Of a DNA stretch of 64,000 nt, positions 1 to 64,000 are shown one piece after another. The DNA is taken from NCBI GenBank assembly GCA_964188305.1, contig OZ076887.1, one strand, 5' to 3'. The stretch's first letter is position 1. Every line of letters starts with the position of its first letter. This DNA is from Podarcis bocagei (taxonomy: Eukaryota). A program made the position numbers and the translations under genes. Under the pieces are notes generated by a model. The model searched no databases. It was given only the letters and a program-made list of their open reading frames with translations, and was not told where the DNA came from.

Positions 1-2089
1 TTAGTATGATTGAATACTTTTAAATCCTATTGTTTTAACCTAACTTTATTTATATGTTGGCTTGCTACCAGGACATTAATAGAATTTCAAACTGTGAAGA
101 TTATCTAGGATTTTGGAAAGCCAACATAGGGTTTTTTCACACAAAGAAGGCAGAACCATACAATTACGATACTTAAAGAGTGTACAGTGTTATTTTCTGG
201 CTAATGTTTAAGATATACTTGTACAGATATGCTGTTTGTGTGATATATGATTCCATGTGGTATATACATTACAGCTGAAAATTCTGCAGCCATCACTATT
301 CTGAAATGTTGGTGGCCATGTAGTGCGAAGGCATCTGCTCACACAAATTTTGCTTTCTGATGACTGATTCACATATGAAGTAGAACCCACATCATCATAT
401 CAGCATTATTCAAGGTTGAGCTGCATACATGCAGGTACCCCTTGTGTGATGTCAACTTCCCTAATTTCTATCACAGCTTCTTTGATACCTATAGAGTGGT
501 GATTCAAAAAAGGTCATACCTGCTCATGCAGTCACACTGGAAATGCCTCTGGGAGTGAACATGTTACATGTGAACTACAATTCTTCCACAAACATAGCTA
601 CACAATTATAAGGTATTTCATTTTTAATATATAGTTGTTGAACAGAAAGAGATAAATGGAATGGTTTCAGAGCTGTAAACTCTCCAGTTTATAGCTATAA
701 ACAATGGTGACTGGAAATATTTACCCAGCTAACAAAACAAGCAAGTCCTACTTTCTGTCAGAATAGATAAGATTCAGGTTTCTGCAGGCAGTTGACATGA
801 ACAAACTAGTGACCTAAGTAACACCTGAGCAATGAATGCACTTGGTTGTCGTGTCCCGTCCCCCCCACGTATATATTGTTAGTAATTTATGGCATCATGA
901 AAGCAATATCTTTTCCTTTTACTTAATACTTCCCTCTATAGCTGAGCTGCTTTTCCAGTAGTTACTCATTTGTTGCCCCAGGTATTTTCCTGTTGACACA
1001 AAGAGAGTGAGTGTTTAGGAGCAAGCATGCACTAAAGAAAACATTAGCATATGGAAGGGCAAGCAACTGAGACCCATAGGAAAAGCTCATTCTTCTATCC
1101 TTGCTTTCATTAAAGGCAGGGGAGGCACTGAAACAGCACATTCCTGGCATTTGCACTGTAACGGCTTGATGTAATGCAACATTTCATTAACCTTCTGTGG
1201 GAGACATCCATCTAGCACACGCAGCTTTTGCTATATAGTTATTTTCCAAGGCCAAGATATATAATTGGTTAGTTCTAGCATGATTTGTGTGTGTATTCGA
1301 GCACACGGTTCTCAATAAAATGAATTGTGCATATTAACAACAATGTAGGGCAGAGAGGTACCACGTTTATGTATGGTTTTGTTAAAGACTGCCTGGTCCA
1401 TTTGTAAATATGCCTGTATCTTCAGTGAACTGAACTGGATCTGAAGAGCAGCTCTCTTCCCCCCCCCTTCCGCTACATCCCAGCCTTGAAGCCAACACAT
1501 TTTTCTTTGTAGCTTTACTGGCAATCCACCAAAGACAAACACTTTGTAACCTCCATACAAGCCCCTTTGGATAAAGGTTATAAAGAGATTGTGCTTGGAA
1601 GATTACACCTATTGCTCTTTTGTCTTGAAAGTGGTAGATAACTCGGGCTCCTTTTATCTTGTTGCAAGTTATACATAAATGTGGTCAAACAGCAGTGATG
1701 TTTTTTTGATCATGACAGAAACTGATGAAGTCAAGCCAAAATATCAGTGTTGCTTTAGACTGATCCATGCACTTTCAATAACTAATGAAATACAGGTTTT
1801 TTAGAAATTGGTATATTGTATTGAAAAACTATGTGAACAAATTACTAACAGAAAAGTAAATTCTTCATGGAACACACTGCTTGGGGTTAGCCTTACGTTT
1901 TTTGGAAACCCATCTGCTGCTGCATAACTTTATGGCCTAAAAAAAAAACCACTATAGGATGCAATTGATAAATTTATTCCAGTTTTATTTTACAGCCTTT
2001 GTGCACTTACAATGCATAGTAACATAGTTGCTGTTTGATTTGACGTTTCTAAGAGTGAATTTGGAGCAGATTGTCTACAGCTTTGGTCA

Positions 2090-2204
2090 CATGTCGCAAT
2101 TTAGCACTTCTGTACATGCGCAACCGTTCCGGTACTTCCAGGTTTTGGCAGTCCGTAACCCCAAAAAACACAACCTGAAGCAGCTGTAACCCAAGGTATG
2201 ACTG
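2090..2204. mobile_element. Tc1/mariner (pogo/Tigger-like) MITE, one terminus only
   Basis: Ends in ...AACCCAAGGTATGACTG followed by TA (reverse complement CAGTCATACCT, a Tigger-type TIR); other end not found. Confidence 0.55.
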
Positions 2205-4514
2205 TATATAGAAAGTATTTGCTCAACATGTAACCATTGGGTTTTCTTCTGAGGTTTTCTGTTCTACACAGTATGTTCTCTCTTGGACTTTTATATGCTG
2301 CTTCTGTTTTAAGCCTGCGTGATCTGAAAGAATTTTGTCTGTGCTGAGTTCAGCTGCTCAGTTCCCAATCAGATGCTTGGTGCAAAAGTGAACTGGCTCT
2401 TCACCTTTGAGCTGACAGGGGTTTGTTGCCTTTCTTTATGCAGAACAATGTAGACATGCAAAAGAGTAGCTAACTACATAGATGCTATCTTTTCCAGGCC
2501 TTTCAAAAGAGATCTCCAAAGAGCCTTTTAATAATAAAAAATGAAACCATTTTAACATCTTTTGCTATCTTGCTCCCTCAAAACTGATGCTCAGCTCATG
2601 TGTTTATTTATTGACTATTGCATCATTATATTGAACTGTTTTAAGATGATATTGTGCATTGCCTACAGGCTGCAGCATTAGACAGCTAACAAATCTAAGG
2701 TAATATTGTACTGAATGATATCCACTCATATGTGCAATGGGTCTTCCAGATTTTCTTCTTCCCCCTCTAGCAACCAACCCTTGGAGCTCATTTCGGGTCA
2801 CATAGGAGCCTGCAGTTAGGAGGAGATGAAGCTTTGTTGCATTGCCAAATACCTATTTGCTTTACTGTGGAGCTCAAACTTTAAGAAATTAATAGACAAT
2901 ACATTTCAAATAGTCTGACTATAGTTAAATACTGGCTTTATACATACAGTAGAAAAGGAAACATAATCTTCTATTGTCTATTTCAACATCTGTAAATCTC
3001 GCATTTCAAATGGCACAGATATCTAAGGACTGGAGACAAGGTGAAACACAAGTCTTTCCTCTGACTTTAATAGAAGTAGGATTGTTAAGTTAAAGTGGTT
3101 TTCTTTTCAGGTGAGGCTTTATAGTGTAGTAATGAAAAATATGTGATAATAAAAGTTACAGATTTATTTTCCTGTGAATAAAAGACTACTGCCTTTGATA
3201 TCAGAGCTTCAGCTGTAAACAGACCTTTTAAAATAAAAATATAGCATAGGTAGATAAGATGGTTTATTTATGTCTGTCAAACATTCATGATAAAGAAAAT
3301 GAACTAACATTATGCAGAACAGCGGGCCCTGAGGAACTGTAGTACAAGCAGGTGGATTAGTATATAGAGCACAACAAACACCACTCTGTTTCCTCAGCTT
3401 AAAAAAGGTAGCAGTCACAAAGATTCATAAAAATTATGGTGTAAAACCTAGATTGTGGCAATTTCAGACATTGGATTAAGTGAAGCTGATGCAGGCCAAG
3501 GACTAATGGACATGAATAGAAATTTAAGGAGATGTGGAGAAGATACAATTATATATAAAAGAAGCAAAGCACTTGGATCTCTCACTTAGACGAAGCCCTG
3601 AATTGTCATTGACAGTTTTCTCAATCTTGTCAGTAACGGTGGGCTCCCACGGTGCCAGCAAACTGTGAACAATTTTCTGTGGTAGCTGTTTCAACCAGAT
3701 TGTATTAAGATGAACTATTGTCATGAGACATATGTACACAGAAGTTTTTCCTTGCTTTTGTGAGATGTAGGAAGTGTATTTTTTTTAGCTATTTGTCCAC
3801 TTTATGTAACAGAGAGTCTATTCCTTGAAAGGAATAAATGTTGTGGCATTTCTGTTTTTCGCGTCTTTGAAACATATTGTTACAGAACAAACTAAATCTG
3901 TAAGTGTAAACTTAATTTATGAAGGGTTTGAGATCATGTGGACATGTAATATGATAACTACAATATAATTTGCCATCATTACTAGTTATATGACATAACT
4001 AATGTCATAAACATATTAGTTATATATCATAACTAATGATAATTACCTGGTTTCAAATCTGAAACCATGGGGAAGGTTGGGAAGGTGATAACAACAATGT
4101 CTGCACTTAGCACTTGCCCATCCTGGATCATAAAAAGGTCAGAGCTGACCTGGTTTACATGGGGTTTGAGTGTTGTGAAATCCTCCTTAAAGTTGTAGTT
4201 ACATCTAGGCTTATGATAGCTGTGGTAAACCATTACAGGCATAATTTGTTTTATTGCGCTTAATTGCGTTGCTCAGGTATTGCTCCTTATGTGGAGTTGC
4301 AGGCAGCCAGACCACGCAGGGGAAGGAAGCTCCCTGCTGCCCCTCTTCTGGCCATGGGAGTGGAGCTGGCTTGAGCTAGAGCTCCACAGCGACGGGAACC
4401 TGGCTTAATAGTATATTGTAATCATATATATGTGTATACAGTGCATATGGAAGGCATAGAAACATTGGTCCCAGTGGGAGTGAGTTGCCTATATATCACT
4501 TCCATAAATCAGTA

Positions 4515-4740
4515 CAGTGGTACCTCAGGTTACATACGCTTCAGGTTACAGACTCCACTAACCCAGAAATAGTACCTCGGGTTAAGAACTTTGCTTCAGT
4601 ATGAGAACAGAAATTGTGTGGCAGCAGCGCAGCAGCAGTGGGAGGCCCCATTAGCAAAAGTGGTGCTTCAGGTTAAGAACAGTTTCAGGTTAAGAACGGA
4701 CCTCCAGAACGAATTAAGTACTTAACCCGAGGTACCACTG
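4515..4740 (+). mobile_element. Tc1/mariner (Tigger-like) MITE, ~226 bp, family A
   Basis: TIRs CAGTGGTACCTC...GAGGTACCACTG, preceded by TA; internal GGTTAAGAAC repeats; near-identical copies at 15165, 30067 and 52758. Confidence 0.9.
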
Positions 4741-7700
4741 GTATACTCAACATGTAAGCCTGGTAGGCTTTCATCTCAGCATAGACATGACATGAATACT
4801 TTATAGCAAAGAAACCCAACAGCAACAAAACCCCAGTACAGAACAGTTAGCCATTATAAAGCTCTGTTAATTCCAAAGGGATTGAAGCAGTGAACTATGC
4901 AGTGGCTTGTGGTCACCCAAAGCCACTCCTGTTATCATGTGTGCACAATTCCGCCTTGCACATATGGAGCACACACTGCTCGGTCAAGAAGACTGATAAG
5001 CTCTTGCACGCACAGAGTTCTATGCATGCATTGAAGCTGCTGGAGAACAGCCAAAATGCAGATTTATGTAAAGGACACATGGTTACAAAACAGATTATGC
5101 TGATTATGCAGAAATAAACTTGACTAAATAGATTCAAATTGCAGACCAGAGAGGACAAATAAAAGTACAAATTCATTTACAAAAAGATAATGAACTGAAT
5201 GACAGATGCCTTTACTAGAAGCATGCAATTTATGTTGAAAACCACTGCAATATTTTGTCTTTTAAAACACCAGGACACTCAGATTTACAGCAGGCCTGCT
5301 TCTGTGTAGGAGTTTTAGCTATTTTGAATTATAATGAAATGCAGCCTTAATTATCATTAAATCTGAAGGCAAGAGGAAGCCTTCAAGGCCAATTAAGTTT
5401 AAAGTAAAGTACTCCACAAGGAAGTTGCTTAAGATCCCTGGTGCACCAGTTTATTTTTATATCATATTTGAAACAATCTTCTAAGCATAGAGAATTTAGA
5501 TTTTGAAATTATTATTTTTTTGTTGAAGCACACAAAAATTGTTCTGTTTGGGACTTTAGCAGTTAACAAAATAGTAGCATAATTTTTATTTCTTTGCTGC
5601 CCTCTCAGCAGCTTTTCATTAGCACAGTTTACCTAACCAAATTGACTGAATACATCCTTTCATCTTTTTGGGGATTAGACTGAAGAAACTGCTCCATGAT
5701 CTCCCTCTGAAATGTCTTATTGAAGATGTGAGAAAGATTTGGCTATGTGGCAATGTCATAAAACCAATTCAGAGTGAGGTCAGAAAGCCTTCATTGCACT
5801 TATTGAAAGAAGACGGAGGGGCACCAGCTGCCATTTCTAGTAAGATGGATAAGACACTTTGTTCCTGTTCACAGCCCCAAACAACAACAGTAACTGAATA
5901 ATAACTTCTTAATAAATGAAATGGTGGTAGGTTTAAAACTCCCAAGTAGGTTTTTGAAGTCAGATATGTGGCTTCAGCACAGCCCTAGTATTAACCAAGG
6001 AGGTGTGACAGAATGGTTCAACTTTGCTGGGATTTTGATGCCAGGTTAAAAATATACTTGTTCTCCTGGACATTTGTTGGAATTTAACTGAAGTTGCTCA
6101 ATGTTCTTAAGATATTGTTGGGTTTTGTATAATGCATTATTTTGTATTATTTGGAAACAGCTGTGATTCTTCTGTAATCTCTCCCCCTCCCCAAGAATAA
6201 TTTGCACTGTCATCTATTGCATTATTTCCCTAGATAAGTCAGATTAGTGCAGAAATTCCCATAATAACCAGTGATGCTTATTGTGAAATTGCTATTGTGG
6301 GCACTTAAATGCTGCTACTGCCTTTAGTAGTAGCAAAGTAATACTACAATAATTCACTCACTGGAATGAGCCCAGAAGTTACTGATGGAAAAATAAGGTG
6401 AAAGCTCAGGTGTTACTTCCCATCAATGGGTGACTAGAATGTTGGCTCTTAAGGACAGGTAGATGTAAAAAATGATTGACTGCAAGATTAAGCCTCTCTG
6501 CAGGATGCTAAAAAGATATCCTGTCCAATTTTAAAAGATCAGCTGCCATAACCACACAAAGTCTTATCCCTTGATAAATTTGATGCTGTTGTTAGTGAAA
6601 GAAAGTGGAATTTTAAGCAAAGAGGTCAGCAAATGTTGTGAATACTGCCCTAATGCCATATAGTGCTTTTTATTGTTTAACATATTCTCCTTTACAAATT
6701 AAGTAACTGATTGAGTTGGGAAGGTAAAGGGATGATGTAGGAGATCTTCCATTTTGAAACATTTGCAGTAAATTCCAGACTAATCAGTTTCATTATACTT
6801 TTCTTATTGGCTTACTATGTTATAAAACTTTAATTAGAAAGTGCAAATCTACCTAATCATTCACCCATTTGCAGGCACTTCCAATTGATTCTGAATCCAC
6901 AAGGGTTTGCCTGCAAAGTATTTTTTTTTTACTTAAACTTCACTGCTGTTTTGGAAACCACAGCTTTTCTGTGCCCCTAGCAGCTCTTTGACTTCTAAGA
7001 CCATCCAAGGTTTCATTTGGCAGGCCATGGACATGAGCATGCTTTGTAGTGGGTGCTTGCCAGTGGATCTGTGCCAACAGCTGTTACTTTGTTCATTTCA
7101 GCTTGAAGAGGTATTACTGAGAAATAGCCAATATCCACACAGATAATGAGAGTCCCAAAATTTCTATCCAGGTTTCATCACATGGGGGAAATAAATTGTT
7201 TCTCCCAAATCTCTCTTAGCATCATAGAAAGATGGGTGGATTGGTGCTTATACATGTCCATTAGCGCACAGCTGAAAAACGTAACTGCTTGTCTCTGGCA
7301 GGGTCCTTTTACAATTTGGTTGGTGCATATTTAGGATTGGAAATGTCAGACTGTCTGCTGTTCTTGTTTTGTCCTTTATTTAAAGCCTGGTTTCTGACTG
7401 AAACGTTCAGAACAAGATAGTTATTACACTCTGTAAACTTAATTCAAGAAAGTATTGTGTTTTGTGAATAGTTTGAAAACATACACAAAAACATATGGCT
7501 AGAGAAGCATTTCTACTTTCACAATGCATGCTTGCAAAGAATTTGATGGATGGAAGTAGTGAACAAGGCAGATGGGAAACGTGGGTGGACAGAGATGGGA
7601 ATGGAATTTTGAGCACCACCTTTTGGGAGGGTGTGCAAATCTAGGCTGTTAAAGTAGATTTATCACAGTTGTGCCTCAGAAATCATGGTGTGTGTGTTGT

Positions 7701-8425
7701 GGGTGTGTTGGTGTCTGTGTGTACCAATTGGAAGTTAGATATTGATGTGGTCTGTAAAGCTGCTCTGTAGCTTTTCTCCACATATATTATCATATAGTGG
7801 CTGAGCAATTTACAACATAAATTTTGTACATCACCCATTTAGCCTGTTGTGATTAATTTCCTGCAGGGCCATGTCTTTGAACCTCAGGCAATCAATGAAG
7901 TACAATAGTAGATGTTACCAGCAAAAAAAGGAGCATTTGAAAGAGATATTTACAGCCATGTGTTTTATAAGAACAAATACGATATTTTGAATCGCAGGTA
8001 TGGAATCTAAAGCCTATGCCATTATGATGACAACAGATCTGTGTTTACACAAAGAAATCTGTGTTTACAACAATTATTTAGATTTGTTAGGTTATTCAGA
8101 AATGGCTTTATTCTATTATGTCAACACATTTTAATGCACTGAAACACTTGTCCTGGTTTTTCCTTGAATAAAAATACATTCATTTGGGGGCATTCCACTG
8201 CATCACTGGTCACAACTACTATATCTTTCCATAATTATTTGATTTGTATTTGTTATTCTGTATTTTGCTTTATACTAAAAAGTCTCAAAGCAATTTACAA
8301 GTTATACAATAAAACATACAAACACATTAGAACAATAAGCAAGAAACAATATAAATGCAGTAACAATTATAAAAGAAACACTAACCCTTCAGCTATAGCA
8401 TCAATATAATTAAAGTCAGTTTAAT

Positions 8426-8500
8426 ATAGTAGTTAGAGTACTTGACTAATACCTGGATGAGGAGGGTGCAAATCCCCACTCAGCTCTGAATTTCACCAGG
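8426..8500 (+). mobile_element. Degenerate tRNA-derived SINE head (MIR/Squam-like)
   Basis: TAGTAGTTAGAG...GGTGCAAATCCCCACTCAGC resembles degenerate A/B boxes and parallels the better copy at 51041. Confidence 0.4.
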
Positions 8501-8540
8501 CGTGCTGAGTTGCACCGTGTTTGGACTTCCTGTGGCATTT

Positions 8541-8595
8541 AGATAAATTTATTGTCATTGTCAGTATATACACAGTATACACAACAACGAAAATC
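8541..8595 (-). mobile_element. Rex1/Babar-like LINE 3' tail fragment
   Basis: Minus strand reads TTTCGTTGTTGTGTATACTGTG...GACAATGACAATAAA, resembling Rex1-type 3' ends. Confidence 0.4.
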
Positions 8596-9635
8596 AAACA
8601 CCCTTGGAATGAAACCTGATCTATCAAACAGATTTTGTACCTGAATTGATTCCCTGTTTTTGACCCTGGTGTGTTTGGACTGCACACCACTGGAGTATAG
8701 TTCCACTGGAGGACAAGTCAATGATACAATGGGGGGGGGGGCTTACACTGCCAGAGTAAGCTCAAGAATGAGCATGCACTTGCATTTGGTTTTATTTGTC
8801 TAGAGTCTTTTATTGCATTCTAGCTGTTTTCTAATCTGCTTCATCAGGCTCAGGCTCATCAGGCTTTATCACAGATCTTTCCAGGCTGGTGAAGTGGAAG
8901 AGGGCATGGCAGGATGCATGTGTGTCAACCACCCAAGTCATCTCTGATTTCCTCAGATTGACCTAGACTTTGACAGTATCACTAGACTTGTCAGCTGGGA
9001 AATCCCCCAGAGCCCTTTGGAAGGCGTCAGTCTCTGAGGGCAAGGTATTTTAATTGCTAGTTTGCAACTGGCAGGATGGAAAATGCTAATATGAAGGGTT
9101 TCTTCTTAGAAAGCAGATGGCTACCTCTCATGTATAAACAAAGATACTATTGGCATCTGTAGCAGACAGTATGGAGGGGGTGGCAGTATACACTGATTTC
9201 CCATTGGCTGAGTTGCTGCCCCCATACCAGGAAGAAGAGGATGAGGGGTGAGGTGGCAGGCAGGTCAGCACAGTGCAAATGCACTAGCAGGAGCATCAGT
9301 TTAGCACATTTGCACTGTGCTGACCTGTCCACTGCCTTGCCTCTTCCCCTCTCCTTTCTGGTAAGCAGCAGCAACTCAGCTGTCAGGAGATCAGGTGAGT
9401 GCTGCACACCACCACATTAACTGATGGGCATAGTTGAAAAGAGCCCTACTTTTCTAACATTCTCATAAGCCGAGTTTTACACTTGTACAATTCTGTGCAA
9501 TATTTAGGTAGCACCTTAATTTACATGCAAGCCTCTTTCTTCTGATTTGGTTAGGCAATACGGTTCATTGTTCTTCCATGCCATCTTGGCTGCATTGTTG
9601 CTGAAATTCTGCCTTGGTGCAAAATTGTAAAACTG

Positions 9636-10262
9636 GGAGTAATGACCTAGAGGAGGTGTGTTAGCAAATGGGCAGAAATTGCAGGGAAGCAGATTTCAGC
9701 TAAAACATTGGAAGGATTTCAACGTCATGCTAAGATGATCATTCCATCAGGGCAAGCATTTTGGCTTGCCATATGGAGCATCCCCCTCTCCTCTGTCTGC
9801 ACACTATTCTGTGGGTTCTACCAATCCATCCACCCCAAGCAAATTGTGGGGGGTGGGGCTTATAGTAAGGTTACCAGATTTTTTTCAATGAATCCGGGGA
9901 CACTTTTCAACTTCAATGGATTTTATATGGGGACTGTCCCTGGGAAACGGGGACGTCTGGTAACCTTAGTTTATATGGGGAGGAGAGGGGGAAACCCCAT
10001 TGCATGAGTTGAAGTCCTCGTGCGGGACTTTCATTGACAGAACTGATTAACTGGCTTCCACTCTGGGAGAAACCTCTTAATAGTACGAGCTGTTTGACAA
10101 AGCAGCATAGTGTCTTGGGAGGTAGTGAGCGATCCTCTGCTGAAGGTATTTAAGCAGAAGTTGCATGACCATCTGTCAGGGATGCTGCAGTTGCAGCCTG
10201 CATTGCAGATATTGGACTCAGCAGAGGAAACTAGGTGACTTCTAAGGTTCATTCTATTTCAT
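9636..10262 (+). mobile_element. CR1 LINE 3' end, split by an insertion at ~9708-10065
   Basis: The left part encodes a degenerate NGQKLQGSRFQL. The right part continues RNLLIVRAV...LLKVFKQKLHDHLSGML, the CR1 ORF2 C-terminus, then a degenerate ATTCTAT tail. Confidence 0.7.
9866..9968. mobile_element. hAT (Tip100-like) MITE, 103 bp
   Basis: TIRs TAAGGTTACCAGA / TCTGGTAACCTTA; 8-bp TSD-like flanks GCTTATAG / GTTTATAT. Confidence 0.75.
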
Positions 10263-10592
10263 ACCTTGCTTTCTGACAACTGGGTTTCATAACAATGATC
10301 GTTGTCACCATTCCAAATTTCTCTTCCTCAGTTTCAACAGCACTTGGACATTAGGGGTGTCTTGTTGGATTGTAGGCTACACTTGTAGCACAGCACAACT
10401 AGTGGACTCTAGGTTAACCTGCCCCAAGCTGTAATTGACAACTCCAGAGGCAAGGGAGGGGTGTGAATGAGCAACTTCTGCGACAATGGGAATCACAGCA
10501 AGGCTGCTTGAGACTGTGATTATCTACTCCTCTCAACTTATTCCCTTGTCAGAAAATAGCTGGCAATGGTAGTATAATAACACTCACCCTTT

Positions 10593-10601
<9 letters not shown>

Positions 10602-10655
<54 letters not shown>
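10602..10655. repeat. Compound microsatellite (CT)n(CA)n
   Basis: Read directly. Confidence 0.95.
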
Positions 10656-10657
<2 letters not shown>

Positions 10658-11395
10658 ACTTTTGTCCCTTTGTTTCTTTTTAGACTAGCGGAAAAATCAA
10701 CATTGAGCTATTTGTTAAGAAAATATGAAACTTTTTCTATGTGAAACCATGCAGAATATCATTTGTCAGACAAATATCCTCTCCAAATCCTGTTACAGAA
10801 ACACAATGTATAGTTTAACATCTGCCTTAAAATGCATTAAAAGCCAACAACTCAATGTCATTTTCAACTGACTTTATAGTATTGCCTGCTTGATTATAGC
10901 TCTCGCCGGGAGAGTAGAGCGTTTTGATATCATCCAACCCCCCAGAGACCCATTCAGACCAGCTGGTTTACTATATATTACATAATTACCCAGCACCTGG
11001 AGCAATTTTGAATTCTTAAGAGGCACTGGGGGCCCACTTCTCAAAATATTTACAGCCTTTTATTCTTTTCAAAACAATCATTTACATATTAAAACATGCT
11101 ATATGCAGATTTGCTTTATTTTTGTTTTCCTTTTAAAAAATTCCCAGATTGTTTTCAGTGGTTAACAGATTTTTTAAAAAAGGCAAAAGCAAAGAAATCT
11201 CTATATGCACCGAACAAAAAATTGTGTGCTTCAATAAAAAAGGAACTATTAGACTACTTTATGAAAATATACTGTATGTAGAATATTTCTACAGAGTCTG
11301 AAGCTACATCACAAGTCCTTCTTCCAATATCCAAAATATTTTCACATGAATTCAGATAGGGACCATATGCTGATGGAGTAAGGTCCTACAGCTGC

Positions 11396-11690
11396 GACTT
11401 CCGGGACAGCGCCATCGGCAATGGCGGAGTTCCTCTGACAGAGAGGAACCCGCTCCGTGAAAATCGGGTCTTGCCGCGGCGGCGAAGGCGGAGACCCTTT
11501 AAAAATCCCAGGCGGAGGAAGCCTGGGAACGTGGGATTCGGCTGACACCAGGAGCGCCTCCCCTACTCGCAGGGAAACCCTTTTTGGGGGGTCCGAAGCG
11601 ACGTGGGGTGAGTGGTGCGGTGTTTTGAATCAACCGCTACTTTTACGGAGAGAAGCCGCACAGCCGTTGCTGGAGAGCGCTGACTTTTTC
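11396..11690 (+). promoter_or_regulatory. CpG-island internal promoter of the L1-like element
   Basis: Dense undecayed CpGs in an otherwise CpG-poor window; starts with the ETS-type motif ACTTCCGG. Confidence 0.6.
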
Positions 11691-12312
11691 CTGTGGACAA
11701 TTGGACTCTCAATAAGTACCCGTGAGTAGAACGGAAAATTGGATTAAATATTAAGAAATATTTCAATTTGGCATTGAAACGGGAAGGTTCTGAACAGGAA
11801 GTCCGCCTCCCGTTTTTTGTAAATAGATGGAAGCAAAAACTTTGTAAGCTAAAGTCTGGAAAGTTGTATATAAAGTTCTAAATTTCCTTCATTCATCACC
11901 ACCAAAACCCCTCTTGGAAGCAGGAGAAAAGAGGGAGATTTTTGACTGTTTAAGCCTGCAGGAGAGAGAGTAAAGAAAGATAAATTTTCCACCGTCTCAA
12001 ACCTGGGAACAGGGTGTCAGAGACCGAAATTTATGGGGAAAGTTCATCGACTGTGAACGGAACGTCTTTTGACAGATAGTAAAAAAAGAGAGAAATATAT
12101 TGATTCCAATGTTGCTTCTTGCAATCAAAAGAAACAAAGTATTTGAAAAGTGAAAGTAATTTTTCTTTGTTGGCCTTGCTTTTAAAAGATGGATACAAAT
12201 AGAAATTGTCTCCTCTAGAGGGAGCTTGTTAATTTGTTGCCGGAGCTGATCTGGGGACCTCACAGCTGTATGATTAGGATCGTGAGACCAGACTCTAACC
12301 TTGGGGGAAAAA

Positions 12313-12915
12313 ATGTGTTTACAAGAAGTCTTGGTGCTTGCTTTTTGCAAGACAAGTGCCTTGCTGGAGCAGATGCATGAGAAGATGGATTTGATAACTG
12401 TTGCAGTTAAAAACTTTGGACAAACAGTGAATACCCATATAGAAACCATTCAGGAACCAGCTCAGGAATCTGCTTTGATAGGGCAAGCGCAAGGGCAGAA
12501 GAAAATGGAGGAGGTTGTTGTTGAACCTCAAATAACACAAATGGAGAGATCCGAGGCCTTGCAGGAGTATAAGCCGCTGTTCTTGAAGTTCAAATCTGGA
12601 GTGGACCAGGGGGGGTCTGGAGTTGTGAGGGCTCTTAATTTTGGAAAGACTTTGAAACATGCTCTTAAATATTTTTTGGATTACAGTGTTGACTGTGAGG
12701 AATGGGACTGTGGGAAATGGGCTGATCTGCTGAGGAGAGATGGAGATACTTTTGGATTGGAGTCCTCCCGAGACCTACCCCCCAATGAGAAAGGAAAGAA
12801 AACAAGAAAAAGATCAACAAAAGATGAAGTAAAGGGCAGGTATAAACAAGAAGAAGACCTGCGGAAGGGACATGGAAAAGATTTAAGAGCCTCGGACATA
12901 AGAGCACCAGGTTGA
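12313..12915 (+). CDS. Intact ~200-aa ORF of the HAL1-like element (possible ORF1p-like protein, putative N-terminal coiled coil, basic C-terminus)
   Basis: First ATG at 12313 has A at -3 (the track starts at an upstream TTG); longest ORF in the window outside the GC-rich 36.6-37.5 kb region; purine-rich sense strand as in L1; no recognisable EN/RT motifs. Confidence 0.55.
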   Translation: MCLQEVLVLAFCKTSALLEQMHEKMDLITVAVKNFGQTVNTHIETIQEPAQESALIGQAQGQKKMEEVVVEPQITQMERSEALQEYKPLFLKFKSGVDQGGSGVVRALNFGKTLKHALKYFLDYSVDCEEWDCGKWADLLRRDGDTFGLESSRDLPPNEKGKKTRKRSTKDEVKGRYKQEEDLRKGHGKDLRASDIRAPG

Positions 12916-13038
12916 TGGACTAGATAGACGAGAAAGGACTGACAAAACTCGAGACCAGGAAGAAGAGACGATGGATGAAGATTGGAAGAAAGTTTCAAAA
13001 TTTATTTAGAAAAGTATTGTAAAATTAATGAGTATTAG
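12912..13038 (+). pseudogene. Frameshifted remnant of the L1 ORF2 C-terminus
   Basis: LMD*...TRDQEEETMDEDWKK/F../YLEKYCKINEY* resembles the terminal residues of lizard L1 ORF2p. Confidence 0.6.
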
Positions 13039-14944
13039 AAAAATGTTTGAATGAAATTATTTGGCCTTAGCAGAAATGTCAAAAAGAATTATGAAAGAAT
13101 ATGTTATGGTTAAAAGAATTTGGTATATATAAGTTTTAAGTTTTAGAGTGTTTTTTAGGTAAGATAAGGTTAAAATAGATTAAGGTAATTTAAATGACAG
13201 AATATTGTGAAAGATGGAAAGGATTTGCTGAGATAATTAACAACTAGAATACAAAAAAGGGAGGTGTGAGAAGGTCGTTGAAATAAGTTAATGAAAGTTA
13301 AAGATTTGGGAATATTAGACTTGTCTTTTAATTGTTTGTTTATTTTTGTTTTTTGATTTAGATGTATTGTGTGTTTTGTTACTTTTTTTTACTTTGGTTT
13401 TTATTGATTTGTATTGTTTAATTGTTATGTTTATCTACTTCTTTATCTCTTCTTCTCCTTCTCTTGTCTTTTCTTTCTTCTTTCTTTGTAACTTTAAAAT
13501 TCTCAATAAACATCATTTTAAAAAAAAAAAGGTCCTACAGCTGCAACTGCGTTCCCTGATCCATGGGAGGATGAATTTTGAGCATAAACTAAAAACAAAA
13601 GCACAAGGAAGAAAGGAAGGAAGAAAATATTCTGGCAATCAGCTGTTCAGGAGTGGGGAGCAAAGGACTTGATTCCCCTTCCCACACTAGACAGCTGCTT
13701 AATGAGAATTCTACCTTTTTCTTTTTATTTTTAAAAGGTACTTCTCATGGAGCCTTGGATACTCCACCCACACTATGATAAGTCTCAGAGTCAATATATA
13801 TTTGTTTAAAACATGCTTAGGTGAAAAGCAAATGCAAATGTGAAATACTGGTCAGCAATCATTTTATTTTATTTCTCTTGGGGTGATAATTTTTGTTCTT
13901 AGACTGCAAATCTATCAAACGGGGATATGTCCTTAAAAGTGAAATTGTTGCCACTTGCCCTGAAGAACATCTACAAATATAGATCAATAATTGCACTCAA
14001 AATATATCCTTGTCAATGACTGACTAATCTGCCTGTCAGTTTACAATATGTGTGATACACATACACCCCTTCTCTAATATGTACCTTAGAGCATTGTATA
14101 CTGTTGGGCACTTAATAAATGTTAAATAATGGTCACAGCAGCAGTATTATTGTATACATTACTGTATTATGATATATTAGGTTCTTTCTAACTAATGACA
14201 AAAATATGCTACTTTTAAGTGCAGCACCTATTGACTTTCAGAAATTGGGTGGGGGAGTGAAGCAAGTGAAGTGATTATTCTTATAATAACTATACAGAGC
14301 CAGAAGGAAAGTAGTGAAAAGAGCATTAAAAAGCTAACGTGAAGATTTGTAGAGAGAAATGAACCCACTCCGTAAAATAGATAATTGACAGCTGAAGATG
14401 GAGGACACTATGATTTTCCAGCACTAAAAATATTTTTCTATACCTTTCTGAGGGAACAGCTATTACTCTAGATTCAGTCAAAGTATGCTGCCAGTGCAGA
14501 TATTCCACATGGTTTAGTCTCTTTCATCTTTCTTGGGGTATCACCTTAGATAAATGAATCATAATTGTTAATTTAAAAATATTAATTGCTCTTCATCTGA
14601 GTAACACTACAGTAGTTTGCAAAATACAATAAGGTAAATAAATATTAAAACTGCCATTTTGGTTGCCACCAACCTTCCTTTTAATTTTTTTTAAATTTTT
14701 GTCACAATTGGCCTACCTTATGGCAGCTCTTCCATGGTAATGTCTTTGCTCAGGCCTGATGATCTGATGAAGAAGACAAGGCATGAAATCTCTGAATATA
14801 GTTCTAGAGGTTTGCTTTAACAAACCCTAGAAGTCTTCTATTCTGGCATGTGGTTGAATGGAGGCAATAAGGGGGCAAGAAATATTTTCATTACATTTTG
14901 TTATTGTTACATCTGAACTGACCCAAAATGGCAAGTGAGCAGAT

Positions 14945-14994
14945 TTATTAGCAACTCTCTCTATGCGTCAAAATCAAGATTGCAACCCTTTTCC

Positions 14995-15042
<48 letters not shown>

Positions 15043-15088
15043 GGAAAATGGTTGCAATCTTGATTTCAACACATAGAGTTGGTAATCA
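14945..15088. repeat. Inverted repeat (~37-50 bp arms) enclosing (TTA)n
   Basis: CTCTATGCGTCAAAATCAAGATTGCAACCCTTTTCCT vs reverse complement of AGGAAAATGGTTGCAATCTTGATTTCAACACATAGAG; (TTA)n at 14995-15042. Confidence 0.85.
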
Positions 15089-15120
15089 TAAAAATGATTA
15101 TTATTTGTACTCGGTCAAAT

Positions 15121-15667
15121 AATTATTATTTGTGCCCCAGCCACTCTGGAAGTCTTCCAGCATACAGTGGTACCTCGGGTTACAGACGCTTCAGGTTACA
15201 GACGCTTCAGGTTACTGACTCCGCTAACCCAGAAATAGTACTTCGGGTTAAGGATGAGAACAAAATTGCATGACGACGGTGCAGTGGCAGCGGGAGGCCC
15301 CATTAGCTAAAGTGGTACCTCAGGTTAAGAACAGTTTCAGGTTAAGAACGGACCTCCAGAACGAATTATGTTCTTAACCTGAGGTACCACTGTATATAAA
15401 AACATAGCAAAACATTAAACCTTAAAAAGCTTCCCTATACAGGGCTGCCTTCAGATGTTTCTTAAATGTTATATAATTACTTATCTCCTTAACAAGGGAG
15501 GGTATTCCTACATGCCACTACCAAGAAGGCCTTCTGCCCGATTCCTTGTAGCTTCACTTCTCGCAGTGTGGGAACTGTCAGCAGGCCCTCGGTGCTGGAT
15601 CTCAGTGTCCGGGCTGAACGATGGGGATGGAGACGCTCCTTCAGGTATACAAGGCCGAGGCCGTTTC
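15121..15667 (-). mobile_element. L2-clade LINE 3' end, interrupted by a MITE
   Basis: CCAGCCACTCTGG 3' terminal motif, and ORF2 C-terminal sequence homologous to the copy at 57690-58134. Confidence 0.8.
15165..15392 (+). mobile_element. Tc1/mariner MITE family A inserted in the L2 3' UTR
   Basis: TA-CAGTGGTACCTC...GAGGTACCACTG-TA. Confidence 0.92.
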
Positions 15668-16517
15668 CTTTTCCTTACAAGATGGGAAAATATTCCTCCT
15701 TGGTTCACCTTATTAAGATATTATTTAATTATACATCTTTTGCATGTAAGAGATGTCAACCTCTTTTCTAATAGTTATCTTTACGTTTTAAAATGTATCC
15801 TCATTGTAGAGAACAAGCCTATATTGGTAAACAAACAGATCAACATGGTCTTGGGTGCAAATTATGGCTCAGCCATCCATTTAGACATGGTGTCATTAAT
15901 GGAAAAGATTATTCCCCTAATATTCCTGCAATGCGCTTTTTTTACTCCTCGTCGGAAGAATCTATATATCTCTGGTTAATTAATTCATGGAGCGACCTTT
16001 TCTTAAAAAAATAAATAAATAAAGTGCATGGGCCAAGGCATGCATACCAAAGCACATATTCATTTCCTTCAAGAAAAGCGGGAAGAGTTGTCTTGTGTTT
16101 ACAATATAGTGACATTAGGGTATCCCAACCATAGAGGCAAACTAGACAACCACCTAGGGTGCCAAAATTCTAGGGGTACCAGCCTTACCTATATAAATGT
16201 GTTGCTTTTGGAAGAGGGTCACAGAGGCAGCTTTGCAATTCACTAACTGGGTTGATGGTATCTTTTGCATTCCAGGGGATATGATCAGAACTATCTGATA
16301 TCTACCTTCTGTGTCAGGAGTAATGAACCTGTAGGCTCAAATACAGCTGTAAAGGAAGTGTAAGAAAGCCAGATATTAAAAATGGGAAAACAAAACAAAA
16401 CAGTGCCCTAGTGAAATGTCCATCTCTTCATGTTGACAATATCCAGGAGCTTTGAAACATGCTGTGACTCTTCCCATACAGACACAAAAGTTGAAATGGA
16501 AATGTGTCCATTTAAAT

Positions 16518-16823
16518 CAGGGATGGGAAACCTCAGCCCTGGGAGTAAAATGCAACTCTCTTGGCCTCTCCCAGGACACAACCCAGGCAACACACCTCAT
16601 TTGCCCTGCTTTGTGCCTTCTTTGAGTAGTTTTGCCTGGCAGAAATATGTCCTTGGACTCTGATAATACCTGGATGGCAGAAAGAGAGGGGTGGGAGAAT
16701 GTAAACAAACTAGTTACTGTACACATTTATTGATCCTTTGGCCCTGCCCACCACTGACATGTGTATTCAGAAGGTTGCCCAGGAGGGAATGTGGCCTTCA
16801 GGCTGAAAAGGTTTCTCCACCCT
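16518..16823. mobile_element. Older non-autonomous hAT (Charlie-like) element
   Basis: Ends CAGGGATGGGAAACCT ... AGGTTTCTCCACCCTA; related fragments near 20755-20900 and 57380-57490. Confidence 0.55.
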
Positions 16824-18973
16824 ATTTAAATCATAGAGTGTATATTTTAAGACTGATGTTTTGGAAGTTTTATAGAAGTATAATAACAATAATAGAAGCA
16901 GCTCACATACCAGAAGAAAAGTGGCTCATGTTTTTAATGGCAAATTAGACATTCATTCTTTTTATAAAAGCTCATGCAAAAGGCAGAGAAGGTTGGAAAT
17001 TAACTTTCACTTTATCATTTGAGCCGCTGAAGATCACATTTAGTTCAACCCTGATAATAGCTTTTACTCTAAAACAAATGAAATGGTGACTCCCAAATTG
17101 AAATAGGCCATGCTTGCCTCCTCCAAGTCATCCATTTGATGTCAACTCCCATTTATAGCATTGCCTGCACAAGCAGCAGCATTCCTGACCTGTAATAAAT
17201 AATTTTGGGCTATCATCATTGTTTTATTACAGTACTATCAGCCTTTATATTTATTCCCATCTATCAGCGAGTGTTCTGTTGTTGCTGCCAGGTATGTGGG
17301 CACATTATTACTTCCAGCCATTGGTAGCTGGCTTTGAACCAGCCACTGTTGTTGCTAGCAGTATGGAGACTCGCTGCATTATGGTTTATTATTAATGTCT
17401 TGTCAATCATTTTCAGCTTTGGAAAAGTACAAAAGAAGCCTATGCTGCTTATAAAGGAGCTTTAATCAGATCATTTTCCCTAGCCAACCAAAGGAATGTG
17501 AGGGAAAAGTTAAACAAGCTAGAAGAATTAGAGCGAGCAAATGCATTCTGAATACATTTAGATGAATTAGCAGAGAGCTGAAATTGAGATTGATTATTGT
17601 TACTGAACCAAATTATGTGGATCATGAGAATTTGGCACGATATGGTTTAAAATCACTGAATGAAATTTTGCTGGCCTTGTACACATGGAACAGCATTAGG
17701 GACTGACCCATATAAGTTTTCTCTCCTGCACCAGGAACTTCCATATTGGAAGCATCCTTTGCACCCAAAGTCAAAGCGTTCCCTGCAAGAATGCACTAGT
17801 TTATACTTTCCAAGAGCCTCAGCACATAGGCTACATCAGTGAAAGCAAGAATACATCTTTTTTGCATCACCCTAGATGTTCCAGGAGTGGGATGGAATGC
17901 TTCACCTTGTAACTTGGTTGTGATGCTGCATATCCAACAGCATGGTGGAAGCCTGAATTAGACCTGACCCTGCAGGTGGATAAGAGTAGGATAGCCATTT
18001 ATGCATTGACAAAAGAGAGAGAGAGAGGATAATATGTTTGTCTAAAATTGAATATGCTGATTTACATGCGTAGATGCACACTTAGAAATAATTTTAGTTT
18101 AGGGCTTGAGAACCTGTGACCCTCCAAGATGACTGGGGTTGGGAATGATGGGAGCCGTAACCCAAAAACATGTGGAGGCTCATAGGTTCACCATCCCTGC
18201 CATAATGCATGAAACTGAGGGGGGAAATGCATGAAACTGTGACCAGGTACCACATGTCCCTGCTCAGTCTGCTGTCCAGGTGCTAACCATTAATCGGAAA
18301 CTTCAGGGCCCCCACTCTACCTTGATCTTTAAACTGTACTTGGATTGAACAGCCCTTCAGATAAAGAACTCTAGGACTGTCCTATCTAAATCATGACAAG
18401 TGGCCATCCTAGACTGGAGAGTTATGCTAATTTAGATGAATGACTTGTGCACTGCCCTATATATATAGGGCCATCAGGATTGTTCCTGCTCCTCCTCCTC
18501 TGTGCTAGCCACCCACGGCAAAAATAGCTGGAGGAAGGCAAGGAAGCAACTTTCTTTCTTCTGCCTTCCTTCTGTCAGGTGATGGGGGCAAAATGTAGCC
18601 TCACATTGGGTGCCATATTATCAAAGTCCAACCCTGCTTCAGACCCCCTGCCTTGAACTCCACTCTCTCACCCCCACAAGACCTTCAGCTTCTTAACTTC
18701 TTCCTTCATGCCTGCCATTTCCCCATTTTGCTCTACTTAACAGCAGGCCTAGAGCCTTCCAACAGGTATCCCTCACTTTCTGCAAAGCATCACCAGGGCT
18801 CTTCTCATTTATGTCAGCCTTGATATGGAATAGTAGTGAAGAGTCCCTGCACCAGGTCTACATCTATCCATCGCTTGGGCCACAGGTTTACACATTTGAC
18901 ATGGAATTTTCTGTGATTTCCTACTGTGTATTAAAATGTTAAGAACACACAAATATGAATATTCAGTGAGCAA

Positions 18974-19331
18974 GGGACGCGGGTGGTGCTGTGGGTTAAA
19001 CCACAGAGCCTAGGACTTGCTGATCAGAAGGTCGGCGGTTTGAATCCCCGCGACAGGGTGAGCTCCCGTTGCTTGGTCCCAGCTCCTGCCAACCTAGCAG
19101 TTTGAAAGCACATGAAAGTGCAAGTAGATAAATAGGTACCGCTCAAGCGGGAAGGTAAACGGCGTTTCTGTGCACTGCTCTGGTTCGCCAGAAGTGGCTT
19201 AGTCATGCTGGCCACATGACCCGGAAGCTGTACAGCGGCTCCCTCGGCCAATAAAGCGAGATGAGCGCCACAACCCCAGAGTTGGCCACGACTGGACCTA
19301 ATGGTCAGGGGTCCCTTTACCTTTACCTTTA
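18974..19331 (+). mobile_element. Sauria SINE (full length)
   Basis: GGGACGCGGGTGGTGCTGTGG head, B box GGTTTGAATCC, typical body (GCAAGTAGATAAATAGGTACC), (ACCTTT)n tail. Confidence 0.92.
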
Positions 19332-22120
19332 TGTACAGAACTTGTGGCAAACAGTATGATGTATTTGAAATTCAGGTTTTAAATGTAGATTCTGTACCAG
19401 CTTATATTCACCATCACTTTGTAAACTGTTTGGAGATGATTTTTTTTTCTGTGTTCTATTCTCGTGAGAGTGGTTTCTTGCAAGAATCTAAAACCATGAC
19501 AGTCGAAGAAATTATACTTTAGGACTTGAGAAAAATTGTGATCAGATAAGGAAAAAATCCAGGCACTAGTGGAAAACCCATGTCATTGTTATGATTGACT
19601 TTGCAGTCGTAGCACTGGTTGAATATGAGTTTGGTTTAGATACATATATTGTGTTCACCTTGCCAACTGCATTTTACATTTCCTTTGATTCTATTCTTAG
19701 CCAGCATCAAAGTGCTTCCCAACCTAGTCATCTGGGAGCTTGGCTACAGACATTTCTTCATTTACACGGAAAGGTGAATTTTGACTGACAGTGCATTGGT
19801 GCTGGGCTGCTATCTCCAGAGGTTTTATACATTCTCACAGAACAGGCTACCACAGGCACTGGCATGGAAAAGTTTCTCATACATTGCTCTCAGAATATCT
19901 TAAGTTTGTTTTTTCCCCCCAGAATGAGAAATGCTGCAGTATTCCCCATCCTGGGGGAAAAACAACCTTAAGATAAACTGAGCACTGTAATATTGCAAAC
20001 GCCACATATTTATGAATTGTTAGCCAGATGCAACTATTAAATATATATATATTAGTTTTGGTATTTTGGATAATTGCACTCTAGTTCATTGGTGTTTTTA
20101 ATAACTATTTGTTACAATATTTTATTCTGTCATTTTATAAATGCACATTTGTAACTGGCTGAATCTTTTGTCTTTTACAAAGGTCTCTAAACAATATTCA
20201 GCAGTGTGTGTTAGCCAGCATCTAACTAGATTGTATTAGGAGGTGGAAAAATCCATAATTCATTACCAGCCTAGTGATACTTCTTTAAATTATTTTTGCC
20301 TCACTATGGGCACAATCGAAAAAGTGATCTTCTCCTTCACATGCTCCGTTCCAATGAATGGTAGCTGCAGAGTTTTACACTTAGGCAACTGCTATCAATT
20401 TCAACAGAGCTTGACCTGGAGATGTACCTGGTGAATTATGCTCTGTAACTTAAACGTCTGGTTGGTAAAGTCACTGTTACCACAGTGTTTTAAAGGCAGA
20501 ATGTAAGGAACCAACATGCAAGTCTTATGTCAGTATTTATGTTAGGTGTGGGGGACCATGTTAAACTCAAGTGCTACATTCAGTTCTGGACAACCTTCCA
20601 GGATCTGCATGTCAGTGGTATGTGGGACCAGAGACAAAGGTATACAGGGCAATGAATGTGAATGTTACCTTTGTACAGTAGATTTGTTTCCACACAAATT
20701 CCTACACCACTCTTTATCCTCCGTCCAGATAAGCAAGAGGTATTATCAGAGTTCAAGGACACATTCCAGCCAGGCAAAAACCTTTGGGTGGGGAGTGTGG
20801 CTGAAAAGAGGGTGTGACTTGAGAAGAGTCTTGAGAGCCTGGATAGAGACCCCTGGGGGGCCACATTTTATTTCCAGGCCCGAGGTTTCCCATCCTCAAT
20901 TTATCCCTGTGAATGCATCATAGTTTTATCTGGAATGAAAAGAACCATGAAACTACTTCCCTGAACTGAAGAGGGCTTTGAGCTTATATTTCTCAAACAG
21001 CAATCCCCCTGACGAACTGAAACGGGGGGAAACCGAAAAACAGTTTGTCTGAAGCATTCAAAGAAATAAAGTTTAAAAATAATAACCACAAGGTCCAACT
21101 CATTGAGCATACTTAAAGTGGCATTTTCAAGTCTGGCCAACACATAAAATGTTCACCAGGGCTTTGTTTGAGCTAAGGCTCCCCAGGCTCAGTCTTGCCT
21201 GCAGCTATTTGTCAAGAGTCAATCATCATTTGACATCACAGATTCTCCCAATGCTGCATCATATTTACAAAGTATTGGGAATTCATTTTTGGGGCAGGCA
21301 GGTCCTTGGATTTTGACACAGCCTAACACTGCTTGGCAGAATTTCTGGGATCTTTCATGACCAGAACAGAAGGTCACAACAGCAGCATTTTCAGAACTTG
21401 TAGTTGAATCCATTTATGAAGGAAGAAGAACCCATATTGCCAGTACTAGAGCAGTAAGAATGGGACATAATTTTTAATGCCATGGTTTCAGCCTAGGAAA
21501 GAATGTTTCGACCCCCTCTGCCAAGTCATTGAGCCAGTCCCCATATAATGAGGTTATGGGGCAGGAGTTCTACACAGGTTGTGGCTTTCAAGCAGCCTTG
21601 AGTTCAGACACCACTCTCTCTCTTTAAAAGAAATTAACCATTCTTGCGTGTGTAACGTCAGAAGAATTTTCTGGCTACTTCTACAACCTCTTAAAAATAA
21701 ACTCTAGAGGCAGGAAATATCATTCCTTTTATCTGAACAGCAAAGTAAATTAAAACAATTTATGAAAGATCCAAGTTTATTACTTTTGTGCTGTGCCAGG
21801 TTTGCTAAAATAAAAGCTGGCAGAAACATCTACTTAACACTGGAATAGCCGTCACTGGAAGCAGCAATAAAATGAAACAACTTATATAAATAGTGAGTTA
21901 GTATTGCCTTTCTCTTTTCATTTTCTTGCCTAAACCATAATACTGTATTGCTCTTAATTTTAATTGAATTTTTTAAATGTATTCAACCCCTTAGTGGTGC
22001 ACTTATACGCTCTGTGTAAACCACACATTATTTTGGGATGTGCTGAATCTTTCAATATTGCCAGGATTATATCATTCTTTAATGGCTATTACATTCTGCT
22101 CACTTCCTCTGCTATCAGCC

Positions 22121-22285
22121 TGACCTTGGGCTAGTCACACTTCTCTGAAGTCTCTCAGCCCCACTCACCTCACAGAGTGTTTGTTGTGGGGGAGGAAGGG
22201 AAAGGAGAATGTTAGCCGCTTTGAGACTCCTAAGGGTAGTGATAAAGTGGGATATCAAATCCAAACTCCTCCTCCTCCTCTTCTA
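22121..22285 (+). mobile_element. Squam3/POM-type SINE, 5'-truncated
   Basis: TGACCTTGGGCTAGTCACAC...CTCAGCCCCACTCACCTCACAGAGTGTTTGTTGTGGGG...GATATCAAATCCAAAC plus (CTC)n/(CTT) tail. Confidence 0.75.
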
Positions 22286-23439
22286 CTTCATGGTTTTTAG
22301 TGCAAATTTCAGTCGTTTGTAGTAGAAGATTTTTAAATATTGGCTTACCCATGCATGCTTGCTCCCCAGGTATAATTATCATGTTTTAAGAAATAGTTTT
22401 TGAAATTTATTTTTTTAAGAGTGATAACTATATGAGAAGCATGCTAGCAAGAAAAAGAGATAATCAGTCAACATGAAATCTTAAGCCAATCTGTAATTTT
22501 GAGTAAGGATTTTGTAATCTCATATCCATGCCACTAGAAGGTTAATCTACACTAGCTGTGCTTGTGACTATTTTATATCTATCTATATTTCAATATCTAT
22601 ATTTGAAAGATCTCAGGTAAGTGAGGGGTTTCTCTTTGTATGTAAATTGTTCAGACTGTGCATAGGAGCTACATGAAAGTTCAAAGAAAGCTATTCATTT
22701 CCCTGTCTGTAGTGCAGAAGAGCAATGAGGAGCATGGCTAGGTCAATGCATGTTGTCAGAGCAGTCCTAGATTCCATTCACCAGTACAAGCTGTATCTTA
22801 TTTTTCTTTTTGTGGAATGTGGGCCTGTACAGGTTATCAGAGTAGATGTTCTTAATAGGTTCACATGGGGTAACATGCAAACTGGCTCTGAGAAATAGGA
22901 CCCAAAGTGAACAATGAATGTGGAGAAGGATTCTAGGCTTAACAGGTTTAGTTCCCACCCCAAAGCTATCCTTAATTATGTATCTTGACTTTTCCCCATA
23001 TAACAGATCAGCTGTCATTCATGCCTATGAGAAAATATGAAGCATTGCACTTGTGGACATTGGCATAAAAGTAAAAATTATCCACTGTCTTACATTTGGA
23101 AGGCTAGTCTCAACTCCAGAGAGGGGGATTGCAATGTGTTTCTTTTCTAATAAGTCCTTGTCTTTCAGTAGCATCCTACATTAGTTCAATGAGTCTTATT
23201 CCAAGGTAAGTTTCTATAACATGGGTCACCAATGCAGCAGGCACAGATGAATCCACAGGGTATTGTTTTTCCTGTTCCCCTTGTAATTAAAATTAGGATT
23301 GAAAAAGGTCTTCTACCAAAGGCTACACATTTGGTTCATTAAATGGACATAAGATTGAATAGGTAAAGGCCTGTTATCCAGGAGATACTTGGAGATACTT
23401 TTTATAGTAAGAGGTTTTTATAGTAAGTGGTATATGTTT

Positions 23440-23530
23440 TATCATTTTACTGTTTTAGCCGCTCTGAGCCCGGCTTCGGCTGGGGAGGGCGGGATATAAA
23501 TAAAATTTATTATTTATTATTATTATATAA
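23440..23530 (+). mobile_element. L2-type 3' terminal stem-loop and AT-rich tail
   Basis: AGCCGCTCTGAGCCCGGCTTCGGCTGGGGAGGGCGGGATATAAATAAA followed by (TTA)n. Confidence 0.65.
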
Positions 23531-23699
23531 ATTGATTAAATAAATAAATAGCAGCTAAATCCTCCACCAATAAAGAGAAGCGGTACTCAAACTCCTACAT
23601 CTAAGTATACTCATGTACCAAACCCCTTCCCATTTGAATCCCCACATGTGCTCATCTATATTCTTCATATTTTTAACACAGAAACTGATTCTATATCCT

Positions 23700-24050
23700 T
23701 ATCCAGACAACTATGACTAAAACAAACAATCAGTATAAATATTAAAAAGCACAATTAAATAAATAACATTAAAAACAGCCCTGCAAACACAACCATTAAA
23801 AGCACACACACATGTGGATGTACAATATCCACCCACAACAGCCAATTTCTGGCCAAGGGTCTGTTTGAACAAACAAACAAAATTCTTTGACTGCTTGTGA
23901 AAGGAAAGCAGAGAGAGGGCTGCCCTAGCTTTTTATGGAAGGACGTTCCACAATCTGGGAGCAGTTCCTGAGAAGGCCCTCTCTCATGTTCTTGCCAAGT
24001 GTGCCTGTGAAGGTGGTGGTATACTAAGAGAAAGCCTTCACCAGAAGATG
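23700..24050 (-). mobile_element. L2 LINE 3' fragment
   Basis: Minus strand encodes RAFSGTAPRLWNVL, the L2 RAFS..AP.LWN.LP motif; A/C-rich reverse-complemented 3' UTR. Confidence 0.65.
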
Positions 24051-25004
24051 ACTTAATTTTTCATAAATATTTATCTGTGCCTCTAAACTTAGTGAAAAGG
24101 AAATGTAATTGTGTATGTCCCAAGATGGCAATCAAATATTTAAAACATCCCAATTATCTGGAAGTAAAGCTCTAGCTGCAGTGAAACTAACAGTATATGT
24201 GTTTATATTTTTCAAAGTACCTATAGGAAAATACAAAGCCATACATGTTTTCATTCAGAAAATAAATTTCCCTTAATAGAGGAAATGGGGGGAGAAACCA
24301 TTATTTTTACTAGACAACTAATCTTTATCCTGTTGCATAGGTAAACATACATTACTCTCAAATTAGCAGCATTCCATAATAAAAAAATCCAGTTTCAGCA
24401 AGTTTATTTTCTGCTGAGCATTATGAAATTTAATACAGAGGTAATGTTTTATTGACGCTTGTTTTTGGTGACCTTTTATGTCTTGCGTTTGTGACATATT
24501 GGTCCTCTGTCTCCAATACTATGGAATTCTAATGGCTAGAATGGAATGGGTCAGATAATGAAAGTCTCTGGTACATTAACTTTCAATTTCATGAATGTCT
24601 GAATACTGTATGGAAGATAAATAACAGGCATTTTCTTGCTTGTACATGTTAACATTTTATAAGCTGGTTATATTCTCTGCTGTATTACTTAACAGCAGGC
24701 TGTATGTTATGAGAGTAAAATGAGTATGTACATTTTTGACAAGGATAAGATTGCATAATAGCTTGTAACTTTTAGGAGAATCCAGTAGGAGAATATGCTG
24801 AGTAAGGTGTTCTAAATGTACATTTCATTTTGCTTAATGTAGGTGAATATTGTCCTTACCTATTGCTCTTTGCAGGAAAGTTTTGTTTGGCTTGAGAGAC
24901 TGACTTGGTTTTGACACTTTTCATAGTGTATTTTGGGCTGGATGCTAAACCTTAAAGAATGCAAAAAATGTAACTCAGTTTCTCAATTAGAACAAGTCAA
25001 AGGG

Positions 25005-25100
25005 ACAGTAAAATAATATATATTTTATGGACCAACTGAAATTCATAAAATGCTATGTGAGCCTTTGAGTTGCACAGATCACTTCCTTTGGCTGAATATA
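25005..25100. mobile_element. Penelope-like element fragment
   Basis: TTATGGACCAACTGAAA...GAGCCTTTGAGTTGCACAGATCACTTCCTT resembles squamate PLE terminal sequence. Confidence 0.35.
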
Positions 25101-25815
25101 AAAGAACAGCAAAAATAGATATGGAAGTATTACTTCAAACTTGAAATGGTAGCAGAGAAAACCAAAATAACGCAGACCTGTGATTGGTATAATGAATAAA
25201 TCTCATTGCACAGAAATATTCTGAAACAGGAAAGCAAAGGCAAAGGGGGGCTCTCACTTTAGACAAATCCATAGCTGCTGGGGCACCTGGCAGGAGGGAG
25301 TTCCCAATATCTCTTAGATGAATCCACTGAGCCAGGAAGCATCAGAAATTTTATTGCCGCAAACACCAATCATAGTCCTGAGCTGACAGGACTATCAGTG
25401 CCCATACCTTAAATATGAGGTCTTAGATACTGGTGGCCTCAGATTGTGAGGTCCTCTTCAGTAAGCCTCTCTGCTAGTTCAAGAAAAGGGAGGATTGGCA
25501 GGGAGTGCTGCAGTGCCATAGCGAGCAATTATGAATTAGTCCAAATTCAAAAGGTTTTGTGTTCAGTTATAATTTGCCCCTGTTCCACATTTTGTCACCA
25601 TCGCCAGTCTTTTTTCAGATCAGTTTTTTTTTCTGGTCACCATGAATTCTCTAGCTTTATTCAGGAATTCAGCTTAACATGTGAGGGCACAAACTATGTA
25701 GGAAGCATGTGGGCACGTGTGCTAGTCCTGTTCAGCATCTCTTCACTCTTCATTTGACAAGCCTGTCCCCTTCACTCCTGACCTTTACACATTCAGTGCA
25801 AAGGTCTGATTAGAG

Positions 25816-26129
25816 CAGGGGTCGGAAAACCTTTTAAGCAGGGGGCTGGTCCACTGTCCCTCAGACCTTGGGGGGGGCAGACTATATGGGGGGGGTGAAC
25901 GAATTCCTATGCCCCACAAATAACCCAGAGATGCATTTTAAATAAAAGCACACATTTTACTCAGGTAAAAACACCAGACAGGCCCCACAAATAACTCAGA
26001 GATGCATTTTAAATAAAAGGACACATTCTAAACATGTAAAAACACGCTGATTCCCGGACTGTCTACAGGCTGGATTTAGAAGGCAATTGGGCCAGATCTG
26101 GCCCCCAGGCCTTAGTTTGCCTACGCATG
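25816..26129 (+). mobile_element. hAT MITE (OC1/OposCharlie-related)
   Basis: Perfect 8-bp TSD GATTAGAG; ends CAGGGGTCGGAAAAC...GTTTGCCTACGCATG; internal tandem duplication. Confidence 0.9.
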
Positions 26130-27229
26130 GATTAGAGGTTTGAAGGCGATCTTTGCATGTAATCAAATTTACTAAGCCAAACAACAGTTTAGCATGGATA
26201 TATACTGGTTCCTGGAGAGAAGATTGCAGCTACTGAGCTCCCTCCTCACTACTACTGCTGCTACTGTGTTCCCCAGACAAACCATGAGTGGTAAACTAAG
26301 AACAAACCTTGGAGAGACAAACCTGGGGCCCAGGTTCAGACACAGGGCAAAGCCATGGCTAGCGTGCCCTGGGCTACATGGGAACAGGGGAAGAAGTGCA
26401 GTGACCATAATCTTCTCTCTGGAAAACTGCACATTTGCTTGTTCTTCCAAAATCATGGTTTGCCTTAGTGTTACATGCAAGTTGAGAACAAGTGTGTTCA
26501 GTTGAATACATGTAGAAGCCTCCTCATGAGTCACAATGGGGAACTTTGCTAGGGCCTCAGACATCTCACATTTCCTACACTGTTTAGCTGAATGTTTGAC
26601 TAGAGCTTCTTTTACGTCCCAGGTACATGTCCTGAATTACAACTACCAGTAAAGCAAACGTTGTGCCTGCTATTCCTGTGTCAAATCCTGTCCAACTTTT
26701 GTCCTACATCTGATTTTACATTGGAACTGATCAAGCCAAGGGTTACTTTCCTTGAACCTAATGAACCTAATTCCACATGTGTCACATGCACTGATTGACA
26801 TCTGACACAAGTTAATTGTTTTTGCACATGTGATGATACTACAAAAAGTGTGACAATCTGTTCTACCTTTAGATTTAAGGACACACTCTTATTTCTGATT
26901 CCTTAAAGCGCAGATAAGGGGAAAGACTCCCCAGCTCAGCTTCTTTCCCTTTTTTGGGGGGGGGGTAGGTTTCCAATCATGATAGATTTATACTGTTTGG
27001 ATTACTGTTGGGTGCCAGTGTCTTCTTTCTTAAAATCCTGACTTTCCAGATTAGATGAAAAATGTAGTCAGATGTTAGAAACTTTTCAATAATGAACAAG
27101 GTCTCCTGTTGACCAGCAGAAGTTTGCAGTTGGACTGCAATAATTCTTTAAATGCATTTTTTTGGGGGGGGGTGTAAAGTACTTTATTTTTAACTATAAA
27201 GAAATACATACATATATACAAAAAAATTC

Positions 27230-27286
<57 letters not shown>
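27230..27286. repeat. (TG)n(TA)n microsatellite
   Basis: Read directly. Confidence 0.95.
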
Positions 27287-27288
<2 letters not shown>

Positions 27289-28009
27289 CCTTTACACTTT
27301 TGAATTCATTGGTATTGGACAGCGACTTCCTTAAATGTGCATTCCTACAAGATATATTCAGAGCAGTTCCACAATATATGCATGTTCTGTGCTGAGGCAA
27401 GGTTTTCTTCTGCATATTCAATAAATGCAGGTTGTACGTCATGCAATTTGAGTGGCTTATCTCCCAGTGACAGTATGAGCTTCATCATTACCAGTCTTTC
27501 CCATACTTAAGCAAAACAGAAATCTAGAGCTGTCCTCATTTTTTCCTTTTCCAGACAAATGCTGTTGAACATTTAGGTGTAGTATTTTAATTTAGAATCT
27601 TGTATTTGGGTTGGTTTGCTAGGTGGGTTTCCCTGGTGTCATTGGACCCTTTCTGTAAACTCCCACAAGCTCACATGTGTCAGCTATGCTGTACTGTAGC
27701 TTAATGGAGTGGTGTGCGATCACATGCGGAGATAAACAGGTTATCCCTTATTACAGGTCAATTATAGGTGAAGCAAGGAACTATTTTTAAAAGTGCCCAA
27801 GTGTCTTGGACACTCCTCAGGCAAAGGAATGTACATGGCCTGTAGTTAATCATTTATTGTCCGAAGCAGCACTACTTACAGTAGTGAGTACGCATGCACA
27901 CAAGTTCTAGCATCTAGGCGGCTGTTCTCAGTCCGCATCCAAGGGAGCAGTTAAAGTTACAGGGTATCACAGACTGGCTGGATGCAGAGGAGTGTCCTTC
28001 TGGCCAAAT

Positions 28010-28540
28010 TATTATCCAGGAACTACTGTGTATCCCTGGGAGTAGCTTGATTGCGCAGTTGTATGGCAGGTATGGTGGCAACTTGTCTGCCTCCTCGTAG
28101 AACACATCCCTGAAGAAGTGGTACTCAGGTGGAAGTTGACTCTCCTAGCCTGTGAGCAGCCTTGGTAGAGTGTTGGCCTCAGATCTTCAGAACTCTGTCT
28201 GCCCACTCATGCAGCCCATGACTCCTTGTGGCTCTTTGCAGCCCCCCATGACTCCTCACAGCTCCTCAGGGCTTCCTGTGGCTGCAGCAACTCCTTGTGG
28301 ATGTTCACACCACTCTTCTGCATGGCAGTGGCTCTGGCAGCGCTCAGACCCAAAGACCAGTGCTAGCCCCAGGCGATGCAGGGATCATGTTGAGTGAGCC
28401 AGGTCATTCCCAGCACCAGTGGGCAGGTGACCAGCTTGGCCAAGGAAAACACAGCTTCCTCGCAATGTGCTGGCAACTTGAGAGTTAATGGAATGGTCAG
28501 ATGCATGGCAGTCGTGGAGACCAAGTAATCCTCAGCAGTC
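28010..28540 (-). mobile_element. Ty3/Gypsy (sushi/chromovirus-like) LTR retrotransposon remnant: protease C-terminus and pre-RT region
   Basis: Minus-strand peptides TIPLTLKLPAHCEEAVFSLAKLVTCPLVLGMTWLTQHDPCIAW (aspartic protease ILGxxWLxxHxPxIxW motif) and QLPPEYHFFRDVFYEEADKLPPYLPYNCAIKLLPG (LPPHRPYDCAIDLLPG motif); possible LTR remnant at ~27802-27995. Confidence 0.85.
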
Positions 28541-30066
28541 AGGAGAATTCTACAAAACCTTTTGATGTTAGAAAACTTTGTGAAGCCACATTTGAAAGCA
28601 GAAGATGCTTTTATGTTCAAATGTTCTTCTTACTCAGCATTGAATAGATAGTTGCTTAATATCAAATAATACCGTCGCTGCAGAGTCATCAAAATATTCC
28701 CATTGAGAACCATGTTTTGCTAAGAAGAGAAGGCATAGTGGGTGGGGAAAATCTGATGCATTCATTATAGCCTCATTCAGTGCCCGCATCTTTAAAAAAA
28801 ACACTGGATGCAAAGTGATTAGCGTCAGTACTAGTTTCATCCTTTGAGACTGATGGATCTGAATGAATAGGGTGGTTAACAAGCTGGGAATTTGGCCAAC
28901 ATGCAGTGTCTAAATAGAAATTGAAGTTGACTTCCTCATTACAGGGAGGTCTTTGGTTTCTATAGTACATTCTGAAACCAATCCAAGATGTGTGCGTCCC
29001 CTCAAGGGAGAAAAAAGGGGTTCTGAGTTTTAAAAAAAGTAACCTCGAAGGGTTTATATTAAATGAGATTCCATATAAGATTGTATGAAACATGATGCCA
29101 ACAGCAGGGTCATTCACTTCGGGAATGTTTCATCATTTTATGGTGGCAGCAGCTGAGTCAGTTCACCATGCATCTCTGAGACAAATTATATGTCACATTT
29201 TTCAATTCACACTTTCCAGCATTATTTATGATGTTGTATGAGAATCCTAAACATTCTGAGACTGGGTGGACTTCAGCTCATAGTGGCAGCTAATTCTTTT
29301 TTTAAAAAGCTTTTTTAGTGTGGAAATGAATGCAGGACATTAGGTTTGATCATTGTCCGACTGATGTTGTTGCTTAGTGAATATAAAAATCTGAAGCAAA
29401 AAAATAAAAGCAAGATGTAGCAGTTGTGTAACATGTGCCTTTTAGGAAAAGTAAATGTGATCCATTACATAGCAAGCTGGAGCTCTAAGAGACCCTTGCC
29501 CTGGATGCATGTAGCCTGGGTCACAGTCTTTGGTCTGTGAAATGACAGTAATAGTAATGTGCTGCACTTGGGTGGTCCCAATATAGTTTGTATAACACAA
29601 TGGCTGCATATGATGATGAATAATTGTAATTTATATAAAAATCAATATTAAAAAGGGAAGAAATTGTAAAATCTATTTTAGCAGAGATTTTAAATTTTAG
29701 TTGATATGTTTCTTTTAGGGCAAGCCTTCACAAGGCAGTTTAAAAAAAAATATTGTTGACTGGACTAGTCCACTTCATCCCCTGCCCCAGGCTGCAAATC
29801 AAAGTCCTGCCACAAGTATTTATCTGGGGATACTGTGTCTTTTTCAGGATCAGTTGGCCCAGTCTACCCAAATTGGTGGCCAGGAATTCCCCTCTCTGCT
29901 TACTCTCAATTTCTCTCAAACACCTCATGGGCCCAAGCAAAGAGAGGTAACCCTCCCAATGACTCCTGTCTGCCAAACTCATGGGACCCTGAGTATCACT
30001 TGTTGCTGGGACCTGCTTAAAGGCTTCACTCAGTATAGAGACTGGTCTCCACCTCACAAGGCTATA

Positions 30067-30288
30067 CAGTGGTACCTCGGGTTACAGACGCTTCAGGTTA
30101 CAGACTCCACTAACACAGAAATAGTACCTCAGGTTAAGAACTTTGCTTCAGGATGAGAACAGAAATCACGCAGTGGTGGTGCAGCGGCAGCGGGAGGCCC
30201 CATTAGCTAAAGTGGTGCCTCAGGTTAAGAACAGTTTCAGGTTAAAAACGGACCTCCAGAATGAATTAAGTTCTTAACCCAAGGTACT
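30067..30288 (+). mobile_element. Tc1/mariner MITE family A, right TIR damaged
   Basis: TA-CAGTGGTACCTCGG...AACCCAAGGTACT. Confidence 0.85.
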
Positions 30289-30289
30289 A

Positions 30290-30860
30290 ACCCCCACAAT
30301 AAAAACTTACAACACTCAGTTAAAAAACAAAACAACTGGAAACATAATAAAAACAGTACCAAAGAAAATAATATACAGATGGCCCCATTTTTTTTTTTAA
30401 AAAAATATCCTTTGTATATTCATAATCATCATCACTCCTTAGGGCATGGGTAGGCAAACTAAGGCCTGGGGACCGGATCCGGCCAAATCACTTTCTAAAT
30501 CCAGTGTGTTTTTACATGAGTAGAACGTGTCCTTTTATTTAAAATGTATCTCTGGATTATTTGTGGTGCCTGCCTGGTGTTTTTACATGAGTAGACTGTG
30601 TGCTTTTATTTAAAATGCATCTCTGGGTTATTTGTGGGGCATAGAAATCCGTTCATTATTTTTTTTCAAAATATAGTCCCGCCCCCCACAAGGTCTGAGG
30701 GACAGTGGACCGGTCCCCTGCTGAAAAAGTTTGCTGGCCCCTGCCTTAGGGTCTGCTTTAAGAATACAAGAGAGGCAGCCATGCAGACATCGGGGAGAGG
30801 AAATTCTACAAGTGTGGAGCGACCACTGAAAAGGTCCCTGTTACCCACAAATCTGACTAA
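30290..30860 (-). mobile_element. Old L2 3' fragment interrupted by a hAT MITE
   Basis: AAATTCTACAAGTGTGGAGCGACCACTGAAAAGGTCC is the reverse complement of a degenerate RAFSVVAPxLWN motif. Confidence 0.5.
30445..30743 (-). mobile_element. hAT MITE (OC1-related), opposite orientation to 25816
   Basis: Perfect 8-bp TSD CCTTAGGG; termini CATGGGTAGGCAAAC...GTTTGCTGGCCCCTG. Confidence 0.9.
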
Positions 30861-31622
30861 ACTTAGTGATGGGCCCAATAATCTTTCACCATTTTTGCTA
30901 TATTCATTTCCCCAAATGTTTGCTTGTCCTCCTTTGCTCAATATACCAAGGAGGTAAGAAGGCTCTATGGGTTTGGGTGAGAATATTTGGAAGCAATTAC
31001 TTCAGTGCCCTGTGCCATCACCTCACTCCAAGGAGATGCTCAGTTCAGAGGAGGATCAAGCAGGAAGAAATAACCCTAGACGTTTATATGTGCAAGCAGG
31101 GAGAAAACATGCAACCCAACATAGATTTTGAATATTTTTACTGCAGCCAGTTTTAAATAGAAAAGGTGATTGGCTGCAGAAAAAAGAAAACCCCTCACTT
31201 TATGCATGCTTCTTCTCTGCCTGCTCAATAGCTCTGTAGGATTGTAGCCTAACTCTGAGTCATTAGAGGAAATTGCATACTTCAGCAACTAGGCCTACAT
31301 ACTAGAAGATCACTGCCCACTCTTCTTAACAAATTGAAAAGGATAGCTAATGCCATTATTTGTGACTGATGGCATTTCACACAGCCAGGAATTCAAACTC
31401 TAGCAACTGAAATGGGAATGAAGCATCACCTGCAGTAAATTTGATCTATTTGCATTTTAAGTGCTGAGTGTAGCAGATTACATTACTCAGCTTTGACCTA
31501 CTGGTGGCATAGAACTATATTTAACTGCTACTGCTATGATTACTATTATCATTAATTGTTATTATTTTGCACCACAAAACATTCTAGCACATAATTAGTA
31601 AAGAACAACTTATTACTCAAAG

Positions 31623-31735
31623 CAGGTATGGGGTAACTGTGGCCCCCCAATTATTGCTGTGCCGCAACTTCCATGAGCCCCAGTCAACATGGCCAATGGT
31701 CGGGGGTGACAGAAAATCTAGAGGGCCACAAGTCA
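31623..31735. mobile_element. Short palindromic hAT MITE (degenerate)
   Basis: Same family as 49311-49441; further degenerate copies near 18100, 41530, 45715 and 49180. Confidence 0.5.
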
Positions 31736-32569
31736 GAAACCCTATTAGATAGTATGCACTTAGATATACATTTTTTCTCTTTAACACTATTTCAAACCAA
31801 GAGAATAGACAGCAACATAACTGCAATGGGTTCTGCAATATCTGACATGCAGTATAAATATAGTGACAGCAATTTAGTTGCCTGTATCCCTCAATATATA
31901 TCAAGAAGTTGAGATTTTTCCAAAGATGATTGGTCTTCCATGTCATAAACAGGCATAACATCTGGGCACCCAGTTTTGCCCTTTAATTAAGGTGTGCTTA
32001 ATTGCGAGGATAACAACATTTTTCTCATTTTGTTTGAGGTTCTATTAGCATTAATGTGTTGGACTGTATTAATGTGTTGAACTAATTGAGATGATCTACT
32101 TAAATGAGGCTATCAACAAATAGCATTAAAATGAGACAGAACAGTTTGGGATATATTGCAATAAAATTAACAGTGGGGAGATAATCAATGTTTTCAGCGT
32201 TTATTGATTTATTTTAATAAATACTCATGAGTCCCCCTACATGGGACTGTCAAAATAAGCAGCTCTTTATGTATAAACTGCTAAACATACCTGGATATGG
32301 TTTATTTACCTCAATGAAATTCAGTGAGATAGTAATAACTCTGAGTATACATTGCTAGACGCCCTAGATAGCAGGCATCAATTTATTTACTATGTCCAAA
32401 AGTAAATTAGAAAAGGAAATAAGCAATTCCAAGACAGACAGGAACACACTTGGGTTGAGTTAACAAGGTGACACTTCTGAATTAGACTGTGGTTAATGCC
32501 TCTTGTTTTCAAGAAAGTCTAAGAGAGATCAAAGTCCAGTTTTCAAGAAAGGCTAGCAAGTGAGATACA

Positions 32570-32687
32570 CAGGATATTCAACTAAGTTTTACTGAGAGTA
32601 GACTTACTAAAATTAACAGGTTTAATTTAGTCATATTAATTAATTTCAGCGGCTCTACTCTGAGTAAACCTTAGTTGTATGCCACCC
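32570..32687. mobile_element. Palindromic MITE (PIF/Harbinger-like)
   Basis: TATTCAACTAAGTTTTACTGAGAGTAGAC...CTCTACTCTGAGTAAACCTTAGTTGTAT forms a long hairpin; relatives at 55645-55757 and 55893-55990. Confidence 0.6.
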
Positions 32688-32691
32688 ATAA

Positions 32692-32870
32692 AAAGCTTGC
32701 CTAAACAGAGTCAAACCATTCGTCTGTCTAGCTCAGCACTGTCTGCACTTGCTGGCAGTGAATCTCTTAGGGTTTCAGGCAGGAGTCATTCCCAGTCCTA
32801 GCTGGAAATGCCAGAGGTGGAATCTGGGACCATATGTGAGCAAAGCAGATGCTCTACCACTAAACTATGG
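32692..32870 (-). mobile_element. tRNA-headed SINE with CR1-like tail
   Basis: Minus strand begins CCATAGTTTAGTGGTAGAGCATCTGCTT...GGTCCCAGATTCCACC (A/B boxes). Confidence 0.6.
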
Positions 32871-33009
32871 TACTGAGCTACTGGATGCTGTGTGTCTCAA
32901 TTCCTTTAATAAGTATGGTCTTTGCAACACATGCTATCCAAGCAGGTTTTCATTTTGATGACCCAAAACATACTTGATTTTTAAATTTGTTGATGACTTT
33001 TTTGGGTGC

Positions 33010-33588
33010 ATGGGGTGCTAGGGGATGGCATGGGACATGTCATGCTCCTTCTGTGGTAGTTTGTCCACATTGGTCCCCTCACTGCACTCAGCTCTCACCC
33101 GTGACTCCTAGAAGTCAGCATGCGACAGCAGCCACACCCCAGGAATGCCTTCAACTGGCCATCAAAACCAAGTGAGGGTAGCTGATGGGTCTCAAACCCT
33201 TGATGAGTTAGGGACTTCCCCTGCATGTTCTGGTGGAGTGAGCAAAAGAGACCAAGAGTGGGTCCACCAGCCACAAAGGTGGTTTCTGCACTTACTTTAC
33301 AGGGAAGTGAGGGGTAGGTGGGGGTTGTCAACCTGGAAAGGTAGCCCATCTAGGAGATGAAAAACTCTGATCCTAAACTTACACTGCCTTCTGGGATATC
33401 TTAAGGAGTAGAAAAGGCCAAGACCTACACAAATCTGGAGTGGAATTCCTAAGATGGTTGGATGGCACCTAGAATGCCTCCTTCCAGCAACTCCTGCAGC
33501 TAAGCCAGACGTATTGCTCTGCTTTCCTTTGGACCACATCAGGGAGGCCAACAGGGAGGTCTTTTTGTCTGGGCAGCCCAGGTCATCA

Positions 33589-33639
<51 letters not shown>

Positions 33640-33890
33640 TGTACCCCGCCATCTGGCTGGGTTCCCCCAGCCACTCTGGGCAGCTTCCAACAGAACACTA
33701 AAATCAGAATAAAACTTCAAACATTAAAATTTTCCCTAAACAGGGCTGCCCAGGCTTGTGCCCCAGAGAGGTCACTTTGGTGCTGCTAATGCAGAGGTTT
33801 GACTTCACCCCTGGAGTTGCACTACATTGTCTCTCAAGGCAGGTTGATTCCAACCATGATGAGGGTATGGATATTTTCAGGCATATTCTA
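33010..33890 (+). mobile_element. RTE-clade LINE 5' region (or RTE-derived non-autonomous element), interrupted by L2
   Basis: GGTAGCCCATCTAGGAGATGAAAAACTCTGATCCTAAAC and GCACTCAGCTCTCACC motifs resemble RTE 5' UTRs; boundaries approximate. Confidence 0.5.
33589..33750 (-). mobile_element. L2 3' end with (TAA)n tail at 33589-33639
   Basis: GTACCCCGCCATCTGGCTGGGTTCCCCCAGCCACTCTGGGCAGCTTCC terminal motif. Confidence 0.85.
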
Positions 33891-36240
33891 GTCATTCCTT
33901 TGTTGAATGTCAAATTTATTCTGTTTTAGGTTTGCTTTGTGATACCATCTTTGCCTGCAATTTCTGGGATTCATATCATGATGTGAAAAATGTGGGGTTT
34001 TGAAACTTCTCATCCTTCTAGAACAGTGTATAAGACAAACATGGAAAACAAGGATAATCTGACACATAAAATGCTGATGTAGCAGGATTTCACTCCTTCT
34101 CCAAACTCTGTTATAGAGTGCCATATAAAACATTTTTACTTTTCTGGGGATGAGTGCGCGAGTAATTCTTTAATAGATTTGTTGATGCTGGCTGTTGCTC
34201 ATTCAATAGCATTGATCCAAAAATGCCAGAGCTTATGATTTTGCATATAGAAGGATTCCTGCCATTTAGTGAAGATAACACTGGACTCAACACACCAATA
34301 GTCTGGCATAGTATAAGGCAGCTTCCTTTGTGGTACTATGTGGTTCCTATGTAGTACCTAAGCTTGACCTAAGCCTTTTGACAGAAAATGTTTTTATTTA
34401 TTTAAGACGATCTTCATCATCCCGGTGCCCTCCAGAGGTTTTGGATTGCAACTTGCACCAGCCCCAGTCAGAATGGCAAAGTCTGATTTAGGATATTTAT
34501 AGATTGCCCTTCCTTGGAATGAATCTAATTCTAAGAGATAAATGAAGGAAGCTACTGTAATCTCCCTCTTTTCCTAACCAATGCACCATTCTGTTAGTGA
34601 CAAATACATTTCTTGTGAAATGATAATGAGAGGAAAGGGCATTAATGTTGTTTCACTGATCAGTAGTGTCCCTCTTCTTATCTTGGAATACAATTCGGCT
34701 TTGTGAAGGATAGTCCCTCCTTTGAAGGAAAGCTTAATAAGATTTCAAGCTCCCATTTCCCAGCAAGATATGTGAATCTCCATTTGCTCATGAGAAACAT
34801 TAAGGCAGCAGTTTCTTTCAGAGAAAAATCATATTTGTTTCATCTGCCATCTGGCATGTCCAAAATAAAATACCGATACATATAAAATCTGAGAAAATGG
34901 GAGGGGGAAACATGATCAGTGACTATAGGCAGCTGTCATAAAATTCCTTTGTCTTGACTATTCATTCTGTAGCTGGAGTTAAAGAACTATCTAAGGGACT
35001 TTAGTCTCCCATTAGCTCAGGCTAAACTTCATTGCAAAAGGAAACATTTAAAGCTTTCTTTCTTTTTTAAGCACACCCAAAACAGGAAATACTCTTCTGA
35101 CTTGTGCCTGTATTTAGAAGAAAGGATGAGATATCAGTTTAATAAAGAAAAACAATCTGGTTGGAACTATTAATGTTTTCCTCATCTCATTTTAAGTTTG
35201 ACCACCTCTGTTTCTCAGAATGTATAGTTTGGTTCCATTGGCAAGTAGCTTATTTTGTGTTGTTTTATAGTACTTTATGTTTTATTGTATTTGTATATAC
35301 TGTTGTGCACAGCTTTGATATACTTTTATAAATAAAATTAAAATAACCTGGTTATCCAGTATCTTCAAAAAGAAGAAAACTAGGTAAGTTCTGTCTTCAG
35401 CATTATGAGACAGCAAACTATACCCACATTTAATTGGTTTAGAGATATCTCATCATAGAAGTCTGAGTAAATGACTTCTTAAGTGATCAGATCAATAAGT
35501 AATACACAAGCCAAAAGACAGATCTCATGGGCACTGAGAATGAAATGTTTTGAACATTCTACAGTGATGCGGCTCTTTGTGGGAGTTGCTGGAATTTCTG
35601 TCGTTCATCGGAATGAAAGCTGTTAAATAGCTGGAGGGCTAACTTCTACCTACTTTTATATAAATGATTCTTAGCATTGGAATATGCATACTTATGAGAT
35701 TTAACTTGGTCTTTTGTGATGCTCCTACCAGGAAATTGGAAAATACCATTATAACTATAGAAAACTTCTGCCCTTTGTCTGACTGTCACACCTAAGTAGC
35801 AAAAGAGACAGGTGTCCCTCAAAGAAGAGGTAAATTATAGGACTGTGTGGTCTTGCAATAAATAAATGTGGAACAATGGGAAGATAAAGAACAAGATTGG
35901 GGTGCATTATTAGGAAGAGCTTTATAAATATTCATTATCTTTAATATTCACTAACTGATCTTAAGCCAGAATAGGTTAATTCTTAATAAGAAATACTAAA
36001 ACCTGTATTTTTGTGCATTTTGCACATTAGTCATTCATTAAAAGTTCCATCCCATGTTGGACTGCTGGATGTTCCATGTTAATTAGTTTAGAATTTCAGA
36101 AATAATGCTGGGTATACTATTTGGGTAATTTTATACTGCAAGTTTTCTGAGCAGGAAATTCTGTGTTGATATCATGGTCCCAGAGCAGGAACCCTCAAAT
36201 GCAGAGAACTTGTACTGTGGTTGCTCTAGGGAGAAACAGA

Positions 36241-37861
36241 CAGTGGTGTAGCATTGGGGGGAGCACAGAGGGAGTGTTACGCACGCTGTGACACTGAGCT
36301 GCAGCAGTCCTGAAGGTACTGCAAGACTAGGAGGGAAGTGACTCCTTTGCCTGGACCGGCAACACATGGAGCATGCAACACAAGCATCTCTCAGGCATCC
36401 AGGTGGGCTCCAAGCAGGAAGGGGAAAGCTGGCCAGCCCCACTCTTGTCAGAATGGAGCACCCTCTGGCTGCCTGTCCCCTTCACCCTCAGCTCTGCGTC
36501 CTTTGCTCACAGGCACTGCAAGCCACATGCTTCTTGTGCCATGACTGGTGCTGGCACCAGTGGCGTAGCGTGGGTTGTCAGCACCCGGGGCAAGGCAAGT
36601 AATTTGCGCCCCCTAACCCGTGGATTTTAGCACTCGAGTGCGAGCGCGCCCCCCAGATGTTGCGCCTGGCCCCCCTGCACCCCCCACGCTATGCCACTGG
36701 GAGGGGGGTGAGCAAAGGAGCCAAGGACCCTCCCCAAAGGCTCAGCAGGAATTTATTAAATTTATTATTTGCGGAGCCCCCGCGGGCCGAGGCAGCCGAA
36801 GCCCCCTCCCCTCGGGCGCCTCTCCGCCCCCTCCTCTCCTTGGGCTGTAGGTGGAGCTCCAGATCCGGGCTTGGCGAGTGCCTCTCCTCCTCCCGGCTGG
36901 GTCCGGGGGCTTCCAGCCATGCTCTGTCCTCGCCCCCCCCCCCGCGGCTGAGACTTGCGCTGAGAGCCGGAGCCAGCGGCGCCCCCTTCTGCTGGGAGAC
37001 CCTCGCCCGCCCGCCGGCTTCCTCTCGGAGAGTTTTGGGGAGCGCAGGGCGCGGCGAGGCCCCTCAGAGCTCTCCTCCCTCCCAGTCGGCAGAAGCAGCC
37101 GCCTGTGGCTGGGCCGAGGGGATGGCAGCAGCGTCAGGGTGCGGAGGCTGCCCGTGCCCGGCCAGGCGTCGGTGGCGGCGTCGGCGCTGCTGCAGCGGCT
37201 GCTCCTCCTGCGAGCAGTGAGTGGAGCGCAGCTGCAGCGGCGGCGGGGGGGCACGCACGCGCCAGGGTGCAAGGCTGGCGGTGGCGGCGGGGAGCCCAGC
37301 GGAGGAAGGAACTTGTCCCTTCCCTCTGGACTCGCGCCCCCCCCCCAGATGTTGCGCCCGGTGCGGCCGGCACCCCTGGCACCCCCCATGCTACGCCACT
37401 GGCTGGCACCAGGCGTGTCAGGTCACTGCTGTGCTGGGTGGCCCTCTTGGCTCTCTCCTGCCCCCACTTTGGGACAGAAGTGGTTGGGGCCCCTGTAGCA
37501 CTGCAGAGCCCACAGCCCAGGCTCCTGTATGGTAGCAAGCAATCCCAGGCACAGTGGGGCACCACCAGAGTGCTTAGCAGGGGTGAAGAAGTGGGTACAC
37601 GAGCCATGACTGGCAGCATACTGGTTCCTGGGTTGGACTGGTAGAGCTTCCTGTGGGTGCACTATGGAGAGCTGAAACAGCTGGAGGGGCTCCAGTTGGG
37701 TGGTTGGAGTCCACATCTGACACCTCCCAGCCAGCATCTCAGAGGTTGTGCTAAAAATGAGGGAGGAGGACCCATGGCAACATGCTAGCCCCCTTCCCCA
37801 TGTTGATGCAAATCCCTTTTGCACCTTGCCCCAGGTATTGGCAACCCACACTACACCACTG
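36241..37861 (-). mobile_element. Older hAT element (CAGTGGYGTAG TIR family) hosting a nested younger copy
   Basis: 36241 CAGTGGTGTAGCATTGGGGGG matches the reverse complement of the young element's right end; 37820-37861 matches the reverse complement of its left end; TSD not preserved. Confidence 0.65.
36558..37401 (+). mobile_element. Young hAT element with GC-rich cargo (Pack-TIR-like)
   Basis: TIRs CAGTGGCGTAGC / GCTACGCCACTG; perfect 8-bp TSD GCTGGCAC; extra internal right end ending at 36699; CpG-dense interior. Confidence 0.9.
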
Positions 37862-38344
37862 GATCCACTTCCTCTTCTTTCCCATCTGGAACTACTGCAT
37901 TTTATCCCACATTTTGTCCTTAAACTCTTAGCTGACACCCCCACTACTGGACTCTGAAGTCTGAGCCACAGACTCCCTGGAGGATTAGGCAAGACCTGAA
38001 AAGCTTAAATGAAAGATTAAAAAGGACGTTCTTCTTGCTTGAAACACCACTGCCTAGAAAAGGGTGATAGCTGAAGGAAAAGGCACTGACCATTTAACTA
38101 GCCATGTGCATTACTCATGGATGGGATTTTAATCCTGACTACCTAGCCCAGACTCTAAAGCTCCATGACACTGTTGAAACAACTTGCTCATTTAGAGTAG
38201 GAATGCTAACTGTGGTTTTGAACCAGCACCTTGGGCCTTGTCCAAGGTCCTGAGCTTCCCTTATTTAATGTTCCCAGCCTGTTCCAGAATCCTGGGCTCT
38301 GATCTCTATCTTGCTTGGGCCACCACCTTCCCTTGGTTCTTAAA

Positions 38345-38480
38345 GCAATCATTTTGAGGTAGACACTATTACCTCCATTTTGCAGATAAATATTTATTTA
38401 GCTCAAGCCAGTAAAGTTATAGTTAAGGTGAGATATGAACTGGAGACTTCCCAGACCATGTTCTCAGTAAATACACCAGC
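38345..38480 (-). mobile_element. MIR-like CORE-SINE fragment (ancient)
   Basis: GAGGTAGACACTATTACCTCCATTTTGCAGAT resembles the reverse-complemented CORE domain. Confidence 0.5.
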
Positions 38481-41400
38481 TCTAAGATAATTGTTGTTCA
38501 TATTTCTTTTACAAAAATAATGGATAATAAGAAAGTGTCTTGTTCTGGTGTGAGTGAACTAATTGGCTTATGAAATGTGCCAGGTTTTTCAAGTGATAAA
38601 TGATTTCTGTACTGATTTGTGGGTTTTGTTGCTGTTGTTAAAGATATATTGCCAAAGCAGTAAGATTTTTTATTTTATTTTAGAGTAAGCATTTAAAAGC
38701 CAATAGATTTCTTGAAATGGACCATCAGATGCTTTGATGTCCTGGGAATCAGCAATAAGATTGAAGATGTAAATTTGAATGGGAAAGATTTAATTAAGTG
38801 TGGACAAAGGATTTGGGTGTCTGTAGTTTCTTTGGACAAGGCTGTGATGAATCCTGAAGCATGGTGCAGAGTCTCATTAGCTGTGTGCCAATCACTTTCA
38901 ATCATCAGAAAAGGAGTTTGATGTGATTGCCTCCAGCAGAGCACAGAAGGTCAGCTTGGGCCAATACCCTCAGCTAACAGAAATATAGCAAGTCTAGAGA
39001 GTAGCATGACAGCTAGCTCCAATAATCCTGACTCCTGTGTCCAGATGAGTTGCTTCTTTGGGAGAAGCCTATTGTCGGCTGCTGCCAAAGGCACTTGCCA
39101 TTTAAACTCCTGCAGCGATTTGATTTGATTATCAGCTGACATTTCCATGATAGCCTACATGACTTAGCATTATTTAAGGGAAAGGTAAGGTTCAATTAGA
39201 CGGTTTAAAGGCAAGGACATGGTCTGTGAAGTTGTGTGTATCTAGTTCTGTTTCTCTGAATGCATCGCTGCTCTCTAAGCTTTAATGCAATTTCATTTAT
39301 TCCTGTATAGATGGGAGCAGAGTCCTACTTCGTGGTATACTAATGGGACTTGTCAGAACTGAGTGGTTTACTGTTTACTTCCTATGAGGTCAGCAATACT
39401 GACAGAGCAATCTTAAATAATTTATTTTACATTTATTTATGGGTTTTCTCAATGAAAAGCATCCCAGGGAAGTTTCTAAATAACTAATAAAACACAATTA
39501 ACATTGGAAGGTGGCGTCTTTCTTGATCCAAAGCCTCAGATGTGTATAGGTTTCCCCTGGCTAGCTGTGGGAGAGAATCCTATCAGATGCCCAAGTTTAG
39601 TTTTAAACTGACAATCTGCAGGAAGGTATATGTGCTCTTTTACACATATACAGAACAAATTTAGCACTGCAGGGGTGGTGGTAAGCTGTGGCTCCAATGA
39701 AGCTTCCCTGCAATGGATTTCTTGTTCTTCTTCTTAGGTGAAATACAATAGTTTTCTCCTAAAGTAAAATTTCATGCACCTAATGTATAACAATGTTGCT
39801 AGCTCTTCTAGTAATGCTCCTCAACATGTGATCATATACGTTGATTCCCAAACTGGATGTTATTAAATAACTTTTTTCTGTTTAAATGCCACTGTAGAGG
39901 GATTGGAAAAGCTAACTGCAGTGTGGAAAATAGTTTTCTGAATCTACTACTGGTTACGTTTTTCAACAGTAATCACAGAATCTCCCTAACTCTTTATCAG
40001 TAAACCACTTAGTTAATTACTTTAGTATTATCTTGCATCTTTGGAGTATGTATCCTTGGGGCTTGCTTCTAAGAATTTCTGTTCTGTATTTGTTGATCTC
40101 TTTTTGGTTGCTATAGCCCATGATTTATGTCTGTTTAGTGAGCAGATTCTGTAGAATGTCAAAACTAATTGTGCTGTGGACGAGAAGCAGCATTAGAATT
40201 GAACAACAAAAAGTCACTGCCTGATATTAACAGATGTTAAAAGCAATAGGCAAGCAACGTTATTTGCATTTTCTAAGTCAGAATATTAATCCCTCCAGAA
40301 GTATCAAAGATTTATTTAAGATTATGGGAACATTTTGTTAGAAGAGTCCTTTAGGACTTCCTTCTGCTTCTGATCAGAGCATGTAGCTGTCATATTGATC
40401 AACGTTGCATTTCCATGAGAATGAACATTATTGAAAGAATAAAAGTTTGGATAAACTTTGCTTGAAGGACTTGACCTTGAGTTCCAAAACCAACTATATT
40501 ATGCTTTTAAGTTTGTTTTTTTCTGGACACACTGATGGTTTACTTGAACTGATTTTTCATTTTAAAAATCTCCCCACTATTGTGACTAAAAGGGGAACAG
40601 TATCTGAGTATCCAGAGCACTCTTTTAAGAGCTGAACATTAGAATTGGTTCCGCCCACTCCTTGAAAATATTTCTGATGTGATATTGACAATGAAAGTTA
40701 GCTTTCAAATGCACAATTTTCATACGTACATGGATGGTTTGGCTCAACTATTTCTGAAAATGGGATTTTTAAAATATCATAACAACTGAAATTCAAGACC
40801 CTAAGTATCTCTCGTAACATCAGCTAGCACAGCACAGAGAAAGATAAACAGTACATGGACAGAATGCAGAACAGGGTTCTCCCATCATATGCCCAAACTA
40901 GCCTCAGATTGAGGAATGTGGCTTGTAGCAATATCTATAATACTAGCAATATCTACTAGTATCCTATTTTTGAGTCAATTCAAATCCACCCAGATGTTTG
41001 TGGATGTTGCACAATACCCCTTCTGTGAGTGGAGAGGCATGCTGCCACTTGGGGAGGCTTTAGCTTTTCCTAGTTGTGCTGAGTGGCCCCAGCTTTGCAG
41101 TAGTTGGTGGAAACCTACACCTAAAACTGCACCTAAAACAGGTGTAGACTGAAGAAGCCCAGTCCTGACTCAGTCCTGACTCTTCAGTGGCACTAATTTG
41201 TAGCTGGCATGCTGAAAAATCAAGAAGAGTAAGCAATTCCACCCTGAACTGCTGCTCTGATTTGTTGCTGTAAGTTTGTCAAATATTTTACACAAAGTAC
41301 TTGCTTGTATCAATTATTCTTAATCCTAATTTTTAAAAAGTGAGCTAATTTCCCAGCTGATGGTCTGGACACTGTGACTTTTATCTATCTGCCGCTTAGG

Positions 41401-44097
41401 TGGGCATTGCTTTTTCTGAAGCATGACTTTGCTGTGCCCTGTTTGAGTCCCAACATATGTTATTTTTACAATATTTGCTCCTAGTTTGACATACTGTAGC
41501 CACAGCTCTTACATAGAGGTGACCCATAAGGTCAGGGCTTCCAGGTGTTTATGGACTCCAAATCTTTGCAGCCCCTGCCAGCTTGGCTAATAACCAGGTT
41601 GAATGAACCAGGTTGTGGTTCAACAACATCCGGACAGCCATAGGTTCTTCACCCTTGAGTTAAGCAGTATACAACTGAGGAGTGATTAGTGGGAAGGGGA
41701 TCCACCACACACCTGGTTTCCCAGCAGTGGAGTTGCTGCTGCTCATCAGGAGGGAGAGGGGAACGGGCAACATGACAGTGAGGTAGGCACTATTTGGCAC
41801 ATCAGTGGGAGCACTGGTTTGGATCTGCTGAAGTGCCCATGCAGCATCAACCCCTACCACTACCTTGCCTTTCCCTCCCAAAAAAAGCTGGTGTGATTCC
41901 ACTGCCAGGAGACCATCTGTACAGTGGCATCTCTCTTCACTAGTCCTGGTACAATTTATGTTAAAATGGCGTGGAAACATACAAATTACATACCTACATC
42001 TTTCTGAAGCCATTGGCATTGTTTGGGAAATTTCAAGTTTGAAATTAGTCCTTGGAATAAAAGTGGTTAAAACACATATAACATAACTAATAGGAGATGC
42101 ATTTGCTGAATCTTTCCTTGATTAAGGAGCTAGATAGTCATAATAATAATAAATTGTACAATTTAACCTTTGTGTAAAGTGCTGATAAATGTATGTTGAT
42201 TGGGTAATTTATATTTGCCACTAATATATGCTTACTTAAATTTTACACTGGTATGAATATTTAGTGAACAATATTCCAATGAAAGCAGTTTTGTATACTC
42301 CTATAAATTACTTTTTGGTTCCTGTAAATTTTGTCTGATGTCATTATATGGATAATTTGTTCCTTAGTAAAGTAGTTTGTCAGGTTACGAAACATTAATC
42401 CTCCAATAGGTTTTTAATTAGTACAGATGAACTAAATAATTCATAGCACGACTTGGCCTGAAAACATTTATAATACTCAATTATACAATTTTACATGCAA
42501 TGACAAATTGTTTTTGTGTAGTGTGGAAACAGTGGGACTTAATTAATTACCTTCAAGGTTCTGGACATCTGCTGTGGACTCTTTAAATGCATTAGACTGG
42601 AAATTCAGAAGAGCTAAATATAGAGTTGAGACCCTCAGGACTGAGAGACGGGAAGAATGGTTCTAAGAATGAAATGTGTGTATGAAGGGGTGGAGAGTAA
42701 CAAAACAGCTAAGGAAAATAATACGTGCCCTGCTTTTCTCATCTGTTGCAAAAAAACAGAGGGTAGGAAAGGTCTAGCAACACTTAATGTAATTAGGAAA
42801 ATTATTGGTTTGAATGTTTTCAGCCAGCTGATACACATTCTGAGATCCATTAGTGTGCCTTGTTCACCAGGTCAATATGATTAACATACATGAATACTGA
42901 AAAAGAATGTCATGGAAGGAAAGAAAGAGGAAACTTAAAGAATAAGCAGGATTGCAATAGATACAAAGAAAGGGGAGGGGGGGCAAAATCGAGACTGTGG
43001 ACCAACAGAAGGATCCAGCTACGGTAATTAGAGAGAAAACCTACACATAGCCTTGTGATTTGTGCTGCTGGGATGTGATAGGATAAGGGGGCAGCCCAAA
43101 TATTAGCTCTTTCACCTGCACCAGTCTAGAACAGCTACAGTAAAAAGTAAAACAAAAGTTGTTCCCCATGTCTTCCACCCTGGCTAGCACAAGTGGCAGG
43201 ACTTCAGAAGCAGTGGTGGATCTGCTGTTCCATCCCATCGTTCCTGGCAAGGGTTTAGGATTCCTCTGAAAATGTACCATTCTAAAATGTGAGAAAAATC
43301 CATGCCATGATATCTGGTGACTTCCAGTCTGGGGATGCCACAATTCTGAGCCACTTTGCTAAACCCCCCTCACCTCTCCTTTTCTTCCCCAGCCCCAATT
43401 AAACGGAGCCATGCCAGCTTTGCCTATGGTAGCTCTTTCTGTCAGCCATGATAACTAAATGGAACATTTGGTGCCTTAAAATAGAAAATGCAGGGGAACA
43501 TTATGCATGTAAGATTTCCAAGGGCTTTCATGTTGTGAAAAATAATGCAGCTGCTTTAAAATGTGTAGTAGCCATCAGAAGAAAACATGAGCAGTATTTT
43601 TGTGGTGTGATTGCTTCAACTATTTCAAAAGTAATAAAGTCTCCCAGACAGTGTATGAGGTAGCAAAATTAGAGAAATATAAGGAAGATGATAAAAAGTG
43701 AAAGAAGATTCAGTCTACAGAAAAATGTGAAATGTAGCATTTCAGCAAAATTGAAAGAATCTGAACTACCACAAGTGTGCATAGAGCGTTGAATTATTGA
43801 TTTTTTTTCAGCAGCTGCTGATAGGTGTCCTGTGTTGAGGTGTATATCACCTTTTCCATGAAGACGGAATCAGAATTGCTTCTGGTACCATGGTTTATGT
43901 TAACAACATGTCATTCTTCATAGCTGTTTTCACAATGAAAAAGTATTAGGGGATTTTATATACGGTAACCTGCCACCTGAATCCTTTTATCAGGCTGACT
44001 TTATTGACATAAACTTACTAGCAAAGGTCATTATTTTAACTATTATGTGCCTCATTCTTTGAAAATGAAAGAGCATCAGAACTGAAAACAATATTTT

Positions 44098-44438
44098 CAT
44101 GGATTTGGATGAGATGGCAAAGTTGATGTGCTTAATTAGAGAAAAATCACTGTTGACATTTATTAATTATTGGAAACCCCTTATGAACTTTCTGCACAAC
44201 AAGGAAAATGAACTTGTGATATCAGGGTTCAAAGACTGATAAAAACGGTTGGTTTATGGAAAGTAGAAGAGTTGGTTTTATTATGAAGTCAGAATTTTAC
44301 ATAAGTTTGTAAAGCTGATAGAAAATTGCAGGTTATTTCCTTTCCTTTCTTTTCTTTTTATGTTAAAAATGCTTGATCATTATTTATGTATACTGTCTTT
44401 GTTTTTTCAAGCTTTAATTTTAAAAAATGGGGGAAAGA
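44098..44438 (+). mobile_element. 5'-truncated L1 (ORF2 C-terminus plus 3' UTR)
   Basis: Encodes MDLDEMAKLMCLIREKSLLTFINYWKPLMNFL...GFKD*; 18-bp TSD AACTGAAAACAATATTTT / AACTGTAAACAATATTTT (44080-44097, 44439-44456). Confidence 0.8.
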
Positions 44439-46157
44439 AACTGTAAACAATATTTTTGAGAGTAATGGAATATTATTTTAAATTTTATTCATGCTGAGAA
44501 AATATTAAAAACATGGTTCCAGGTGCTCCATAAATTAGATTTCCATTCGCAATGGTTGCTTATTTGGAATCTACTCCTGTTTATTTGGAACTGGTTCAAA
44601 AACTGCTGTTAGTTCAGTTACTGGACTGCTGGTAATGGAAATATGTAATCTGGTACTATTTCAATAATAACTTTCAATAATAAATAAATACTAGAATCTT
44701 AAAACTACCATGAGATGCTTCAGCCCTCCTATCATGAGACTTGCACAGCTTCCAAAGAGTGCAGAATTACCCCAACTAACATTGTGGGTGTACATTTCTA
44801 GTTCAAAGAAATGCAGATTGCTTGTGTCCCATAGTATCCTTTCTTTCAAACTCTGTGTTCCTGAAATATATATTGTGTTCAAAATATATCAGCAGTTAAT
44901 GGTAGCCAGGTGGCAAGCCTTGAGATAAATACAAGGGTAATACATACGGTACTGCCACTACTGGAGTTTGGAATGCGGGGATTTGCAATGGCAAAATGAA
45001 GGGTTCACCCTACAAACACACACACACAGTGCCAAGGTCACAAATTTACCAGAATCCAGTCCCAGTTCCAAAGGCTTTCTGCCAGTCATTTATCATCACT
45101 AACTTCCCCCAACTACTTTCCCATATCAAACCCTTCCAAGGGATAGGAGCCAACAACTCTTGCTTCTAAAAAGTATTAAGTCTTTTTTGGAAATGGGGAT
45201 GATGAAGAGTTCCCATGGATGTACTCTCCTTCCCCTGCCCTATGATTCTTAGGTTTCTTGGAGAACTGTTGTAAAAAATAGTTTTGCTGAAAAACCTCCC
45301 AAGATAGTTTGGGGGGGGGGACTTTAAAAATCTGTTTCTCCCAGTTTTTGTGTGTGTGTGTTTGTGAGTAGCCATCAAGCCACCTATCACTGCTACCTAA
45401 TGGCTAGTTTCACAGAGGAAATTTCTAGTTTATACTCCAACAGCTTTATCACATAGAAATATTATGTTGGCAATAAGTTTAATTTGTTTCACTAGATTTA
45501 GACATGAAGAAAACAAAGGCATTCAAAAAGCACATATATAATGAAAATATAAAGCAAAATATCTACTATGAATTATTACCATGGGAGAGAGATGAAGGAA
45601 TTATGCCAGGGAAATATTACCAGAGTGAGTGCAGTTAAGGTTCATTAAAATCACCATCTCCGAAGATTAGCTATAGGTGTATTTCTCAGTCTTATCTATA
45701 TCAGGAATAGCCAACAATCTCCTGGTGTTGTTGGACTACAACTCCATTTCAGCCCCAGCCAGCATGGCACATGGTCAGGGATGAAGAGCATTGTAGGTCA
45801 GCAAAATCTGTCGGGCACAGGGTTGGCTGATCTGTATACAAAACATTAGCCAATATCTCATTCCATTTTCCTTAACCGCCAGTGTGACTAAATGTGAAAA
45901 TGCATTGGGTCAGCTTTATGTTCAATGGCTCAACCCAGCAGGGTGAGGAAGCAGACTTAACTCCAACACCAACTTTCAAAAACAACAACCGCTCTTTGTT
46001 TTATTTCATATATTGTTTTGTTCCATAGAGCTATTCAATCCTATGGAGTAAAGTGCATTAGGAGGGAAAACTTTAAATGAGGACAAAACTTGCCCTCCAC
46101 CAATGACACTGATGGTCACTGGTAGGGATCCTGTAGGCCACCCAATATTTCTTACAG

Positions 46158-46189
<32 letters not shown>
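46158..46189. repeat. (GATT)n microsatellite
   Basis: Read directly. Confidence 0.9.
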
Positions 46190-48280
46190 TATATTAAATT
46201 TATATAGATGCCCTTCTATCAAACATGTACCATGCATCATAATGAAGGGAATTTTGCAGGTGCTTTTATGAGAGACATTTTTGGCACAGTTTAGAACTGG
46301 AACCTAGATCAAGGTCCCACGCCTTTATCCATACCAGCACCACATATTTCTCTTGCTTCTAATCTTCTTTTTCCCTTCATCCATTTTTTCTGCTGGTTTC
46401 CATATATTTCTTTTACATTTACTCACAGTATTGAGATGTAGCATAGAAATAAAAACCAAGTGACTAAAATAGATAAGGCCAACTAAAAACCATTCAGCAC
46501 AGAAACATTAAAATAGCTGATTATAACGTTCAAACTCTACTGTATTGAATCTGCCTTATGATGTTAGAGCTGTGAGAATTTGTTCAGCAATTGAAATCTT
46601 TGGGAGCAAGTCAGCTCTAAAGTGTCTGAGGTGAATAGACTTGAACTCCATTGAATGACCCCTAATGGGTTGAATTTCTCTCCTGATGATAATTACACTA
46701 GCTAACCTCTTCTGTGTGGATGACATTTTCCAGGGTAATTCTTTCCATTGGGAAAACACTTACTGTTCTACTATTTTATTTTGAGTATGATAAATTAGAA
46801 GCTGTCTTCAAAATGTTACTCTGTTTCTCTTGTTATATATCTTCATATTCTCCAGTGGTCACTGAATTGAAAAAAATAATAATAGCCACCCATTTCCAGC
46901 ATGGTTTAATAACAACTACCTTTTATCTTATTTTCCAAATCACTGATTAGATAAATATAGCAATACAGCACAAGACAGACACTAAGTTTAAAGTAAAATG
47001 AGATATTATATTACTGAAACAAGCTGATCTTCTGTAATTCCAAAAGTCACCTGTGGAAATGCTTACTAAGCAATATACAGTAAGTTGCTACTGCTGATCT
47101 CAATGCAATTGATTGCTTTACTTTCAATCTTTCCTTTCCTTTAAGGTACAGATAAATGTCTATTGTGGTTAGAATTCTTCCTCAAAGATGAGCAAAGGAC
47201 AGTCTCTCTGAATTTTTTCCATTTTCATGGAAGTTTTGTTATACTCTCCCAATAAGGATGCATCAGATGTGCCCTGTGGCATAAAACAATAGAGTAATGC
47301 ACTTTGCTATCAGATAACTTATGTGTATATACAGGTGAAAGTGGCATACAATAACATTATTGCATTATTTGGCTCTTTTAGGCAACTTTGATGCCTGTCA
47401 TTAGAATTGTATTTATAACAACTTCCAATTTCATTGCCTCAAATGTTTTGCAAATTTGCTTCTGTGTAGTAATGTGTGCTCTGGATTTTGTAGCTATGTA
47501 TATGGCTAAAAAGCTGTGCCAAAAGGCACAAAAGTGTCTGTGGCATTTTGTTCAGCTGCAGAGGTTATTATGACAACAAGCTTTTCAATGAGCAAGATTA
47601 ACTAGTTGATTGTGAATGAAGGGGGAGCAAAGAGAGCTGCACCCAAATGTGAAATGAACAAAGGCCTTTATTGCAAATGCACAAGCATCTGTATAGTTTG
47701 GCAGGGACGGCTTGTGATATAGTGCATTGTGGATTTTTGTTAGGACAAGGTTGTTCTCCTTGCACTCATTGGATTTATAGGACACTGCTGTCCCCTTATC
47801 CTTGACTTTATGTGGAACAGCAGTCTTTCTCTTTGAGAGTTTTGTCTAGAACTGTACAAGAATTGTATCACTCTGTACAATTGTAAAATAGTGGCTGCAC
47901 CTGAAGGATCTGGGTCTAGAGTGCTTGAGATGGGTACTGGTTCTCTGATCAACCCCCTAGCTAGAGCAAAGCAGGTATGTCATCATCTCTCTTTTTTATG
48001 TATTTGTTTTATTTAAAGGTGTGATATAAATATTTTAATAAAAAAATCAAGGCAAGAAATAATCTCTTCATAAAATAATGTTTCAACACAATACAATAAA
48101 ATAAGCACACTTTGAAGTTACAATATGTCCAAAACTGTTACAGATGCCCAACATTTTGTTGCTGCTAAATCCACTGCTCCTGCTGATCCTCTCTGCTGAG
48201 TCTTCTCTTTGCAACCTTTCACTGCTATTACCCAGATGCAGTTTTAGGATAGCACAACCAGTTCAGCCTCACTAGGTGCC

Positions 48281-48299
48281 GGCGCTACAGGGGGCACTG
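48281..48299 (+). promoter_or_regulatory. Candidate CTCF site
   Basis: GGCGCTACAGGGGGCACTG resembles CCASYAGRKGGCRS; local CpG retention. Confidence 0.4.
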
Positions 48300-49310
48300 C
48301 AACAATGATGTCGAACGGAGCAAGAAAGGAGGAGGACACCTAATTTTAGTGTCACACATGAAATGTGAAAGTCCAACATCCACCCTGTACTACCTCCTCA
48401 GTAAAAGCTGGAAACTTAATGGCCAGGTTGTTGGCCATTCCTCTTATTTGGCTTGCTGTACAGAGCAGAGCAGTATAGTTTTCATTCATCTCCAACTACT
48501 TGATTCTTCTCACTCCGAACTAATACCTTGTGACCTTGACACCTTCTCCTGATTTCATGAAGAGACAACAAGAAAGTGGAAGCTTACCATCTCCTTCAAT
48601 GAAGGAGGTGGTAGCACATGAGCCCTAGGCTCACATCAGTGTGTTCCCATGAACTGGACCACAATGATGGCACATTTAAAAGTATTGGCATTTTTTCCAA
48701 GCCATGACCTGGCATGTGCTGTGTTAGTCACTTGTACTTATAAAATGGTGGCAACAAGAAGTGGTAGCTTTAAATACTTACATTTTAGAAGCACACTCAG
48801 ACCTCTTCATCCCAGTAATGGGGATTACAATTCAACACTTGTAGGGTTCCTTGTAGTTCCCACTACATAACAGGCACTCCATATAGTATAGTATTCATAG
48901 TATTGATTTGAAATATCTCCAGGGTATAGGGAAAACTTGTTTGTTGGTTGTATCAAATAACTTCCATAATCAGAACATTTTCTTCAATCTATAAATGACC
49001 TTTTCTTGTATTTATCATCAGGTTATGTTTCCAACAGAGATTTTGTTATGGAGTGAAAACCATGTATTACAAGTGAATTATCTTCAGTTTTGTGCTATAA
49101 AGCTCTTCTTACAGATGCTTTATCTACTTGGCCCAGCATTTCTACTTACATATTGTCTGACACAGTCATCTTAGACAAGGCTTCATCAACTCTCCAGGTG
49201 ATATTGAACACCAACTCCCATCTGCATGGCCAATGGTCAGAGATGATGGGAGTTATCATCCCTGAAGGACATATCTGGAGAGTACCACATTGGGGAAGGT
49301 TGTCTTAGAT

Positions 49311-49441
49311 CAGGCATGGCCAAACTTGGTCCTCCAGCTGTTTCTACAATTCCCATCATCCCTGACCACTGGTTCTGTTAGCTAGGGATGATGGAAGTTG
49401 TAGTCCCAAAACATCTGGAGGGCCAAGTTTGGCCACGCCTG
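49311..49441. mobile_element. Short palindromic hAT MITE
   Basis: TIRs CAGGCATGGCCAAACTTGG / CCAAGTTTGGCCACGCCTG; TSD TCTTAGAT / CCTTAGAT. Confidence 0.85.
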
Positions 49442-51040
49442 CCTTAGATCTTCATTCTGTACAGCTTGCTTGTAGATTAATGTCAAACCTAAATTCTGAA
49501 CATAAAAAATGGGCAAGTAATTGTGCTAATTAAATGTTCGTCCATGAAATTTAAGACTGTCAGACTGTCCATTCTATATATAATGTACAGATACCAGATT
49601 ACACATGGAAACCAATATTTGTGCACACCAGAAGTTTTAAGGATCAATGCCACCCTGAAGTGGGGAGGTACTTGTATAAGGTGCAAATGGAGACTTGCTG
49701 TATTATTTAGAGCCCTGATTTTCCAGGATTTTGAAATGCTTAGGGAGCCTATGCAATTAGAATAGGCTCCCCACTTCAGACAGTCGCCCTCCACAAGTGG
49801 GAGGGTGATGTGACTGATGCTGTGGGTGGAGCTTGCACATTTATTCCTGCAGCCCCTCCGTATAGTGTTTACTTAACACTAAATATACACATCTGAAGAG
49901 GACTATTGTGAACCATCTTAGATAACAGAGGCAGTAAATGTACACCTCTGTGCAATGCAGTATGATTACACACTCTACTTTTGTAATATAGTGGTTAATT
50001 TTTTTTAATATAATATCTGCACAATAATCTCTCCAAACAGAATTGCTACAAAATCCTAACGAGTTCAATGGGAGCATTAAGCAAATGAATAACCATCTCC
50101 AGTTGAAATCAATTACACTTAAAAGTGCTTAACTTTTAAGTTAATTATAATTATAATTTTATGCTAAATATGTCTGACCTTAAAAAATATTTTGGTTTTC
50201 TCATTTGCCTTTTAGCAGACTTTTTTTACAAAATCCTGCCAGGACAAAACAATTTCCCTCAAGTAATTACATAACTGAACAGTCTCACGACCTTAGGTTA
50301 GTTTCCATGGATCATTCACAAACTAGGAATGGAATGATTGATGGATTGATGGAACGTCTGTCAGACAGGAAAAAATCCATACCCAATGATGCATTCTAAA
50401 ATACATATTATAGCCTGGATTATCCTTATGTGGCAGACTTTTTTTTTTTTTTTTTTGGAGTAGCTAGCAAAGTGCTTTAGTAAGAGAGTGGATGCTTAAT
50501 AAAAAGGGAGAAATACGTTTTATATTTCATCTTGGATCTTTAAATTAGTTCCATTTTGCTTATGGAGTTCGTTGGCCATTCATAGTCTAGCCATGTTTTT
50601 GTAACATGATAAAATATGAAAAAAATGATAAACACCCTTCAGAGATTACTCATTGTATTCCAATGTCTCCTGTCAATAGGGTGTTGTAGCACAAACTTAA
50701 ACATAAGTGTATGTGCTTCTGTGAGTTTAAGATGTTGCACTGAAACCCACAAAAGAATAATACTGATATTTAATTATAGATACATACCCTTCTACCAATG
50801 TAAGTGGGACATAAAATATATTTACAGTACTAATAGACTGGATAGATAATAACTCTTCCTGCCATAGTTAAGTATGTCACATAAAACTCTGCCCCTTTAC
50901 AAGATAAATACAAATAAATAATTTCCCATGATGAAAATATATGCTCCAGAATCTATGCCTTAAATGCATACTTATCTGTCAAGGTTTAGGTTGCATTGAC
51001 TCTCAGGTTATTCCTGAGTCTCCATACTAGGGATGGAAAA

Positions 51041-51172
51041 TAGCCAGTATGGTGTAGTGGTTGGAGTGTTGTACTAGGACCTGGGTGACCAGGGTTTGAA
51101 TCCCCACTCAGCCATGAAGTTTATAAGATGTCCTGAGCGGGTATAGAGTAGTGTACAAATAATAATAATACT
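51041..51172 (+). mobile_element. tRNA-derived SINE (MIR/Squam3-like), internally deleted
   Basis: A box TGGTGTAGTGG, B box GGTTTGAATCC, (AAT)n tail. Confidence 0.65.
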
Positions 51173-52757
51173 GTAATAATAATGTTCAAAAATGGAATTG
51201 CATGAACTACACTTCATGTACAATTCTATTTATCTACCTTTTAATTTTGCAGTGCTGTGTCTTTTGAAATAGTATTTTTTAAATAGTTTTGTTGTGTTTT
51301 GTAGTTTTATATGTTTAATTTTTTCTGTAGGTTTGTGAGGGCAAAGAGCCCTGAAAGGCTAGATAGAAATGTGTTAAATATAGTAAAATTGTGACTTCAA
51401 TCCTCGTCTCAAAAACATGAGTCCCAGTATATTACTTTTCAACTCTATAACGGCCAGGATATGAACTGTGACTTTCATTAAAAACTTATATATTATGAAA
51501 TACCATGATATAATTGCAGGTTCTGACAGAACTGAAAAAACAGAGGAAGATATGTTGCTGCATGTATTCTGATCTGTATTCAATTACACATTATGCTATG
51601 CCTTCATGCACACCAAAATATGCTAGAGTTTCGGCTGTGTGATTAGCATTACATTATTATTCATGGTGCATAGACTATTGGCTGCATACTGAAGGAACAT
51701 GCATCTTTAATACACATGTATTTAAAAGACAAGAAATAGCCTCTCTACCAAAAAGGAATAATTGGTTCAATTTCCCAAATGCAAACAAATAAAAATGAAA
51801 ACATGCATTTTAGTGTAGATATCCAGTACTGGTTAGCTCTTCTAATACCAATGAAACATCATTTCACTTTGTACACTTTCTTCCCTATAAATATTGTGAC
51901 AAAAAATATATCTGTGTGGTAGGGATGTCTCTAAGGAAATATCACTGACCATGGTAATCATACTTAATTCCTCCTAGGAGTAAGGTTGCTTTTGAGAAAC
52001 ATCTTGAACGTAACAATTTCAGATCTGGGTTTTTTGCTTGTTTGTTTGCTTGCTTGCTTGCTTGCTTTATTCTACTTGTGCATGTTTTAGGACTACATTT
52101 CTTTCTTTAACAAATTTATCAAGTGTAAAAATAAAAATTACACTTCCTCAGTCATTCCCTTCCCCACCCCACAATTCTTATATGTGCCCTTGTGCAATTC
52201 TTCAGAGCAGTGGTTCAGTGACAATATTTTTATTCCAAAGTAGTGTGTGTGTTTTTAATCTCCCTTATGGCTTCAACCCCACAGAATAGAGTTCAGTGTT
52301 TAGTGGCATTCCGCATCAGTGCTTCCTTCATTTGGGGCACTGAAATTGATTTTCCCCATCTGGGAATGTGAAAACTTGGTATTCTTCCTGTACAAACACC
52401 TGCAAGTAGTAGCATACTAAACACAGCAGTAGGGGTAGCGAAGGCAGATGCTTTGGGACTTCAGGAGTAGTGCTGTCAGCATGAGCAGTATGTGCAGAAT
52501 CATCTGATCCATATGTTGGCTTCAGGAGGCCAAGCATGTATTGTGTGCAGTGAGCTGTGAGACATCATGCACCTTTGGTGATGAATACTTTAAAGTAACA
52601 AATTCTGTATCCAGATTGGCACTGTGCCTTTAAGCCATAAAATGACAAAAAGACTTGTGGGACAGTATGTGAAAGAAACCCACGCTTAACTATTCAGGAA
52701 TGTGAGATTATTTTTCCACTCCAAAAGCTAGGTACAAGACGTTTGTTGTTTTAACTA

Positions 52758-52983
52758 CAGTGGTACCTCAGGTTAAGAACTTAATTCATTCCGGAGGTCT
52801 GTTCTTAACCTGAAACTGTTCTTAACCTGAAGCACCACTTTAGCTGCCGCTGCACCACTGGAGCACAATTTCTGTTCTCATCCTGAAGCAAAGTTCTTAA
52901 CCCAAGGTACTATTTCTGGGTTAGCGGAGTCTGTAACCTGAAGCGTCTGTAACCTGAAGCGTATGTAACCCGAGGTACCACTG
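52758..52983 (-). mobile_element. Tc1/mariner MITE family A
   Basis: TA-CAGTGGTACCTC...GAGGTACCACTG-TA, reverse orientation. Confidence 0.92.
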
Positions 52984-54265
52984 TAGTGCCACGTTCTGCA
53001 TATATACTTTTTGCTTGTGAGTCCTTAAAAAAAAAACCAGTTGGCATTTAATGGTATAATGTTTCTGTGTGGTATATGGATATGTTTGGAGGGGGGGAAG
53101 AGTTCCATAGTTACTGGCTAGTGATAAGCAACATCACTCTTGATGAATGAATACTGTATCTGTTGGGGTGCCAAGCCTAGGCCATTGAAGACTTTATACG
53201 TAAAAAGTGGCTCAGGTAGCTTTAGAATGCAGCTACAAGCACCGTGATATTGTTATAATGTGCTTTCAGTGATTCATTCCTGGGAAGAAATGGACTGTCA
53301 CATTTTGTAGCAGTAGTGGAAATACCAGGTTCTGCATGGTGCAATGGCATCATACCCTCCAACATGTTGCAGCCCAAAACTGGGCCACACATGTTCTGGG
53401 CTGTGCTCCCAGGTGAATCATATGACCCATACAGAGCCCAAAAACGTGTGTTGTTGGCTACCATGTTATCACGTGAGATCATGTTTTTGAGTGCTGTGCT
53501 CTTGTGTCCTGATAGTTGAGGGGTATGGAACATGTGAATTGGCTCCTAGGAAGGCATAAATGTCTGAATTAGAGAAAGAAGGTTATTGTTTTCTCAGCAA
53601 ATAAATCTGACAAACATAAAATAGATAATACAAACTTATCACAAAAACAGAAAGTTTAGAACCTGCAATCAGATAAAGCGCAGACAGTGGAGGCATTTCC
53701 ATGTGTTAACATATATGCTTCACCACATTTTTTAACGGTCTGTATGAATACCTCATAAAGCAGAATTACCCAGAATTCAGATCTAGGAAAATAGAGCTGA
53801 ACTCTGTATTATCCCCACCTTCTCCAGTATTTCACCCAGACTAATCTGTTGGTTTCAGGCTTGCTAACAATACGAACAGGCATTTGTCAATGGCAATGTG
53901 TATGTTTCAAGAGTTTTATTATTTATAATTGCAGTAACTAATTAGGAGAGGAGGGCTGAAAAAAAACAGCAGCTTTGCATGTGCAGTTTCAGGGTATATT
54001 TTCTCTTATGTCATGCCCTTTGCACCTGCATCTCACAGAGGACCACATGTACAGAAAGGAAATTGACCTAGAATCCAAATTGGAGGAAGCCATCAAATCA
54101 TATGAAAAACATTTTGGTTGGGGGCTAAGACTAGAAGATTTGAGATGACAGCATAAGAGTAGTTCTGCTTGAGGCAAATGAATTATTGGTGCAGAGAGAG
54201 AAACCCTTGTTTTGTATTATTTATTTTATTTTTGCTGGAGTTAATGGTTGTTCATTTAAGCTTTT

Positions 54266-54359
54266 TACAGTGCAAGCCTGTAAGTGCATACTCAGAAGTA
54301 AGCCCATGCTGAGTCAATTGGACTTACTCCTAGGTAAGCATGTACAGGGCTGCAGTCTT
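54266..54359. mobile_element. Palindromic Harbinger-like MITE (degenerate)
   Basis: TGCAAGCCTGTA...AGTAAGCCCA / TGGACTTACT...TACAGGGCTGCA arms. Confidence 0.45.
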
Positions 54360-56782
54360 AATGGCTTTCAAATTTGATGCCCCGGCTTTCTTTTCCTTCC
54401 AGAAAATGTCCTTGCCAAAGTGCTGAAATAATGACTTAAGAACTATTTTGTTGCTGCTGTTGCTACAACCCCAGAGGACCTTTAACTAAAATATATTCAG
54501 GCTCTCCTGTTTCTTTGTCTCTCATAAATGTATTCTTGTCAGGGGTACCCACATAGTGACTCCATAGAATGAAAAATGAGGATGGAAATGAAAATAGATT
54601 CTGCTGCTGGTCCATGTTTGCTAAAAGCAATGAGAGAGACATTTCCAGCAATGAATAAGAAAGAAGAAAGGGCAGACCAAGATATGATATTGGATGTGGC
54701 CTCTTCTGCTCCTTACTTATACCTGTCGTTATCCTGGTGCTATAAAACTGTGCAAATGGAAGTAATAAAGGGAATGATTTTTATTTTTATTTTTAAATTC
54801 TCCTTAGGCTTCTCTGCCAATCACCTTTAGAAAATAAGACATTTTCTGGGTGGGGGACAACAATTGTATGATGACCTGAACACAGGAAGTTGGAAGGACT
54901 GGAGAAGAGGATGTGATTGATTTGACCTTGGACACATTACAATGTAAAGTTGAATATGAGGCTATTACACTACTGCAGTATATTCCAGCCAATATGTATA
55001 ATAGCTGTGGCTACAATCCTAAACTTGTTTACCTGATAGTCAGTGCTTCTGAAATGCTCTCTTCTGGATAATGATTAAAAATGCAGGAGCCTTATCTCCT
55101 TTTGAATCTGGCCCCTCAAGCTCTCTGGCTTAATTTTCTCTTCCTTTTACCCTCCCCACAGATACACAGATCTTAAAGCATATTCCACATGTCAGACTAT
55201 TTCTTGTCCTGATTTTTATGCTTATGAACATGGATACTTTGGATTGTTGCCAATTAAATTTTATTCAGAGTAGACCCACATGGAGCTTTCAGGGCAAGCA
55301 AAAAGCAACAGAAAAACAAAAATATGCATATTCAAATATCTTTATAAGTAGACGTCTAGGTCCAGAGCTGACATTTTTGTTTACATAAGGGACTGCAATT
55401 CAGTGGAGGCTCATGCTGGAGGAAGTGGGGAGACCACAATGTGCTTTTTCTGATTCTCCTTTCCCTGCAAGTCCCACCAACCACAACTATTCCATAAGAC
55501 ACACACACCCTAGTCCTCTGGAGCAGGTTACTAAGGGGGCACAGAGAGCTTTGAGTGGAAAGGGGGAATCAGTAAAGACAACCACCATCTTCCTCCAGTG
55601 AGAGTATCCCATGTGCAGAGTTCAAAGAATGCATAGAAATTTTAGCTGGTATCCAACTAAGTTCTACTAAGAGCAGGCACATGGAAATGAATGAACTTAA
55701 GTTAGTTGCATCCTTCAGTGGGTCTTTTCTGTGCATGACAAACTATGGATACAACCTTTTATTAACACTATCACAGTTGTTAAAAATAATTTGCTGTAGT
55801 TTAACATACATTTTAAAATACTGATATTTCCTTTACCATTTGGAACTTAATACCAATGGTTATGGCTGCTGCCCATAGCCTGAAAGAAGGATTGGGTTGC
55901 ATTCAACTAGACCCACTGAAATAAATGGCCCTATGTTCCATATTTTCAGTTGGTCTACTCTGAGAAAGACTAACACTGAATGTAACCCATAGACATTAAG
56001 GTTAATATTTTATCCTAAGTACTGTAATCAATCAGTAAAACAATATGTTTTAATACAATTTTTCTATTGCAATTTGTTTATAATGTAGTGTATGCCCCAA
56101 GTTTTAATAAATTAAATAAATAAATGTAATAATATTTTTTAAATAAATTACAACTTTAGTATTCGATGTTTGTGTTATTCCCAAAATTTATTTCTCATAT
56201 AGGAGAAAAAACAAGAGACAGACATTTCTCACGGAGAGGGGGAATTTTTCTATTTCGTGAGTGATTCAAGCAAAGCCTTCCATTATTGCGGAAATACTTA
56301 TCCGCATTAATGTAATATCTAAAGTGGTCTTGTCACAGGCAGTCATAACAGAAATTATTTCATAAAGCAAATGAGAACCAATCAAAAACTACTCTAGAGA
56401 TAGAGAATTGGCATCTTGAAGATAATTTGAGCTTCATTTTAGCCAAGCAGGAAATCAGAACATTTGATGACCGTAATAAGAGACTTTTCATCACCTTTGC
56501 TTACTTTCTGTCACAATTAATTAATCTTTGTACATATAAGACTACATCATCTCTATTCCTGATGACACTGTGGCACAATCTACTTGCATTATGAATGCAA
56601 TGCTTGTGTGTAGAGGATCTTGACAGGGCTCAATATGGTCATGTCTTTCCCCTCATCTACCCACTCTGCATACATGAATGCATGGATTCATGGGTGAAGG
56701 CAAGGGCACCTATGATAGAAAGTTACAAACATATGATGTCTCCCTATTTCTTCCAGCCCTTCCTCTGTGTCTGGTGTAAGTT

Positions 56783-57148
56783 TATTCATTCATTCATTTT
56801 CTATAGTGCCCTTCATCCACGGATCACAGGGTGGTTTACAATACAAAACACAAAAAACACACAACATAGTAACAAACAGAAAGAATAACCCCTGTTGCCC
56901 CCCCCCCCGTTTAAAGCGCTATAGATAGCTTAGTTAGATTAGCCAAAGACCTTGGGAGAAGAGGGGTGTTTTCACCAAGCACCTAAAGACTTCTAATGAA
57001 GTCACCAGGCAAACTTTCCTGGGGAGAGCATTCCAGAAGCAGGGAGCCAGCACAGAAAAGACCCGCTCTTATGTTGCCATCTCTTGTGGAGGAGACTCAC
57101 AAAGAAGGGCCTCAGATGATGATTGCAGGGTCCAGGTCAGTTCATAAA
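56783..57148 (-). mobile_element. L2 LINE 3' fragment
   Basis: (TTCA)n tail, terminal stem-loop, reverse-complemented ORF2 motif (FSVLAPCFWNALP). Confidence 0.75.
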
Positions 57149-57689
57149 TTGCATGTAGACTCGGTGCACCTGATGTGTGAGTACCCCATCTCAAATTGCT
57201 TAATAAATAAGCCAAGCTATAGCTGCAAAAGCTGGAAATTGCCTGTCTATCTATCCCAAAGCTGCTCCCCCTACTGACCCTTCTCCCCCTTCTTGATTGT
57301 TTTTGCCTAACTGGAATGTCTTTTAACTCTAATAATGCCTCTTGTGAAGGATAGGGTGTGTGAGTATGTGTAGAAATTAGGCTAGGGTACAAAGGTAAAG
57401 TTTACATTCTTTGCTCTGCCCACTTTTGCCTGACCCTGCTCACCCCTGGCATGTAGTTCCTGGAAGGGAATGTGGCCCTTGTTCTGAAAAAAGTTACAAA
57501 CCAGTATTGAAGTTACAATGCCAGTATTGAAGTAAAATTCAGCTGCCTGTCCAGTCAGTATCTGTACATGGAATGTGGAGGGGAGCACCATCCTGCCATT
57601 CGTCCCAGGCAGCAAATTTTCATGGGACACCCTGATATTCAGCATATTTCAGAATATAGGTATGTTTTGCATTCCTGAATATTAGCTTC

Positions 57690-58134
57690 CAAGACAATAT
57701 AACACTGGTCCTGAAAGACCTACATTGGCCCCCAGTACATTTCCGAGCACAATTCAAAGTGTTGGTGCTGACCTCTAAAATCCAATGGCCTTGGAGTGTC
57801 TGAAGGTGTGCCTCCACCCCCATTGTTCAGCCTGGACACTGAGGTCCTCCTCCGAGGGTCTTCTGACAGTTCCCTCACTACGAGAAGCGAAGTTACAGGG
57901 AACCAGGCAGAGGGCCTTCTTGGTAGTGGCGCCCACCCTGTGGAACGCCCTCCCATCAGATGTCAAGGAAATAAACAACTATCTGACTTTTAGAAGACAT
58001 CTGAAGGGACCCCTGTTTAGGGAAGTTTTTAATGTTTGATGTTTTATTGTGTTTTTAATATTCTGTTGGGAGCTGCCCAGAGTGGCCGGGGAAAGCCAGC
58101 CAGATGGATTGGTTACAAATATCATCATCATCAT
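57690..58134 (+). mobile_element. L2 LINE 3' end
   Basis: Encodes ITLVLKDLHWPPVHFRAQFKVLVLT and RAFLVVAPTLWNALPSDVKEINNYLTFRRHLKGPLF; (TCA)n tail. Confidence 0.92.
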
Positions 58135-58156
58135 TTCCTATCTTGCTGGCTCATTA

Positions 58157-58191
<35 letters not shown>

Positions 58192-58372
58192 CAGACTGGG
58201 TTGCGCCAGCCACTCTGGACAGCTTCCAGCATAGTTTTCCTATACATATATGGATTGAGAAATTCAACTGAGAATGCTTCAGATGTCTCCTAAAGATTAT
58301 ATAATTACTCATAATATAATTACTCATCTCTTTGGTATCTGATGGGAGGGCATTCCACAGGGTGGGCGCCAT
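58157..58372 (-). mobile_element. L2 LINE 3' end, tail-to-tail with the previous copy; (TGA)n at 58157-58190
   Basis: Minus strand APTLWNALPSDTKEM...FRRHLK. Confidence 0.88.
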
Positions 58373-59488
58373 GAACAAAAGAACTAAACCAGCCCCAACA
58401 CAGCTACTTGTTTGAAATAAGTAAGCATTTGTTTACCCATCCTCCATCTTGACTGTGTTTCCTTCTTTCTGAGTTTGGGTTGTAGAAGGAAAGCACACAT
58501 TTTATAGCAATTTGGAGGAGCAGGGGCTGACATATCCAGTAAACAGATGGAAATGAATGGGAGAATTCAGGATAAGTGAGATTTTTATTGCCCTCTGTTT
58601 TGTATGTTTATCCTTTGTTAAAAGGTCTAATAGTAATGGACTCTTAAAGACAAGTTAAGGATTGAACTACTATTTAGAGACTCTTTAGGCACATAGCAAT
58701 TAGGAAATGGTTTTACTGCATCATTAGAGGTTTAATTCTTACAAATTTAATACCTTGTGGAAAACCACACAGAGTATTCTGTTTCCAATGTTTTCTCTTA
58801 CAAACCAGACTTTTCACTTTTATATTGTCCATTGTTACTAACCATACATGGGGGGAGGATGAATCTAAGCCATAACCATTCTGAATACCTTAAAAATAAA
58901 TTCATCAGGTATTTATGAATCTTGAAGAAGGGTTATTTTTAAAGCATGGGCCGAATTCTCATTTTTTCATGATAATAAGTAACTTGTCACGAATAATTCA
59001 AACTTCTATGAAGTGAATTGGGGGGCATTGGTTCTGCTTTACAAAGAATTGCTTTCAGCAATACATCCTTGTTTTGGCCATGGATATGTACGTGGTTACA
59101 AATGTCATTAATTTTAATTATACATAGCTTGTTATAATTTTCAGTTTCCTATTCATTTTGACTCTCACATGCCAAGCTTCTGGCTCTTTTGCTCATGTGT
59201 ACAATTCTATTTTGAAAGCATTATTTGTTACCACATAATGAAACTTTGGAAAATTATCTTTAAATGATAGGGGACATATTATTTATTTATTTATTAAAAA
59301 TGAGTGTAGGTTGAAATTTGCATGGAATTACCCTTTATCATTCACTGGCTTTAAATGCACAACATGATGAATGGGATTCAGCTAATGCATGCCATCAGTG
59401 GAAACCCGAAGCAAGTACTTCCACATGCACAATGGGGCTCCCCCCACCCTCCTTTCCTGGCCTCTGTCCCCTCAAATTTGCTCTAGGG

Positions 59489-59557
59489 CAGGGGTCCTCA
59501 AACTTTTTTAACAGGGGGCCAGTTCACTGTCCTTCAGACACTGTTGGGGGGCCGGAC
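59489..59557 (+). mobile_element. OC1/OposCharlie1-type hAT terminus
   Basis: CAGGGGTCCTCAAACTTTTTAACAGGGGGCCAGTTCACTGTCCTTCAGAC...GGGCCGGAC. Confidence 0.75.
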
Positions 59558-59932
59558 AGGAAGTTTTGGAAAGTGAACTGGCACGCTTGTGGGAGCTGGG
59601 AGCCTGCAGGAGCTGGCCGAGAGTGGCGCACACTGCCCAGTGCACCTCTTCAAGGAGCACGGAGATGGACAAGGACAAGCTGGTGCCTCACCTGCAGCTG
59701 CCACCCTGTGCGGGCATTTTCACCCCTTCATCCTTCTGCTCCCCAGAGGTGAAGGCCGCTCTCTGGGCCATTTCACCGCCGGCCTCATCGTCCTCCACCA
59801 TCATGTCGGCTGGCAATGGGAGTGTGGCGGCGGTGGCCCCGCCGAGCCCTAGCCCGGGCCAGCTGTCCTCCAGGAACTCCAGAGCAGGGAAGTCAGGAGA
59901 ACCTCTGGAACAGCATTTGATGGGGAAGAGAG

Positions 59933-60096
59933 CAGGACCACCCACCCATGAGGCCAAGTGAGGTTAGTGCCTCAGGTGGCAGGATCCACAGGGATAGTAG
60001 ATCCTGATGTAGATCTTCACTTACACCTTCTTCCCTGTGGGGAGGGGAGCATTTTGCAGTTCACCTGAGGTGCCAAAATGTCTTGGGCCAGCCTTA
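59933..60096 (+). mobile_element. hAT MITE (CAGGGCCGGCCC family), older copy
   Basis: 8-bp TSD GAAGAGAG; homologous to 60949-61162. Confidence 0.75.
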
Positions 60097-60948
60097 GAAG
60101 AGAGTTGGGGATTGTTCCATCTCACAAGCTGAAATGCTTGTCCTGAAGGAATGACTGCCTTAGTGTGATGTTGAATTCCTCCCATTGGTTTTAAATATGT
60201 GAATAAACTATTAAATCTTACCATGAACCATCACAAGCATATGGAAGTGTTGGTAGGGAGCATGAGAAATAAAGTTTAGTTCTGTCTTGGCAGTCTATAT
60301 GAAACATCCTGATCTACTAGGTGTGCTCTTTGTTGTGTTCCATGTGGAAAGCCCGCATCTTCAAACCCACAATGTCTTCTATTGGTATAAACATATCCTA
60401 CCTGTACTATAGCTTCCTGAGGCTTTGTCATCTGTATTTTTGTTAAAACTGAAAAGATAAACTGTTTTGCAACAGTATCTGATATTCAACAATCCTGAAC
60501 TAATGGGAATGACTTTAAATAGATAGCTCTCTCACATGTGTATCGTAAAAAGGAATTAAATTAAGAGGAAGATACACCAGCTGCACTTTAAATATGTATT
60601 CTTAAAGAGCAGACAAGGGAGCTTTCATCTCCTGCACAACATGCACCACCTGTGATGGGCAATAAGAGACCTCCAAGTACTATTCCTGTAAATGTGTAAA
60701 TGGTTTATTACTATCTCCACACCAATGCTTTGTGAAAGGTGTTGGGGTTTTTTAACTCATCCTCCTTTGTCACTGAACAAGTAGAATAAGATAAAAGCAA
60801 AATAAGAGGATGTAATTTTAAAGAAATATACTATATCACATTTAGCTTCAAAAATATATGCAACAGAACATGAGAAATGTTGAAATTACAAGTATGTGCT
60901 GTACAACCATGTGACATTTTTCAACTAAAGATGGTTATTTACTACCCT

Positions 60949-61162
60949 CAGGGCCGGCCCATCCATGAGGCAAGGTGAGGCGACCACCTCTGGTAGCAGG
61001 ATCGACAGGGACATCAGATCCTGATGTAGATCTTTATTTTCCCCCCCACACACACACACTTGTTGCTGATGTAGATATTCACTCATCCCTTCTTCCTTGA
61101 TGAGGAGTGGGGCACCATTCTGTGTTTTGCCTCAGGTGCCAAACCGTCTTGGGCTAGCCCTG
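60949..61162 (+). mobile_element. hAT MITE (CAGGGCCGGCCC family)
   Basis: TIRs CAGGGCCGGCCC / GGGCTAGCCCTG; perfect TSD ACTACCCT. Confidence 0.88.
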
Positions 61163-61218
61163 ACTACCCTCCAGTAATGGAGGAAGTATGTCTCTAAATA
61201 CCAGTTCCTGGGAAGCAC

Positions 61219-61547
61219 AGGGAAAGGGAAAGGACCCCTGGATGGTTCAGTCCAATTTGACTATGGGGTGCACCGCTCATCTCCACTTTCAGGCCAAGGG
61301 AGCCGGTGTTTGTCCGCAGACAACTTTTCTGGGTTATGGGGCCAGCATGACTAACAGTGCATGGAAACGCCGTTTACCTTCCTGCCACAGCAGTACCTAT
61401 TTATCTGTTCTTGCCCATATGCTTTCAAACTGCTAGATTGGCAGGAGCAACGGGAGCTCACCCTGTCACATGGATTCAAACTGCCGACCTTACAATTGGC
61501 AACCCAAGAGGTTAGGTGGCTTAGACCACAGTGCCACCCCCATCCCC
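61219..61547 (-). mobile_element. Sauria SINE, older, minus strand
   Basis: Reverse-complement homology to 18974-19331; TSD-like TGGGAAGCACA / TGGGAATCACA. Confidence 0.85.
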
Positions 61548-61911
61548 TTGGGAATCACAAAATCCCTGCAAGCAGCATAACTGGAGTATGTTGGGTGAAA
61601 TAGTCCTGGACTGGAAGACAGACTCCTCTCTCAGCAAATTCCAGCTCCCCTCCTCCCCCTCCCAAACCTGGTTCTTCCTTTATATAGTGGTGCTTTCATT
61701 TTTTCTGTCATCTTAAAAATGAGATGTATTGCTTAGCTTGCATGTTATTAAAACTCCAAATCTCTGCAAAGAGAGATTGCTTCAGGATGGAGGTCCATGC
61801 TAAGGTCCAAATTTGCCTGCATTGCTTTTGTAGTTGGGATTTGGGAGACACAGTTGCAGAGCCAAAGCAAATACTAGTACTGCAGGAAAACGTCACAAAA
61901 AATGGCCATAG

Positions 61912-62085
61912 CATCATAGAACTGTAGAGTTGAAAGGGACCCTAAGGATCATTTAGTCCAACCCCCTGTAATTCATGAATCATGGCTAGAGCATTCTTGA
62001 TAGATGGATTAAAAAACCGCCAATGAAAGAAAGTCCACCACCTTCTGAGGGAGTCCATTCTACTGTCGAGCAGCTCCTACACTCA
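61912..62085 (-). mobile_element. CR1 LINE 3' end
   Basis: CATCATAGAACTGTAGAGTTGAAAGGGACC is the reverse complement of the CR1 tail. Confidence 0.75.
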
Positions 62086-63243
62086 GCTGTGAAATAGTAA
62101 ATGCTTTAAATATATTGCTTAGGAAAACAATTTGTAAATAAATTATAAGAAATAAATTAGAAGGTTTTCCTGCCCCTAGAACACCATTCTCTGTTAACAT
62201 AAAATAACACAAATCTTTGAAGCATTTAACAGCAATGCAATTCCTATTCATTTTAATGGTTCTAAAAGCAAAGCAAAGTTCAGTTTAGGGGCAGATTTTA
62301 AAAGGCAAAATACTGGAAGTACAACTGCAAACTGTACAGAACAAGGGCTGAATGATTTGCATGAAACAATCATGGTAGCTTGTTAGCTAAAAAAAACAAA
62401 AAGGAAAGTCGCAGAAGCTTAATATAAGGTCAGGTTACTAAAGATACTGGTCCAGATATTTGTAAGCCCCTTGTGCTGTCAGGTTCGGCTGTAAAGAACT
62501 TTTTGTGAAAAGTATTCTTTTGAGGATCTGGCTAAATCAAATACCTTGAAAATAAGATTTCACTGTTCAACTTTATTTCTTTCATGCGCTAGGTTGATAA
62601 TTCTTTGCCCTTCCAGTTCCTTAGAAACAACAAATAATAGACAGCAGCAGTTCCTGCTGCCCTAAATCCCTTTGGCTGTTGATAGCATGTCTGTCTCAGG
62701 GTTTGTGCAAAGCCCTATCACTGATTGCCTGAGCTATCAAGCAGCAGCTTTCATGAGCTTAGGTTATAAATCATTTCTCTTTAGCTCTCCTAGATCTCAC
62801 TTGGTCATCGCTACTCTGTTCAGTTCAGTCTTTGTCTCCCATCCATCGTCTTTGTGTGTATTGTAAATTGTTTGGGCACATTTCTCTTATCTCTGCTTGG
62901 AAACTTGAACTTGTCCCAGCAGTCTCTTAAGTGGATACGCTAAAAAAGAATGTGTAGGTGTTACAAAAGTTGTGATGTTAACTCTTTGAAAATCTAGTTG
63001 TCAGACTAGACAACTTCAGTTCAAGTTACCTCAAGAACACAGGAATGTTGACTTTTACTCATAGTATGTTTTTATATACACAAACTTACAAGTGTGCGAA
63101 ACCACGTGCATTTTGTGGTGTGAAGCTTATGGAGATGCTAAGTTCATAATGAAAGTGTGTCTCCTGGGAGAGGGAATACAAGTTGAGTCTTCTCTCACAA
63201 CACTAGACATACACATCCTCATATACCAGCATGGATCTCAATA

Positions 63244-63553
63244 CAGTGGTGCCCCGCAAGACGAATGCCTCGCAAGACGGAAAACCCGCTAGACGAAAGG
63301 GTTTTCCGTTTTTGAGCTGCTTCGCAAGACGAATTTCCCTATGGGCTTGCTTCACAAGACGAAAATGTCTTGCGAGTGTTCCGATTTTTTTCCGCTCCCC
63401 CCTTTTTCTAAGCCGCTAAGCCGCTAATAGCCTTTTAGCCGCTAAGCCTTTAATAGCTGCTAAGCCGCTAATAGGGTTGCTTCACAAGACCAAAAAACCG
63501 CTAGACGAAGAGACTTGCGGAACGGATTATTTTCGTCTTGCGAGGCACCACTG
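63244..63553. mobile_element. Tc1/mariner (Tigger-like) MITE family B
   Basis: TA-CAGTGGTGCCCCGCAAGACGAA...TTCGTCTTGCGAGGCACCACTG-TA; internal CTAAGCCG repeats. Confidence 0.9.
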
Positions 63554-64000
63554 TATATAACAATGTGAGTAACATGAGAAGTGGCCCTAATCTAATGTGT
63601 CAGTGTTAGGAGCTGTCAGGGCTAAAATGAGGAACTCTTGGGTCTGTGTGCTGTTGTTTCATGTGGTGAGCCACTGGGATGAGTGCCCTGGGCAGTATAC
63701 AAGGTTTGTGGGCTCTGAAATTATAGCACACAAGGGCTGACCGTTGGATTTCTCTTACCATAAAGGCTTCCACCTTGGGTTGAGTTGGAACTTGCTTGGG
63801 AAAACTGACTTGTAACCCCCATTCCACCCAGTCTGTTGTTCAGCTCTGACAGTGGATGTGTACATTTCTTAAAATTTGCTGAAGTTCAAAGACACCTTCC
63901 AAATGAACAACTTTTTGCATGTGAGTGCAGAATCATCCCACACTTCCCTCTGGATACTGGCCAGAGAGCTGATATAGATGTTACAGTTGGTATGGGAACT

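Follow-up and report, generated by a model that had tools for sequence, protein, structure and literature searches.

HAL1 (half-L1) elements are L1 derivatives of mammals that, according to PMC5753468, encode ORF1p, and the description of RNHAL1 in PMC2241872 gives it only an ORF1. Elements of this type are said to have arisen repeatedly (Smit 1999 and Bao and Jurka 2010, as relayed in PMC5753468 and PMC2241872). The ORF1 product comprises a coiled coil, an RRM and a CTD according to Boissinot and Sookdeo (PMC5381506). The same source gives the 5′ consensus of Anolis clade-1 L1 as GACTTCCGGTG-N8-ATGGCG, and it describes the 3′UTRs of lizard L1 elements as T-rich with pyrimidine repeats (PMC5381506). 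We found no HAL1-type element in squamates in the literature that was searched, with Repbase and Dfam lying outside that search.

Within the window, by which we mean the whole 64-kb stretch of DNA that was analysed, the unit at positions 11396-13530 is very probably a full-length copy from an L1-derived, ORF2-less lineage of non-autonomous retroposons of lacertid-type lizards. The features that we assign to this locus are as follows.

11380-11395, plus strand: 5′ copy of the TSD (16 bp), identical to 13529-13544.
11396-11426, plus strand: L1-type 5′ terminus, GACTTCCGG with ATGGCG at 11421, assigned by its match to the Anolis clade-1 L1 consensus.
11396-11695, plus strand: opening segment of the leader, rich in CpG and with strong predicted folding, a putative internal promoter and structured RNA, assigned from GC, CpG and fold energy.
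11696-12312, plus strand: AT-rich rest of the leader with five further upstream ATG, assigned from composition.
12313-12915, plus strand: the one intact ORF, 200 aa followed by a stop, a shrunken L1 ORF1 derivative, from the ORF listing, hhalign and relatives.
12313-12597, plus strand: ORF residues 1-95, with homology by hhalign and BLASTP to the coiled coil of lizard L1 ORF1p.
12661-12888, plus strand: ORF residues 117-192, homologous to the CTD of L1 ORF1p by hhalign and tblastn.
12691-12721, plus strand: 15-nt tandem duplication in the ORF encoding DCEEW / DCGKW.
12916-13295, plus strand: A/T-rich stretch after the ORF, with a GC of about 0.2-0.4.
13296-13495, plus strand: T-rich, pyrimidine-repeat 3′UTR of the lizard L1 kind, from composition and repeats.
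13505-13510, plus strand: AATAAA polyadenylation signal, read from the sequence.
13520-13530, plus strand: A-run of 9-11 A, a poly(A) tail remnant, read from the sequence.
13529-13544, plus strand: 3′ copy of the TSD (16 bp), identical to 11380-11395.

The unit bracketed by the TSD measures 2.13 kb. Both the perfect 16-bp TSD and the AATAAA signal with its run of 11 A residues had been described in the initial annotation, and each is found at the positions listed above; the last two A of the run may instead be the first two bases of the TSD. Because the 16-mer recurs exactly at the poly(A) end of a unit that opens with an L1-type 5′ terminus, the contribution of chance to this match is negligible. 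The insertion is probably a recent and complete copy of an L1-derived lizard retroposon, and it is the only copy of the element within the 64-kb window.

The first nine nucleotides of the element are identical to the Anolis clade-1 L1 5′ consensus, and its ATGGCG lies 6 nt farther downstream than in that consensus (PMC5381506). The sequence GACTTCCGG occurs once in the window, versus 0.04 occurrences expected per window. The first 300 nt hold 26 CpG at a GC of 0.55-0.65, and over the first 305 nt the GC is 0.60 and the ratio of observed to expected CpG is 0.96, compared with 0.16-0.20 in the flanks; the CpGs at the 5′ end are thus undecayed, as originally proposed. RNA corresponding to 11396-11695 has a fold energy of -149.5 kcal/mol (z -6.48 versus shuffles), and we infer that this segment acts as an internal promoter. 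The leader as a whole is 917 nt long (11396-12312), close to the earlier estimate of about 900 bp, and includes six upstream ATG at a GC of ~45%. Frame pieces from the remainder of the leader (11696-12312) found no match in Pfam. The leader length and GC, and likewise the 3′ GC of 0.26, fall within the ranges of lizard clade-1 L1 elements (PMC5381506). An Rfam match to MIR1514 upstream was attributed to chance, given its score of 32 bits against a threshold of 90 bits.

The single intact ORF of 200 codons, also noted at the outset, was confirmed at 12313-12915. Compared with lizard L1 ORF1p by hhalign, it yields a probability of 98.5% and an E-value of 1.6e-15. Residues 1-95 alone align with ORF1p residues 56-128 (E 8.8e-9), and the coiled-coil part matches the protein P0005 in BLASTP (E 1e-15). 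An AF2 model places a helix at residues 3-46 with low confidence, and the distal half of the coil is degenerate. Residues 117-200 alone align with ORF1p residues 260-323 (E 4.5e-8 to 5.4e-8), whereas all 10 column-shuffled controls for this half gave E >= 0.067, and P0008 matches the CTD region of the element in a tblastn search (E 5e-4). The AF2 pLDDT is below 50 for the CTD part, whose homology is argued from profiles, and the model of the entire ORF has a pLDDT of 39 with almost nothing confidently folded.

Two blocks of the RRM are absent from the ORF, one of 34 residues (strand 1 and helix 1) and one of 40 residues (strand 3, helix 2 and strand 4), and the sole remnant of this domain is a strand-2-like segment (VVRALNFG versus IVSAFRLG). 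Relative to ORF1p, the protein is also shortened at both ends, by ~55 residues at the N terminus and ~35 at the C terminus, and has 200 aa versus about 360. These alignments identify the ORF as a reduced L1 ORF1 that retains parts of the coiled coil and, by profile homology, of the CTD but has lost nearly the entire RRM. A protein that lacks the RRM cannot serve as a classical ORF1p chaperone. For the same reason, the element is not a plain HAL1 of the kind that keeps ORF1. The label ‘HAL1-like’ given to this element initially is apt in that the unit is L1-derived, lacks ORF2 and carries the hallmarks of L1 insertion, but it does not extend to the protein, since no ORF1p with an RRM is encoded. 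Neither the ORF1 origin of the ORF nor the loss of its RRM had been noticed in the initial annotation.

The lizard reference set used for these comparisons is genuine L1 ORF1p. Its profile matches the human ORF1p structures 2ldy, 2ykp and 2yko with E-values of about 1e-3, and the top 11 Foldseek matches of a reference ORF1p AF2 model are all human or mouse L1 ORF1p (10 of the 11 with E-values from 1.6e-6 to 2e-4). Moreover, P0010 is named in UniRef as an L1 RRM-domain protein. Other searches with the ORF returned little. Pfam gave only sub-threshold noise with no match to its L1 ORF1 model, but full-length lizard ORF1p likewise miss this model and the Pfam test is therefore uninformative for lizards. 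No usable match was returned by the ESM Atlas, and a profile of the short family found no match among PDB sequences, mammalian ORF1p included. A complex prediction combining two L1 ORF1p coils with ORF residues 1-95 scored 0.02, which is evidence neither way.

A unit of 2.1 kb leaves no room for a 3.7-kb ORF2, and our searches agree with the earlier conclusion that the element has no reverse transcriptase. There is no second ORF of at least 50 aa with any family match in the element, its frame pieces give no RT or EN signal in Pfam, the ORF2-like part of P0005 has no tblastn match in the window, and among the proteins compared with the element, ORF1 relatives are the only ones that match. The intact ORF is the single one with relatives. 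A short degenerate L1 ORF2 tail had also been proposed downstream of the ORF. This proposal was left unconfirmed, as frame pieces of 12902-13353 have no match in Pfam (including its RT, EN and L1 ORF2 C-terminal families), although this is a weak test. We also considered a frameshifted ORF1 C-terminal tail past the stop codon and rejected it because no alignment rose above shuffles (z < 3). Farther downstream, T residues make up 60-63% of 13296-13495, in agreement with the T-rich UTR first reported, and this segment carries pyrimidine micro-repeats of the TTCTT type. It had initially been proposed that the element keeps the L1 3′ end for recognition; for mammalian L1 elements, however, the requirement of ORF2p is a poly(A) tail and not 3′UTR sequence.

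Five other short proteins share with the ORF both its start and the 40-residue RRM deletion. All six begin at a Met that is internal to ORF1p, and the position of the stop is the same in all complete short proteins. Two of the five come from Podarcis lilfordi, where the homologues are 65% and 54% identical to the ORF; no protein more than 65% identical was found among a set of 5.8 billion proteins. P0001-P0003 also have the extra five residues created by the DCEEW/DCGKW duplication, which P0004, P0006 and L1 ORF1p lack. In P0004 and P0006, the first half of the RRM persists in diverged form, a pattern that suggests that the domain shrank stepwise. The relatives of the ORF that can be placed are lizard proteins rather than mammalian HAL1 or L1 ORF1. 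Between 25 and 41% of the element’s 31-mers are present in 14 DNA-type runs from six organisms, with a maximum of 41% in any run.

These relatives bear on the possibility that the locus is a one-off, an autonomous L1 with a short ORF1 that was internally deleted and whose ORF2 was lost by template switching, splicing of the L1 RNA or later deletion. Only one copy within the 64-kb window was inspected, the point at which the ORF1 remnant meets the 3′ part could be neither mapped nor compared, and the contigs with P0003, P0004 and P0006 are only ~1 kb long, giving no view past their ORFs. However, derived deletions that are common to five other proteins indicate a lineage and not a one-off deletion, and to this extent, as a lineage of short-ORF elements, the probable family proposed in the initial annotation is supported; for a multi-copy family with a common ORF1-to-3′ junction, the six short proteins and the shared 31-mers are indirect evidence. 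In addition, an autonomous L1 could probably not rely on an ORF1 that lacks the RRM, and a perfect TSD encloses the short form, which means that the deletion is older than the insertion. We regard a one-off deletion as very unlikely.

Also very unlikely, in our judgment, is a second alternative in which the element is plain RNA mobilised by L1 and the ORF is a neutral leftover whose protein has no role. The near absence of a confident AF2 fold and of any Pfam or PDB sequence match would fit this explanation. Under neutral decay, however, one would not expect what the short proteins exhibit: members that are only 30-68% identical keep the frame, start and stop, all of their indels are in-frame, and the C-terminal motif DLRASD(I/L)R-x-P(G/D) is present in every complete one, an argument that is limited by the fact that protein databases list intact ORFs only.

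We consider highly improbable a third alternative, in which a host gene of L1 ORF1 origin, domesticated like L1TD1 or Lyosin, gave rise to the unit as a processed retrocopy. Reptiles do have domesticated ORF1 genes with domain losses (PMC12129022; PMC4161310), and the ORF, which is conserved, is listed among the annotated proteins of Podarcis lilfordi. In opposition to this, the first base of the unit is that of the L1 terminal consensus, its 3′ end has an L1-like T-rich UTR, and there are at least six diverged paralogous lineages of the short protein, two of which occur on separate contigs of a single species. The idea of a pseudogene processed from the mRNA of an ordinary gene was rejected on the strength of the L1 terminus and the homology to ORF1.

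Returning to our favored explanation, a lineage of ORF2-less retroposons derived from L1, we envision the following life cycle. Pol II would transcribe the element from an internal promoter at its 5′ end, for which the candidate motifs at the very start are an ETS-like ACTTCCGG and a YY1-like ATGGCG, and the transcript would be polyadenylated. An autonomous L1 would then supply ORF2 protein in trans to copy the poly(A) RNA through target-primed reverse transcription, with the bottom strand presumably nicked at 5′-CCTT/AC-3′. Selection appears to maintain the short protein, given that members with as little as 30-35% identity preserve the start, stop and frame, and the protein would most likely help the RNA of the element to enter or compete for L1 particles.

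More tentatively, the RRM-less ORF1 remnant might be a selected adaptor whose coiled-coil and CTD pieces join or compete with L1 particles, a proposal that we consider doubtful. If true, the adaptor would give the parasite RNA access to ORF2p or would damp L1 as truncated human ORF1p does, and the protein would constitute a minimal ‘hijack module’ that defines the parts of ORF1p needed for trans-mobilisation. A conserved, pared-down ORF1 with a partial coiled coil and a CTD remnant amounts to a natural deletion experiment, and its deletion pattern indicates the ORF1p parts that a non-autonomous RNA needs to exploit L1. Young copies could be used as insertion markers in lacertids, and correct annotation is needed because such ORFs are now deposited as ‘hypothetical proteins’.

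Among known systems, lizard clade-1 L1 (PMC5381506) shares with the element the 5′ terminus GACTTCCGG...ATGGCG, a long leader of ~45% GC with a 5′ CpG island, a T-rich 3′UTR with AATAAA and poly(A), and the homology of the ORF1 coiled coil and CTD. It differs in being about 6.4 kb long rather than 2.1 kb, in carrying ORF2, in having an ORF1 of about 1,066 nt versus 603 nt, and in having two CpG-rich blocks where the element has one. Suppression of L1 in trans has been described for truncated ORF1 proteins of humans (PMC5605252). These are likewise fragments of ORF1 that keep coiled-coil sequence and are expressed from defective L1-type loci, but they are accidental truncations, whereas the element, a mobile parasite, carries a reduced protein that is conserved across its lineage. 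L1TD1 (PMC4161310) and Lyosin exon L (PMC12129022) are also ORF1-derived coding sequences selected after domain loss; these, however, belong to the host and occupy fixed loci, as genes or exons, instead of lying in a TSD-flanked retroposon. In Lyosin the RRM is retained and the CTD is absent, the reverse of the pattern in the element’s protein. Mammalian HAL1 is similarly L1-derived and without ORF2, retains an ORF1-derived gene together with L1 ends, and is presumed to be mobilised by L1 in trans. Whereas HAL1 encodes ORF1p, the element encodes a 200-aa protein with the RRM almost wholly deleted, and its origin lies in lizard L1 and not in the mammalian lineage. The element is very probably a squamate counterpart of mammalian HAL1 that arose independently and whose ORF1 has lost the RRM.

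The retroposon in this window is a 2.13-kb unit bounded by two copies of a target-site duplication (TSD), and it occurs once within the window. Initial annotation had described its TSD, CpG-rich 5' end, leader, ORF, T-rich UTR, AATAAA signal and terminal A-run, all of which were confirmed by our reading of the sequence.

Features of the element (window coordinates)
11380-11395: TSD, 5' copy, a 16-mer identical to 13529-13544
11396: element start, first bases GACTTCCGG
12313-12915: single ORF of 200 codons
12691-12721: 15-nt tandem duplication in the ORF, adding five residues and repeating a DCxxW motif
13505-13510: AATAAA signal
13520-13530: A-run at the element end
13529-13544: TSD, 3' copy, a 16-mer identical to 11380-11395

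The first 300 nt of the element have a GC content of 0.55-0.65 and contain 26 CpG dinucleotides, and the CpG observed/expected ratio in the 5' part is 0.96, compared to 0.16-0.20 in the flanks. That the TSD is perfect, the A-run pure and the CpGs retained points to an insertion that is recent or else unmethylated, with the TSD by itself placing only a loose bound on age. Beyond its first 300 nt, the leader (917 nt in all) is rich in AT and includes upstream ATGs, and the final 200 nt ahead of AATAAA are 60-63% T with pyrimidine micro-repeats. The first 300 nt (11396-11695) are predicted to fold into a closed, multi-branched RNA structure (-149.5 kcal/mol; z -6.48 versus 200 shuffles). Because these nucleotides fold far better than shuffled sequences, the leader may also be a functional part at the RNA level. 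About 400 nt into the leader, GGAAGTC (11797-11803) matches the complement of the first seven bases of the element exactly, and no copy of it is found in the element's 3' part. Upstream of the element, a sub-threshold match to the plant Rfam family MIR1514 (11117-11194, minus strand; 32 bits versus a required gathering score of 90) was taken for chance.

The two ends of the element resemble those of lizard L1s. Anolis clade-1 L1 elements have a conserved 5' terminus, GACTTCCGGTG-N8-ATGGCG (Boissinot and Sookdeo, PMC5381506); the element matches its first nine bases exactly, a nonamer expected by chance 0.04 times per window, and carries ATGGCG 6 nt further along. The length of the leader, its overall GC content (about 45% by our own arithmetic) and the low-GC, T-rich 3' region followed by AATAAA and poly(A) also fit the description of clade-1 elements, although these have two CpG-rich blocks and our element only one (PMC5381506).

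The ORF yielded nothing above thresholds when compared with Pfam. A word-based search, however, recovered two intact proteins from Podarcis lilfordi, both labelled "hypothetical" (P0001 and P0002; 206 and 199 amino acids; 65% and 54% identity), whose start and stop coincide with those of the window ORF. When 1.8 billion representatives were searched by profile, three further short and more diverged proteins came up (P0003, P0004 and P0006; 174-212 amino acids), as did the P. raffonei gene model P0005, whose N-terminal part resembles ORF residues 1-79 (39% identity, E 1e-15). P0005 (LOC128406054) combines an ORF2-like stretch with the N-terminal half of an L1 ORF1p and is probably a mis-annotated rearranged L1. 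It led, by way of P0007, to a reference set of lizard proteins, P0010-P0017 (305-376 amino acids, most 339-376).

These longer proteins are L1 ORF1p, because P0010 bears the UniRef name of an L1 RRM-domain protein, because the profile of the set matches human ORF1p structures 2ldy, 2ykp and 2yko over the RRM and CTD (E about 1e-3), and because a Foldseek search with the AF2 model of P0010 (a long helix, then an alpha/beta region, then the CTD) returned only human or mouse L1 ORF1p as its top 11 matches, ten with E values of 1.6e-6 to 2e-4. Through repeated N-x-T-type layers, the coiled coil of this lizard L1 ORF1p set resembles that of the trimeric autotransporter adhesin 2wpq (E 8.5e-6), which bears on published doubt that lizard ORF1p forms trimers (PMC5381506). 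In two TRIM39-like models from Podarcis muralis, P0008 and P0009, the RRM, CTD and tail of L1 ORF1p come after a RING, B-box and coiled coil, in the place expected for a TRIM C-terminal domain. These models are either annotation artefacts or a TRIM-ORF1 fusion gene, which, if true, would be a candidate L1 restriction factor.

Profile-profile comparison aligned the six short proteins, including the window ORF, with P0010-P0017 at a probability of 98.5% and E 1.6e-15, in a colinear match of ORF residues 1-187 to ORF1p residues 50-318. Since coiled coils can inflate such scores, the halves of the ORF were tested apart. Residues 1-95 alone match the ORF1p coiled coil (E 8.8e-9) and residues 96-200 alone match the CTD at ORF1p 256-323 (E 5.4e-8), while ten column-shuffled controls for this half-by-half comparison gave E values of at least 0.067. 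These profiles, with the joint alignment below, settle that the window ORF is ORF1-derived.

What the ORF has lost was mapped on a joint alignment, with the P0010 model as structural guide. Each of the six short proteins begins at a methionine that lies inside ORF1p, near residue 56, and each lacks a 40-residue block corresponding to RRM strand 3, helix 2 and strand 4. The complete ones terminate at the conserved motif DLRASD(I/L)R-x-P(G/D), some 35 residues short of where ORF1p ends; a continuation of the ORF1 tail out of frame past the ORF stop was tested and failed. P0004 and P0006 still carry the first half of the RRM in diverged form; the window ORF and P0001-P0003 have lost it (34 residues). 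These last four, P. lilfordi homologues included, also share the duplication at 12691-12721, which is found neither in the more basal short proteins nor in L1 ORF1p. These common derived indels mark a lineage that shrank stepwise and speak against a deletion private to the window copy. Likewise, even members as little as 30-35% identical keep frame, start and stop, and their indels are all in-frame, which argues for selection on the short protein, with the caveat that databases list intact ORFs only.

Fourteen DNA-type runs from six organisms and several studies each contain 25-41% of the element's 31-mers, and no run contains more than half. By our own arithmetic, this corresponds to relatives about 97% identical. 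Given the perfect TSD, paralogous copies seem to explain the pattern more easily than orthologues.

The element was proposed to lack reverse transcriptase, and this held: frame pieces from the leader and from the region after the ORF had no Pfam match, no other ORF of the element has relatives, and among the fetched proteins ORF1 relatives alone match the element or the window. The degenerate ORF2 tail proposed alongside it found no support in these post-ORF comparisons, which covered Pfam families, but it may yet be present.

The element most likely moves as follows. Pol II would transcribe it from an internal promoter, starting at its first base, where the terminus combines an ETS-like ACTTCCGG motif with an ATGGCG motif that is YY1-like by analogy to the YY1 site at mammalian L1 starts (PMC5381506). 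The transcript would be polyadenylated at AATAAA, captured in trans by the ORF2 protein of an autonomous L1 and copied by target-primed reverse transcription. The bottom-strand nick would fall at 5'-CCTT/AC-3', a site with the TT/A core that the L1 endonuclease prefers. The short protein cannot be a classical ORF1p: its RRM is gone, its distal coil is degenerate, and AF2 models the window ORF as a single helix (residues 3-46) at low confidence. A possible role is to join or compete with L1 particles, given that L1 is suppressed in trans by truncated forms of human ORF1p (PMC5605252).

HAL1 elements are non-autonomous L1 derivatives that encode only ORF1p and have arisen several times in mammals (PMC5753468; PMC2241872). 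In the papers searched, no squamate element of this type is described. The element is not a member of the mammalian HAL1 lineage, and HAL1 encodes ORF1p, whereas our element does not encode a complete one. The HAL1-like label first given to it holds for its way of working, which would be that of mammalian HAL1.
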